Assembly: GCA_051362555.1 (NCBI GenBank)
Contig: CM120641.1
Coordinates: 15,004,001-15,068,000 of the forward strand
Direction: 5' to 3'
DNA length: 64,000 nucleotides
From: Lingula anatina
Lineage: Eukaryota; Animalia; Brachiopoda
A program made the translations under genes and the position numbers. Of this stretch, positions 1 through 64,000 are shown piece by piece. The notes below the pieces were generated by a model, which made no database searches, was not told where the DNA came from, and saw nothing but the letters and a program-made list of their open reading frames with translations. The first letter of the stretch is position 1, and every line of letters begins with the position of its first letter.

Positions 1-888
1 CAGTCAAAAAGACAATATGAACAACTGATGCCACATGTCTGTTTTTCATGAATACATCTATCATCAAGGTTGATACTGATTCATGAACACTGCTGGAGGG
101 CCAAACTCATCCCTCAGGCATTATTACTTTTTCTTGATTTTTTAAATGCTTTTTAAGGTTATATATTGTGCTATAACATACAGAGTCTGTGACATACAGT
201 GCATTAGCAACATGCATATCAACATAAGTTTTTACCAAAATGACTACACGCACCATAGCACAGAAGTGAAGTATTAAGTTAAAATGAAAAATGTATGTAA
301 AGTTCAGCTTCACGGGGGGTCCATTATCAATAATTTAATGAATTAGTGGTTTTACGTCTGTACAGCTGTGTCTGAAGTTGAAAACAAACACATCTACTGC
401 TCCTACCGATTTCTGGTAACCAGAAAGAAAACTATTTTTGAGACTTCAAGAATTGTAAAAAATGACGCTGAACTATGATTTGCATTACCGAAATAAGACT
501 AAGGCTTCCAGCTCGTAGAGAGGATTAAAGAAAGCGGGTTCAGGTGTCTTAATTTCAATCTCAGATACATTGAGAGGTCTATCAGCAGTTGATTTTTTGG
601 ATGTCTGGAATCAAAAGCTTTCCGCCTATAAGAGCCTTTTAGATTTAATCTCAGCTTAATCTAAACCTTGCTGTTTGCAACCTTTTTTAATCATATTCCG
701 CACGATGTTTATTTAGGTTACGTGTATGTAACATTGCTATTGACTTGTCGCATTAAATTTCAAAGTTTTTTATATATATATAAACTAGATACTCGTAGTA
801 TTCAGTATGCTATCCACAGTACTTTGTAATGACAATGGGTTATCATCTCTGATAGTCTGTCAAATATTCCACTGTGTTGGATTACAGT

Positions 889-921
<33 letters not shown>
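889..921 (+). repeat. Poly-G homopolymer (33 G), G-quadruplex-capable
   Basis: Uninterrupted G run read directly. It explains the spurious poly-Gly/poly-Pro ORFs at 802-1114. Confidence 0.9.
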
Positions 922-922
<1 letters not shown>

Positions 923-3900
923 GGGCTTTCATGTGAAAGGGGATGGGTTTGTCTTATTCTAACAAACAATTTTGTGTTTCTAAATATTACTTTATATTTT
1001 AAACTTTTTAATTCTTCGCTAAAAATGACACTCAAACAGTGCGAAAATCTGGGAAACAGATTGTTTTTAACAGTCTGTTTTGCTGCTGTAAGTTGTGGAA
1101 AAGGGATCATTTAACACACTAGAGAAATACAAAAATAGTTCTTCGTCATAAATTTTGATGGGTGAAGAAAACGGGTTATTGTGCATCACTACCGTAGCAA
1201 TACAAAGTATTATCTCCCATAGATGTAAACTATACAAATCGTTTAATTCTGGAATTTTTAAAAATACCCGAGATCCATTCTGCTTTTCACAAAACAACAA
1301 GGTATGAGAAAATCCTGTCATCTGAGCGTGTAATCACAGATGTTATGACCCAACCCAGTTTCGATTCCTTCAGAAATGCACGACATCGATACCACAGCGT
1401 GTAGTTTCGTTTCCTCACTCAAATTTGGTCCTAGGACGTAGTGCTAGTATGGAAATTTCTGATGACGTAATGACCCAGTCACATTAGTATTAAATGACAA
1501 TAATCAAATCAGCTATGCCGGTTCCCGCTTTTCGTCGTGAATCGCACGCGAGACGATTTCGTGCCATCGCTGTTTTATCGCCAATTCAGGATCGCAGCGT
1601 GCTTTCCCAACTCTGTGAAGGTAATCGACTCTTAACTAATAATATTTATATGTGTTTAATGTTACATTTTCCAAAATTTACGAATTTAAAGCAAAATACG
1701 ATGCATATTCTAAGCTGAAAGCGGTCTCCCAAGATCTAGTCAATCAGTGCCATGTTGAAATTTTGATGCCCATGTCCCATTGTTGTTACCCAGTACCGTG
1801 TTCGTACACATACATGTATATATTAGCAAAATGAAAAGTTCGCAGCAATGTTTCTGCAAACTTAAAGTTTGAGGCAACGAGTATGCAGGAGTTTGCAAGA
1901 AAAAAATTATTGCTGCTAATTTGATCCAATTTTGCAAGAAGGAATTACAGTTTGCAGAAATTTGCCACAATTTTTCCACAAACTTTCGACAGGCCTGATA
2001 TTTTGCTAAGAGATATATAATGAACCAATAACCGAGCTTTCGGATACAACTGCAATTTATATAGTTAAAAGTTTAAGACAGTTCAGTAAAATGTCGAGTT
2101 TATTTTGGACAGAAATTGATGGAAATATACATGATGGTTTTGCCCCTGGTACACGTAGCTTAAATAAAAGACATGACGCAAAAGCTTTGGTAACTTCCCG
2201 GTGGCGCTCAGTAATAAAGTCATAATCCAAAAAGTAATTCAATAAAATTCTAATTAAAACTCCCAAATGGCATTGTTTTATAGTCTACATGAAAGTTTTG
2301 ACGCAACAGCGTACGGAAGTCCCTTCGGGGAATTCAGAATAAACACTCCAAATTCACAATTTGTGTATAATTTGATGAAATTTCACTTGAAGACAGGATA
2401 TTTCTGCCGAAAACTCATTTTTAACGAATTTTCTCGGGCTAAACGGTATTTAAATTGTCCTCAGTTAAGTTCAACATGAAGTACGTCATACTCTTAGAAT
2501 GTGTTCAAAATCTGGCTTTAATCACTTTTTAAATATTATTACATGGTGCTGCCTCTGGTTGCCTACTTTGAAGTATTGACTGAATAACTTTTGGAACGTC
2601 CCTCTGGCGCTCAATGCAAAATTCATACCCCAAACAATGTCGAATCATATCAAAATGTCACCTGTTATATGCCGAAAACATCGATTGATTTAGTTTCCTC
2701 GCGATCGCATAATGCATTCAATTCATAAAAGCCACAAATAATAGGATTTTTAAAAAACGCATGAGGGCATGGATTGCATCTTGTTGAACTTATCTGAGGA
2801 ACATTTTAATGTCCCCGGCTCGTTTTAAAAAAAGTAAAATGACAGATAAATGGGCTAAATCAATATCGCTAAAAAAAATCATATTCACCGTCCATTTTCT
2901 AATCCCGCCATCTTGACACAGTTTGAAATAACGCGGGTTCTAGAGTCAGCACCGAGATGTAATCAAACAGAATAATGATTGATACTCGAGCAGTGGAGAA
3001 CGTGAGCGTGAAGTGAAAGAGGAAATGTTTACGTATCCTTTGCGGGTAATCGAGTTATATTCACTATAAGTAGTTTACAAACGGGAAGGTTTGTTATCTT
3101 TCTTCGCGTCTTGAAGGACCATCTTGAGCCTTTTCTTCCATGATGTCTTTTCCCGCTAGCATGAACTGGTTTTAGGTCGCAGCACGAAAATCTCGCAATA
3201 TTTAGAAGTCAAGAGAGTTCAAGCATGAAAATGGCCTCCCTATCTCAAAAAACATCGCTTCAGCTTTGGTTTTGATTAATTACTTTTTCCAAAAATTGTT
3301 ACAGAGTTATGACAAGTGTTAGGAAAGGAAGCTTAAAGGTTAGATAATTCATTAAATATGAATCTTGGCGCCAAAATCCTGTTGTGTGTACCTTTAAAGT
3401 ACACGGTGCTCCTGCTCTTAGCGTTCACTGACATTCCGACCAGTTTTGCAGGCCCTGGCACGGTGATCTGCTGTATTGAAACCGGCGCACTGGGGATTGT
3501 GAATCTGAATGTTCTTCTTTGTTAACTCAGACACATGCTAACTAATATAATAAATGCGTTGTTGACCTGAATAACATGGACCTTAAATGCATACAATGCG
3601 CGTTTTTCCTTCATATAGCATAATTTTAATTTCTCTTATGATTTTAATACCTTTCCCTAAATAACCAAGATCAATACCAAATCCAAAAACGTTCACAGAA
3701 TTAAGACCTGCATTTTGTGTCCACAACGAAAGTATCGTAGGGATATTAGATAGTTCGAACTAACTCCGTAGGGACTCTCGTAGAATGCAATCAGATGAAC
3801 ACGCCTCTTCTTGTCCCCAACGTGCTCGTATAATTACACGTTTTACTTTACATGGGCGTGGCTTAAATTAATCAAAGCTACCCTGGTATGAGAGGGAAGG

Positions 3901-5675
3901 AAGATTCAGTATGTGCATGTCCCCCATAGAGCATAATAAGAAATAAAAATGATAAACTGTGATGCCAACGTGAAGCAGACATATTGGGAATAAGCTTACT
4001 AGTCGCCTAGTTTTGTTGTAAAATATCTGAGTGTGGTGCCTGAAAGCCACGCTCCAACTGCATGGCTGACGTGGCAGTGAGTATTAATAGCAGCAGATTT
4101 GTTTTTTCTCATAATTTAACGTAGTTGCCAAGCAGTAGCCTTTGGATTGTCAGGAAAACCCGTTACGCTAAAGGTGATGCAGATGACGTTGATGCAATGC
4201 AAAGGCCACACAGATAGACGCAGCCATTGATATTCGCACCATTTGAATGTGCTCTACATTCCAATTCATATGCCTCAAACTTTATGGTGACTATTAAGAC
4301 ACGACCAGACCGGCAAATTGACTGAGGATACTTTGATATAAAGATGTTATGTCCAGAGAAAAATATTAAGGGTAGGTTAAAATATTTATGGCCTCACTTC
4401 ATTAAAGTATTTCTTAACTTTATATTGTACCAAATGTGATAAAATTATTGCCGTAATTCAGTGCATTGGTAAATATTTTAAATTAAATGTAAATTTGCCA
4501 TTTATCGAATGCCAGGCAAGCAGATAATGTATTGTCAGAATCCTTTGACAATTTTATCCAAAAGTGTGTTATCGATGCCTCTTTAATCGAGCAGGTTATT
4601 TGGCAAATCACAGGTGACAACGCTGTGTTAACCACTATACAGGTAACATTTGCAATACGATATTAATTCACAGCAACAATTTCCAGCTTTTCCCAAAATC
4701 CACCGTTCAGTGTATTATATTAAACATACATGGATACATATTATGAGCCTCGATAACTCAAATAAAGAATTTATGACAGTGGAAATCATACGTGTCGAAC
4801 CAGCATATATCGGCGCGACTTCACATTTCTGTTGTAACGTTCCAACATGCAGGCAAATAATTGATACTGCGAATATTGTCTATATAAAAGTACATTACCG
4901 AGTAAAGAAAAACTTACACAGAGACAATTACCTGTAGATGATAAGGATAACGTACTAGTACATCCGCGCATGGGAACAAAATTTAGGTAGAGAGGGGGTA
5001 ACCACTAAAAAATGGCGACGAGGGGGGAGGGGAGGCCCCCTTAGCTGACCACTGATACCTGCGCTTAGGGTTTAAAAAGTGGGAGTGGCTTAGCCCTCCT
5101 GACCCTCCCCCAGCTCTTGCGTCTTACATTGTATCATCCCTTGGTGTCTGCCTGATATGTAATGCGTGCTACCGTGACTACGTAAGTAGAAGACATGTCT
5201 TAACCAGTCACTTATATAGACATAGAGGCAAAAGTTAAGCCTATCAATATTTTATGCTCATAATATGTGTTTGGGCTGTTATACCTGAAAACCATAAGGT
5301 GTAAGCCCGGTAAAAACGGTAAAAACGGTCAAATCATTATAAAATGCAATAGCAGGTCATTGACTTCAGAAAAATAGCTCATTAAGATGGTCCCAAAATT
5401 GTTTAATGACATAGAGTCAGTGTTAAGGGCACATTTTGCGCTTTATTGGACATTCTTGTACACAACCTTGACGCATAACTGTAATCCACTGTAATCCAGT
5501 GACTGAAACATGTAAATATTGAGTATTTATTGTTTACTATTTACTTCATGATGGGAAGATATTTGAAACAAGACGTACAAAACTATGCTGAATGTTCTTC
5601 TAAACATGTATTTTATGCAATGATGATTTCTACTTTAGCTTCCCATGCATAAGTGTATAGAACATCGTTAGTTAA

Positions 5676-6112
5676 GGCTCTGTCACGCCTAGCGTAAGGA
5701 CGTACGTTTCAGTACCGTATGTGACATGGATTATCACCCAAAACCCAATTAAGAGGTGCAAATGAGGTCATAGGCATGTATAAACATGGTAAAAATTAAA
5801 CGTATATATAAAATTGAATTAAATTGTTTTTATAACTGAATACAACTTCGAATCCAGTCAATTTTTTTAAAAATATATCAGCATGTAAAATGCACCTCTA
5901 TCTTGGGTTTGGGTGTCCAACTTTTAGCGTGTGAAATCAAAATGAAGATACACGCAGGGAATGAAATTGTCTTTGAACATGCTCAAAACATTTTCCGGGT
6001 ATGCGAACGTACACCAACGTTTGCCTGCGTGTACGACGAACCCTTTGCGTTTGACTGCGCATGGGTAATTCTTCTCACACGTTTGTGCTTTACGCTAGGT
6101 GCGATAGTACCC
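5676..6112. mobile_element. Degenerate MITE, PIF/Harbinger-like
   Basis: Imperfect ~22-bp TIRs GGCTCTGTCACGCCTAGCGTAA / TTACGCTAGGTGCGATAGTACC(C), flanked by TAA on both sides; no coding capacity. Confidence 0.5.
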
Positions 6113-8705
6113 TAACAAGTATCTATCTAACTATCTATCTATCGACATTGAAGTATGACTGGGATAAGCATGTGGTCATATTTTCATCTTTCATTAGTCT
6201 TTAGCAATTTTGTTAAGTACCACTGAGCGGAAAGCATTGCCGTTTTTGGTCGCACTCATTTTTGTTTGGAAGTAGTAAATTGATGCCAGCGTCGTTAAAA
6301 CTGAGTTATCATTTATGAATGTTTTATTGGTTATCCATGATTTTGCCCTATTGGTTATATGATATAATATATAATATCATATAATATCATATGATATTAT
6401 ATATAATAGTGCCTTAATAATTTATGCAAAAAACAGACAAATAAACGTTAATAAGTGTAGATTAAATGCATAAAAGCCTGCATCCAGCTGGAGTTCGCTG
6501 TTGAGAGTTGATAAACGTGCATCGATCCCTTCATTTCTTCATATTGAAATTTAGAAAATTAATCAACAGATTGAGATGAATTTTATGTAAAGGTGAAATA
6601 TTATACAGAATTATCTGGCTCGTTTCTCATCCCCTACTCCCGTTTAAAAAAAGGGTGAGGTTAACTAACATCAAAAGAATATCTCTGGGATAAAAACCTT
6701 GCTGAGAATAAAAACGATATAAATGCCTATGGTGAAATTATACTGCACATTCAGGTTGAGGCCTGCAGGCTTGGAAATCTTCCAAGATTAAACGCACGAT
6801 GAAACTGGCTTCATTGTAAATGGAGAGCCTGCATGACTGTGCGAGTGGAATTGATGTTATAGCAAGGACGTGACTGCAAGTATTGCTACATGTTACATGT
6901 ACCTGGCAGTGTTAACGTTATTACACCAGAAAGAGAAAAAGAGGTGGTTGTTACCATAAGAAACAAGTAACAAGGCCACTCTTGACCATGCTGCCATGTT
7001 TTGGTGAGCTACTCGTAAATTCAATGTTTCGAATAGTCCGAGTCATCAAAGTAGGCCAAATGTTTACATTTGCCTTACTTTTGATGTGCAAAGAAGGTAT
7101 ATCAATCACCTATACAAATTACTTGAAATTACTAGGGTTCCTTGTAGACAGCTTGAAATTACGGAATCCAAATCACGCAAGTGCGATCATCAATTGGAAC
7201 GGACCCTAGCGTGGAACTAGATTTTCTATGGCTTTCTGCGTGAAGCGTCAAGCAGTATGTAGTGATTTCTTTTTTGTTTTCTTTTCTTGGTGTTTTGGTC
7301 TGTTTTGTTTCTATCCAGCAAGTCCGATTTGTTATTTTATGCCCTTTTTCTTCTTTTACAGTTGCCATTAAAAGAAAATAGTTACATTAAAAGAAAATAG
7401 CTAAAAATGTACCCAAGATTTGTTTGGGTGAGTTGACCAATTGACTTCATCTTTCACTCCTCTATACAGCAAAAAAATAATAAAAAAATAATGATAATAA
7501 ATAAAATAAAATAAACAAATAAATAAATAAAAAATTGAATAAAATATTTTTTATAAAATCCTGCATATCTCAGCCGTGTCAAAAACAGTTGGCAAATTTA
7601 ATGTCTACAGTATATACATGTATATACCTGTTTCTTAGTTCTAAGCTTCTAAAGTTTTGAGTCACATGAAAATGGGCCGATAGATGGTAAAATACCTCAA
7701 CAGTTTTGGATAATCTGACCACGCCTTGGTGGTTTAGGGCAAATGGTTAAATTTTCCATGATATTTATTGCTTTATAAATGGCTGTGGCACATTGTGTGC
7801 TTTAGGCTCGGTCAAATTTTAAACCAAATAATCCCTGTGATAATACTTTGGCATTTGTATTTATTGACCATTTGCGTGTTTTGGTACAAAACATTAGCAC
7901 AAAGCACTTCAGCAACTGTAAGTAAGAGGTAATTAATAAAGCAACAGTATATCGATGCTGGGGAATGGCGCACTCAAAAACAGCTCAATCCAGTTGATGT
8001 CATGTGGATTTCACTTAAACTGTCATCTGCTATGTCAAATATGCTCTTATTTCCAGATTGCAAGTACAGTCTATTAACAAGTACATGCATATTGCCGTGA
8101 GAGTGATTTATATAATAATGTTTTTTTGATTCGGCAAATCCTATGTCATCGTATCAAACCATTTTCATCTCCTGTCTGCTTCCTGTTAACACATCCCACT
8201 ACTGAAAGAGGGACATTTGACATTTGATTTTAAAAATAGCTAGTGTATTCTACATGTACCAGGCACAATGTATAACGCAGCTTGTCTTTCTTAGGCCGTA
8301 TTTACAACAGATTATCTTCGGACGAACTAGTACGCGGGTTATCATATCCGACACCACTGGAAAGCAATGTCAAATAATCTCTCCGCCTACCACAACCGCC
8401 ATCCCTGCAGGAGCCTAGCAAAAAATGCTAAATTAAAATGGATCTAAGATTAAATTGCTAGACCTCCACAGGGAGTTAATCAGGGGATAAGGCGGCTTGC
8501 TTTTAAGTGGGTCGGCCATATTTGATCCCCGGATCGACTTGTTCTGAAGCGACTAATGCCATGTTTCTTAGGATGAAACTATGTACATTGCCCTGTATAT
8601 TTCTTTTTCGCTTCACACTTCGCACTTCGCACATACAAAAACACACGTAAGTCGGATGAGAAATTAAATGTCGGTACTTAATAAGTGTTGGAACACGTAC
8701 ATATA

Positions 8706-10015
8706 CACTGATGCTCATAAGTTAAGCAACACTTTCTTATTTCTCGAATTTCTCAGCAACCAAAATTTTTATTGAGGCAAAATTTGTACAATAGCTAGAT
8801 ATTTCTCTTATTTTTACTTTGACTTACTAATCCGTGACATTAGAGTACTATTTACTGTTGGACACGATAGAATATGCAATGGGGGTCCCACTTGCGAAAA
8901 ACACAGTTTGGCCATGCCATGAGGAGCTTCCAGTTTGGCTAGTTTCATGGGTACAATTTGTTATTTTGGACCAACCAATGGTTAGAAGAGGACTCAACGA
9001 GGTAATCAGATGGCAAATAATGGGAAGCCATCGTGCTGGGGTGCCAAAGAGGCAGATTGCAAGGCAACAAAAAAGTAGCACCAAGTCAAGTGTCCAAGCT
9101 GGTAGCAAAATGGTGCCAAACTCATCATGTATTAGACAAGCCTCTTTCTGGTAGAATAATATTAACCGACGCAAGAGATGAAGATATCTGGTTCGATTAT
9201 GCAACCAGGACCAGTTCATATCAGCCAAACAATGAAAAATTGCCACCGTACGTCATTCAAGAGAGGTGCCCTGGTCAACAATACAGAGACGAAATACCAT
9301 TGGGGTGCATTAAATCACACATTCAAGCAAATCCAGAAAGAAAAATCATTTTGGTGCAGGACAATGCGCCCATCCAGAAAGCATGGTCCGTGCAAGACGC
9401 GCTGCAACAGCGTGGTATCCCACATTTGGATTGGCCTGCATATTTACCAATTCTCAATGTAATAGAACATGCTTAGGATATGATTGACAGGGCAGTAAAT
9501 GAGAGACAACCTCCAGTTAGAAACATTAGAGAGGTCCAGCAGGCAGTAAATGAAGAATGGAACCGGCTCTCAAAGCAAGATTGGCAGAATTTGGTGGCAA
9601 GTTGCAGGAGACAATGTGAAGCTGTTGTTCAAAACCAGGGAAGGCACACCCGATATTTATTGCATAATAGACGATTAATCATCTGTTATCTACAGTCTTC
9701 TTTTATTAAAACTAATTCTTAGGTGATCGAACTTTATTTTTTCATAATAAGCTGTTTTAATCAGCACGTACTTTTTTGAGCATACTTTTTTGACACATAG
9801 TTTGGCATATTTTAGTAACGTTTGGTTAATAAAGTTATTTTGATTATTACAATAAGCTATGTTGTGTATATATTTAACAGAAATATTCAACTTGAATAAG
9901 TTATTTATAAAATATGAAAGAAATATGCATAACCCCACCAACAAATGAAATAATGATCATGATAGAAGAAACTTTTGAAAAAATCGGGGTGTTGCTTAAC
10001 TTATGAGCATCAGTG
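8706..10015 (+). mobile_element. Tc1/mariner (DD34E) DNA transposon, internally deleted, non-autonomous
   Basis: Perfect 27-bp TIRs CACTGATGCTCATAAGTTAAGCAACAC (8706-8732) and reverse complement (9989-10015); TA TSDs at 8704-8705 and 10016-10017; transposase remnants inside. Confidence 0.95.
8978..9722 (+). pseudogene. Tc1-family transposase pseudogene
   Basis: HTH-like start MVRRGLNEVIRWQIMGSHRAGVPKRQIARQ. QDNAP...WPAYLPILNVIE gives 34 residues between D and E. TAG at 9474-9476 replaces the conserved Trp; C-terminal QGRHTRY. Frameshifted, and no first catalytic Asp (FSDE) motif is visible. Confidence 0.9.
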
Positions 10016-11049
10016 TATGTTCTTCATCGATCACTATTTTGAATTTTTTGAATTTGCATTTAACCATGTTATCGATTTTTTTTACTTGTTTTAGGAATTT
10101 TGCAAATGGAACTATTTTTCTGAAATACTGAAGCATGAATACATATTGTTTAGGGTAACCGTGCACGCGAACATAACCGCAATTTCTTCACTTTATTAGG
10201 TCATCGCTGTCACTGAGCATATAGAATTACCTGCAGGATGAAATGATGAGAGATCGATGTCCTGGGATTAATTCGTATGGTCAGCGTGTACTTTTAGGTA
10301 AAAATATCATTTGGAAAAGTTAACGCAGGCAATTTCCTTGGTACTGTAGCTCGATCAATAATGATATATCGCCTTAGTTGCCACTCATCACTGAATATTT
10401 CGCCTTATGAATTTTGCAAGAAAAGCCATGATAGCTTATTTACCTCCCAAGATTTACAATTCAATCTTAAAAATCTTTCAACGAGTAAATTAAAGATGAA
10501 CATGTGTCTCACCCAGGCAAACCGCTAGTTCAATTTAGGTCCCTTTCGGTCTTCCATGACATGTATACAGCTGATAGCTACAGTTAGTAGTTTAGGCGCA
10601 TGTAGGAATCTGGAAGTGTCTCCCCAAAAACAAAATGGCTGTTTCTGTTGCTCTATCATTTAAAAAAGAGAGAAAGAGCTGAACCTCTCCAAAAAAATTT
10701 TTTTTCGTTTCAGCAAGTGTAATATTTGGTATCTACGGAAATAATATGCAATGGTCTTAGTTTGCAAAATGCCAGAAAAAGAAGACAAAGAGCATGATGA
10801 GTAAGATTCAATATAGACATGCTTGGCTGCAACGCAGGTAAAATGCCTTGAGTAAAAATTAGACTCTGTTGGACACGACAGCTGAGATTTATTATTTCGG
10901 TCTTTTGAGACGCAATAACATACATTTAGTATGCAGTTAAGTCGATCAACTGGCTTAATGGGTGTTTTTGCAAAAAATAAGATGTAATCCATACAAAGAG
11001 GCTAATGCGATTAATCAAGCAATAAATGACCCAATCAAGCAGTCCAATG

Positions 11050-11143
11050 CTTGAAATAAATGATGGTAAAATTCAGTTAAGGACTGAAATAAAGGATGAA
11101 ACTAATTACTTGAAATAAAGGATGGTAAAATTCAGTTAAGGAC
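11050..11143. repeat. Short direct duplication (~35-bp unit x2)
   Basis: CTTGAAATAAA(T/G)GATGGTAAAATTCAGTTAAGGAC at ~11050 and ~11109. Confidence 0.8.
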
Positions 11144-11325
11144 CTCGTGAGGTCAATTGTGAAAAAGTAATCCAACAAATCAAGAAGTATTCTTTCGCTT
11201 TCATTCTACATGGAGAGAAATAAAACATAGAAATGATCTAACTGGCGGTTTTTTCTTGTATTTAGGCCTCACACCCTCTTTTCACCCTTTATGATAAGGA
11301 ATAGGGATGGATCGGTCAATTTGTC

Positions 11326-11497
11326 CCGGTGTGACAGGAATGGAAGTCCTAGGAATGGAAATCTGGGTTCCCCTATGATAAGTACAGGTTAGGGTTAGGT
11401 GGAGTTTTGGAGTTAGTTTATTGGACCAATGTCACCTGTACAAAGTAATGGGAAGCGGACTACGGTTCCTAGCGGGATACCATTCCTGTTACACCGG
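11326..11497. mobile_element. 172-bp MITE carrying internal telomere-type repeats
   Basis: 18-bp TIRs with 1 mismatch, CCGGTGTGACAGGAATGG / CCATTCCTGTTACACCGG; internal GGTTAGGGTTAGG. No clear TSD. Confidence 0.65.
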
Positions 11498-11541
11498 AAA
11501 AGGGGATAAGCCCCTGCTTCCTTCTGTCAAGTAAACAAATG

Positions 11542-11544
<3 letters not shown>

Positions 11545-11584
<40 letters not shown>
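11545..11584. repeat. (TA)20 microsatellite
   Basis: Read directly. Confidence 0.95.
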
Positions 11585-11585
<1 letters not shown>

Positions 11586-14500
11586 CTCATTCAGTAAATT
11601 TACACCACTTTGACACAGTGATTGATAAAAGACATCTAAAGACTCATTATTTGTACAACAAATTGATTGTTGGTTTAAAAAAACTAGACATTTTTGCTAA
11701 TATTGTTCTTCTTTTTATCATCAAAACCGTTATTACAAGTAGGAGTGGTAGTATTTCTAGTAGTTGTGGTTAAGGTTGCAGCTCTAAAAGCAATAATGCC
11801 AATAATAGAAGTACCGGTAGTAGTCATTTGAGGAAAATAGGATTTGGTCATTGTGGATAATTTTATCGTCGGTGTTTTTTTAGCTGTCATGTACAACCGT
11901 ATGCATTTACCTGTACCTTAAGGGTTTGAAGATGCATCAAGGTAGTCAACTATACCGTAAACGGCAGAGGACTGATTTCAAGTTGATGGTTACGTGAGCT
12001 ATCAGATAACAGGTGTCTGTCTGTACTTGTACATGTAGTGCCTTTGTTACAAACGGTAGCAGTCAGTAAGTGACAACATCCACTCAATCAGTCTGATGAA
12101 GGCCTCCGACCAGGCTGGCTGCAAGCTAACAATAGTTGGAATTCTAGCTAGCTTAAGAGATTATTACAATATAAAGGATTTATTTTGAATGACAGAACGG
12201 ATTCATCAACCATAGGTAAGTATGGGGAAATTTACCCCAGAAAAATCCATTTTGGCCCAAAACTGTTGTTATCGCTTAAAGTAACTCAGTCGTGTAGTAT
12301 TTTTCTAGCTGAGTTTGAAAAATAATACTGGATGGTGTTGTACATTGCACTGTTTATTCCTTAACAGGATATAAAAAAGAGCTAATCAAAGTCCATTGAT
12401 TAATGCAGAAACTTGTAGGTACAATGTGGTAATGATTGCCTGAAAAAAACATCGGAAGACACGCTATTACAAGCCGCATATCACATGCACGTTCCTTATA
12501 TGGTTTCGTGAGTCACACTTTATGCTTTCCCTAACAATTTGTGATTGGAAACAAACAGCTGATGTCTTCTGATTTCGTGAGAAAAGTCACGTCTGGGACA
12601 TACGGTTTTCTAGGTGCCACGCAACACTATGTTATGGCAAATTCGTTATGGGTTGTTTGTCTTTGATATGTGATTGTTTTAATTGCTTCAATTTTTGAAG
12701 CAACGCTGTAAAACCGTAATGAGTCCGAGTCTAAACATCAAGTGGAACGTATTGTGCAAAGTTTACATGTTATTATGTTATTAAAATTTTATAAAACGCA
12801 TGTTTTCGTTCATTTTTAATTATATCTTTTTGTGTGATGATAACTCTCCCAGCATGCACCATTAAAATGACAAAAATGTGTAATAAAAACCAGCTGTAGC
12901 TTTATCATTAATGCAATATGATGAAATGTTTCATAATCTCTTGGATAATACATTGAAATAGGTCGACCTTCAGCTAGGGCCATGTTCTGCATTTGTAATC
13001 TATTTAATCATCCATCTTCGCACAATGACTGATCTTACCTTCGAAAGACATGTTACACCCTTATTTATATCCCTGGTCATGTGCACTTGCTAGGAACCTT
13101 ATACTAGTACTTCTAACATCTTATAGCTTCCTACCCACCAAAAACCCGTACCTTAACTGTATAGAAGCACCTGACGTACATGTATATTCTTTAGTTTGGT
13201 GAAGCAAATGAATGTATGTAGGACAACACCAAATGCGCACAGCGTGTATTCATTTGACAATAACATCTTATGACAAGCTCTTGTCATACAATGCAAGCAA
13301 ATGAATAAGTCTTAGAGGTTTAGAGGCTACTTTTATTTCAGTATACGTGCAAATACAGGTATCAGACTTCTTCAGTGTCTAGTATCTGGGTCTGTATTTC
13401 AACACATCATTTACAGTTGTTGTTTGAAGTAGAACACTTATTTTTCTTTTGGTTTGTCTAGTTTCTTTTGATTCGGATGGTTAACGTTCTCTTCCTGTAA
13501 ACATGAAAATGCGTTAATCTTTTTATGTTTGAAATAAAATTGTCTTTTCAATTTTCGCCTACGGCTTTTGTATAATGTAACAGTGACAACAGGGCATCTG
13601 ACAGCTTAGTTAATAATAAAATGCAGAATTATCCTTACGTGGTTTCTAACACTGAGATTATCGGATGACCTTTGTTGGAATACAATGGACTTGGTGGATG
13701 GATAATTACACCTTTGCCAAAACACGAACGGCATATTTTCATCAATATTTACATCATCATTTGTGTTATTGTGAAGCAGTTGCCTTCAAATTACGTTGAG
13801 TACAGTGTACATATCATCGCATACATGTATATGTATCTGTATGTACCCAGCATATGGTCTTTATCTACTGACTGCGTATATAAGTACCTTTTTAAAAACA
13901 TATGATAAAAAAAAACGATACAACGGAACAATAATCTAATTTGATCCAAATGCACGTGACACACAAAGATAGCTACTGATACCAATCAGTTCCCAAAATT
14001 GAATCTGTGAAATAAGATGGCAGCCAGTATGAACTTGATTTGGCATATCTAGCCACACCAAATATCCACACTAAAAGCTTTCTCATTACTTTGTCCAAAC
14101 AAAATTAGCATTTAACGACGTGGGCAGCTTCGTAATTGCAGTCTGCAAACCCCAACACCACTGATAATCAACTGCGATCCCTATTATAACAATGTATCTA
14201 TAAAGGATGTATTTCAGTGAAATTGCCTGCTGATCAATTTATACAAGAAAGGTGCCCAAAGTTCAAGTGTTATCTAAACACCTGTGCGTAACAAGTCATG
14301 CATCCGAGGATTAAATGCCAAGGAAACGAGTTGCCACATACACTCAATGCCTTTAGATTGCTAACGTATTGGCAGCCTAACGGAACAAGACAAAAAGCAA
14401 AGGCTATGGATAGGGATTAAAAATATGGAGAAAAACTTCCAAAATTTACGTTATTATAAAACCTTTAATCTTGTCAAAAACGCAAAAAACGCTATTTTAG

Positions 14501-15770
14501 TTTCATGCTAATGTTTCAAGGGAAATATTAAAACCTGCTTCTGCACATTTAGGAGGAACCTCAGGGAATAATTTGAAATCTGTGCGTTGTTCACTCCCAA
14601 TTTGAATACAATTGAGGCCTTTTTTATTTGATTCTGTCTGTTTTTTATATATCATGGGAAGAAGATAAATGTAGCCTCTAGAACTCATGTTGGCATGTTT
14701 TCATTATGCTCCCGAGACATGCTTCATGTATACGAGTTGCCACTAAAAGAGTTTATTTTATGGTGAAAATCTCAGGCGTAGAATAGACAAGACTTTTCAA
14801 ATTCCGAAATTGTAAAATTGTTGTGAAGATCCCTTGCTAGATTGAGGGACTAATACATAATAACGGTTATGTTCATCTTGTTTGCTGCTTTCCTGAGGAA
14901 CAATGGATCGAATGATTCTATAGAACTACTGCCTCTGGAAAAAACAACTCATTCATTACTTTATGAACAGATACTGACGTAGTTAAAAAACTTGATTGTC
15001 CCGGCGTGACTAAGTTGATATTTTCAGTGTGACAAGAACAATGACTTCACTTAAAACTTACAATGATCCAAGCAGTGCATTATCTTCATCTATCTTAGTA
15101 CGATGTAATACACTATTTTAATCATAATCTGTTTGTTCCCATGTTTAAAGAAATGGATATTCTATGGAAGGAAATCGGCAAAATCAAGTTACAGTGTTTT
15201 TGGCGACATCAGGACTTTAAGAAGTTTTGCTCCACAACCCCACTTCCTACTTACCAGTATAGAACCATTGGGACGAAAATGTAGCTTAGCATCCCGAAGC
15301 GCATTTCAAATGAAAATACCTTAATGACGTCTTAAATCGCTTACTCTTTTTCGGCAAAATCGTGCGGGAACGATCTCTAACCATGGGAAATCAACTTATT
15401 CCCCGTGTAGGCCCCAAAAACCACCACTGTAATTGTACTCAGTCGCGTTGCAATAGATTTCCATATTTTAACATCTAAGCACGTGGTCTGTTGTGTATAG
15501 TAAATAGTAAATGGCAATTTTGCAGTGATATCCAAAAATTATCTTACCTACATGTACATTGGTATAAGAACATGTCCAGTCAAGGTGGGTCGGCACCACT
15601 CTGAATACATTATACATTACTTTACTTTCTAAGCAGACCGTTTGATTAAAAATTCTAGTCTTAATAAGCGAGTCCAGTTATCTTGTTAGTTTAGTTATCT
15701 GATCACAGTGGTTGAAAGATGCGGGAAATAATAGATGGTTTAATAGATCTACTCAACCATGATAAGTTTG

Positions 15771-15771
<1 letters not shown>

Positions 15772-15804
<33 letters not shown>
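15772..15804. repeat. (GA)n microsatellite
   Basis: Read directly; one interruption. Confidence 0.9.
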
Positions 15805-18800
15805 ATAAAGGCCTAATCTATCTGTCCATACTTAATGGATTTGTATAAAGAAGATTCGTTTTATTGATTGACACATTTGTTAGAAGAAGCTAAGACAGTG
15901 CACTCTCTGACCAGCAGTACACTCATTACTCTTTCGTTGACGGATTGTTCGGCTAAGCCTTTGATAAAGACGCATAAAGTAGAACAAACAGCTAGGTGTT
16001 TGCACTTGTAACGATATGGAAAGTGCAGTTTGAGTGATGTTCAAAGACGCATCGTTTATTAGTTTTCTACTGTGTGGCATTTGTCGACAGTGCTGTAAAA
16101 GAGCAGTGAAATACTAGTAATCTGCAGTGAGTGCATGAAGAACATCAGTTGCTTCGTCTGGATGTTCCAACATATATGGACAAGCGCTGTTCAAGCGGCT
16201 ATTGTTTTGAATGCGTGTGCAATGAAGATAACGTTGCCTATGTTATTAGATGATTTTTATGGCCAATCCATTTTCTTTTTTTCTTTTTGCTTTGGTGACT
16301 TGCGTGCACGTTCTGAAAACTCTCACGAGGATACAGATGCTGCAAAATGGTAGCAGTAAGTTGATCTTTTATTTTTTTGTATTGATCGATGATTTCAACA
16401 AAAACGTTTTATAAAAGGGACAATTCTATTATAAAGAGCTATGATATGCGTGTTCATGGTTTCATATTGTTATTTTTGTTCCTTGTAGTTTATCAGATTT
16501 ACTTAGAAATGTTATTGATTTGTTATCTCTCTCCCTTTTTGCGGAACGAACTTCTCCCTAACAAGGCCATGTCGGCACGCATGTAGGAATGTTGCTTGTT
16601 AAGCATGCGTCACACTCTCCTGCAATTGTACACCGAATGGGCACACGCTAAAGAAATGTTCAAATTTGTCTCTGATCTAAAAATATCAGGCTATTCGTGG
16701 GGGATATTAAATGGCATAAGCCATAGTTTGTGCACCGGTGGAGTTTGGGTTCTTGGCGGCAACTTCGTGAAATACCTAGAGTGCCACAAATTTCGAAAAA
16801 ACTTCAGAAAGGTTCGTCTTCTGTTGAACCTCTGTGTCCATGTTGGTTTTCATGAGGCCATCGAGAAGCATTTTGTCGAATTGCGTCATCATTGTCTTTA
16901 TTATTGGTGCCATCAAGCATTTTCGCCCCACGAAGACATACGAAAAAAAAAAAAAAAACAAGAAGCTTTCCGATTGCCTAATGGAAGGCAACACGATTGT
17001 AATCGTGAAACACTTGCAATGCCGTCGTATAGACACCTTATTATAGTACGATGACATCGAGATAGGACCAAGGTGTTGGGCAATTCTTACACGTAGAACA
17101 TTTACAATGGTTTTACTACAAAGTCGACCTAACACACTCTCTACACGAGATCTTATTTCTCGTCAGTTCCTTATAGAGTTAATAACTGCATATATGACAC
17201 ATATATTCTATACCTCCACTGAAACTGATATTGCCGCTGTAGATAGCAATTGAATTCTTACTTATCCATAGGGTGTTGATCTGTTCCATTTATCTACTTT
17301 GTCCCGAGGAATCCAAACGGTCCATTTTTAATGTGAATGTGTTCTTCACTGTTTAGTTGCAATTCGCCACTTAAATGAAATATTTTAGCAAATTTATTTT
17401 GGATTGAAAAACAACACATTTCCTATGAAAACATATGGGCAAAATATGCAAAAACAATAGTTCGCGTTTCATCTGTTTCTTTCAATGTGTGTTGGCGGAC
17501 ATTGCGTGCTTGATAACATAATTAAAACATCTTTTGGGATTTCATCGATATTTTCTTCGGTTGGTAGCACACCAAATTGTCAACCAACAAACTACCTTAG
17601 AACCTTGTAAAAATAAAAGGCGGGCGTGCTCAGAACAATGCGTTATATATATATGAAGTTTTATATTTTTGCTGTGAATGCAATTAACCTGTTCATTTAA
17701 AGTGACCATTGGCAACAGACATTTCGTAAAACACTCATATGGATATAGGATAATCCACCTATAACAAATATCCTGACCACTGATATAGCATCCAATGAAT
17801 AAGATGTGCTGTGACTAACCATCTCTCCGCCGTTGATAGTTCTTTTCGCTTCTGAAATTGATTGAGATTTATAAGAAGTGATAAATCGCATATAACGTGC
17901 TAATGATAACATAATCATAGATAAAAAGGATAACAAGATTTAATCTTGTTTAATGATCGATTGGGAAAATGAACTTTCATTTGAACTGTCTCGAAAGCAT
18001 TTGCAATGATTATGTGGACGAGAAGTCTTTAACAAACCTAGGCTAGCATATCTTTAAAACCAGCGCAATTGCGTCTGACCAGTATTTCTGAAAGGTTTGA
18101 CTCCCTTGAGAATCCAAAAAGTGAGTTGTTTGCAGACAGGGGAACAATAATGAATATAGACAATAGTTGAAACTGCTTTAAGTCATCAGAAACATGCCCC
18201 AGTGTGGGACTTAATATTTCTTTTTCTAATTTTGGCCCCCTTTTCCGCCCTTGGCTTAAGACATTTATCAATTTTGGGAGCATGCACTCTAGGGATATTC
18301 TATGGATATGAAGGTTAACACTGAACAATTGGTATTGAACTGATCAATCCTCCTTATAGAAAAATGAATAACGTGGGAATATAAATTAAGGAGTCTTTGA
18401 GTAGTATGTAGATACTGTATTAAAATTGACATCAGGACGTACTTTCCAACATTATCTCCCTACAAAAGGTTATTGTGATTGGGTTTTAATTGCTTGTCTT
18501 CAGAACCTACTGGCAGTATTCGTCGCACCTCAATTTACCGTGTGTTTCATTACTTAGCAAATTGATGAAACTGAATAAAGCTAACGCTGTTCAAAAGATT
18601 TTCGAAAAGATGTTAAAACATCATCAATACATATTGAGGTATATGTTGTTTAACTCAAATTGGATGTAGCACCCGATTCCTATTTAGAATTGCTTTATTC
18701 CAATAAAAGATGAGCCGCGTATAGAGTGCGTTGATTACATTCAATTTAAAGGTGAAACATATCCTCTCTTACAGTAGAATAACGGACCATCACTGATTTA

Positions 18801-20672
18801 TTTGTTCTTTAGATAACCTATGATGCCAGCCAGCCAGCCTGGTCAAAAGATATAGGTATCGCCTTCAAAGCTGAGGGTTGAATCCCTTCTATTACAGCTG
18901 CTGTATATTCGACGTTAAGTAGATTAAGGACACAATGTTTTTCTACTTAAAATCCAATGCACAATTTGGTCAGTTAGTTTGAATTCTTGCAGCGCAATAA
19001 ACTTGCGATCCAGGGTTTCTGTCACCATCAATTGCAATCGGCCTTATGGAACAGAACTTTATATTTAAGTTTGATAGATTTAGATAAACTGACATGAATA
19101 AGAGGCAGCTTATGGGATTTTGTTGGATTAAAATATCTCCATCTCTATCCAGTGGTCTCAAATTAAAAAGTCAAAAAGTCTGTAAAAAGCTTTTAAGACA
19201 GCTAAATTCCACACCTTATGAAATATTGTAACAAAAAATGCATGTGAGTGCACTTAGTAATTGTGAAAAAGACATATTCATGCAGGGTTTTCAATGTCAA
19301 AATAACAATGGCGAAGGGCAAAGGGATCAGAAAAATGATCAAAAACTTTTTTATCAAATTAAATGAACTGGCATCTACGTATTTGTTTTAAAAACGGACC
19401 GAATCCTCAGGTATAAAATTGTTGCTTACAATTAACGGCACTAAGTGTATAACCGTCTACATAGAGCAGCATTTTGCATCCGATGAAAAAATTTGAATTT
19501 CATACGAATTTAACAATTTTCAGTATATGAAGAAGTAAAAAGAGCCAAAATTTTGAAAAAAAGGAAATGATAATCAAGTGAAAATTAAAACCAAGATACA
19601 TTACTGCACCTCATACAAACTTTGTGCAACTTGATTTCAAGATAGCGTTTTTTTTATGTGCATGAAACCAAGAGATTACAAAGATGAAAATTGAAAGAAA
19701 TAAAACAAGTTGAATCCGGGGAACATTTCCTTTCAATGCTGCTTAGTACAATATTAGAGACGGGCAGTGCAAATTACTTCCGTATAATTTCAAGTAAAAC
19801 CGATTCTGCGTGCCTTGCCAAGGCAGCACCATCCGCATTCCACCTTAGCCTCGCACCTGAATGCAATTTATACTTACGCCATACCACAATATCTTTTGTC
19901 ACATAACCTGGTGCAGGTTTCTTATGTCAGTTCCCTGGCTAAAAAGGTTACAAAGACCGCACGTGACTAAGTGACTTTGCAAAGTCATCTTTGCAAAGTC
20001 GACTTCTAAAGTTTTTTTTTTTCTTTTTTTGGTGAAACAGGGGCCTGTATACATGTATGTATGAGCTTTCATGTATACATGAGCTTTCGATAATATGATT
20101 TTATTAAATCGATATAGGATATAGTGATCGTTCTCTGACATTTCACGAGCTTCCCTTTTTAATAGACTTTGCAAATCAAATATGTTTTAATGACAAATGT
20201 CGACCTTGGAATTTTCTGTTCAACACCAAACGTAACAGACGTCTATTGTTTTTCACTTAGGATTATATCAATAGATGTCTGGTGTTGAATAGGTCCCTTT
20301 TTGTTTTTAATAGTTTAGACACATCGCAACACCACATAGTCTGTAACAACCGTCTTATCACTCATTTTATTGCAGTTGTGAAAGAGGCTGTAATGATACA
20401 GCTTGAAAATAGAGGAAACATTTTACCAGCAAACATGTAGATCTGCAGTGGCAACACAGAATGCAGCTGCATGATACACTCAAGTTCTGAGTTAAAAATG
20501 CAGGTGCCTGAGAGGGTCTGGTATCCGGTTTCATCAAGATCACTTGCAGTCGTGTTGTGACGGCCAACAAGCCACGCGATTGCGTTCTCTAGCCAAAGGA
20601 ACTCTATCGCATGGCATTCAACTCGCGTCAATCACAATGGTGGTGGGCGGATAGAGCAAATCTCAGTGAAAA

Positions 20673-20679
<7 letters not shown>

Positions 20680-20712
<33 letters not shown>
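20680..20712. repeat. (TG)n microsatellite
   Basis: Read directly. Confidence 0.9.
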
Positions 20713-20714
<2 letters not shown>

Positions 20715-21563
20715 ATTTACCCGATCTGTTGACATTATTATGGACCTTTGTGCAATAGCTAATACATGTAAATTCGGTTTAACACTTTACTGGGGTTGGT
20801 TGGTGCGTCATTGTTGTGCCGTTAAAAATTTTATGCCCTGAAGAAGTGTTTCACATTAATAACGAATGAGAGACTCTTTTCATATTGATTCCAGTGACTT
20901 ACATTTGCGTAGGCCTATGAAATAATAAAAACCGAAGAACACAAGATTGCTTTCAGTTGAATCCAATTCTGACTCTCGCAATCAGGCAATCATTGGACCG
21001 TAGCAGACCTAAGCCATCCGAGAGACAATTGTGGTCAGGGTTTCTATTTGATCTTCCTTTCAATGATTCCCAAAAGTCCACGTGCTTTTACACATTTTAG
21101 TCTCATTAAAAGAACATCCTCCGCGTTGTAACGAAACTGTATTTTAACACTGCGTAAGACATATTAAACGCAAATTAATAAATTGCTTTTTCGTTTCAGT
21201 CAACATGAAGGAAGTCATAGTTTTTCACAGACTGTTCTTGGATACAGGATTAGAGGATTTTTCTGGTTAATGACAGCATCGGCTGTCGGCCAGAGTTGTT
21301 TAACACGGAAACGTGCAGTCATATTGACGGAAGACACCAAGTAAACAGCTTATTGATCGGCCCGCATTGTTGTCATATATCGAGCTATCGAGTTGAGAGA
21401 TACTCGTACATGTTGAGCCTCAGATCTTATAAATACCTTGCCTTGTGGTTTCAATTACGTTTATTGGAGATAAGTCGGTGCACAGATCTGAAAAACCGCC
21501 CTTGACTAAGTGTGTAAATTTGGTGAATTATAGCTTTTGGAGTCGTGAAAAAGTAACTTCAAA

Positions 21564-21904
21564 ATGGGAAGTCATATTTCAAAGGGCAAGTTCTCGAAAA
21601 AGCCCGTCAATGGCCCAAAATGTACGGAACCGGTCACCGCCTCCACAAGTGAAGGACAAGCGAACGGGCACGCTCACAAGTATGTACAGACGGAAGACGC
21701 GGAGTTACCGACCAAAAGCGACGACGCTGATATTCAGGAAACAAGCACGGGGAGTACAGAAACGCAAAAACATCTTAACCCCAAGAACAGACCATCAGAA
21801 GCAGACGTACCATTTGTAAATGAAGATCAGAAGAAGATCATCGTTAAAACATGGAATATCATAAAGGAAGACATAGCCAAGGTTGGAGTCATAACATTCA
21901 CAAA
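21564..21904 (+). CDS. Globin coding exon 1 (N-terminal extension plus helices A-B)
   Basis: AAAATGG start; donor AA|GTAAGT at 21905. An upstream acceptor TTTTTCGTTTCAG ending at 21199 suggests a spliced 5'UTR. Confidence 0.9.
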
Positions 21905-24900
21905 GTAAGTATATAGTCATTTTAGTATTGTTAGAGTCTACACGTTAAAAAGAGAGGCGCATCCCCAAGAAGGCCGTGATATGGATATTCGTGATGGGTG
22001 ATTAATCTGTAGTGGCTATTGATATATACCGCTTATCCTTCCAAATGCCTCACGAAATCTTTACAGTCATGGGTTTTTGTATCCACTTCATTCTATATCT
22101 AGAGAAACTATGTATTTTACGAGCTACAGTGAAACGTGTACGCCTAAAAACCCTTGTAGATATCTGAAAAGAAGCCTAAAAGTCGTGTCTCAGACGTCTC
22201 AGCACCCGTTTTGATGAGTCTTAGTAGCTACTGCTGCACCGCTTATCCACGGAGCACCTCATGAAATCTTTACAGTCACTGCTTACTTTACAGTCACTGG
22301 TTTTTATATCTACACGTAAGTACGCCCAGAGAAACGTGTGTCATGTGCAGGTACTACAGTGAAACCCTGTACGCCTTAAAAGCCCAACAGACATAGGAGA
22401 AGAAGCCTTAAAGTTGTGTCTCAGACATCTTTATGTCCGTTATGATGAGCTTTTTCAGTTGAAGTACGATTACAGGGTAGTTTATTTGCTGCGATTTCCA
22501 ACTTAAATACAATTGCTTAAATAAATAATGGTATAAAAATTATAGTTAAATGGACCAATTACGTGTACTAACTCCAGTTAAGGTAAGAAATTCTCCCTTT
22601 ACTATTTTAGGATAATATAAAAACCGATATATGGGGAAAATGAGGATCCAGAATTATATACATTTAGATGATCTAAAGGTATTGCCTTGTTTCAATTTCA
22701 TATACATATGAATAAAGAAAAAGATAAATAAACAAAAAAAGTTGATAAAATGATTGCTGAATTTCAACAAAAAGACAAGGATATATAATCATAAATTTAA
22801 ATTAATCAGCAACGGCGATTAAAATGTTCCTTTTTCCCTATTAAGCATACGCCTTCATTAGCCATTATCAATTTCTATACTTGGCGGAGCAATGTGACTT
22901 GGTGTTTAGTGTCACCAGTGGGTTTAAGAGTTATATGAAGGAAGTCTTAAACCCTTAGCTACATTCTTCAAATTTTGTTACTTTTTTAAAAGCATGCATA
23001 TAGTGTACACTTTTGATAAAAAAGGTTGTCATACCACCATTTTGTGACGTCCTCAACAGACATCTCATTTTATTTGCTAGAGGTGATAATTTGTAAACAA
23101 AACACATGACAACCTTATGGATAAAGAGTGTGTATATGTGTTTTTTGCGCAAAAAAAAAAAAACGATCCATTTCCTGCATGGGAAGGTGTTTTGATGTAG
23201 ATATAATCCTGAAAACGTGCCTGGGAGAGGCAATTAGGGTGGAAGACTATGAACGACTTGGCACTATCTTATTCACTAATGTATGTCCATTTGCTATAGC
23301 AACAGTGGCCCCGCGCACACACACGAGAGAGAGAGAGAGAGAGAGAGAGTTGTGTGTTCAGTGGGAACTGGCTTTTAGCATGTTAGAATTTCTAATTTTT
23401 CATCTTTTTAACCACCGAATTCGAAATCATGCAATCCATTGTAGACATGCTTTAGCGTTGAAGTCTGACTCTCATTAATATACTTGAAAAGTGGGCATAT
23501 TGAAATTTAGATAATCCCGTATTATCATTTGTTTTCATAGTTGATTAATTCCTAAAACGCTACATGTATTAAACATTTAAACGGCAAAGCGTACGAAATT
23601 AAGATCCATTAACAGTTGACGGTTTTAGCATCAATTAGGTAGATATCAGCCCAGCAGTTGGTATTGAAATGAAATGATAGTCAATCCAGTCTCTGATACT
23701 CTTCTATTCCCCTTATAATTATGTCTCAGCTGTTTTACACTATGTGCACTTTAAGAGAAAAAAATGAAATGCTCTTGCATGATCGCCCTCTCCAGTGAAC
23801 TATATGTTTTTCCTTGACGATCGAAACGTGTTTCATGCTTCAACTAAACCTTCTTGTACTACGACATATCTCTAAAGGATTAGGGCTGTTTTTTTAACCG
23901 TTCACATGGAGTTTAGTTCGCACGGGTTTAAAAAGCAAACCAATATCATCATAAAACGAGTCAGGTGCTTCCAGAGGATCTGACTCAAAACCCTACCGGT
24001 TAATGCCATGGCATTCTGCTGCTAAACACTTCAAAGATGGATATAAATTCGACTAGAAATGACATAGCGATCAGCGGACAAGTGAAGTGCTGACAATCAA
24101 TTTGTCTTGCGTTATGGTTATTCAACCACGTAACATGAGTCTCCAATAGGCCAATACCGCTCTCAATTCATCATGTTAACAGCTAACGGCTGCTAGAAAT
24201 TGTAAATCTACGTTAAATGTTCTAAGGTCTGACTGCCAGATGATCGAGTTCATCTGTTAGACGTTAAATTATATTCCACTCCAGAAACAGGTTGTGTTTT
24301 AGTCCTTCTTAGTTTACCAATTACTGTAGCCGATTTGTTTTTTTTTCTGCTTCATATAATATTTGATATCTCTGAAAAAAGGAGCGTGATTTCTTGTTAG
24401 GTTTACGAGAGTGTATCTGAACCAAAAGTGGCGTCTGCTTGTGTTCTTAAAGTTCAACATGGAGAGATTCCAAGAATATAGCATGCTATGACTACATGTG
24501 TAAGTCTTCTGAAGCATGGTGCCATTATCTAAGTAGATGTAGCGTTTTGTACAAAATAACGTGAGGTTTCCTTGCATTGCGTGTCAGAAAGACGGATGAA
24601 TTCAGGCGGGTTACACGATGCGACTGTGACTAAGACGAACGACTGTATCTCATCGGATAAACCGCACATAAGATGATCAGGTAGCAGATTCACCTTAGCT
24701 TTGCTCGTTGCTATGAGTAAGATGTAAATTTGCTTAACATCCAACTGAAAAGCTTCAGAGGCAGGTTACCAGGTTACCAATGGCAGGTTACAATCACTAA
24801 TTAGTTTTGATTAATCAAAATAATCCAAGTTATTGTGCGCTGTGATACAACTTGGCACCGGTCTAGTCGTTCCATAAAGTTTATAACCATTATTTACAAT

Positions 24901-26254
24901 GATTAACAGACAGACATGCAGGCAGACAGACAGACACAGACAGGCAGGCAGACAAACACAGACAGGCAGGCGGACAGATGGACAGACAGAATGCTTTTCA
25001 TGCCATTCACGAATTAAGCGTGTTTTAACCCACTGGCGTTTGATGAGTTATTATACCCCATTGGTTATAACCTTAAAGGGACGTAGCACAGTGGGGTTTT
25101 TAAACACATTTAATGAATTATATCTATCACTGAATGCAAACCAGTTTTCTGGAAGGCAACACTGCCACAAAGTAGACGGGACGACTTTGGGTGTATCTTA
25201 TTACTGTCATTGCAATATGTGAATGTGCCTGTAGGCGTAAATCTACCTCGAGCTCAAGTACGAGTAAGCTTACTCGTGTAGTACAACATAATAACAGGTG
25301 CTTTAAGTGATGTATTTTACGAGGAGTTGCCTTGATATGAACACATTGGAGCCCAGGGGAAAAATAACAATACGTCAGTTGTCCAATCAACGGGAATCTG
25401 TGAATTCATGGTTTCAAGGGATTTTCCTGTGGTCTTTGTTATATTAGTGGGGAGGTCTGACAGAAATGACAGGTTTCAATTGAATGCGGGTTAAAGGGAT
25501 AATAACTCTTCGTATGAGGTCTATATTTCACAATAAAAACATTGTGAATAACTCATAGAAATATAACATATTCTGTTTTACGACAAAAACAGGAGTTAAA
25601 GCTATTATTCTGATATCTGAGCTTGTCTTCAGACTACGTGACCTCCATTGATGGCAATACTCTGTTGTAATCTCTTAAGAGATTTTAACAAAAAACCAAA
25701 CTTTTTAGAAAAAAAACCAGGGACTAACTTTGAATGTAGAAATGGATTCATTAACCATTGGTAAGTATGAGAAAATTGTTATTTACTCCAGGAAAATTTA
25801 TTTTTTGGCCAAAACGAAGAGTTATTATCCCTTTAAGTACGTGTTGTACGTGTTGATAGAGGGGAAATAACTGAAATTACAGAAGTCGAGAATTTCCCAT
25901 CCCAGTGTTTTTCTGTCATCTGCCAAATAGTTGATCAATCTGATATGTATGTAGACATAATCTCGCTCAAGTGCATCACTGTGTGCATCGTGCCGCTGAA
26001 AAAAAAACTTTATTTTTTTCTGTGCATTAATTGTTCCTCACGGGAAATAAATAGTTTGTTATTGAAGATCCTCATTTTTTTTTCTTCAAAAGACACCTTC
26101 AAGTAAGCAGTATTATAATTAAGCCTTGTCACAGTAGTCAGTGGTGGCCTTATGTCCCACGCGGGACGAAGAGCAATGATGATGATGACAGTAGTCAGTG
26201 TAAGATGAAGTACGACTCTCTTGTGCATGTGGCCCAGGGAACTGTTTTCCAAAA

Positions 26255-26293
<39 letters not shown>

Positions 26294-26635
26294 ATTCCCT
26301 AGTGTTCTTTACCTTTACTTTAATCCATAATAAATTAGTCGTAGCCCAACTATTGAGGGGTGACAAAAGTATTGCGCCACCTGTGTAAATAGTGCCCTAT
26401 GAGACATGGGGGACCCGTTCGTAAAAAGTGATTTGTGGTTTAAAGGCTGTCAAGGCTTTGAATCGTGCAGCGAATAAAATATTTTGGCTGTTATAGGTTA
26501 GGGTCAGGGTCAAGCTTTTTATTTAAGTGGATAGCAATAGAATTATTTTCAACTGAAGTAGACTGTGTTTTTGGCCTTAAAGTTTAGGCCGATTTTTGGA
26601 TATGAGGGTTTTTTCTTATTCATTTATTTATCTAT

Positions 26636-26674
<39 letters not shown>

Positions 26675-28279
26675 TGTGTGTTTGTGTGTGTATGAAACCA
26701 CACCAAGATCTAAAATCAAATCTTAAGAGTAATTGGTAATTATCAGTCAGAGGAAAAACCGTAGAACCGTACACTGGACGGAGTGCACGTAGTTAGAGTC
26801 TGACAGGCATCTATTCTCTTTAAACTATTTGGAACGCTTTTTAACTTTAAATTTTTGATAGAAAAAATGTGTTTTGCAACGTGCTTTTCATTACTATGCT
26901 ATATCATATTCAATTTTTAGACTATTTGAAACACATCCCGATGTAAAAGAGGCTTTCCTGCACCTGAAGGACATGTCCCAAGAAGAGCTGGAATACAGCG
27001 ACATACTGAAGAGACACACGCTGCGGGTGATGCAGTCCGTTGACAAGGCCGTATCGCGGATACACAAACCAGTGATGATTCACAACGTATTTCTGGAACT
27101 TGGAGAGAGGCATATTGACTACCATGCTGAACCCAGAATAGTTGACGTAAGAATCAATTTAGTTCTCACTTTGTACTCTTAGGAGTTTGCTTTAATTCAT
27201 AAACGTTGGTTATTTGATTATTATTCTTTCTAGTCAAATAAATCACTCCCGTTCTAGCTTCCTCTTAAACAAACAGAGAACAGTCTTGATGTAACTGTGA
27301 AACTATTTTGCCTGCTCCTTGTTTTTTGTATTTTGTTATTATTTTTGAGGGAGTTGCGATCGACAATTTCACTAATAAGAAGAGCAGTACCGATTCTACA
27401 GGTCAAAGTCATGTTTGTCATTCGTCTACTTATTGCATAAATAATTAAAATTATAATTCTGTAATAATATAGCCTACCTCATGGTATAAATATGAGCAAG
27501 AAAGACTTTACAATTTTCAAAGGGAATGCTTTCCAGGAAATCCCCTTTGACCTACGTATTTTACAAGGAGTATAATAAATATTATTTGAAATGTATTTTA
27601 CAAATACATTAAGACTCAAAGGTAAACATATCTGAAATTAGTCTAATGTATTTTCTACCAGCATCATAGGGCGTACTGTTCTATTCAAAGCTAGCAAATG
27701 GCTGATGCCTCTGCTGAATGAACCATTTTGAGACTATATGGCCTTTGTGCGTGGCAAAAGTAGACATTTATGGATATATTTCATGTCAGTAAGACTAGGG
27801 CTACTCAATTTTTATGTGATAGAAATCCCTGCAGCAAAAGGGCTTGTACATATGATGTGACAAACAGTATTAGTTTACAGACGGTCAGTTTGTATATATT
27901 TTTCAAGCCTGTTTGCTGAAATAATATTGATCACATAAATAGTTGCTCCTACATGTACATCTATAGCAATTTAATACAAAATACTAAGTTTGATCTCATT
28001 TTCCCTTTTTTTTAATATTAAAACCGCGAGGAAGCAAATCCATTACCTTTTCATATTATCTATACCTTTGTTGTCTTTAAAGTAGCACATTTGCCGGCAT
28101 TGTCAAGCCCTTATCCTGTTCTCTATTTGCAGTTGATGGTAGTTCAATTCATAGAGGCTCTACATTCAAGATTACCAGCGGAACACTGGAATGAAGAGAC
28201 TGAACAAGCATGGCAACAGTTTTTAGAATACACCATGTTTTTTCTAAAAGTACCCATTCTCTGTATGAGGAAGACGTAA
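21564..28279 (+). CDS. Globin with N-terminal acylation-type extension (globin X-like/neuroglobin-like), 237 aa; join(21564..21904,26921..27146,28133..28279)
   Basis: Spliced 714-nt ORF with GT-AG introns at the canonical globin positions B12.2 (phase 2) and G7.0 (phase 0). Motifs: A-helix KTWNII, LFETHPDVKEAF (CD1 Phe), ILKRHTLRV (distal E7 His), LGERH (proximal F8 His), H-helix WNEETEQAW. Confidence 0.92.
22028..22453. repeat. Diverged tandem duplication (~200-bp unit x2) in globin intron 1
   Basis: Shared blocks ACCGCTTATCC, GAAATCTTTACAGTCA, CTACAGTGAAAC, GTGTCTCAGAC and TGATGAG occur in the same order at 22028-22222 and 22238-22453. Confidence 0.85.
24907..24989. repeat. Degenerate (CAGA/CAGG)n microsatellite
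   Basis: Read directly. Confidence 0.85.
25495..25832. mobile_element. 338-bp MITE with TTAA TSD (Kolobok-like)
   Basis: Perfect 19-bp TIRs AGGGATAATAACTCTTCGT / ACGAAGAGTTATTATCCCT; TTAA at 25491-25494 and 25833-25836. A diverged half copy lies at ~12153-12278. Confidence 0.85.
26252..26675. repeat. (AAAT)n at 26252-26295 and (ATTT)n at 26622-26675
   Basis: Two tetranucleotide arrays in opposite orientation, ~330 bp apart. Confidence 0.9.
26921..27146 (+). CDS. Globin coding exon 2 (helices B-G, heme pocket)
   Basis: Acceptor TTTTTAG|A, donor GAC|GTAAG; 226 nt; carries CD1 Phe, E7 His and F8 His. Confidence 0.93.
28133..28279 (+). CDS. Globin coding exon 3 (helices G-H)
   Basis: Acceptor CTCTATTTGCAG|TTG; LMVVQFIEAL...WNEETEQAWQQFLEY; stop TAA. 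Confidence 0.9.
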   Translation: MMVVQFIEALHSRLPAEHWNEETEQAWQQFLEYTMFFLKVPILCMRKT

Positions 28280-31200
28280 TTATTTACATCAAAGGCACAC
28301 GTGCTCGCAGCATGTACGCCTGTAGTAGCACGAGGGAATGAATTCCTCTTTCAAGAGTTTCTTTATATCTACTGTCTGTGATATAACTTGTTTCCTGGAT
28401 ATGCCGTTTTTGCCGCTGGAATTGGATCGCTCTGGGGATGAGGATTATATCAAACATAACAACATTTGGGCACCGGGCATCAACAACATATATCTCTGCG
28501 TTTCTCTATCATATAAGAAGAATGTAATAACAATTAGAAATATAACATCCATCCAAGAACATATGTCTTGCACACACCCCCCCCTCCTCCCCAACGAATA
28601 TGTGATTTTAATTCCGGAATAAGCGTTGATTACTTTACATCCTCTCAAAGGTCTACCTTTGATACGATAATACGTTTTAAGAATTGTAGCTGCAAGTTTC
28701 AGATTTACTCAGACCCAGCTGCCGCGCAGGGATCCAAATCGAATTTTGTATTTGGTCACTAGTAGACGTTGGTTTCAAACCACCGTTATTCTTTAAAATG
28801 CTTTTTACCAAATTCATCATCTGAAATCTTATTTTGGTTCAATTTTAGAAAATTTGGGTAGCCACAGATACGAAAACTGGCAGATTTTGTAGAATTATTA
28901 CTAAATAACGAAATTAAAGTCAAGCATTTTGAATGCATTCAAGTAGATTAACATAGCTTAAGTAGAAGAGGTTTAAAGTTACTATCAAAAGTTGCACTGT
29001 AATCTTTATACCTTTTCTTAAAAAATTGCTTTTAACTGATGAATAGTTTGAACAATGCGTTGACTAGGACTAGGAACCTTTAGCTAAAATGGTACGGTAT
29101 AAAGCTTGAAAATTCTCACATAGATTCTGCGTTCATTGTTTCTCTAATGAAAATAAGACTCCTAAGTCAGCGCACTAAGACAGTCCCCAAAATGCGCTTT
29201 TTTTCCCTAGATGGGTCCCTTTTCATGTGTTTACGGACTTTTTAATAACTTCTGGCACTATAAATGAAACAGATTTCCAGTTATGTGATCGCTCTTCTGT
29301 CATTTTCGTCCTTTTCTCATTTAAAACCAACTGGTATAACAAGAGCAAGAAAACACTTAAAGAGCCAACATCATGGACCGCTCGATACATTTAAAGCAGA
29401 TATTTTCCACTTTGTTTTAGAAGATGTAACCAATCGACGCTTATTTATAAATTATACACTGTATTGTGCAAGATATACCATATTTCATCTCCATCAGAAT
29501 ATTAGATATCCTGCTATGACAGTCTGAATACGACTATTTGAGCGTGAAGAGAGGATGAGTCCAATATTCAATTCTTAAAGCCGTAGAGGATGAGACAACT
29601 ATTTAACTGATCGGTTGACAGTTTGGACACAACTGAAGATCTAAAGAGAATGGGATGTGAACGAGAATGAAGCTATTGACAGAAAGGTCGGTGTAACTGT
29701 GAAATCTGCGATAACAATAATACAGGCTGTATCAAAAGGATTGTATTATAGGCCTGCTTATCGTTCAAAGGTTTCCCTATGCGCTCCTCGCACGTACGCA
29801 CGCACATACACGTGTGCTCATACTCACAAACACGTATACAAACGTGAGTTAAAGATTGGACATGTAAGCATAAGTACATGTATATATGTAAGAAACAAGG
29901 CAACAGACCCATATTAGGAGCGTTGGATATTTCCCGATTGCAGTGTTAATGTTTTACACAATAAGACCATGCAGAGTAAGGGAAAACAGCCCACCCTGTC
30001 AAGACGAATCCCCTCGGCCTGTTTTACCAATTTTAAAAACTTGCATTTCCAGACAGCTATGTATATCAATGAAAACGATAAAATATCTGAGTCAAATAAG
30101 TACCAGTAGCTCATACCGACTTTTCTATAATCTTATCATCGTATTTCTCTTAAGTTTCTTTGATTCTGAAAGACGCGTACCGTAATTTGTATCATCATGC
30201 AATGTCACAGGTGTTCACATATTCATAAAGCCGAGAATCTTAATTATTTTCCTGAAGGAGCTATACTAGGTATGGGAAATAAAAGGTAAATGAACTTGGA
30301 GATATGAACTTGTCAAAAGTAATTTAATACCGCAGTGAGGCACCGAAATTTAGTAGTGCTCGGTCACAATTTACCCCAACACTGTTTGTAGCATTCGTTC
30401 TAATGTTTTTGAAATGATGAAACACATGAAAGGTCATTATGAGTTCCTCAGTTCAGATATACAATGATTTATTTTCTGAAGCAACTTGTTCATATTGAAA
30501 ATGACATCGCAATTATATTCTCTACGAAAAGATAATGGTTCACAAAAGCCCATAATCAAACTGATATGAATGGATCTGATATCATTTACACAATGCTTAG
30601 TATCATATAAATCTGCGATTTGAACTGAAGAAACAAAACACTGAACGGTAGTGGTTTGAACTTAGGTACGGAAACGCTTGATGGCACTCCTACTGTACCT
30701 ACAATGTAATTCCTTATTGTGCTGACAGAAAAAGTTCAGGATTATCTTAGGTGGATTTAGAGAGGCGTTATCATCAAGTGCCTACTTATTTCTGAGCCTG
30801 TATTTCTGAACGCAGCCGATGCCTTTTGACAGTGGAGGTACTACCTTGAGATGCCTAATAAGCCAATTACCAAACCCCAGAAACCCAGTTAAGGATTGAA
30901 TGATTAGCAATTGTTAACTGTAATTTATCTAATATTGCACGGTAATTGAACGGCGGTGGGTTGACAAAGCAATCAATCTGTGATTTGCATTTATTTCGAA
31001 AACAACTGAAATGTAATACACGAGGAGATATTCAAATCGATCCATCTTTTTTATTCGGAGATGTAGGAAAATTTTATCCTTTTGTTCCATACGCCGTGGT
31101 GTAAGTAGGCTGTATTTATCTCATAAGTTTTTAATAAGGCTGACGCTGATATGGAGCTATAAGTGTCAACCATAATACCATGTACAGTTAAGCGCAAACC

Positions 31201-34200
31201 CTAGGGCGATCTAAGTCTTTGGGCACTGACAGAGCTCTTTAAGTACATGTACATGACCTCTCTTTACTGATATTTCAATTTGAAAGTTTTTACATTATTA
31301 TGGCATAATATACCTTGTTAAATTTTATTGTACCAAAGAATTGTAAAATTACAGATACTCCATACAGCAGCCGTAAAAGTGTAAATTTTCTATTGTCTTC
31401 TGTTTCTTGCATTTTAATCACTGTGCTGAATTTGGAAGGTGGAATATAGTCATTTCAATATTCTTCGAACGCATGTAAGGTATATTACATTAGGTGGTCA
31501 TACATTTGAGCCCTTAAAGCTTACTTGCCTTGATTTTACTATCCCAATCTGTTAGCTGAAAACTGAGCGTGGTGATGGTATTACTGTTTGTAAGTGTGGT
31601 CACACTAGTTTGGTCACACTAGTCGCTGTCACAGAAGACCCGTATAAACACGGGAATGGAAAAGTATACAGGAATTGGTTAGAAACGGTATGTACTGTAA
31701 CCTAATCTTTCTCTGGCAGGAGTGCTAAGACAAAACTGGATGAATTTTCTTTTTCTTAGGTATTTGTTATAAATACTATTCCGTTGAAGGTTTATGTATA
31801 ATTTGTAGAAACATATTTGCTAAGCGTATTTTCTAAATTCTGTAAGCGCACTTTTTAGATATACTGCACAAGAAAAAATTGACTTATATATAATAAGGTT
31901 TACTATATACAATGCCTTTGAAAATATGATTTTTGTATGGTTTTTTCATGTGACATATAATTATTTTGACAAATGAGACTAACTATAGATTTACTACAGT
32001 TAAGACAAGCAATCCCCAATAAACACACAGTATGTTTAAACAGAATTAACCGAGAGCTCGGTAATTGGTTTTAAGTATTGACAAGGGAGACTCTCAAATG
32101 TTTTCTTTGTGTTGATTTTGTACAACCGAGTCTTTCTTATATTACGCACAATGTATTATTCTAATTTTATAGCATAATAAACACTTTAAGGATCGTGAAT
32201 ACGTTGTTTTCAGTGAGTGGTTTTCATTAAAAAATGCAACTATTTTAGGTCCGAATAATAAACTTTGCCTCTTTACATACGTCGCTAAAGGTGCTATAGT
32301 TTGGCAAAGGTCAGATCAACTGCCCAATAGCAAACCTGGACAGTTAAATAAATTATCCTCTCATTTTGACATATCAAACGCATTCTTGAATAATCAAATG
32401 TCTTAAGTTAACAAACTCATTGCAAACATGTTGACTCACTTTTATCTGGAAACAGCATTGCAATTTTCTTATTATTATAATGACAGTAGGCCTACTAGTG
32501 CACATTAATTCCTAGCTGGCATCTTTATTAGAGCTAGACAAGAATAGTTCGCCATTTAACTTGCATGGCTGAACCTCTCCTGTTAAACCATCTGTCATAT
32601 GCCTATAACTTTGGAATTCTTGTTAATTTCACATACATCTGGGATTCCCGGTCATAGGATGTGCTGTTCTCATTTAAAAATAAGCAATTGATATGGCCTA
32701 TACTGATGAATGAATAAATTCTGAGAAAATCTCAGTTTACGAAAGGATAGGTTGATAGCCCTATTAATATCTTGAACGGATGCCTGCAATATCTACCTCA
32801 TCTCCATTGAGAAAAGCGGTTACAAAGCAAAGCTGTTCCAAATATCCAAAGGTAAAAACAGCCTCCCAATCTATAGAAGATGTTTGGTGTTTAATATGGT
32901 TTTTAGCCTCTGATCACATTGCAATATGGCAGTGGATTACATGGGTTTATAGGAGGCCAATTTGGGTCAATATTCAAGTCCAAAAATCTAGCTGGGACCC
33001 GTTGTCTTGGCCCGTGCCCAATTGAGTTGGAAGGCGCGTACAGCTTGGCCCGGGCCTTATCTGTTGTAGAAAAAGCCCAAATGTCACCCGTGATTCTACT
33101 TAGGCTTTAGAACAACTGAAATTAAGCTCACGTGGCTCTCTTATGCTCTTGAATAGGCTACATACAGTCTAAACCTCTAATTTTGTTTTAGAGTAGTTCA
33201 ATGCATGCTCTTACATAGATTTTAGAATAACCCCATGCCATTGGTCAAACATTTTTAAAGCACTTTGAACCCCATTTGACTATACTCGTTACCTCCACCA
33301 TTCTAAAGTGATCTTTCATTTTGCCGGACTGGTTTCACAAAAAAGCCATAGCCTGAAAACTGATCTTAACTTTCAGATCTAAAAATCTGAATTTGTTTTG
33401 ACCCAAATAAATCAGTAGTATGTTTGATAACAGGGAATTCATTATTCATGCTTCAGATCGATATTTACCTTATTTAAATGAACTACTATAGATTTACAAC
33501 GTGTTATCTACATGTACAACTGGTGTTTTGGTTTAAAGTAAAGACCCTTTTACGGGCACTGGCTCTTTTCAGAAAACATCGCCTGGAATAAAATGATAAG
33601 TTGACAGATCACTCAATATAGATCTGCAATACAAGTTTGATTTCTTAGGCTTCGGCATTGTAATGCTTCAGACAACTGCACGTTACTTCTTTCTGTCTAT
33701 TTACGATGTTAAAAATTAAAAAGGGAACTTCAATGCGAGGCTGGTTATTTGACCAAGAGAAATTATTTAGGTATACATGTTAATAAGCAAGTCACCAGGT
33801 GGAAAATATAACAGTTTGACGAAAATATGTTAGAAATTAATGAAAGCTATGAACCTTAAATTAAAACGGAAAAAGTCAATACATGAAGAGTATCTCCAGA
33901 GGATGGATATGGCCCCAAAGTCAGCTTACTATCGATGGAGTATTCTTTTTACTTATGAGTGATGCATTTCCTCCTCCTTTATCCTAAGCGACGCAATGAA
34001 ATACGAATCCCAGCAGCATCTCCTCCCCAATTTAAAAGAAAGTAGGTGACCTAAAAATGGTGTCTCTGGGAGATGAGATTTAGCTGGTAGTAAGTTTTAC
34101 AAACATACTATTTAGCCCCCCCCCCCCCAAAAAAAAAAATGCACTCAATATGAAAGCACCTATTGTACCAGAAGCAATTATATAACAACTGTGATTTCTA

Positions 34201-34281
34201 TTAAACCGAGGTTCCTAGATGCACTCCAGGAATATTGGCTCAAAATTGTTGACAACTGACTAGCAATGCTCGAGGCTTTTA

Positions 34282-34959
34282 AGGTTATTGTAACCCTTTA
34301 TTATCATCCAGATACCGAAAATGAGTTTTTTCTGCACCTAATTATTCAATAATTCATCTATCTTTGTGCTGATTTAAAAGAAAGAAAAAAAAACTCGAAA
34401 ATATAAAATATCGGCGTTTATATTTTTTCGTTGCAATGTATAAGCATGGGCAACTCAAAGCTTCAATCGTCAGTTTAACACCTTTCTATTTTGGGGTGAG
34501 ATAGCAACCGGTATGGGGCGTAACTTCATTCCTGAACGAATTTTTATCACCAAAATTGGTAGAGATAACCAGGAGAGTATCGTCTACAATCACGTGCCGT
34601 CATTTTGGTTTAAATGTTTCTGTTTTTGAGTTATGAGCCCCTAGGTAAAGATTTTGCTTTATCGACGATAAAGCCTGAACCAAGATTTTTATGAAAAATC
34701 GCTGGCAGGGTTTTGGAATACTAAATGGTGTCATTAAATCGACTTAAAACGGTGATCGTGGGTGCTCAGGTAAAAGAGAAATTTGAGAAACCGATTTTCC
34801 GTTTTTACCCAAAAAATCGTAATTATGACGTCATCCATAAGATGACATGTGTAAATATTAATTAATTTAGTCATTTAACATTGAAGATTCATTTATTACC
34901 CTAAAGAATGTATGTAAGGCAGTAAATAAGGAGTTTTGGGCGTAGGGTGACAATATCCT
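34282..34959. mobile_element. Old MITE with degenerate TTAA flanks (Kolobok-like)
   Basis: 16-bp TIRs matching 14/16, AGGTTATTGTAACCCT / AGGGTGACAATATCCT; flanks TTTA and TTAG. Confidence 0.55.
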
Positions 34960-37900
34960 TTAGCTAAAACTGTTTCCTTGGGATATACACAGTGTAACAC
35001 TGTAGCAACTAAGTCACGAAATAACAACATCTTATGATAGTCATTTCCGATACCAGACAGCTGCGCCGTTGTTTATCAACCCAGATATCAATAGTTTGGG
35101 ATTGACGTATGCGTTTGTAAGAATAATAAATCATTATTTGAAACTGAAATAATTTCTGATATTCATGACCGCTTTATCAGACTAGACTATAAAGATTGAT
35201 GCAGTCCTAGTCCGTATTTTACTGGTATTACATCATCTATTGTTAATTGGATATATAGCCTGTCATTTCCAAACAATCCTGGCTTTATTGAGAGAAAGCA
35301 AAATCAGATAAGATTTATGGCAATATTTATGACGCAAATGTTGGTAGCATGATTTCACCATTTTGGGACTGTTTCTTTTACGTGCATGCATCAGATCTCG
35401 GGTTCAAAAGGTTGCGTTTCAACGGTGGAAAAATAAGCCAGTTATCCAGCATCCGCGTCAATGTTTTTCTTGTAACATTTTGAAATGTCACTGCCAATCA
35501 CAGTGCATCTGATATTACTAAAGGTGCACTATTACAAGTTGTCTAGACTGTTTACTTAAGAGCAGGTCACCGGTCGCATGGCACAATACACCCACATACA
35601 ATTAAACCTTCTGAAATTTCTTATCAACATGGCAAAGTCCATTATCAGATAATTATTCTTTTCAGCACCGATGCCAATATTCAGCAGCAAATTGTAACCC
35701 ATCTACTTCCATGAGAATCGTTAATTATGGCTACCATGGATAGTTTGGACACTGTAAATATCGCATTCACGTCAGTGGCGTCCGTAATTTAACCCGTATA
35801 ACCTATTTATTGCTATTCCATCTTTGACTGGGGTAAATAGTTATTTCGTAAAAGAATGAATCATATTATATGATTGATAATTCGGCCTTAAGCAAAACCG
35901 CATTTTATTGAAATGACATATGAAAAAGTGTTTAATGATACATAAATGTATAAATGACAAAATTAACTTTTGAAAAAACACAAGTACCTGTATTGTTTTG
36001 AGAATGAAGTAAGTAATTGAGTTTTACAGGAGTTATATAGCCTATTTCCAACGCATTCTTTATTTGACGTTCGTGGATGTGTCTCTTTGAATGACCTTGT
36101 GGTAATAAGATAGTAGTATGTTTTGAAGACTGTGTGTGTGAAATAAAGCTAATGTTATGGGTCTTGTACATTTGAAAACTGGGGAAAGTTAAACCTCCAA
36201 CTCCCAGGGTAACCGAAGATAGTATGGTGGACGCCAAGTAACTTCACTCCCTCCACCCCCACCCCCCACCCCCCAAAAAAAGAACGGATTGTTAATCATA
36301 AATATTAGTCTAAACTTTCGCCTATATGCCACTGTAATACTAAAAAAAGTTAAGACCCATTGTTAGATATTTTCAGTGTTGCATTAATTTATGGAACTTA
36401 TATCTAAGTTTTTGTACAGATTTCACTAATAATCAAGACAATTTTCTACGTCCAGCTAAATTCTCTCTTTGACAAAATGAAAACACAGATAAAAAGTTTT
36501 AAAAAAAGCGAAAGTTTTCTCGTTGTTACTTAGGTCTCAAACACTTGAACGAAACCCGTCACATTAATGTCTCCAGCGTTGTTCGTTTAACCGTTAAATT
36601 AAAAAACTGAGCAAATCAAGGACAGCACCTTAGGATTTCATTTAAAAGACACGTTTGGCACTTGGGTAGAAATATCAGCTTGTGACATATGTTCGGGTTA
36701 CTCAAGGGACTTGTGCGCACTGCAGCCAATTGTCTTGATACGGAGACCTCTGTTTAAACAGCTAGTCATGAGAGCTGCTCAGCAAACTAGAAGACATGCT
36801 GTCATACGTGAAAAGGAAAGATCAATGTACTTAATTCGTTTTTACTACCAATATGGGAAAGAAGATCGAGAGGCTTCAGTTTAGCGCCAATCTGTAGAGA
36901 GTCTCACAGTGCAAAACAAAGCAATACTACCGGACGTCCCTTTCTTACATACTTGCTATTAATAGCATCATTAGTGGTGCGTCGTCTTATAGCTGGTGAT
37001 TGATGACCGTATTCAGTGCTAGTACAGGTTGTGACACTTCATCAATATAATACCTTCGGTTACAAGATTTTCCTGTAATAACTCCCTGTGAGATTTTTGT
37101 TCATAGTATTTTTTTCTTGGGTTAGGAGTTCTAGGACATAACCATTTAAGTCTTATGTTTGATGTTTCTTGATATGCGCATAGGGCGTATGGTAACATTA
37201 TATCATAAAAACACAATAGCTACCGCATTATCTACTCATTTTCGATTGACATATTAGAGAAAAGGGAACACATTTGTATCATACAAAGTTCTCCAATGAA
37301 CACTGTATGTGAGATCTGATTAGGCGTTAAAAGGAATATTCATATATTCATATCAAAACACACTGGTAATTTTACTTTTTAAAAGGCTTAGACAACATGC
37401 TAGAACCCGATACCAACACTGGACAATGTTCATACGTGCATTGGGGCTCAATCCTGTTTCATGTTTTGGCATCCAAGCAAGCACAACTCGTACACCTGTT
37501 GTGATAGAGAAGACAAGTACTCAGTAGAAACACATTGCATATTTGCTACAATATCTAAGACGGATACCATGTAAGCGACTAAGGTCATTCAAATAAGACG
37601 TTTATATCAAAAAAAATAATAATAATAATAAGCCTAACCTTCAACCTTGATAAATAGAGAGAAATTAGGAGTGAAGGCGTGTCACAATTTCTATTCGTCA
37701 AAACTTTACAATAGCCCTATAGTCGTAACCATGCCTCCATTAAATTATGTTTCCTTGAGGTTCCATTGGAGGCCCAGGACAAACTTAGCATGGTTTTCAC
37801 TTTGGCAACTTTTGACAACTTGATGTATATCTAAGATTGCCAATTCCCGAAAAAATATAAACCTTGCATATAAAAGACCCCTGATCTTGGTCACTTTTAC

Positions 37901-39397
37901 AGCTTCAGCCCAAGTGTTTTTTGATAAAGCCAAAATGCTTTCCAACAGCCACAGAATATTGTTTTTCACTAAACCTGGTTTGAAATATTAAGTTGTTTCA
38001 CTTTTCAGACACAATGGTTAGAGCTAAAAACAGAATGTTAAAGTCAGAATGTTTGTTTGTTCTTCAACGGGGTTAGGACTTCAACGGGGTTGACTTTTCA
38101 TTCCTTTGCCACTGTCGTCCTCGGGCTTGTTACAAGGTAGGTCAGGGTGGTCTGACTGCATGAGCAGCTTCTTCTAGGGGAGAGGGGGGGGGGGGAGACG
38201 CCATGCACCATGAGCACCACGGCCATCTCTAGCAGCTTCAGAAAGAGGAGCATAAGGAGCATCTACAGATGATTCAACATAAAAGGAACCACGGTCAGCA
38301 CGGGGTTTTCCTGACTCGCGTTTCAGCTGCTCATGATATTAAAGGATTGATACTCACGTTATGGAATATGCACTGGTAAGAAGAAGAAGAAGACATATTT
38401 TTATGAATTGAGAATCTGCCGGAAGTGCGTCAGGCATGCGGTCGGTTAAGTTGGGTGTGTCTGGAATACACAATGCATACACAATAAATGCGCTGAATTC
38501 GTTATTCATACGCTACATGTACGTCCCACAGAAGTCAAATTACATGTAATAGTAAGTTTTTGCAATATCGGCTGCGTGTTGAAATGAGTTAAATGGAAAT
38601 CATATGAGCTTGATATAAGCAAAAGAATGACAAGAGGCTTAGTTTCGGAGATAAACGACCTGGGAAATTAAAAAAGAATATTTAACTGTAAAAATTAGGT
38701 CAAAATTTAAATCTAAGGTTACTGTTGGATTTGCCATACAGTATACTGTTTTGTATTCAACATCATGAGATATATCATATAACCATCAGTTGTTATCAGT
38801 GTCAACCTGGGCATAACGAGACACCTTAAACAACAGCCGATTTTCGATCTCAACCAAACCATCTTTTAGGGATGAATTCATATATGCTAAAAGACAGTCT
38901 TTCGGCTTTTTACCAATTTGTGCGAAATTTCCTATTCTACATATGAAAATGTATTGTGCCCGAATTGTTTCCAGAAAACATCTGAATTTTTTTATCTATG
39001 GAATAAGAGCTTCTTGGGAATACGACCTCCATAATGGAAACAATTTCTTCTGTGAAAACACCCTATTGTACTAGTACGTACAAGTACCTGCTGTATTACT
39101 GATTGCATACTTCAAAAAAGACAAAAATGAAAAGCGAAGCAAACCCGCTAAATTCATTTTGGCTGACATTGTTTTTTTCTCTCACTTTTTAAATGTGTTG
39201 CGCTTATATTTAACTAATATGTACAAACGGCGCACATTGTATGAGGTCATGTCAGGTCATGTAAAAAAATGAATCAATATACCCTTAACGTATTCAAATA
39301 TATGCTGCAGCTTCCAGAATAAAGGCACACGATGCGCTACGTCATGCATATAATGAATCAAAGGCCGCATTCATATCAGCGGACTATCTGGTTCGCA

Positions 39398-39512
39398 GAT
39401 CAAATATGGCCGAACCACTTGAATGCTTGTTGCGTAATCCCTGCCGGGAATCTTTTCAGTGTTTATAAGTGGATTAAACGACAAGCTTTTAAGTTGGTCG
39501 CCATATTTGATC
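39398..39512. repeat. Short inverted-repeat element (MITE-like)
   Basis: Perfect 13-bp inverted repeat GATCAAATATGGC / GCCATATTTGATC; the same arm recurs at 8515-8527. Confidence 0.5.
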
Positions 39513-41469
39513 CGTGGATTAGTTAGCCCGGTGTTATGAATACCACCAAAATGTTTCTCTTTTAATGATTCGGCTTTAATTTTGAAAAATATTGCTTTGA
39601 CTGAGAACAGATTTTCTGGAATGACTACTTGAAAAGGGCGGTGATATGGATGACATGAAGGTATAAATGATAATTAAAATGGCTTTATGACTAAGCTGCT
39701 CGCAGAAGAAACTTCTAACAAAAGATGGGGCTGAGGGGTGTTGCAAAAAAAAAAATTAGAATTTGAAAATAAACATACAACCAGGACTTGGTAATTTTAT
39801 AATACGGCACATGTATCATGAGACTCAGAGTCGTGCATTTAAAATGAACCGTTAAAATTCCTAGTATTGGCACTGAAATATTAGAAGAATGTGTATTTGT
39901 CAATTGCGTTTTATGTGAATGTAACATTATTATAACCATTCAAATATACATACCAAATGACAAGAAACCCTATTTTCATAACGTTTTAGGTCGTTTTTAT
40001 AGTCAAATTTTGTTTAGTTGTTTACAAGCCTTTCGGATTTATAAAATGGCACCAGAACAGCACCAAATCAAAACCGAAACCCTACTAACTTATCAATTTT
40101 CTGTTTTAAAAACTTTTAAGTTTGTTGTCTTCGCCATTTAAAACCAACGTGCGTGATATCCTATCTCGAACTTGTTTGTCTCACACCCGTCTTGTTTAGA
40201 TATTTTAAGCTTGGCAAATGTTCTTCACGTGAAGCCATCATGTTTATTTAACTTGCATAATTTTTCTTTAACAATTGCTGTGGTTTACTCAGTATGCCGT
40301 TGTATAACCAATCGAAGCATCGTAAATGGCTTTTCGGCTCGGTGACCTGGAGTACGTGCAAACTCCGGAAACTGCATTGTGAAATAGACTTATTTTTGAA
40401 CTGACTTTTTTTTTCTGTCATGACAACAGTTATTTCAATTGATTCACGATCATAAAGCAGGGCAGGGATGGTAATTTAGGAAAGATAACCTCTAAACAAA
40501 ATATAGTTAAGCACACATTTATGTTGGGTTTGACTATTGTTTGGTGCCATTAGTCATCTTACCTTTTGGACACAAATCTATAATTTTTAAACTGCATCGT
40601 TCATGTTTCAAATAGAATTTACTTAGTGCTAGATATTCAATTTCCGCGACACTGTTGCAGTGTAATAGATCATGTAGGTGAGAGATTTTCACCGCATTAA
40701 AACCCATTTAACAGTGGTTTATGGATCAATAAATACAACAATGATAACTTTTTCATCAACTTTTTATGACATCACGTGACAGTGATGCTTTTGTCACACT
40801 TGTGATTCTTTGGTTTAACTCGTCTATGTGTACTGATATTAAACGCTGGTTGTCTCAAAAATGAGAGATTATATTTCGAGCCACATTTATTGACATTTTC
40901 ATTTTCATTTGACATTTTCTAGACAAAACCCTGGTAATACTTTTGTTACTAGCCTAATTGTCTAACAACTCTCAGAGATACGAGTACCTAGTCTTCAAGG
41001 AAAGACTCGCCGGAATTTGGTGTTTCGTCTTTATGGTAAACAAATGCAAGGAGAAATATTATTTTGAAATGAGCATTGAATCGGTAAACTTTGCCAATGA
41101 GCAGCGAAGGGAATGGACGGAATGTCCGTGCGTCATGTTTGTCCGGAAAGAATGTACTTTGAGTGAGATGATGTTTTACTAGTTGTGTTCTATCAAAAAG
41201 AATACTGGACAGTAGCCAATAAAATCAGTAAACTACAGAGCAATAACATAACTGCTTGTCTACTCAAGACGGTTCTGTCTTTACAGCGGAAACAGTTCTT
41301 GGAAACGCCAACCGGTCGTGGACATAGCTACATTGATCTTAATAAGAGCGGGTCTTTGGCAAAGTAGAAATGGGTTTGTTATAAAATTTTGAAATTCGTC
41401 ATTTCCTACTGCATGAACGATCGAAATATCTTTTTCGATCTTTGATAACCTACTCCTCCACAGTGCATC

Positions 41470-41805
41470 ATGGCGCCAGTGAACGCTACAACTCTAGTTA
41501 CCACTACCGCTCCGTCTGTAACTACAACTGCTGGCATGGGCCTGGGGATCACAATTGGCGTGGCTGCTTTACTGTTTGGTTGCCTCATATTTTTGGATCT
41601 TCTTCAATGTTTCGAATCCTGCAGGAAGAAAATTGTCGTGCGAAAAGCAAAGAAAAAAGTGAGAAAACGTGCCGAAAAGGTTGGCAAGATGCAAGTTGCA
41701 GCCATTGCATGGACTCGCTCGGATCGCGCCAATTCACTGAAACCAGAGCAAGGAGCGACTGGCTATGAAGGAAACGTTGGGAGATCGGAGTCACCTCTTA
41801 ACTGA
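41470..41805 (+). CDS. Small single-pass membrane protein, 111 aa (or terminal exon of a larger membrane protein)
   Basis: Strong Kozak ATCATGG; acceptor CTCCTCCACAG ending at 41463. N-A-T sequon, Thr-rich ectodomain, hydrophobic GLGITIGVAALLFGCLIFL, juxtamembrane Cys and a K/R-rich tail. AATAAA at ~42293 and ~42341. Confidence 0.7.
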   Translation: MAPVNATTLVTTTAPSVTTTAGMGLGITIGVAALLFGCLIFLDLLQCFESCRKKIVVRKAKKKVRKRAEKVGKMQVAAIAWTRSDRANSLKPEQGATGYEGNVGRSESPLN

Positions 41806-42834
41806 TGTAACGCTACCGTAGGTGATAATTGGATATGTTATATAAAAAACATGGGTGCTGATGTTTGACATTTCATTATTTGAAACAAGATGCTTGAAAA
41901 GAGGTACACTGTAGTGAAAGGAAAAGGGAAATATCAGTCAGATTTTCAGCAAGTCACGAAGAATGGATTTGATAAACAGTAGTTCACAGCAAAAGACAAT
42001 GCGAGTTTTTTTTTTCAAATATTTATTTGTACTGATGTAAAATACTTCATTGATTGTTATGTACCACCAAGCTTCGACTGTGAAAAATATATCTGCAACT
42101 ACTGTATTTTCATCATATGGGCCTCTGTCGCCAAACGAAAACAAGGAAGAAAGGATGAAATGTCTACAAGCCAGTTACAACTGTTTGAACACACATTGTC
42201 CGCCTCTACTGTTTTACCTTTAAGACAAAACATGAAGCTTTTGTTTTAACAACACTAACATAGATAGTTTTGTGGCGTTTTGTTCGACCATAATAAACAC
42301 TGCAGTACAATATCGGCTGACAACTATTATCAAGATGAATAATAAACGCCGCATACAGGTATATCTATGAATTTATTTTTCCTTGTCAATATAAAATCGA
42401 CGGTAGAGTGTTTGGAAGGCTAGCAAGACCACATACTCATCGTACCGGTATATCCGTGAAACAAAATGTGTAAGAAATCCCCGAGTCCAAAACTTATCTC
42501 AACCGGAGTCATTTAGATTTTTTTTTCACCTTTTACATTCCATACCAATTTTAAAGGGATTAAAAACATTTTCTGATTATAGCCTCCAATGCGTTTTAAA
42601 ATAATAGCTAATAGCTCTGAAAATGGACGTTTTCCAAGTAAATGCCGTCACCTTGTCGTATCAGTAATCCGTTTTATACCTTTCATAAACAACTGACTAG
42701 TCTATCAAATTAAGTTATAAATCTTGATCTAAACACGGACAAAATCCGGTAAATAAATCAAATTCAAAGATATGATCTAAAGTGACATGCTAAAATGAAG
42801 CAAAATAAAAAATCGCCCATAATGTTTAATGTTT

Positions 42835-42840
42835 TTATTT
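42835..42840 (-). terminator. Probable polyadenylation signal of the NWD-like gene
   Basis: AATAAA on the - strand at the end of an AU-rich ~1-kb stretch after the stop codon. Confidence 0.5.
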
Positions 42841-43857
42841 GGCACAAAATCACAAAGATACTCGTCAATATTTACTGAAATGTAAAACTGACAATTATCA
42901 CAACTCTAATGTAAATGTTAATAATATCACAGTGTAGAATGTCTTTTTTTCTTGGAAATCAAAAAGTCAATAACACAGTCACACCATAACTACACAGGAA
43001 CATATCAAACTATAACAATAACTGTTGTACAAGTTATAACTATTTTAAGGCACTTTTTTTAGAATCGCACAAACAAATCCATTTACAGTGATAATCACTA
43101 TAAAAATACAACTGACATTAAATTTATTAAATAACCACAAAAATGGTCTGTCTTGATACAAATAAACTTAGTAGAAAAACACAATCACAGCAATACTATC
43201 AATTTTACAAAAGCATTAACTTCTAAGTAAAAACTGTCATAGTGATTTTGATTAAAATGCACCAAGTAACACATCATGTCTACTGTAAAATCCAAATATA
43301 AACATATGAAATACAGTGTACCATTAAAATTCTAACAAACGCAGTAAGAAAAATATCAAGAATAAGGACATCAGTTATGTTACTCAGCATCCACGTGGAT
43401 ACATAGCTTACTGGGCTCTCCTACAGCATGACAGAAACATGAACATTTAACATATATTAACTTAGTTTTGAAGTCAGAATACTGGTAAATCGTTATTGCA
43501 CAATGGAATGAAAATGCATACGTGAAGGACAAAAAATGCCCTTCATTGGCACAGCAGCTTAAAAGCATAAAAACAAAATATTGATAAATATAGCACAGGC
43601 AAATTGTCACAAAGCAACAAATAACTCATTTCTACAAAAACTGAAAAAAAATAATATAAAAAAATATTTTCAAAATGATTCGTTCTGAAAAAATAAAAAA
43701 TAATAAACAGCAAATAGTTAAATTATTTTGTGGATCACCCTCTCATGTTGAGAAATTTTATATTACAGGATAAAAAATAAATTCTTTCACAGAGAATTGG
43801 GTATGGGATTCCAGGTAAAACAAGTACCCATCAAAACTCAGGGTGCTATCCTACATG

Positions 43858-44748
43858 TTAGAGAATAACACACGCTGCACTCATTTGCTCTGCCTCACCA
43901 GCTACCTCTGCGCTCCTAGCACCAACTGAATCTCGGGGTGATTTAGAGCCTGTCTTTTGATTGTTATTCACACTACCATTTGTCAAAGAGGTAGAATTTG
44001 TTGAAGGAGGGTCCTGCCACCACATTCTCCCCAAGCTGTAGAAACTTGAGGACCTGGCAGCAGACATGTTTACTGCTGAAAAACGGCCAACATTTCCCGC
44101 ACTGGTGGTGACCACCACTTCCTGATCCACCACTTTGAGGCTGGTGACCTGACCTGGCGCCATCTGCTGGATGACCTGACGCCCTGTGCTCAGATCAAAA
44201 ATAAGAATCTGATCTCCAGACGCCATCCAAACATGTTTCCCATCCAGCATAAGATCCATGTGGTGCACCTTGATTCCTTCCATGCCTAGTTTTCCCTTGA
44301 CTTTACCTGCTTTGGTATCCCAGGCAAACAGTCCCTCCTTTGGGGTGTATGATACCACCGTGCTTATGTCAGCTGAGGCAGACACCTTGGAAACATGAAA
44401 CTTGTGTGAACGCAACCTAATGTTCTGCTTGGGTCTTGCCACAGATGAAAAATGTAACACATTGGCTTGGTTGTAAAAAATGGCATCCCCTCTAAGGTGC
44501 AAGATCTTGGTGCCACTTACTGTCACTTCTTTGAGGTGCCTTGGGGGCTCTGGATTCCTAGACATTCCCAAGACTTCAACTCGGCCAGTCTTAGAAGAAA
44601 AGAGAACCTGAGATGTTCTTGGGCAAAAGCTAGAAAACACCATTTCTTCTTTGAGGTCAAAAGTCCTGATCAGTTGGTTTTCTTCTATGCACCACAGCTG
44701 TATTGTACGGTTGTTACTGATGCTGACCAGAACATGGACTTCTGCCAC
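43858..44748 (-). CDS. NWD-like terminal coding exon (WD40 repeats plus CaaX)
   Basis: TTTAG|GTG acceptor; TIQLWC, LFAWD and ILIFD WD-type ends; Ser-rich tail then SAACVIL-stop. Confidence 0.9.
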   Translation of the reverse strand: MAEVHVLVSISNNRTIQLWCIEENQLIRTFDLKEEMVFSSFCPRTSQVLFSSKTGRVEVLGMSRNPEPPRHLKEVTVSGTKILHLRGDAIFYNQANVLHFSSVARPKQNIRLRSHKFHVSKVSASADISTVVSYTPKEGLFAWDTKAGKVKGKLGMEGIKVHHMDLMLDGKHVWMASGDQILIFDLSTGRQVIQQMAPGQVTSLKVVDQEVVVTTSAGNVGRFSAVNMSAARSSSFYSLGRMWWQDPPSTNSTSLTNGSVNNNQKTGSKSPRDSVGARSAEVAGEAEQMSAACVIL

Positions 44749-47700
44749 CTAAATTATATTGAAATACATGAGACATTCAAAGCATAAAGTGGATAGTGAG
44801 TGCACTTGATCAAAACACAAACACATTTATATTCATTAAGGTGTGTGCTTTCTTTTCATATTCCTAGTGGGTGTCTCTTTTACACATATTAATGCAAACA
44901 TGATAGATCAATATGAAGATTGTCTTTTAGTAAACAATAATACTTAAACAACCAGGACTTTGAATGCAGTTATCATATTCCAATTTTTAACATCTCATCA
45001 TCTGATTCTCTTTCAGTTAAAACTCATAAATGTAGACTTATATTATTCATAAATAGAAAATTTAATATTGCTAAAATCCCGGGTTCCATTTTAAATCTGT
45101 CGTCTAAACTAAGTGGTGGCAATTCATCAAAAAAAAAAAAAGAGGAAGTTTATTGACAGATCACGCATGTTCACTATATTATTTTTTTAATTTCAAATTC
45201 TCATTTAGCTTTTTGCATAACTCCTTGAATAAGTAGACTCAAGCTAGCTGCTTCATTTTTCTGAAGCTTGCTAGATTTAAATATACAATGTAGAGAAGAT
45301 AAAGAACTTATCAAATAAATACCTGTGCACAAGCTAGAGGTTTGACATCTTTAGATGGTCCAGCTGCCTTTAGAAGCCTGGTGGTATTGTTTGCTAAATC
45401 TGATGCCACAGTAAAATATCTGTCCCTGCTCTGTACACAGGCAAAATGGCCTTCTTTGTCTAATACAGGCTTCAAACCAGAACCTGGAAGAAACCTGATA
45501 CAACAGGAAGCATGAAATCATAAATATTCAAAAGTGCACATTAAAAAGACAAAAAGTACAGTAGCTTGTATATGTACTTTAACAAGTATAACAAATTATA
45601 AACAACAGGAATTTTTGTGATGGATTTTATCAAGAATTACCTTTATCTGATAAAATAAATTTAAACTGTCAATTGACAAATTGATCTGTTAAATCAGTAA
45701 CTGTTGAAAATTGTGTCCAGAAGAGGGATTTGAGAACAATGAATATACAAATCCATCCTCTGTACTTATGAAATACTCAGACTATATGTATTGACAGTCA
45801 AATCATGATTATAACATCTTTTTTAATGAGAAAGGGGTGACAAACCTCTCAGGCTGCTTTTCTCTTTTTGTAAATATTTAACATTTTCATAATCATATTA
45901 TTTCAGTAAATGTATTCCTTACCCTTGTCTCTCCACACTGCACTGCAAAGGTTCTAGAGTCCAGAGACGGACCTCCATCTCCTCCTCACATCTTGTCATC
46001 ATGGCCTCCCCACAAACTGACAGTTCATCACAAGACACCATCAGGGTTTTCAGCACTGAAAAAAAAATGGATGAGTCAAATGATGGGCTCCGTTTTTCAA
46101 TTCTGACTGCTCATCTCTGCATACTGCTACAAAGACAGATACAAAGATTTTACTATAACTGCATGCTCTCTAACCTATTACATGTAAGAAATATCTTATT
46201 GAATAATTTAAAACATATGACACCGTGATAGTGTTATAAACAGTTCACTTGTACAAGTAATCTGTATCACTTTCCAAATTATCCTATTTTGAAGAAACAA
46301 AATTAAAACAAGAAAGCACAGTAGGGATAAAGTTACCACATGTATTACTTGGGAGGGTAAACTATGTGAATATTTAGGCTAATCAAGATGCACACATACC
46401 ATTATATACCTTTACTTTTACACACATGCATATACCATTAATTTGTTTATACTAACATGCTTAAATTCATGTATATGACACACAAGCACTCCTTGAATCA
46501 TTAATTTATTTAAACCATATCACACCTTTTCCTTCTCGGAGGTTCCACAACTTCACGCCTCCTTCCCTAGAAGCAGAGACCAGTACATCCTGGGGAATAC
46601 CAGTATCTGATGGAGAAGATGCAAAGTGAATTGTATGCACAAGGTCTGGGTGTGCCTGCTCAAAGACATAAGAGCATTCCCCGCTGACCAAGTCCCACAC
46701 AGAGATGGCGCTATCAGCAGCAACACCAAGACACAGTCCAAACTGATCAATAGCAACATCTTGAACCCTGGTTTTGCTGCCCAGGATCTCATGCAAAACT
46801 TTTCCATCTTCCAGGTTGAACACCACCACCTTTCCATCATGTCCCCCTGTAGCACACACCTTCTCCTTGGTGACAAAGGCACAACTAACGCAATCACTGT
46901 GTTTGTCCAATGTGTGCAGTACTTTCCTGTCCACCATGCTCCTGACGCTGACACTGCCCTTAAAATGACCAGTGACTAAGTACTGGCCACAAACTGAAAT
47001 CTGGAAGCAGGAGACACCATCAGTGACTCTCTTTGCACTTCCTTGGCCTTGGCACACCACATACAGGACATTCTCATGGAGGAGAAGGACTCGCTCACTG
47101 TTTGCACTCATCTTAAGCCTCGTCCTCTTTGAAGAAGTCCACCTTGAGGTAGTCTCCCAGGCAATGGTATCTGACTTTTGGTGAAATACCACATACTCTT
47201 CATCTGTGTCTAAATGATGGGTGTCTAAAATTTTCACTGTAAGGCCATCTTTGCTAAAAATGGCTGCCTGATCTCCACTATCGCTAAGGCTGATAGCAGA
47301 CACTGGATCTGAAGAACATGTCAACAGATTTATAAAACATACTGCTTATAAAACATACTGCTTACTCATAAAAGCAAGGGTTATCTATTTACAAAGTAAA
47401 GACAATTTTGTATCAACAAAATTTGCTTTATCAGTTCATTGAAAGAGATTAAATAAATAAATAAAAATAAAAAGCTTAAAATCAATTTGATAAAAATTCT
47501 AACACAGTGCAAAACCTGATAATGGTCATCACATCAACTCTCAATTCCATAATCATTTATGAACATATTAGTCTTAAATAATAATGTTATCATATTATAA
47601 CCCAGGTCTCTACATCAAATACATTATGCACATACCTTTCATAACTTTTGAAAGTAGCATCTCGCAAGCATCACAAGTTTCCCATATTGACACAGTCTTA

Positions 47701-50700
47701 TCATCATGTGCCAGGGACAGCCTTTTCTCATCCTTGGACAAGCTAGCAGCAGTGACCATTCTTGGAGGTAAACCAGCTACCCCAATGTGATACCCAATGG
47801 GAGCATCAAGCCAGGTTGATGTTGGGATGAGTAAGGGTTTTGATGCCCTGTTGAGACACCAGTCCAGAGCTTGCTTGGTGACTCTGCCTATGACACTGGG
47901 AAAGGCACTGGAAAGGGAGCGTATGTGGCCCAAGAGGCTCGTTGCAAAATGTGATGTCCCTTTGTCATTTGCGTCAAGCTTTTCCTGTACACAAATTAAG
48001 CTCTCTCTCAAAATCTCCACCTCAGGATGGTTCATGATTTCCAAAGTTATGTTAAAGTCATTAATGACTTCCGTCAAAGACATGATCTTGCTTTTGGCAA
48101 AGAGCCAAAAAAAGTTACCCAAGGTTATTGTCAGAAGGTCCTCTTTCTTCTCAGAGTGTAACAAGTAGTATGGGAGGTCACTGACATTCCACAGGTGTTC
48201 AGGCCCAAGTGCTGAAAACTCATCACTTTCAAAGCTGGTGTGCCCATCCTCTTCATCTCTATGGAACCTGTCCAGCTCCTGTTTCCAGACCCAGAGAAAG
48301 AAGTCTGACATTTTCCGTAGCAGTGAGCTACGGTTGCTGGGCGACTCTGGGGGACCATCCAAGTAGCATTCCATGGCAACCTGGAAATATTGCCTGGTAA
48401 AACAAAACAACAGTATTATCTATAGTGTATACACATATGTATATATATGGGGAAAACAATTTTCAGGCTGTATTTGTTTATGATATATATCTTATACAAA
48501 AAAAAGGATAAAAATGGATCTGAGGTTAGAACTCTGACCATAATTTTTCATTGAAAACAGTGTAATTGTAAGAGTTCCTCTATGATTCTTATTTCCTATG
48601 CTCAAATATTGTATTAATTTCTAAATTTGCATTTAAAAATTAATCTTAATATTTAATCAAACAAATAAAAAGATATATTTTAAAACTGATTAATGGATTA
48701 AGCATAAATGAAACAAGTCATTTTCAAAGAAGTGGCATATATAGTGTGTATACGTAGCACAATCGGTTTAATTATGAGCATATGCAGCATCATATATATA
48801 TATATATCAATCAAAGTTTTTGCTTTCTCAGCAAAAAGATCATTCCCTAAGTCATCAACTTTTGTAGGGGCGGATCCAGAGATACGTTTTGACAGTCTTC
48901 CAAATTATCTTTGTTGATCCATCCTCCATTTTTGACCATCTTCCAACATAAAAAATTAGATACCCCTCAATGTAAACTTGAAAATCTGACCGTCTTCCAG
49001 AAGACCCAGAAGACGGCCTAAATCCGCCTGTTTTGTGCAAATATTTCTGTTTGTAGGTGATTTAAAATTCAAACATAGTTAATTAGATCTTTAAAATTGG
49101 ATTTTTAAACATTACTTGATCTGATTGTAATTACCAGATGTATCTATATTCTTTACAATGGTCCCATCTATTGTATGCATTAAACATTGAATTTTATAGA
49201 TTTTCTTCAAGGAATCTATGCAAAAAAACTACTACAGTAATATGCAATTAAGTTATGGACTAGCCACACTGATGAAAATAAGAATGATTAAGCATTCCAA
49301 TGGTGCATAGTAACTATTGCAGATCAATTTAACACATGCATGGATTTTTGATGAAATTGATTACAACTTATTGCAGGCAATTATCACCCAATACCATAAC
49401 AAGCCATTGTGGGTGTTACCAAAACACTGGAGAAAGGCACAAAAGAACCTCAACTTATATCCAATAACTAAGCATTATTGTATAATCTAACTATTGGTTA
49501 GACTCACTGTAATTATTTGCTGTGAAAATATTTTCAGATCAGGTGGTGTCTGCTCTATGATTATTAATGTTTAAATTATATACTTAAGCAGGGATATACA
49601 TGAGTTTACTGCATACGATATGTTTAAATCAAATATTATTCTTTATATTGTGTTACACTGTAAAAGATCCATGCACTATCAAAACAGTTAAAACAAAAGG
49701 TATATAATGTTGTCACAAAGCTTTGTTTATGGAAGTTAAGATGATACTCACCTTTGCTCAATAAACTATGAACTGCAAGCAAGAAATGTGATCTTTACCC
49801 AAGCTTTGTAATTAAAAATTACTAGAATGTTACAAGTGTAAGATACTGATTAGCATAAAATTCAAAATGCGAACTTACTGTGGGAAAGTAGTAAGTGGGG
49901 GAGAAGTGATTACCTATGATTACCTGATTACCTATGGTTTAATCAAATAGTCTACTGAGAGGGGTTCATCTATCTGTAACATAAACCCGACTTTACAAAA
50001 ATATTTGTATCTATAATGAATAAAAGTATAAGGAATATGCAATAGCAACCGATACCAACCTCTGAGTGAAGCTGTAAACTTTGGTTCCATACGCCAGTTT
50101 TTCCCGCAGTATCTGGAATCTAGTAATGAGTTCCTGTTGAAGACCATGCCAGCTCTCCAGGACTTTCCACAGTTTGTCTGCATCACTCTTAGCCCCCAAT
50201 CTCCCTGCTTCTCTTAACACAGCATCATCCACACTCAACAGGTTCTCAAGTTCCTTTAAACTCAAACCATACCTACACATAAAATGATATCAATAAAAAT
50301 TCAAACTTTATTTTTCAAACTTGAATTTTTTAAAACTCCTATGCTAGTATCTGATTCATATACTAATAAAAGTTATTTTGGTAAGTACAGAAATATTAGA
50401 CTAAGTACAAAATTTAAACAAAAAAAATTATTTGAAAAGGTTGCTAAATCAAATTATAATGTTTCATTTTGTTATGAATCACCAAATCAAACATCTATGA
50501 AACAGTCCATTTGTAAATATGTAAAATGTTTTTAAAAATTCATATTCACACATATTTTATTTCTTAATTACCATACACAATTAAATTAGACAAGTAGCTC
50601 TGTTTGAGTCACTAGGCAGTAACTATTAGGAGCCATAACAAAACACAGTTAGACTTTAAGCAAGATCAATATCTGTCTACATTCTATTAACTGGAGTAAT

Positions 50701-51928
50701 AATTACACAGTCATAATTGATTTTTTAACTGCTTCAGAATTGATCTTGCTGTAAAGTCAATCCAATTTACTTTGTATTGTTCCTGTTTAATTTTGTTTAA
50801 AAACTACAGTAAACCAATCAGGACAAACAAAATATTTTAACTAGCCTTTTGTTCAAATGCATCCCTGAAAGCATGTTCTTATCTCTTTTTAGTTAGATGC
50901 AGAGTCAGACAATCTTTTCTGATCTGTTCTTGAAAACATGATGGACTTCAGCAGTTTTGCAATGAAACAATAGATTAAACTCACCTGGCCAATGCCATAT
51001 ATCCAAGTACATGTGACACCATAGCAGTACCATACTTCCTTTCTAATCTTTTATAAAAATCCTTCACAGCAGCACGGAGGGTATTGGATAAGACTGGATT
51101 TTCTTCCTCACTGTTCTTTTGGCCCTCAGGATTGGGAACCTGGTGTATTACAGTATTGAAGCACATCTTCACATACAGTGGTGTCTTACAATGGGCAAAG
51201 AACTCAAAAAGACTCTCAAATTGCTCTTCTGTTAAATTCTTTTCTACATCATTTTGCCACCGAGCAAGATTTTCTACTATCATATCTTCTGTGAAACTTG
51301 CGACTTGCAGGTAGGTTTTCTCATCTGGGATCCGTTGCAGAAGTTTCTCCAGCACTCCATGTTCATTTGGATCAGTTGAGAGCACCAAGGAGATCATAGA
51401 TGGCACTGAAGAAGGGACCCAGCTTACAAAATCCATACCAGGTGTAGAGTGCAGTTCATTTATTCCATCCAGGACAAGTACCAATTTCCGCTTCTGTGCC
51501 CTAAGCACCTTACTGGCTTCTTTTAACAATTCATCAAAATTTCTCAAAGTTCTATCTACTTGGTGGAATATTCTGTTTTCTGGCACTGGTAGGTTCAGTT
51601 CTTTACATAGCTCAATTTGGATGCCGATCAAAATGTCATGAAGCCAGGAGCTTCTCTGGGATATGCCAATGAACCTTTGGATTACTATGGTATTTTTTTG
51701 TTTAGCTTTCAGATGTCTCCCCAGCTGGGCCAGTGTGACAGTCTTACCACAACCTGATGTTCCATGAACAATATAAGGTTTCTGGGGTTTATCATTATAG
51801 TTGATGTGAGCCAGGATGTATTTGACCACCTGACCCCTTGGACTTGTACCTTTTGTTTTCTCTGCTGCATAGGTTTCATGATAAGCAAGTTCTTCTTGGA
51901 AATGATTAATAATTGAATTAGTCTGCAT
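43858..51928 (-). CDS. NACHT and WD-repeat domain protein (NWD1/NWD2-like STAND ATPase), 1297 aa; complement(join(43858..44748,45323..45494,45923..46055,46526..47308,47636..48393,50060..50272,50985..51928))
   Basis: All six introns are GT-AG and phase-compatible (2,2,1,1,2,0); the 3894-nt CDS is open. Walker A GTSGCGKT, Walker B LVLVLDGINE, TPLY, GLSLKELENLLSVDDAVL, ELPYH-like DLPYYL, many WD40 repeats, C-terminal CVIL. Confidence 0.9.
45323..45494 (-). CDS. NWD-like coding exon 6
   Basis: CTTCCTGTTGTATCAG acceptor, CAG|GTATTT donor; open in the required phase. Confidence 0.75.
45923..46055 (-). CDS. NWD-like coding exon 5
   Basis: TTTTTTTTTCAG acceptor, GG|GTAAGG donor; open in the required phase (EVRLWTLE). 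Confidence 0.8.
46526..47308 (-). CDS. NWD-like coding exon 4 (WD40 repeats)
   Basis: HSDCVSCAFV, TGGHDGKVVVFN, ISVWD, SASREGGVKLWN; donor G|GTGTGA. Confidence 0.9.
47636..48393 (-). CDS. NWD-like coding exon 3 (helical domain, first WD repeat)
   Basis: TTTTACCAG|G CAA TAT; QYFQVAMECYL, DLPYYL, AHDDKTVSIWE; donor G|GTATGT. Confidence 0.88.
48865..49030. mobile_element. Degenerate hAT-like MITE in NWD intron
   Basis: Ends TAGGGGCGGATCCAG / CTAAATCCGCCTG, with TTTG-like flanks on both sides. Confidence 0.4.
50060..50272 (-). CDS. NWD-like coding exon 2 (winged-helix region)
   Basis: TAG|G TAT GGT; YGLSLKELENLLSVDDAVL; donor AG|GTTGGT; 213 nt. Confidence 0.85.
50985..51928 (-). CDS. NWD-like coding exon 1 (NACHT core)
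   Basis: Acceptor at 51991/51990, ATG at 51928 with an in-frame TGA upstream; Walker A and B; donor AG|GTGAGT. Confidence 0.9.
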
Positions 51929-52082
51929 TTTGTTGTTATAGCCTCATGTATTTGCTGTCCTCATAGTTGATGTTGCAAAGCAAATCATTCCTAAAAAATA
52001 AAATCAGAAAGATAAATTTGAAAGTAGATTGTACAGTAAGTACCAGTACATAAAACATATACGGGGATAGTATATGAAAGCA

Positions 52083-52239
52083 CAGGCACGTAGCCAGGGG
52101 GGTTCGAAAGAACCACCCTTTTTGCTAGGAAAAGGTCCACTTTGGATAAAATTTGATCTAGGTACATGAACGTTTTTTGAAAAAGGTCCACTTTTTCAGA
52201 AAACGAACCCCTCATTTAAAATTGCTGGCTACAGGCCTG
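52083..52239. mobile_element. 157-bp MITE with 5-bp TSD (hAT5-like)
   Basis: TIRs CAGGCACGTAGCCAG / CTGGCTACAGGCCTG; AAGCA duplicated at 52078-52082 and 52240-52244; internal repeat AAAAGGTCCACTTT x2. Confidence 0.75.
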
Positions 52240-52764
52240 AAGCACATACAGGTACATGTAACCTGAATTAAATTGACTACCTTGTAATATGATTATAAAA
52301 GGGACAACTTGAGGAATCTAAGAAAGGAATAAATTAGCTACCAGTGTTAAAGTTTACTGAGGTTTATTCAAGGCTTACCCTCCAGTCATCAAGCAATTTA
52401 ACATAATTCAATGTAGTTCTGACCTTTTTTTTCAATGTAGTTCTTTTTTTTTCTAGTCATCCGTGCAATTGATTATAGCCACACTTTTCAAATACCTGAT
52501 AAATCCAAAATGACTGTTGTGGGTGATTCACTACATATATTCTGTAACTACCAGAACAGTGTAACTTTAAGGAATAGTGCTTTTATTGCTTCAAAAGACA
52601 TGAAAAATAACTTTTTTCCTAGATCATTTTGGATTGACGATGTGGGAATGGAATGGAATGGAATGTTTATTGATCATAAAGAACCTTAACATACAAGGTA
52701 CAGATCATCGATAGCGTACAAGCAAATATAAAATGGTCACAGAAATACAATATTAGATATAATA

Positions 52765-52800
<36 letters not shown>

Positions 52801-53035
52801 ACATGGAACATACGAATTAAACTTACACCTAAGAATGGATATTTTACTGACCGACATCCAACTATAACAAGGCACCATAACACTACTAGCAATAATGACG
52901 CACAATTACAATGAGAAATAAATGAATAATTATATAGGTTATATATCCAGCTACAGTAGTTTTTTTGTGTGTAGCATTTCGTAAACCCATACTATCTATC
53001 CATCCCGACTTTGCTAATGACACACAGGGATTATG

Positions 53036-56000
53036 TTAACTAGTGTTCTGGATAGTGAGCAACTTATCCCTAAGTTTTAAACAGCTACCTAAATATTGTA
53101 CTACAACATATATAATGTCCATCTCAACAGACCCCATTAGAAAGTTGAATATTTCTTTTTCACTAAACCCTTCAAATGATACAAAAGACTCTAGCTTAGT
53201 ACTCATTTGGTTCCGCTGCTCTGTATATACTGGGCATTCCCTAACTAGATGAAATTCATCTTCTATTCTCTGAAGATCGCACAATTTACATAACCTCTGC
53301 TCCAGCGGTGTCTTAGGTCGGGTAAATCTCCCCCGCTCCACCTGTAGGGTATGTGCACTTAATCTTATTTTACAGAAGGTGGTTCTTAGACTCTTATTCA
53401 TAATTGTAGTGTAATTCTCACATGAGAATCTGTTTTTGAAGCCTACATATGTTCTAAGTTTTTTACTACTATCTACTGCCTTTATCATCTCTTCCCATTC
53501 CTCACTGTAGGCCTGCTTCATGTGTTGGTTTATTATGGCCTGTGTGTTGCTGTTGGATATTTTAATGGGATTAACCCATAATTCCTCGGCATGGCCTACT
53601 AAGAGTGCCGCTTTAATACCCGAAGACCAGGTTGTGATACCAGCTTCTGACATTGCCCTGTTTTCAATAAGGGCATCGAGTACCATGGCATTTTCACCTT
53701 TATATAGTCTATAGTTCAGGTAACTCCAATATTTGACCGCCAGGGCCGTAAGGTGAATTAGTATGGGGTAACTTCCCAATTCACCCCTTGCAGCGTGGTT
53801 ACTGGCTCTCTTGTGTATTCCCAGAATGGTCTTACAGGCTTTAATGTGGAGCTGCTCTGCTGAGGGCTTGTCACATGTGGAGAGAATATTATTTTTTTGC
53901 ATTTTGTGTATCAGATATGGAATCCACACTTCACTACCGTAACCCATAACTGGAACCACTAGGGATTGGAAAAGTTTTTTTGCGACGGCCGTGGGGGCGG
54001 CAAACAGCTGGTTACGAATTTTGAAGAACACTTTAGCTGCCTTGTCTCTCAGTGTGTCCATACCTTTGGTAAATTTGCCGGAGGGGGTGAACGTAATTCC
54101 CAAGTAGTTATATTCAGTAGCAATGCCCACTCTCTTTTCCCCCAGTGTGAAGATCTCTTTATCTATCGTTCGCCCTAGCTTGTTGAAGATAACCACCTTA
54201 GTCTTATCTGTGTTCACTCTAAGTTTCCATCTGTCACAATAACTAGCTAGTTGGTTCAAGGAAAACTGGAGACCTTGTGCACTTTCTGATAGTATGACTA
54301 AATCATCAGCATAAAGTAGGCATGTGAGTGGTCTGTTATTCAAAAGCGGTGGCTTGCTTTGAGACGTATCCACAAATAGGTCTGGTATGTCCTTTATGAA
54401 AATATTGAAAAGTGTAGGGCTTAGCACACATCCTTGTTTGACTCCCACGCTCGTACTGAAGGGGTTGGTGATCCCCCCCTCACATTTAATAGAAAACATT
54501 ACTGAATTATACATACTTCTGAGTATGTTTACGAATTTAGAGCTAAAATTTGCCTTAATTAATTTATAAAGCAGTCCATTCCTCCAAACAGTGTCATATG
54601 CCTGTGAAAAGTCTACAAATGCTGCATAAAGTTTGGACCTAGAGATCTTGTGAATGTATTTATCTACCACACTCTTCAGTGTTAGGATATGGTCACTGGT
54701 CCTGGCACCTTTCCTAAATCCGATTTGGTTGTCAGGGATGATTTTCTCTTTCTTGACCTGGTTATTTAGTCTTTTGTTAAGTACTTTACAGAACAGTTTG
54801 GATAAGTTGCTTGAGATAGCTATTCCCCTATAGTTGCCTGGACATCTGCGATCTCCTTTCTTGTGGAGCACGCTAAGGGTGCTGGTACGCCAGGCGGTCG
54901 GGAATTCTCCTGAGGAGTAGATTACATTGAAGACCTTAGATATTGCCGGTGCTAATGAAGTAATCCCTTCCTTTATCATCTCGTTAGGAATACCGTCTAG
55001 ACCTGGGGCTTTATTTCTTTTCAGACTAGTTGCCGCCAAACGAACCTCTTTTTCCGTAATACGAAAATCCATTTCATTGAATACCCTATGGTCGTGTTGC
55101 AAGTGGTATTTGTTTATTTCATCCTCAAAAGATGTGTCATCATGCGGAATTTTCCTATTCATTAATTGATTGAAATGACTCCACCACTCGCTTGGTGGGA
55201 TAGGGTTTCCAGAAGACTGCTTTTTAGGGCAAAGTTTATCATACATCTCCCAGAATGCCTGCGGGTCTTCATTCTCCAGCTTGCTTATACGCTGATATAT
55301 AATCTCCCTGAATGAATTGCTTTTGCTATTGAGTAGCCTTTTGTATCTTTTTTTCATGGCACAGTAATCTTGGACTATCTTTCGATTCTCTGGGTTTTTA
55401 CGTATTTGTCTAGCCAAGGACCGGAGTTTTCTGCTCATATCTTTACAGTCACCATCAAACCAGGGCTTTTTGCCCACACCTTTTCTTACTTTAGGTATTC
55501 TTTTTGTGATGCCTGCATTGGCAGCTATTCTCGTCACTAGTCTGTAGAAATCCTCAAGACAGTTTTCAACTCCTTCTGCTGTTTCCATGAATGTTGCAGA
55601 TGTGAATTTCCTTATTTCTTCTGCATTATGGGGTAGAGCGAGAGCTCTAAGCCATCTATCTCGTGAACCAGTATTCCAGAAAAATTTCTCTGGGATCTTA
55701 AGTAGAGCCTCTGATGAGCCCGTAGGAGTAATGTACTGGCACGTATTCATACTTATATTGCAGGAAAGCAGGCAGTGGATCGAGTACGGTGATAAATCGT
55801 GTACCCTGAAGAACTCAATCTGACTAAACATCTCCACATGGCAAAGCATATAGTCAATCGTGCTGGGCTGCCCGTTATGACTAAAACATGTCTGATTACC
55901 AACAAAATCCCCTACTACTCTACCATTCACTATCCTAAGACCGCTGCTCTTACAAAGTTCTAATAGTCTCCTACCATTGCTATCTACACTGTGACAATCT

Positions 56001-56605
56001 AAGTTCCTTCTGACCATTGGGACATCTGACACATAACCTTCTCCTGTCCCAACCTGTGTATCACTGTCATGTTGTACAAAGTCCTTCTCTGTGTAAGTTT
56101 TTGCATTGAAGTCCCCAAACACAATGCATTTGCCTAGTTTTTCATATTTTGACAGATCCTCCTCTAGAATATTGAAGATATCTTCCCTTTGGCTGGTATA
56201 GGAGCTTCCAACTGGACTGATGTACACGTTACACATGTAAACATCTTCTCTAAGATTGAAGAATTCCTTTTGTAGTTTTATCCACATGAGCTCCGAGTTA
56301 TTTCGTTTGATAAACATAATCCCTTTGAGAATTTCGCTCCTTACCCCTATTGCTAAACCCCCAGATGCCTTGGGGGAATTTTTTTATCTCGGTCTGAGGT
56401 TTGATTCAATATGGAACCCCTCCAGGTGAAGGTTATCATTGACATCACAGTGGGTTTCAATCAAACAGAAAATGTCCAATTGATGTAGTGCAGATTGGAA
56501 GCATGGCAAGTCAAGTTTGCTTACCCTTTCATTCCCAATCCTCATGAACATACCATCTATGTTCCATGCACCAGCTCTTAAACTCCGAGGAGAGCTGTGC
56601 AGCAT
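53036..56605 (-). CDS. LINE ORF2p (APE endonuclease, reverse transcriptase, CCHC), 1189 codons, with one in-frame TAA at 56384-56386
   Basis: WNIDG, DIFCLIET, SGG, GDFNA, IDY (APE); PGLDG, QIGFR, GVKQGCVLSPTLF, YADD (RT); CKLC...EDEFHLVREC. The two ORF-track pieces 56384-56605 and 53036-56317 are in the same frame. Confidence 0.93.
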
Positions 56606-57422
56606 TGTAAATGAGAGTTATATACCAAGTCAAAGGTACTGTTAATGGATGGAGATGACTAGCTACTGGTTATATGTATGTATTTTAACTTCAGATGTAT
56701 GAAGCTTAAAATAATTAATAAATAAATGATATCTGAGCAATGCACTGTTAAAGTATCACTCTGTTTATAGTGCCTCTTCTTTCCGTTACGCTGTGACGAC
56801 TAACTTAACTTACTAGTTGCCCTACTAACAAATGATAATTAACTTAAATAAATAGATAGGGTAGGTAATAATATATACAGCCATGCATACCTACAAAAAA
56901 AAAAAAAAAAAAAAAAAAAACATTAAATCTTAAGTATATCTGCACTATACTAAAAATATCTTGATGAGGCATGTTATATTGATACACTGTAAGATAATCC
57001 ACTTCTAACCATTATAATGTGAAGACTAACTTAAACATATAGTGCCACTGTTTACCATTTTATAATGATAAATAGCTTAAATAAATAGATAGATATATAA
57101 AAATATTTAATCCTACACCCAAAAATATCTGCTTTATTATGATAAATAGCTTAGATAAATTGATAGATATACAAAAATAATTAATCCTACAAACAAAAAT
57201 ATCTGCATATCGATAATGACACAATACTTCCTTATCTTGCTACTTGGCACTGAGATCTGGCATGTCCATTGAATCGTAGCAATTTCATGTACTATATACT
57301 CAATTACAGTTCATTGGGCTAGTAGCACCCTTGTGCTGCTAATAAATACATTTAAAGCAAGTCCCTTTAGAACCTTTTTTCAATTACTAGTAAAGTCAAT
57401 GTTAAACCCTTTTTCAATTACA

Positions 57423-59561
57423 TCATAATCCTCTTCTTGCACTCTTTCTACGACTGTCAATATTCAACACTTTCTCAATTGTGTCACGTAAGTTAGCTGC
57501 CAGCAGACTAGTGCCTTGGCGCGATAAATGGACACCATCTCTGTTGAACAGGTGTCTTTGTATAACTCCCCTTCGCATAAAGTTTCCATTTTCACAAACA
57601 TGAAGATTGTTTACTTTGGACGAATGTATTTTGGATTTCAGCAGGGCATTTACAACATCTGTGTCTCTGTTCAGCATAGCATAGTCCAACCTTGGAGTTC
57701 CCAGAGATATGATAACTTGTGTCTGGGGTTGAGTCTTTGCAAAGTCCTCTCCCATTGCATATAGTCTCTCTGCACACTGAGCAGCCGATTCCTCTCCGAC
57801 ATCATTTGTGATTTCATGAAGAATAACACAATCAGAATCTAGGTTCTTGTTGTTGAACATAATGTTAGCAGCCTCTGGAGCTGTGTATGCTAAAACTGTC
57901 TCTGTCCTCGCAGCCGGCACAAGGCGATGGGGGATAATGTTTTTTATCTGGGAGTTCCCAATAAGGGTCACTGTACGTCTCCTTGATCTTTCGTGGCTGT
58001 TGCTTACTCCTCTCATGTCAGTGACTGTTTGAATGTGTTGTGGTGGTGTCACGACAGGGGTACGTAGAGCCTCCGAGTATGATAGTCGGGGTGGGGAGGA
58101 AGCACCGTTGACGTGGTTTTCTGCTCCTGAGGCTGGCACGTTGATGGGATGAGCAGATTGGTGTCCATCATTTTCTGATTCAAGGTTAGAATCTATCTCT
58201 GTGGGTGGGTAATGGTGCCTCTCTGCTGGGGACTCTGGTGTATCAAACAGTGTGGGGCTTATACTTCTGCCACCATTATAGCTACAGACTGATTTTCTCC
58301 TTTCCCCAGGAGCTGTGCTGCTAGTGCAACCTGCTGCATTAAAAGTGTTGTCATGGTCACACTGTACACTTGTTCTTCGTGCTTCATACATTTCCTCTCT
58401 GGATTTTTCCAGCTCAAGTTGGAGGTTGTCGCACTTGGAACGTAGGTTAGTTAGATCATCCTCTTTGTCTTTAATAACAGACATGAGCTGCTCAGCTGTA
58501 TGGTCCCTTGCCTGCATGGCTGCAGTGATTTTATCCACTTTGGCCTGTAACCCCATCTTTTCTGCCTTAAATTTATTGAGTTGATCCTTGGCTGCTTGTT
58601 CCATATCCACCCTGAGTTTATGTATCTTATCTGTCACACTGTTTTTATCAGCTTTCTTAACGTTATCCAACTCACTCTTGGTTTTATTCAACTCCTTTCT
58701 CAGAGATGATACTTCAGACTCGAGGGTTTTCTTTTCATTTTTCACTAGTTCTAAATCCCTTTGTGCCAACTTGATCTTGAGATCAAGACACTGCTCTTGT
58801 AATTTATCAACCCATCTAGCCTCAAATTCCTTCAGAGTCTCAACCATAAAGGTTTGCGATTGTTCTCTCAGTGGCTCAGTTCGTGTCCCTTGGTCTGCTG
58901 CCTCTAGGGAAGTTTGCGTTTCAGCCTCTAAGAAGTCGTGGATAGTTTGTGTAGCTACTGCTGTTGTGGGTAATTGAGAGTTGGTGCTGACAGATTTACC
59001 AGTGAGTTGTGGCATTTGTGGCATTTCGTTATTGTTATTGTTAAGATGATTTAAAATGTCTGGGTCTGGACTGACACACAATTCACAAGAGAACTTTCTG
59101 CTGGAATTTCTAAGAGAGGTGAGCATATACGCAGGCAATGCTGAACAGGTAAAATGTATCCACCCTCTACAATTGCAACACTGGATCATGAATTCATTGT
59201 CAGGTATACCGCACTGAGCTTCACATGCCATTTTATGTACGAGGCAGAGAGCAGCTCCTTCATCTACATCTGTACATACCCCTTTCTGTAAAGTTTCTAT
59301 CTCTGGTGTTGCTGGAGTTTCTTGTTTTTTACTATCTAGAAATTTCCTTAGGGTCATATTGGACTCTTCATTAATATGTACCTCGATGTCAGTCTCAGGG
59401 ATATCATAGGAGTTCATGAACTTTACCGCTTCTTCAATTGTTTCAAAGGCTTTGTGGCAGTTTCCTGGGAATCGCACTGTGCTGGCCTGGGCCATTGGCC
59501 ACCGTAGAAAGATGCCGGGCTCTCTCCCAGATGCTACGGCGTAGAATTTGGTTGACGACAT
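57423..59561 (-). CDS. LINE ORF1p, 712 aa: RNase H1-type hybrid-binding domain + PHD finger + coiled coil + SGNH esterase
   Basis: FYAVASGREPGIFLRW...FPGNCHKAFETIEEAVKF (aa 6-48); Cys4-His-Cys3 PHD (aa 113-162); heptad-rich region at about aa 240-395; LIGNS / HEITND / DGVH esterase blocks. Confidence 0.9.
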   Translation of the reverse strand: MSSTKFYAVASGREPGIFLRWPMAQASTVRFPGNCHKAFETIEEAVKFMNSYDIPETDIEVHINEESNMTLRKFLDSKKQETPATPEIETLQKGVCTDVDEGAALCLVHKMACEAQCGIPDNEFMIQCCNCRGWIHFTCSALPAYMLTSLRNSSRKFSCELCVSPDPDILNHLNNNNNEMPQMPQLTGKSVSTNSQLPTTAVATQTIHDFLEAETQTSLEAADQGTRTEPLREQSQTFMVETLKEFEARWVDKLQEQCLDLKIKLAQRDLELVKNEKKTLESEVSSLRKELNKTKSELDNVKKADKNSVTDKIHKLRVDMEQAAKDQLNKFKAEKMGLQAKVDKITAAMQARDHTAEQLMSVIKDKEDDLTNLRSKCDNLQLELEKSREEMYEARRTSVQCDHDNTFNAAGCTSSTAPGERRKSVCSYNGGRSISPTLFDTPESPAERHHYPPTEIDSNLESENDGHQSAHPINVPASGAENHVNGASSPPRLSYSEALRTPVVTPPQHIQTVTDMRGVSNSHERSRRRTVTLIGNSQIKNIIPHRLVPAARTETVLAYTAPEAANIMFNNKNLDSDCVILHEITNDVGEESAAQCAERLYAMGEDFAKTQPQTQVIISLGTPRLDYAMLNRDTDVVNALLKSKIHSSKVNNLHVCENGNFMRRGVIQRHLFNRDGVHLSRQGTSLLAANLRDTIEKVLNIDSRRKSARRGL

Positions 59562-60356
59562 GGTTATTGTTTATCGTATCGTATATATCTATCTATATGA
59601 GATCGATCTATTGCCTGAGTAGTATCAGAGTTCCTGTAGGATACCAAGTGTACAAGTTAACCTCAGTTAACATGAGTTATAGACGCTGCTCGAGGTAACT
59701 CACCGGCTTAATAGTTTCAAATTATTCTTATTCCTTCTCTAACTCAGTTCTTTGTTCTTTGTTCTAACCATGACGCCGCTATTTGAAGTGTCTCTAGCTC
59801 TTGGAATCCTTGTGCTCGGCTAAATCTGTGTGTGCTGATGTGAAGATACTAAGTTCATTTTCCAGTTTCTGCTAGTCATTCCATCCAATAACTTCTGAAT
59901 TAGTTATATTTTATCATAATAATCTGAACGATAGACAAAATCAAGCTAACCGCCATAGCCTCGTTCTCGTTCTCTCGTTCTGTGGGTATTCAATTCTTTC
60001 AAAACGTCCAATCTATTACATCTGACTCCTTAGAATTGTTTATGACTGTTGCAAAATTTTATATATGAATCATATTCAACGATCAACAATACAACGGATA
60101 TTATGGTTGATCATACGTGTATATCACATATCTAGCACGAGTTGACTGGTAAACTACTGTTGTTAACACTGATAGTGACACGGCGTTCACCCTGAGGGTT
60201 GAAGGCATCCCATCCCAAATGGCTGTCACTTTCAAGACTTTTCAACTTCCAAAATTATACAATCGCTAGGAAACACAAACAAGTTAAATGATAGAAATTA
60301 CAAGACTGGCCGTATCATGTTAATCTAGATCTATTCCTAGTTTCTATCAGACTCAC

Positions 60357-60440
60357 CAGTTTCGCAAAAACAAGGAGATTGAAAGTACCGGCATCATCGT
60401 CGCTTCATGTAGATGCTTGTTGCCTGTTGCTTGGTTTGAC
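60357..60440 (-). other. Putative first (5'UTR) exon of the NWD-like gene
   Basis: Consensus donor CTG|GTGAGT at 60356-60351 on -, in CpG-richer unique sequence just beyond the LINE. It pairs with the otherwise orphan acceptor at 51991. The 5' end is approximate. Confidence 0.5.
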
Positions 60441-60831
60441 ATCCAACTTTTTCACCTATTCCCGACCCGAAATGTGGTCTCGACCTAATTCATAATTTTT
60501 TTTCAGAACACCTTTTCATTGTATATAATATTTCATCAAATAGATCTAGCCAAGCGCAAGACGCTAAATACCTGTATTTGATTCCCATTATATATACATT
60601 TTTTATCTTTAATTTTCTTTTTCTAAAAATTGGTAGTCAACTATGCATATTAAAATACCATTTTGGGTTTAGAATATATAAATGGGTCATTTGGTGATTT
60701 TCCCCGCCAAGAAGCCTCGTTCAAAGAGAGCATATACACTGTTATCAAAGTACCCTAAACGAGGCTAAAAGAGACGACGACCCCTTATTCGCTAGCACAC
60801 CAAAGAGCTTATATTATCTTTACCGAATACC
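60440..60831. promoter_or_regulatory. Putative bidirectional promoter (NWD-like on -, mitoregulin-like on +)
   Basis: Gap of ~400 bp between divergent 5' ends; TATATAAA at ~60675 and E2F-like TTTTCCCCGCCAA at 60698-60710. Confidence 0.45.
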
Positions 60832-60996
60832 ATGAGCCCCGAAGATAAGAAATTAGCGATCATAGCTGGTATTGCTTTCTTTACTGGAGTGTTCGTTGGG
60901 TACAAGCTGAAGACTTGGCGCGTTTCTTATTTGAAGAAGAAAAGGGACTGGTTTGCTAAGAAACTTGCTGCAACAAACAGGGACATCGTTTCATAG
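60832..60996 (+). CDS. MTLN: Mitoregulin-like micropeptide, 54 aa: MSPEDKKLAIIAGIAFFTGVFVGYKLKTWRVSYLKKKRDWFAKKLAATNRDIVS
   Basis: ACCATG Kozak; N-terminal TM helix plus basic amphipathic tail. Gap-free match to human mitoregulin as recalled from memory: AFxxGVxxG(W/Y)-x5-RxxYL-x9-KLAAT. Confidence 0.85.
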   Translation: MSPEDKKLAIIAGIAFFTGVFVGYKLKTWRVSYLKKKRDWFAKKLAATNRDIVS

Positions 60997-61409
60997 GGGG
61001 TTTCGGTTTCATAGTGCATAGCGTTATCTTCGTTTATCTGTGAGGTGAGTTTAATCCTAACCGTTATAATACTCCTACGTGCTGTAGGTGGACTTCGGCT
61101 GTACAAATATAGACTAATCGTAGCCGTGCCATTAGGCAACTTAATGGTTTGATTTGTGACTTTTGATTTTCAACCATTTAAGCCTTAATTTAAGGCAACA
61201 GAAAAATATGACATGACTGAGTCAGACTTAACATACCACCAGTGAAGTTTGTGGTGGGGTGGTATTAATACAAGTTAGAAAGCGCTCAAAAACCTCATGC
61301 TCTCATTAAAATGCTTCAAAGAAATGCATCCTGGTTCTTTGTAAGGCTGGAAGTATACAGGATTTTTGACATTTGTGCAAAAAGCCCATCATAAAAAAGT
61401 GCATTTAGG

Positions 61410-61461
61410 AATAGATAGATAATTTATTTAGTTTTTCAAGGCCTCCGGCCCATAGTACATG

Positions 61462-61493
<32 letters not shown>

Positions 61494-64000
61494 GTCCGTG
61501 AGAAGTATTAAAGATTATTAATTTTTGTCAGTGATCTAAAATTTCTTTTCTTAATAAAAAAGCATTAAATATATAAACAGCTAAACTAGATATTAAATTT
61601 GTGTTTTTTGTGTTCATTAATCTTAAAAAACTTTCTTTAGTAGGGTTATTCACTGGCAAATATTTTTCTCTTAATTCTGTATATGCTACACATGTCATTA
61701 AAAAATGATATTCGTCCTCAACATCATAAATATTATGTTTTTTACAGATTAAACAGAGTCTATTGCATCTTTCTATACCTTTCCATCTACCGCTCTCAAT
61801 ATTTAGTAGGTGATTTGCGCATCTGAATCTTGCTAGTGAGGTTCTATGTTTTACATTTTTAATGCTTAATAAGTAACACTCCAGTGTTAACGTACTCTTA
61901 AATAATGAATAAGTATCCAGTTTGCTGCTCTTACATATGTTACTGTGCCATATTTGGCCAGCATTATCTACTAATCTTTCTCTGAAAACTTTAATAAATA
62001 AAACAGAATTTCCCACACCCTGAGCCTCCCAGACAATGGATTTGAACAATGGATACAGAATGGCATTGCACCAGCTAGAGGGGAATTTTCCACTACTAAT
62101 ACAGTATTATAAAGATTTAACAACAGTGGTGATAAATGGTTGAAGCCATATTTAAACATTTCAATCACTAATCCATCAGGACCTGGAGATTTTCCATTTT
62201 TCATGGTGCGTACAACATTTGATAGTTCATCCATAGTGAATGGCTCATTTAGAGTATTGCAACTATTTAAAGGCTGTATGTGCTCAAACCATTCAGTATA
62301 CTGTTCGATATATGTTATGAAGCTCTTTTCGATGTCATTTACATTTTCATTTAATAACTTGTAAAAATGATTTTGCCATGCTTGTGGGCTGATATTATTC
62401 TTTTTAATAGACTGAGCACTTTTCAGAGACTTTATATAATTCCACATTTCCTTTGTGGTTTTTAAAGTGTGCAATTGCTCGACTTCATTTGCAGTGTAAG
62501 AGTTTTTCTTCATTTCACAAAGTGCCTTAAACTTACTCTTACATTCCTTATATTTTTTAAAATCATTTTGATTATTTGACTTCCTGAAATCATTGAGACA
62601 TTTGAATTTAAGTTGTTTTAATAAATCACATTCTTGATCCCACCACCTAGGTTGATTTCTTTGAACTTTGTTTTCCCTGGCTAAGAAGAGAGTACCTGAC
62701 CGTTGTAGTAGACCTTCTAACATTTGTTCAGCATTGTTCACATCATTCATCTGCAATAAGTAATTGAAATGGCCTAAACTAAAAATATTATCATTTTGTA
62801 AATTACCAAGGAACCTATTTGCTTTTTTGTTGTTCCATTTGTACAGTTTGCGCTTGCATGTGCTTATTGCATTTTCGGGTTTGTTTGAAACATCCCTGCA
62901 CTGGACTTGACATGAGATGGGGAAATGATCTGATATATCTAAGGATAGAACCTCAAATGTATCTACACACATGAAAAGGTCTGTATGTAACAAAATATAA
63001 TCAACAACACTGCAGCCATTGTACTTCTGACATGTGAATTCACCTCCAATATCTGGTGCAATGCGGCCATTTAACATGTGCATATTTTGACCTATACATA
63101 GCTCTATCAAAGATCTTCCAAAATTATTTTCAGTGATGTCCTTTGAAACCCTGGGCATACAAAAATCATCCCTGTCATAAATCCCCTCAAGGTCCAGATG
63201 TCGTAAGCTGTCGTCACAATAATCTGGCAAATTACCAGTTCGTGCATTTAAGTCCCCCATTAAGAAAAGTTTTAAGTCCCCATATTTTGTGAAAATTTCG
63301 AGCAGTACATTTTCTAACCTTTGAATACCATTTGTTTCATTTAAAGTGGTATACAGCACTGATCCCTCTGGGGCAATGTATAGACAACCTAGTAAAATAT
63401 CTAAATCACTATTGAAAAAGTTCCCATCCAAAATTAGAAAAACCATATCGGTATAGGTATTTATGACATTTTTAACTAACTTAAGCAAGTGATTTTTGAT
63501 AAAAATACACACTCCTCCTTTTCTTGTTAAGACCCTGGGTTTATCAAAAGAGGTGTGCAAAGCTGAGATTGTCCCGAATTCACCATCATGTTCTGCAAAA
63601 GTCTCTGTGACTCCTAAAATGTCTGATTCTAGTAGTAATTTACAGAAATCGGGGTGATTAACTTTCGATTTGAGTCCATTTGCATTATAACACGTGATAC
63701 ATAACCTGGTTATTTCACTGCCTGTAACTACACTTTCGATGCACGGAGCACATGGAGTGATTGTATCCAGTTGTCCCTTGCTGTTGTCACATACTGTCAT
63801 TGGACCTTGGCCACATCCCTAAGGGGCTTCATGGTCTTGCTGCCACTCTTGAAAATGATTTGTCGCCTCTTGATCCATGCCTTGCTGGGAGCCCCTTATG
63901 TTAGGTGTTTCCCTGTTTGGTGGGATCTGTTGCCCTGGTCTGTCAGAGGGATATTGCCGAAAAACCTCTGTATGGTCACAATCTGGGCTCCTGTACAATT
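61410..64000 (-). mobile_element. Second CR1/L2-group LINE, RT domain internally deleted, 5' part beyond the window
   Basis: APE domain (YNANG, DILGVTET, GDLNAR, VVDY, SDHFP) and PGPDG at 61971-63800, joined directly to the C-terminal KLDTY...ESGR...CLIC...EDEYHFLMTC (61528-62049). 3' hairpin GGCC-GGA-GGCC, AATAAA, (CTAT)n tail. Confidence 0.92.
61528..63800 (-). pseudogene. Defective LINE ORF2 (endonuclease retained, RT core missing)
   Basis: 1-bp frameshift near 62097 (restoring it gives SSGKFPSSWCNAILYPLFK), then a jump to C-terminal IVWEAQGVG; no QxGF, QG or YADD motifs. Confidence 0.88.

What the first reader, a model, noticed from the sequence alone, without database searches (positions are those of the whole stretch)
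59415..59552. LINE ORF1p begins with an RNase H1-type RNA:DNA hybrid-binding domain
Seen: KFYAVASGREPGIFLRWPMAQASTVRFPGNCHKAFETIEEAVKFM at the ORF1 N-terminus. Knowledge: this fits the RNase H1 N-terminal HBD / caulimovirus viroplasmin pattern (FYAV..GR..G.F..W.......FP....K.F....EA..F). PHD, coiled-coil and esterase domains are known CR1/L2 ORF1 parts, but I do not know the HBD as a standard ORF1 class. ORF2 here shows no RNase H. Inference: ORF1p may bind R-loops or the TPRT RNA:cDNA hybrid, for targeting or to shield it from host RNase H, alongside a chromatin-reading PHD. This could be an undescribed retrotransposon architecture.
Basis: partly seen in the sequence, partly recalled or inferred. 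Interest (0 to 1): 0.85.

Follow-up and report, generated by a model that had tools for sequence, protein, structure and literature searches.

The report
RNase H1 module in LINE ORF1
A young jumping gene in an animal genome starts its first protein with the small domain that cellular RNase H1 uses to grip RNA:DNA hybrids, and related proteins carry the whole enzyme at the same place, so this element family likely captured RNase H1 and this copy likely kept only the grip.

Summary
ORF1p residues 5-48 match Pfam Cauli_VI (54.6 bits, cut-off 21), and the best PDB match is the human RNase H1 hybrid-binding domain (HBD). ORF1 (HBD-PHD-coiled coil-SGNH esterase) and an APE-RT ORF2 without RNase H form one 7,334-bp insertion with a 6-bp target-site duplication; the empty site appears in 4 of 4 DNA runs. 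The architecture is widespread. Of 68 long esterase-bearing relatives, 24 have the HBD and 8 have an RNase H1 catalytic domain between the HBD position and the PHD; 4 have both. Seven of the 8 keep all four catalytic acids. Best reading: an RTEX-like ORF1 lineage captured a whole cellular RNase H1, and sub-lineages kept one half; here multimeric ORF1p would hold the RNA:cDNA hybrid without cutting it. Binding is untested, and the nuclease-bearing relatives were not tied directly to an ORF2. Ten literature searches found no description, and Schneider 2013 states that esterase ORF1ps lack structured RNA-binding domains. Repbase and Dfam could not be checked.

The parts
52647..59980 (-). Full-length non-LTR retrotransposon, 7,334 bp, polymorphic insertion
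   Evidence: Contigs in 4 of 4 DNA runs (3 studies) join 52640 to 59981, skipping 7,340 bp with 6 letters fitting both sides
59981..59986 (.). Target-site duplication, 5' side of element (6 bp)
52641..52646 (.). Target-site duplication, 3' side of element (6 bp)
59562..59980 (-). 5' UTR, 419 nt
57423..59561 (-). ORF1, 712 aa, open
59418..59549 (-). RNase H1 hybrid-binding domain (Cauli_VI), aa 5-48
59325..59408 (-). Short folded extension behind the HBD (aa about 52-79), with recurring hydrophobic positions in relatives
   Evidence: pLDDT 88-96; I59 in 25 of 34, V61 in 22 of 34; hold-out profile test weak
59067..59225 (-). PHD finger (C4HC3), aa about 113-165
58365..58871 (-). Predicted coiled coil, aa 231-399
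   Evidence: two long helices in the model
57462..57986 (-). SGNH esterase, aa 526-700, with S537, N586, D675 and H678 in place
56606..57422 (-). Inter-ORF spacer, 817 nt, 29% GC, with a 74-nt tandem duplication and a poly(U) run in the sense strand
53036..56605 (-). ORF2: APE endonuclease, RT, C-terminal CCHC; one in-frame stop at 56384-56386 in this copy
   Evidence: contigs of 2 of 4 DNA runs read another base in that codon
54089..54865 (-). Reverse transcriptase domain (RVT_1)
   Evidence: E 1.6e-36
53234..53290 (-). C-terminal CCHC-type motif of ORF2
52647..53035 (-). 3' UTR with a poly(U) run, AATAAA and a short (CATTC)n tail at 52647-52665

Best explanation
This is a full-length, polymorphic LINE whose ORF1 protein begins with an RNase H1 hybrid-binding domain, likely the retained half of a cellular RNase H1 captured into ORF1, and predicted to let the protein hold the RNA:cDNA hybrid of reverse transcription without cutting it. 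Shown: the domain, the element boundaries, and a family of proteins with the same PHD-coiled coil-esterase body whose N-terminus is HBD plus RNase H, RNase H alone, or HBD alone. Inferred: (1) an ancestor carried the whole enzyme in ORF1, delivering RNase H in cis with the RNP to clear the template after first-strand synthesis, a job other LINEs leave to the host or to an RNase H in ORF2; (2) lineages lost either half repeatedly; (3) in HBD-only elements such as this one, ORF1p multimerises through its coiled coil and presents several HBDs, which clamp the growing RNA:cDNA hybrid at the insertion site and keep RNP, template and target together until host RNase H takes over. The PHD would add a chromatin contact and the esterase a membrane contact, as proposed for ZfL2-1.
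For: HBD match above cut-off. One insertion unit with TSD. Of 68 Met-starting, 500-aa or longer SGNH-bearing proteins among the 150 best hits: 17 HBD-PHD-SGNH, 3 HBD-SGNH, 3 HBD-RH-PHD-SGNH, 1 HBD-RH-SGNH, 4 RH-PHD-SGNH, 7 PHD-SGNH, 33 SGNH only; 21 of the 24 HBDs and 8 of 8 RNase H domains pass Pfam's own cut-off. For the two tested (P0029, P0144) human RNase H1 is the best PDB match, ahead of bacterial and retroviral enzymes, and P0029 aligns to it in one stretch over HBD, linker and catalytic domain (E 5e-38). Seven of 8 keep all four catalytic acids. The HBD is the best-kept part of ORF1 (59% identity to P0001, against 45% for PHD and SGNH and 16-27% elsewhere), with the Tyr29 position kept in 30 of 34, Trp43 in 28 of 34 and Lys59 in 25 of 34. 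Trp43 is essential for hybrid binding in human RNase H1 (PMC6846478, passage). No RNase H was found in this ORF2 or in 120 related ORF2s. The three architectures are interleaved on the SGNH tree.
Against: No binding or cleavage data. The Lys60 position is Ala here and Gly/Ser/Ala in 32 of 34 relatives, and Phe58 is His here; Lys59 or Lys60 to Ala costs about 10-fold affinity in the human domain, though other HBDs in the hit list also have Gly/Ser/Ala there. No RNase H-bearing relative could be placed upstream of an ORF2 on DNA (one search found nothing). A single capture is not shown: the SGNH backbone is poorly resolved (20 of 65 forks open), the RNase H tree had no starred branch, and the shared-extension test was weak. 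40 of 68 relatives show neither module, including a group of 24 on the tree, so the module is dispensable in part of the family; some may be truncated gene calls. Whether ORF1p is present at the insertion site is not known for this clade.
Confidence: 0.5

Rival explanations
1. The HBD is the element's RNA-packaging module: it binds double-stranded stems in its own transcript and replaces the RRM or arginine-rich motif of other ORF1 classes.
For: Esterase ORF1ps were said to have no structured RNA-binding domain, and the RTEX entries list no arginine-rich motif (PMC3905857 section 13 and Table S1). The Lys60 position is changed in 32 of 34. HBDs also bind dsRNA weakly (recalled), and multimers would add avidity.
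Against: 40 of 68 relatives have no detectable HBD and must package RNA otherwise. Relatives place the HBD in front of an intact RNase H, its normal hybrid-binding context. HBD net charge is only about +2.
Confidence: 0.22
2. HBD and PHD together steer insertion to R-loop-rich, actively transcribed chromatin.
For: HBD and PHD are adjacent in 17 of the 20 HBD-only long relatives. The PHD has Met and Trp at positions that form the methyl-lysine cage in H3K4 readers (comparison recalled). This copy sits about 850 bp upstream of a mitoregulin ORF, a single case.
Against: One insertion site only. The closest relatives P0002, P0003 and P0005 have the HBD without a PHD. An active RNase H in relatives fits template removal more simply.
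Confidence: 0.13
3. The domain works as a protein-binding or translation module, as in caulimovirus P6/TAV, helping ribosomes reinitiate on ORF2 across the 817-nt spacer.
For: The Pfam family is named after caulimovirus gene VI; TAV drives reinitiation on polycistronic RNA (PMC3542737, passages). The element is bicistronic with a long spacer.
Against: The best matches are cellular RNase H1 HBDs, and relatives carry the catalytic domain. That the HBD-like part of TAV takes part in reinitiation is recalled, not read. Related loci have shorter spacers (L006, L036).
Confidence: 0.06
4. The HBD is a passenger left after loss of the nuclease, with no current role.
For: Many relatives lack it.
Against: It is the most conserved region between ORF1s that share only 16-27% identity in linkers and coiled coil, in proteins from at least a mollusc and an echinoderm. 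Caveat: hits were chosen on a score that includes the HBD.
Confidence: 0.09

Closest known systems
Esterase-type (type IV) ORF1p of RTEX, CR1 and L2 LINEs (ZfL2-1, PDB 4c1b; RTEX_NV, RTEX_BF, RTEX_SK in Schneider et al. 2013, PMC3905857)
   Same: Coiled coil followed by an SGNH esterase with intact catalytic residues; positions match the RTEX rows of Table S1 (CC start 148-356, esterase start 354-550 in the full-length entries) and not the short CR1 rows.
   Different: Carries a structured nucleic-acid-binding domain at the N-terminus, and relatives a whole RNase H1, whereas that paper found none in Repbase esterase ORF1ps. The five ORF1 types in PMC4120745 include no HBD or RNase H.
Cellular RNase H1 (human: PDB 3bsu, 2qk9, 6vrd)
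   Same: HBD fold and the Tyr29, Trp43, Arg52-Phe53-Pro54 and Lys59 positions (numbering partly recalled). Relatives have HBD-linker-catalytic domain in the same order.
   Different: Fused to PHD-CC-esterase in a retrotransposon ORF1; this copy has no catalytic domain; Phe58 is His and Lys60 is Ala.
Non-LTR elements with their own RNase H (plant Ta11 L1, oomycete L1 and Utopia; I-group recalled)
   Same: An element-borne RNase H, presumably for the reverse-transcription hybrid (PMC5348765, passages).
   Different: The plant and oomycete enzymes are archaeal-like, and known cases sit with the RT in ORF2 (recalled). Here the enzyme is of the animal/fungal RNase H1 type, comes with its HBD and sits in the ORF1-type protein.
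Caulimovirus P6/TAV (viroplasmin)
   Same: A reverse-transcribing element with the same Pfam domain outside its polymerase.
   Different: Plant pararetrovirus protein of unrelated architecture that acts in translation reinitiation.

Membership tests
RNase H1 hybrid-binding domain (PF01693) | Profile match above the curated cut-off over the full model | tested here: met
   54.6 bits vs 21, model positions 1-44 of 44
RNase H1 hybrid-binding domain (PF01693) | Three-strand, two-helix fold | tested here: inconclusive
   Confident model with the expected elements, but the fold searches were filled by the SGNH domain and the single-sequence model of aa 1-90 was poor
RNase H1 hybrid-binding domain (PF01693) | Hybrid-contact residues Trp43, Phe58, Lys59, Lys60 | tested here: inconclusive
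   Trp and first Lys kept; Phe is His, second Lys is Ala; Gly/Ser/Ala also occurs there in other HBDs
RNase H1 hybrid-binding domain (PF01693) | Preferential binding of RNA:DNA hybrids | not testable with these tools
   needs a binding assay
Autonomous non-LTR retrotransposon | ORF1 plus APE-RT ORF2 in one insertion with TSD and a simple-repeat 3' tail | tested here: met
Autonomous non-LTR retrotransposon | Both ORFs open | tested here: not met
   This copy has one in-frame stop early in ORF2; contigs of two runs differ in that codon
RTEX clade | RT domain groups with RTEX references (RTclass1 phylogeny) | not testable with these tools
   No labelled Repbase RT set; the PDB holds only L1 and R2, both distant
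RTEX clade | Long ORF1 with coiled coil and C-terminal SGNH esterase | tested here: met
   CC 231-399, esterase 526-700 against Table S1 of PMC3905857
CR1/L2 clades | Short esterase ORF1 with arginine-rich motif; ORF2 without C-terminal CCHC (second point recalled) | tested here: not met
   CR1 esterases start at aa 68-252 against 526 here; CCHC motif present here and in 42 of 64 long ORF2 relatives
RNase H-encoding LINEs | Catalytic RNase H domain in the element | tested here: not met
   None in ORF1 or ORF2 of this element; present in 8 of 68 related ORF1-type proteins

The most novel reading that the evidence does not exclude
A marine-invertebrate LINE lineage moved RNase H1 into the many-copy ORF1 coat protein, then split it repeatedly into cutters (RNase H), grippers (HBD only, plus one relative with an Asp-to-Asn change at a catalytic position) and both. 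The HBD-only ORF1p is a natural multivalent RNA:DNA hybrid reader that acts at the insertion site, guarding the reverse-transcription hybrid or docking on R-loops, a nuclear role for ORF1p not described for any LINE.
Probability: 0.35. Interest if true: 0.85.

Novelty: new variant of a known kind. Interest (0 to 1): 0.68.

Why it matters
Two open points in LINE biology meet here. How LINEs without RNase H remove the RNA template, and why some gain their own RNase H, is called poorly understood in PMC5348765. How esterase-type ORF1ps bind nucleic acid was left open by Schneider 2013, which found no structured RNA-binding domain in them. This family offers a natural series in one ORF1 scaffold (HBD plus RNase H, RNase H only, HBD only, neither), so both questions can be tested by domain swaps in a retrotransposition reporter. 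The element here is young and near-intact, so it is a practical starting point.

Tried and rejected
No whole genome is held for this window, so copy number and insertion preferences could not be counted. Word-indexed protein searches with ORF1 and with the ORF1 alignment found nothing; the full HMMER scan found 1,007 hits at E 0.001 or better, of which the best 150 were seen. Attempts to tie ORF1 relatives to DNA: the SGNH alignment was too divergent for a pattern scan, P0144 found no locus, and viral contigs gave nothing useful. The RT-pattern scan gave 80 loci, mostly distant LINEs; 3 of 80 (L006, L023, L036) have this SGNH type upstream of ORF2, none shows an HBD, PHD or upstream RNase H, and two start inside ORF1 while L023 is interrupted upstream by another element. 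RNA: no RNA holder was listed; in 4 RNA runs, read to 6-25%, no read covered the HBD and a few covered mainly the 3' half of ORF2; those animals may lack the full-length copy, so this says nothing on expression. Single-sequence folding of aa 1-90 failed (pLDDT 49), and whole-model fold searches listed only SGNH proteins. The RNase H tree was uninformative. The hold-out test of the HBD extension gave 8.9 bits for 1 of 4 RNase H-bearing relatives and under 3 for the rest. ESM Atlas: a 75-member, 713-aa Cauli_VI cluster at score 0.81 is a lead only; nothing for P0144. Rejected: chance match (E 1e-14, 34 relatives); a host RNase H1 exon next to a LINE (the HBD lies inside the polymorphic insertion, in frame with ORF1); ORF1 and ORF2 as two separate insertions (one empty-site joint spans both).

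Full report
Observation. The quoted peptide is residues 5-49 of a 712-aa ORF on the minus strand (57423-59561). It matches Pfam Cauli_VI, the RNase H1 N-terminal or hybrid-binding domain (HBD), at 54.6 bits against a cut-off of 21. Its best solved relative is the human RNase H1 HBD (3bsu). A model built from 26 aligned sequences is confident over residues 11-80 and shows HBD, a short folded extension, PHD, two long helices (231-399) and an SGNH domain. The SGNH fold is confirmed by two fold searches, with the ZfL2-1 ORF1 esterase among the hits. Ser537, Asn586, Asp675 and His678 are in place.

The element. An 817-nt AT-rich spacer separates ORF1 from ORF2 (53036-56605: APE, RT, C-terminal CCHC), which has one in-frame stop at 56384-56386. 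Contigs from 4 of 4 DNA runs laid (3 studies) join 52640 directly to 59981, with 6 letters fitting both sides. The unit 52647-59980 is therefore a single polymorphic insertion with a 6-bp target-site duplication and a short (CATTC)n tail. This rules out a host RNase H1 exon or two unrelated neighbours. Three of the four runs also cover ORF1; the listed contigs differ at 0-6 positions. The fourth bridges the empty site and has no ORF1 cover. Two runs read another base in the stop codon, so the stop is copy-specific. The family is young.

Relatives. The HMMER scan of 1.84 billion representatives gave 1,007 hits, and the best 150 were examined. Among them 68 start with Met, are 500 aa or longer and have the SGNH domain: 17 HBD-PHD-SGNH, 3 HBD-SGNH, 3 HBD-RNase H-PHD-SGNH, 1 HBD-RNase H-SGNH, 4 RNase H-PHD-SGNH, 7 PHD-SGNH and 33 SGNH only. 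Those profiles were built from the same set, so Pfam served as the independent check on 78 of the 150: 21 of the 24 HBDs and all 8 RNase H domains pass the cut-off. The counts are not family frequencies, because the query has an HBD and no RNase H, and some calls may be cut at the N-terminus. Named members come from Mytilus edulis (automatic name 'Ribonuclease H1 N-terminal domain-containing protein') and Antedon mediterranea; a DnaJ-headed variant is from Branchiostoma lanceolatum.

The captured enzyme. P0029 aligns to full-length human RNase H1 in one stretch covering HBD, linker and catalytic domain (E 5e-38). For P0029 and P0144 the human enzyme outranks bacterial and retroviral RNases H. 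Seven of 8 domains keep all four catalytic acids and 6 of 8 the His; P0027 has Asn at the third acid (human numbering recalled). The window's ORF1 has no trace of the catalytic domain, and neither its ORF2 nor 120 related ORF2s have a credible match. On an SGNH tree of 68 rows (the window plus 67; P0021 dropped for a short esterase) HBD-only needs at least 7 changes and HBD plus RNase H 3, so the types are interleaved. One capture with repeated loss is the simplest reading, but shuffling or several captures are not excluded. That the RNase H-bearing proteins are LINE ORF1s is inferred: they share PHD and/or SGNH with this ORF1, several fill most of short contigs and so lack introns (P0029: 1,186 aa on 3,922 bp), and this SGNH type lies upstream of a related ORF2 in 3 of 80 loci. 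No such protein was seen beside an ORF2 directly.

Is the HBD functional? It is the best-conserved region (59% to P0001, against 45% for PHD and SGNH and 16-27% elsewhere). Across 34 relatives with HBD plus PHD or SGNH, fragments included, the Tyr29 position is kept in 30, Trp43 in 28 and Lys59 in 25, while Lys60 is Gly, Ser or Ala in 32. In human RNase H1, Trp43-to-Ala abolishes hybrid binding and the Lys changes cost about 10-fold (PMC6846478, passage). Other HBDs in the hit list also have small residues at Lys60. A weaker grip per domain, made up by multimerisation, is the likely outcome (inference).

Mechanism. Best reading (0.5): the ancestor delivered RNase H1 with the RNP, and HBD-only descendants keep a multivalent clamp on the RNA:cDNA hybrid during target-primed reverse transcription. 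Rivals: RNA packaging through dsRNA stems (0.22), R-loop or chromatin targeting with the PHD (0.13), passenger (0.09), TAV-like translation aid (0.06). All functional steps are untested.

Comparison and novelty. The ORF1 layout matches the RTEX rows of Schneider 2013 Table S1, not the CR1 rows; clade membership by RT phylogeny could not be tested. [quoted passage not shown] Metcalfe and Casane 2014 list five ORF1 types with no RNase H or HBD (passages). Ustyantsev 2017 covers archaeal-like RNase H in plant and oomycete elements and calls the benefit for LINEs poorly understood (passages). Passages of PMC11203168, PMC5408684, PMC5753468 and PMC3542737 were also read. Ten full-text searches returned no description of an HBD or RNase H in a LINE ORF1. 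The library lacks most subscription papers, Kapitonov 2009 was not held, and Repbase Reports and Dfam were not searchable, so a database note on this architecture may exist.

Verdict. A real, conserved and widespread architecture; a new variant of the esterase-type LINE ORF1. The more important result is the whole RNase H1 in related ORF1-type proteins. Interest 0.68.

Noticed in passing
P0024, P0027, P0029, P0058, P0063, P0072, P0129, P0143: Eight ORF1-type relatives carry a NADAR (YbiA-like) domain ahead of the esterase, all above Pfam's cut-off; possibly a counter to host ADP-ribosylation of nucleic acids (guess). One search listing showed no title on NADAR in LINEs; none of those papers was opened.
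   Followed up: partly
P0095 (Branchiostoma lanceolatum); P0082: Other N- or C-terminal add-ons on the same scaffold: DnaJ-PHD-SGNH in P0095, and HBD-PHD with CCCH zinc fingers in P0082.
   Followed up: no
P0027: Its RNase H domain has Asn at the third catalytic acid and lacks the His loop, like the binding-only mutant used as an R-loop sensor (recalled); a single sequence that may be a decayed copy.
   Followed up: partly
window 60832-60996 (+): Mitoregulin (MTLN) micropeptide ORF, 54 aa, Pfam PF22002 39 bits vs cut-off 27, about 850 bp from the element's 5' end, head to head.
   Followed up: partly
window 43858-51943 (-): Exons of a NACHT plus WD40 gene (NWD-like); the LINE lies about 700 bp upstream of the NACHT exon on the same strand, possibly in an intron.
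   Followed up: partly
window 61459-64000 (-): A second, distant LINE (25% ORF2 identity) with APE, an internal deletion removing most of the RT, a C-terminal CCHC and a (TTA)n-like tail; its ORF1 runs off the window.
   Followed up: partly
window 52770-52798 and 56895-56920: Poly(U) runs of 26-29 nt in the sense strand of both the 3' UTR and the inter-ORF spacer; the spacer also holds a 74-nt tandem duplication.
   Followed up: no
window 52097-52240: A very high-copy short repeat with GC-rich ends, abundant in DNA and RNA runs; MITE- or SINE-like.
   Followed up: no
window 55296 and 56733: All four DNA runs hold a rearranged copy joining these two places with 18 extra letters (table 5c).
   Followed up: no
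SGNH tree, 24-row group (P0026, P0042, P0047, P0056, P0101, P0145 and others): Long ORF1-type proteins with no HBD, RNase H or PHD and no informative Pfam match at the N-terminus in those scanned; may hold an undescribed domain.
   Followed up: partly
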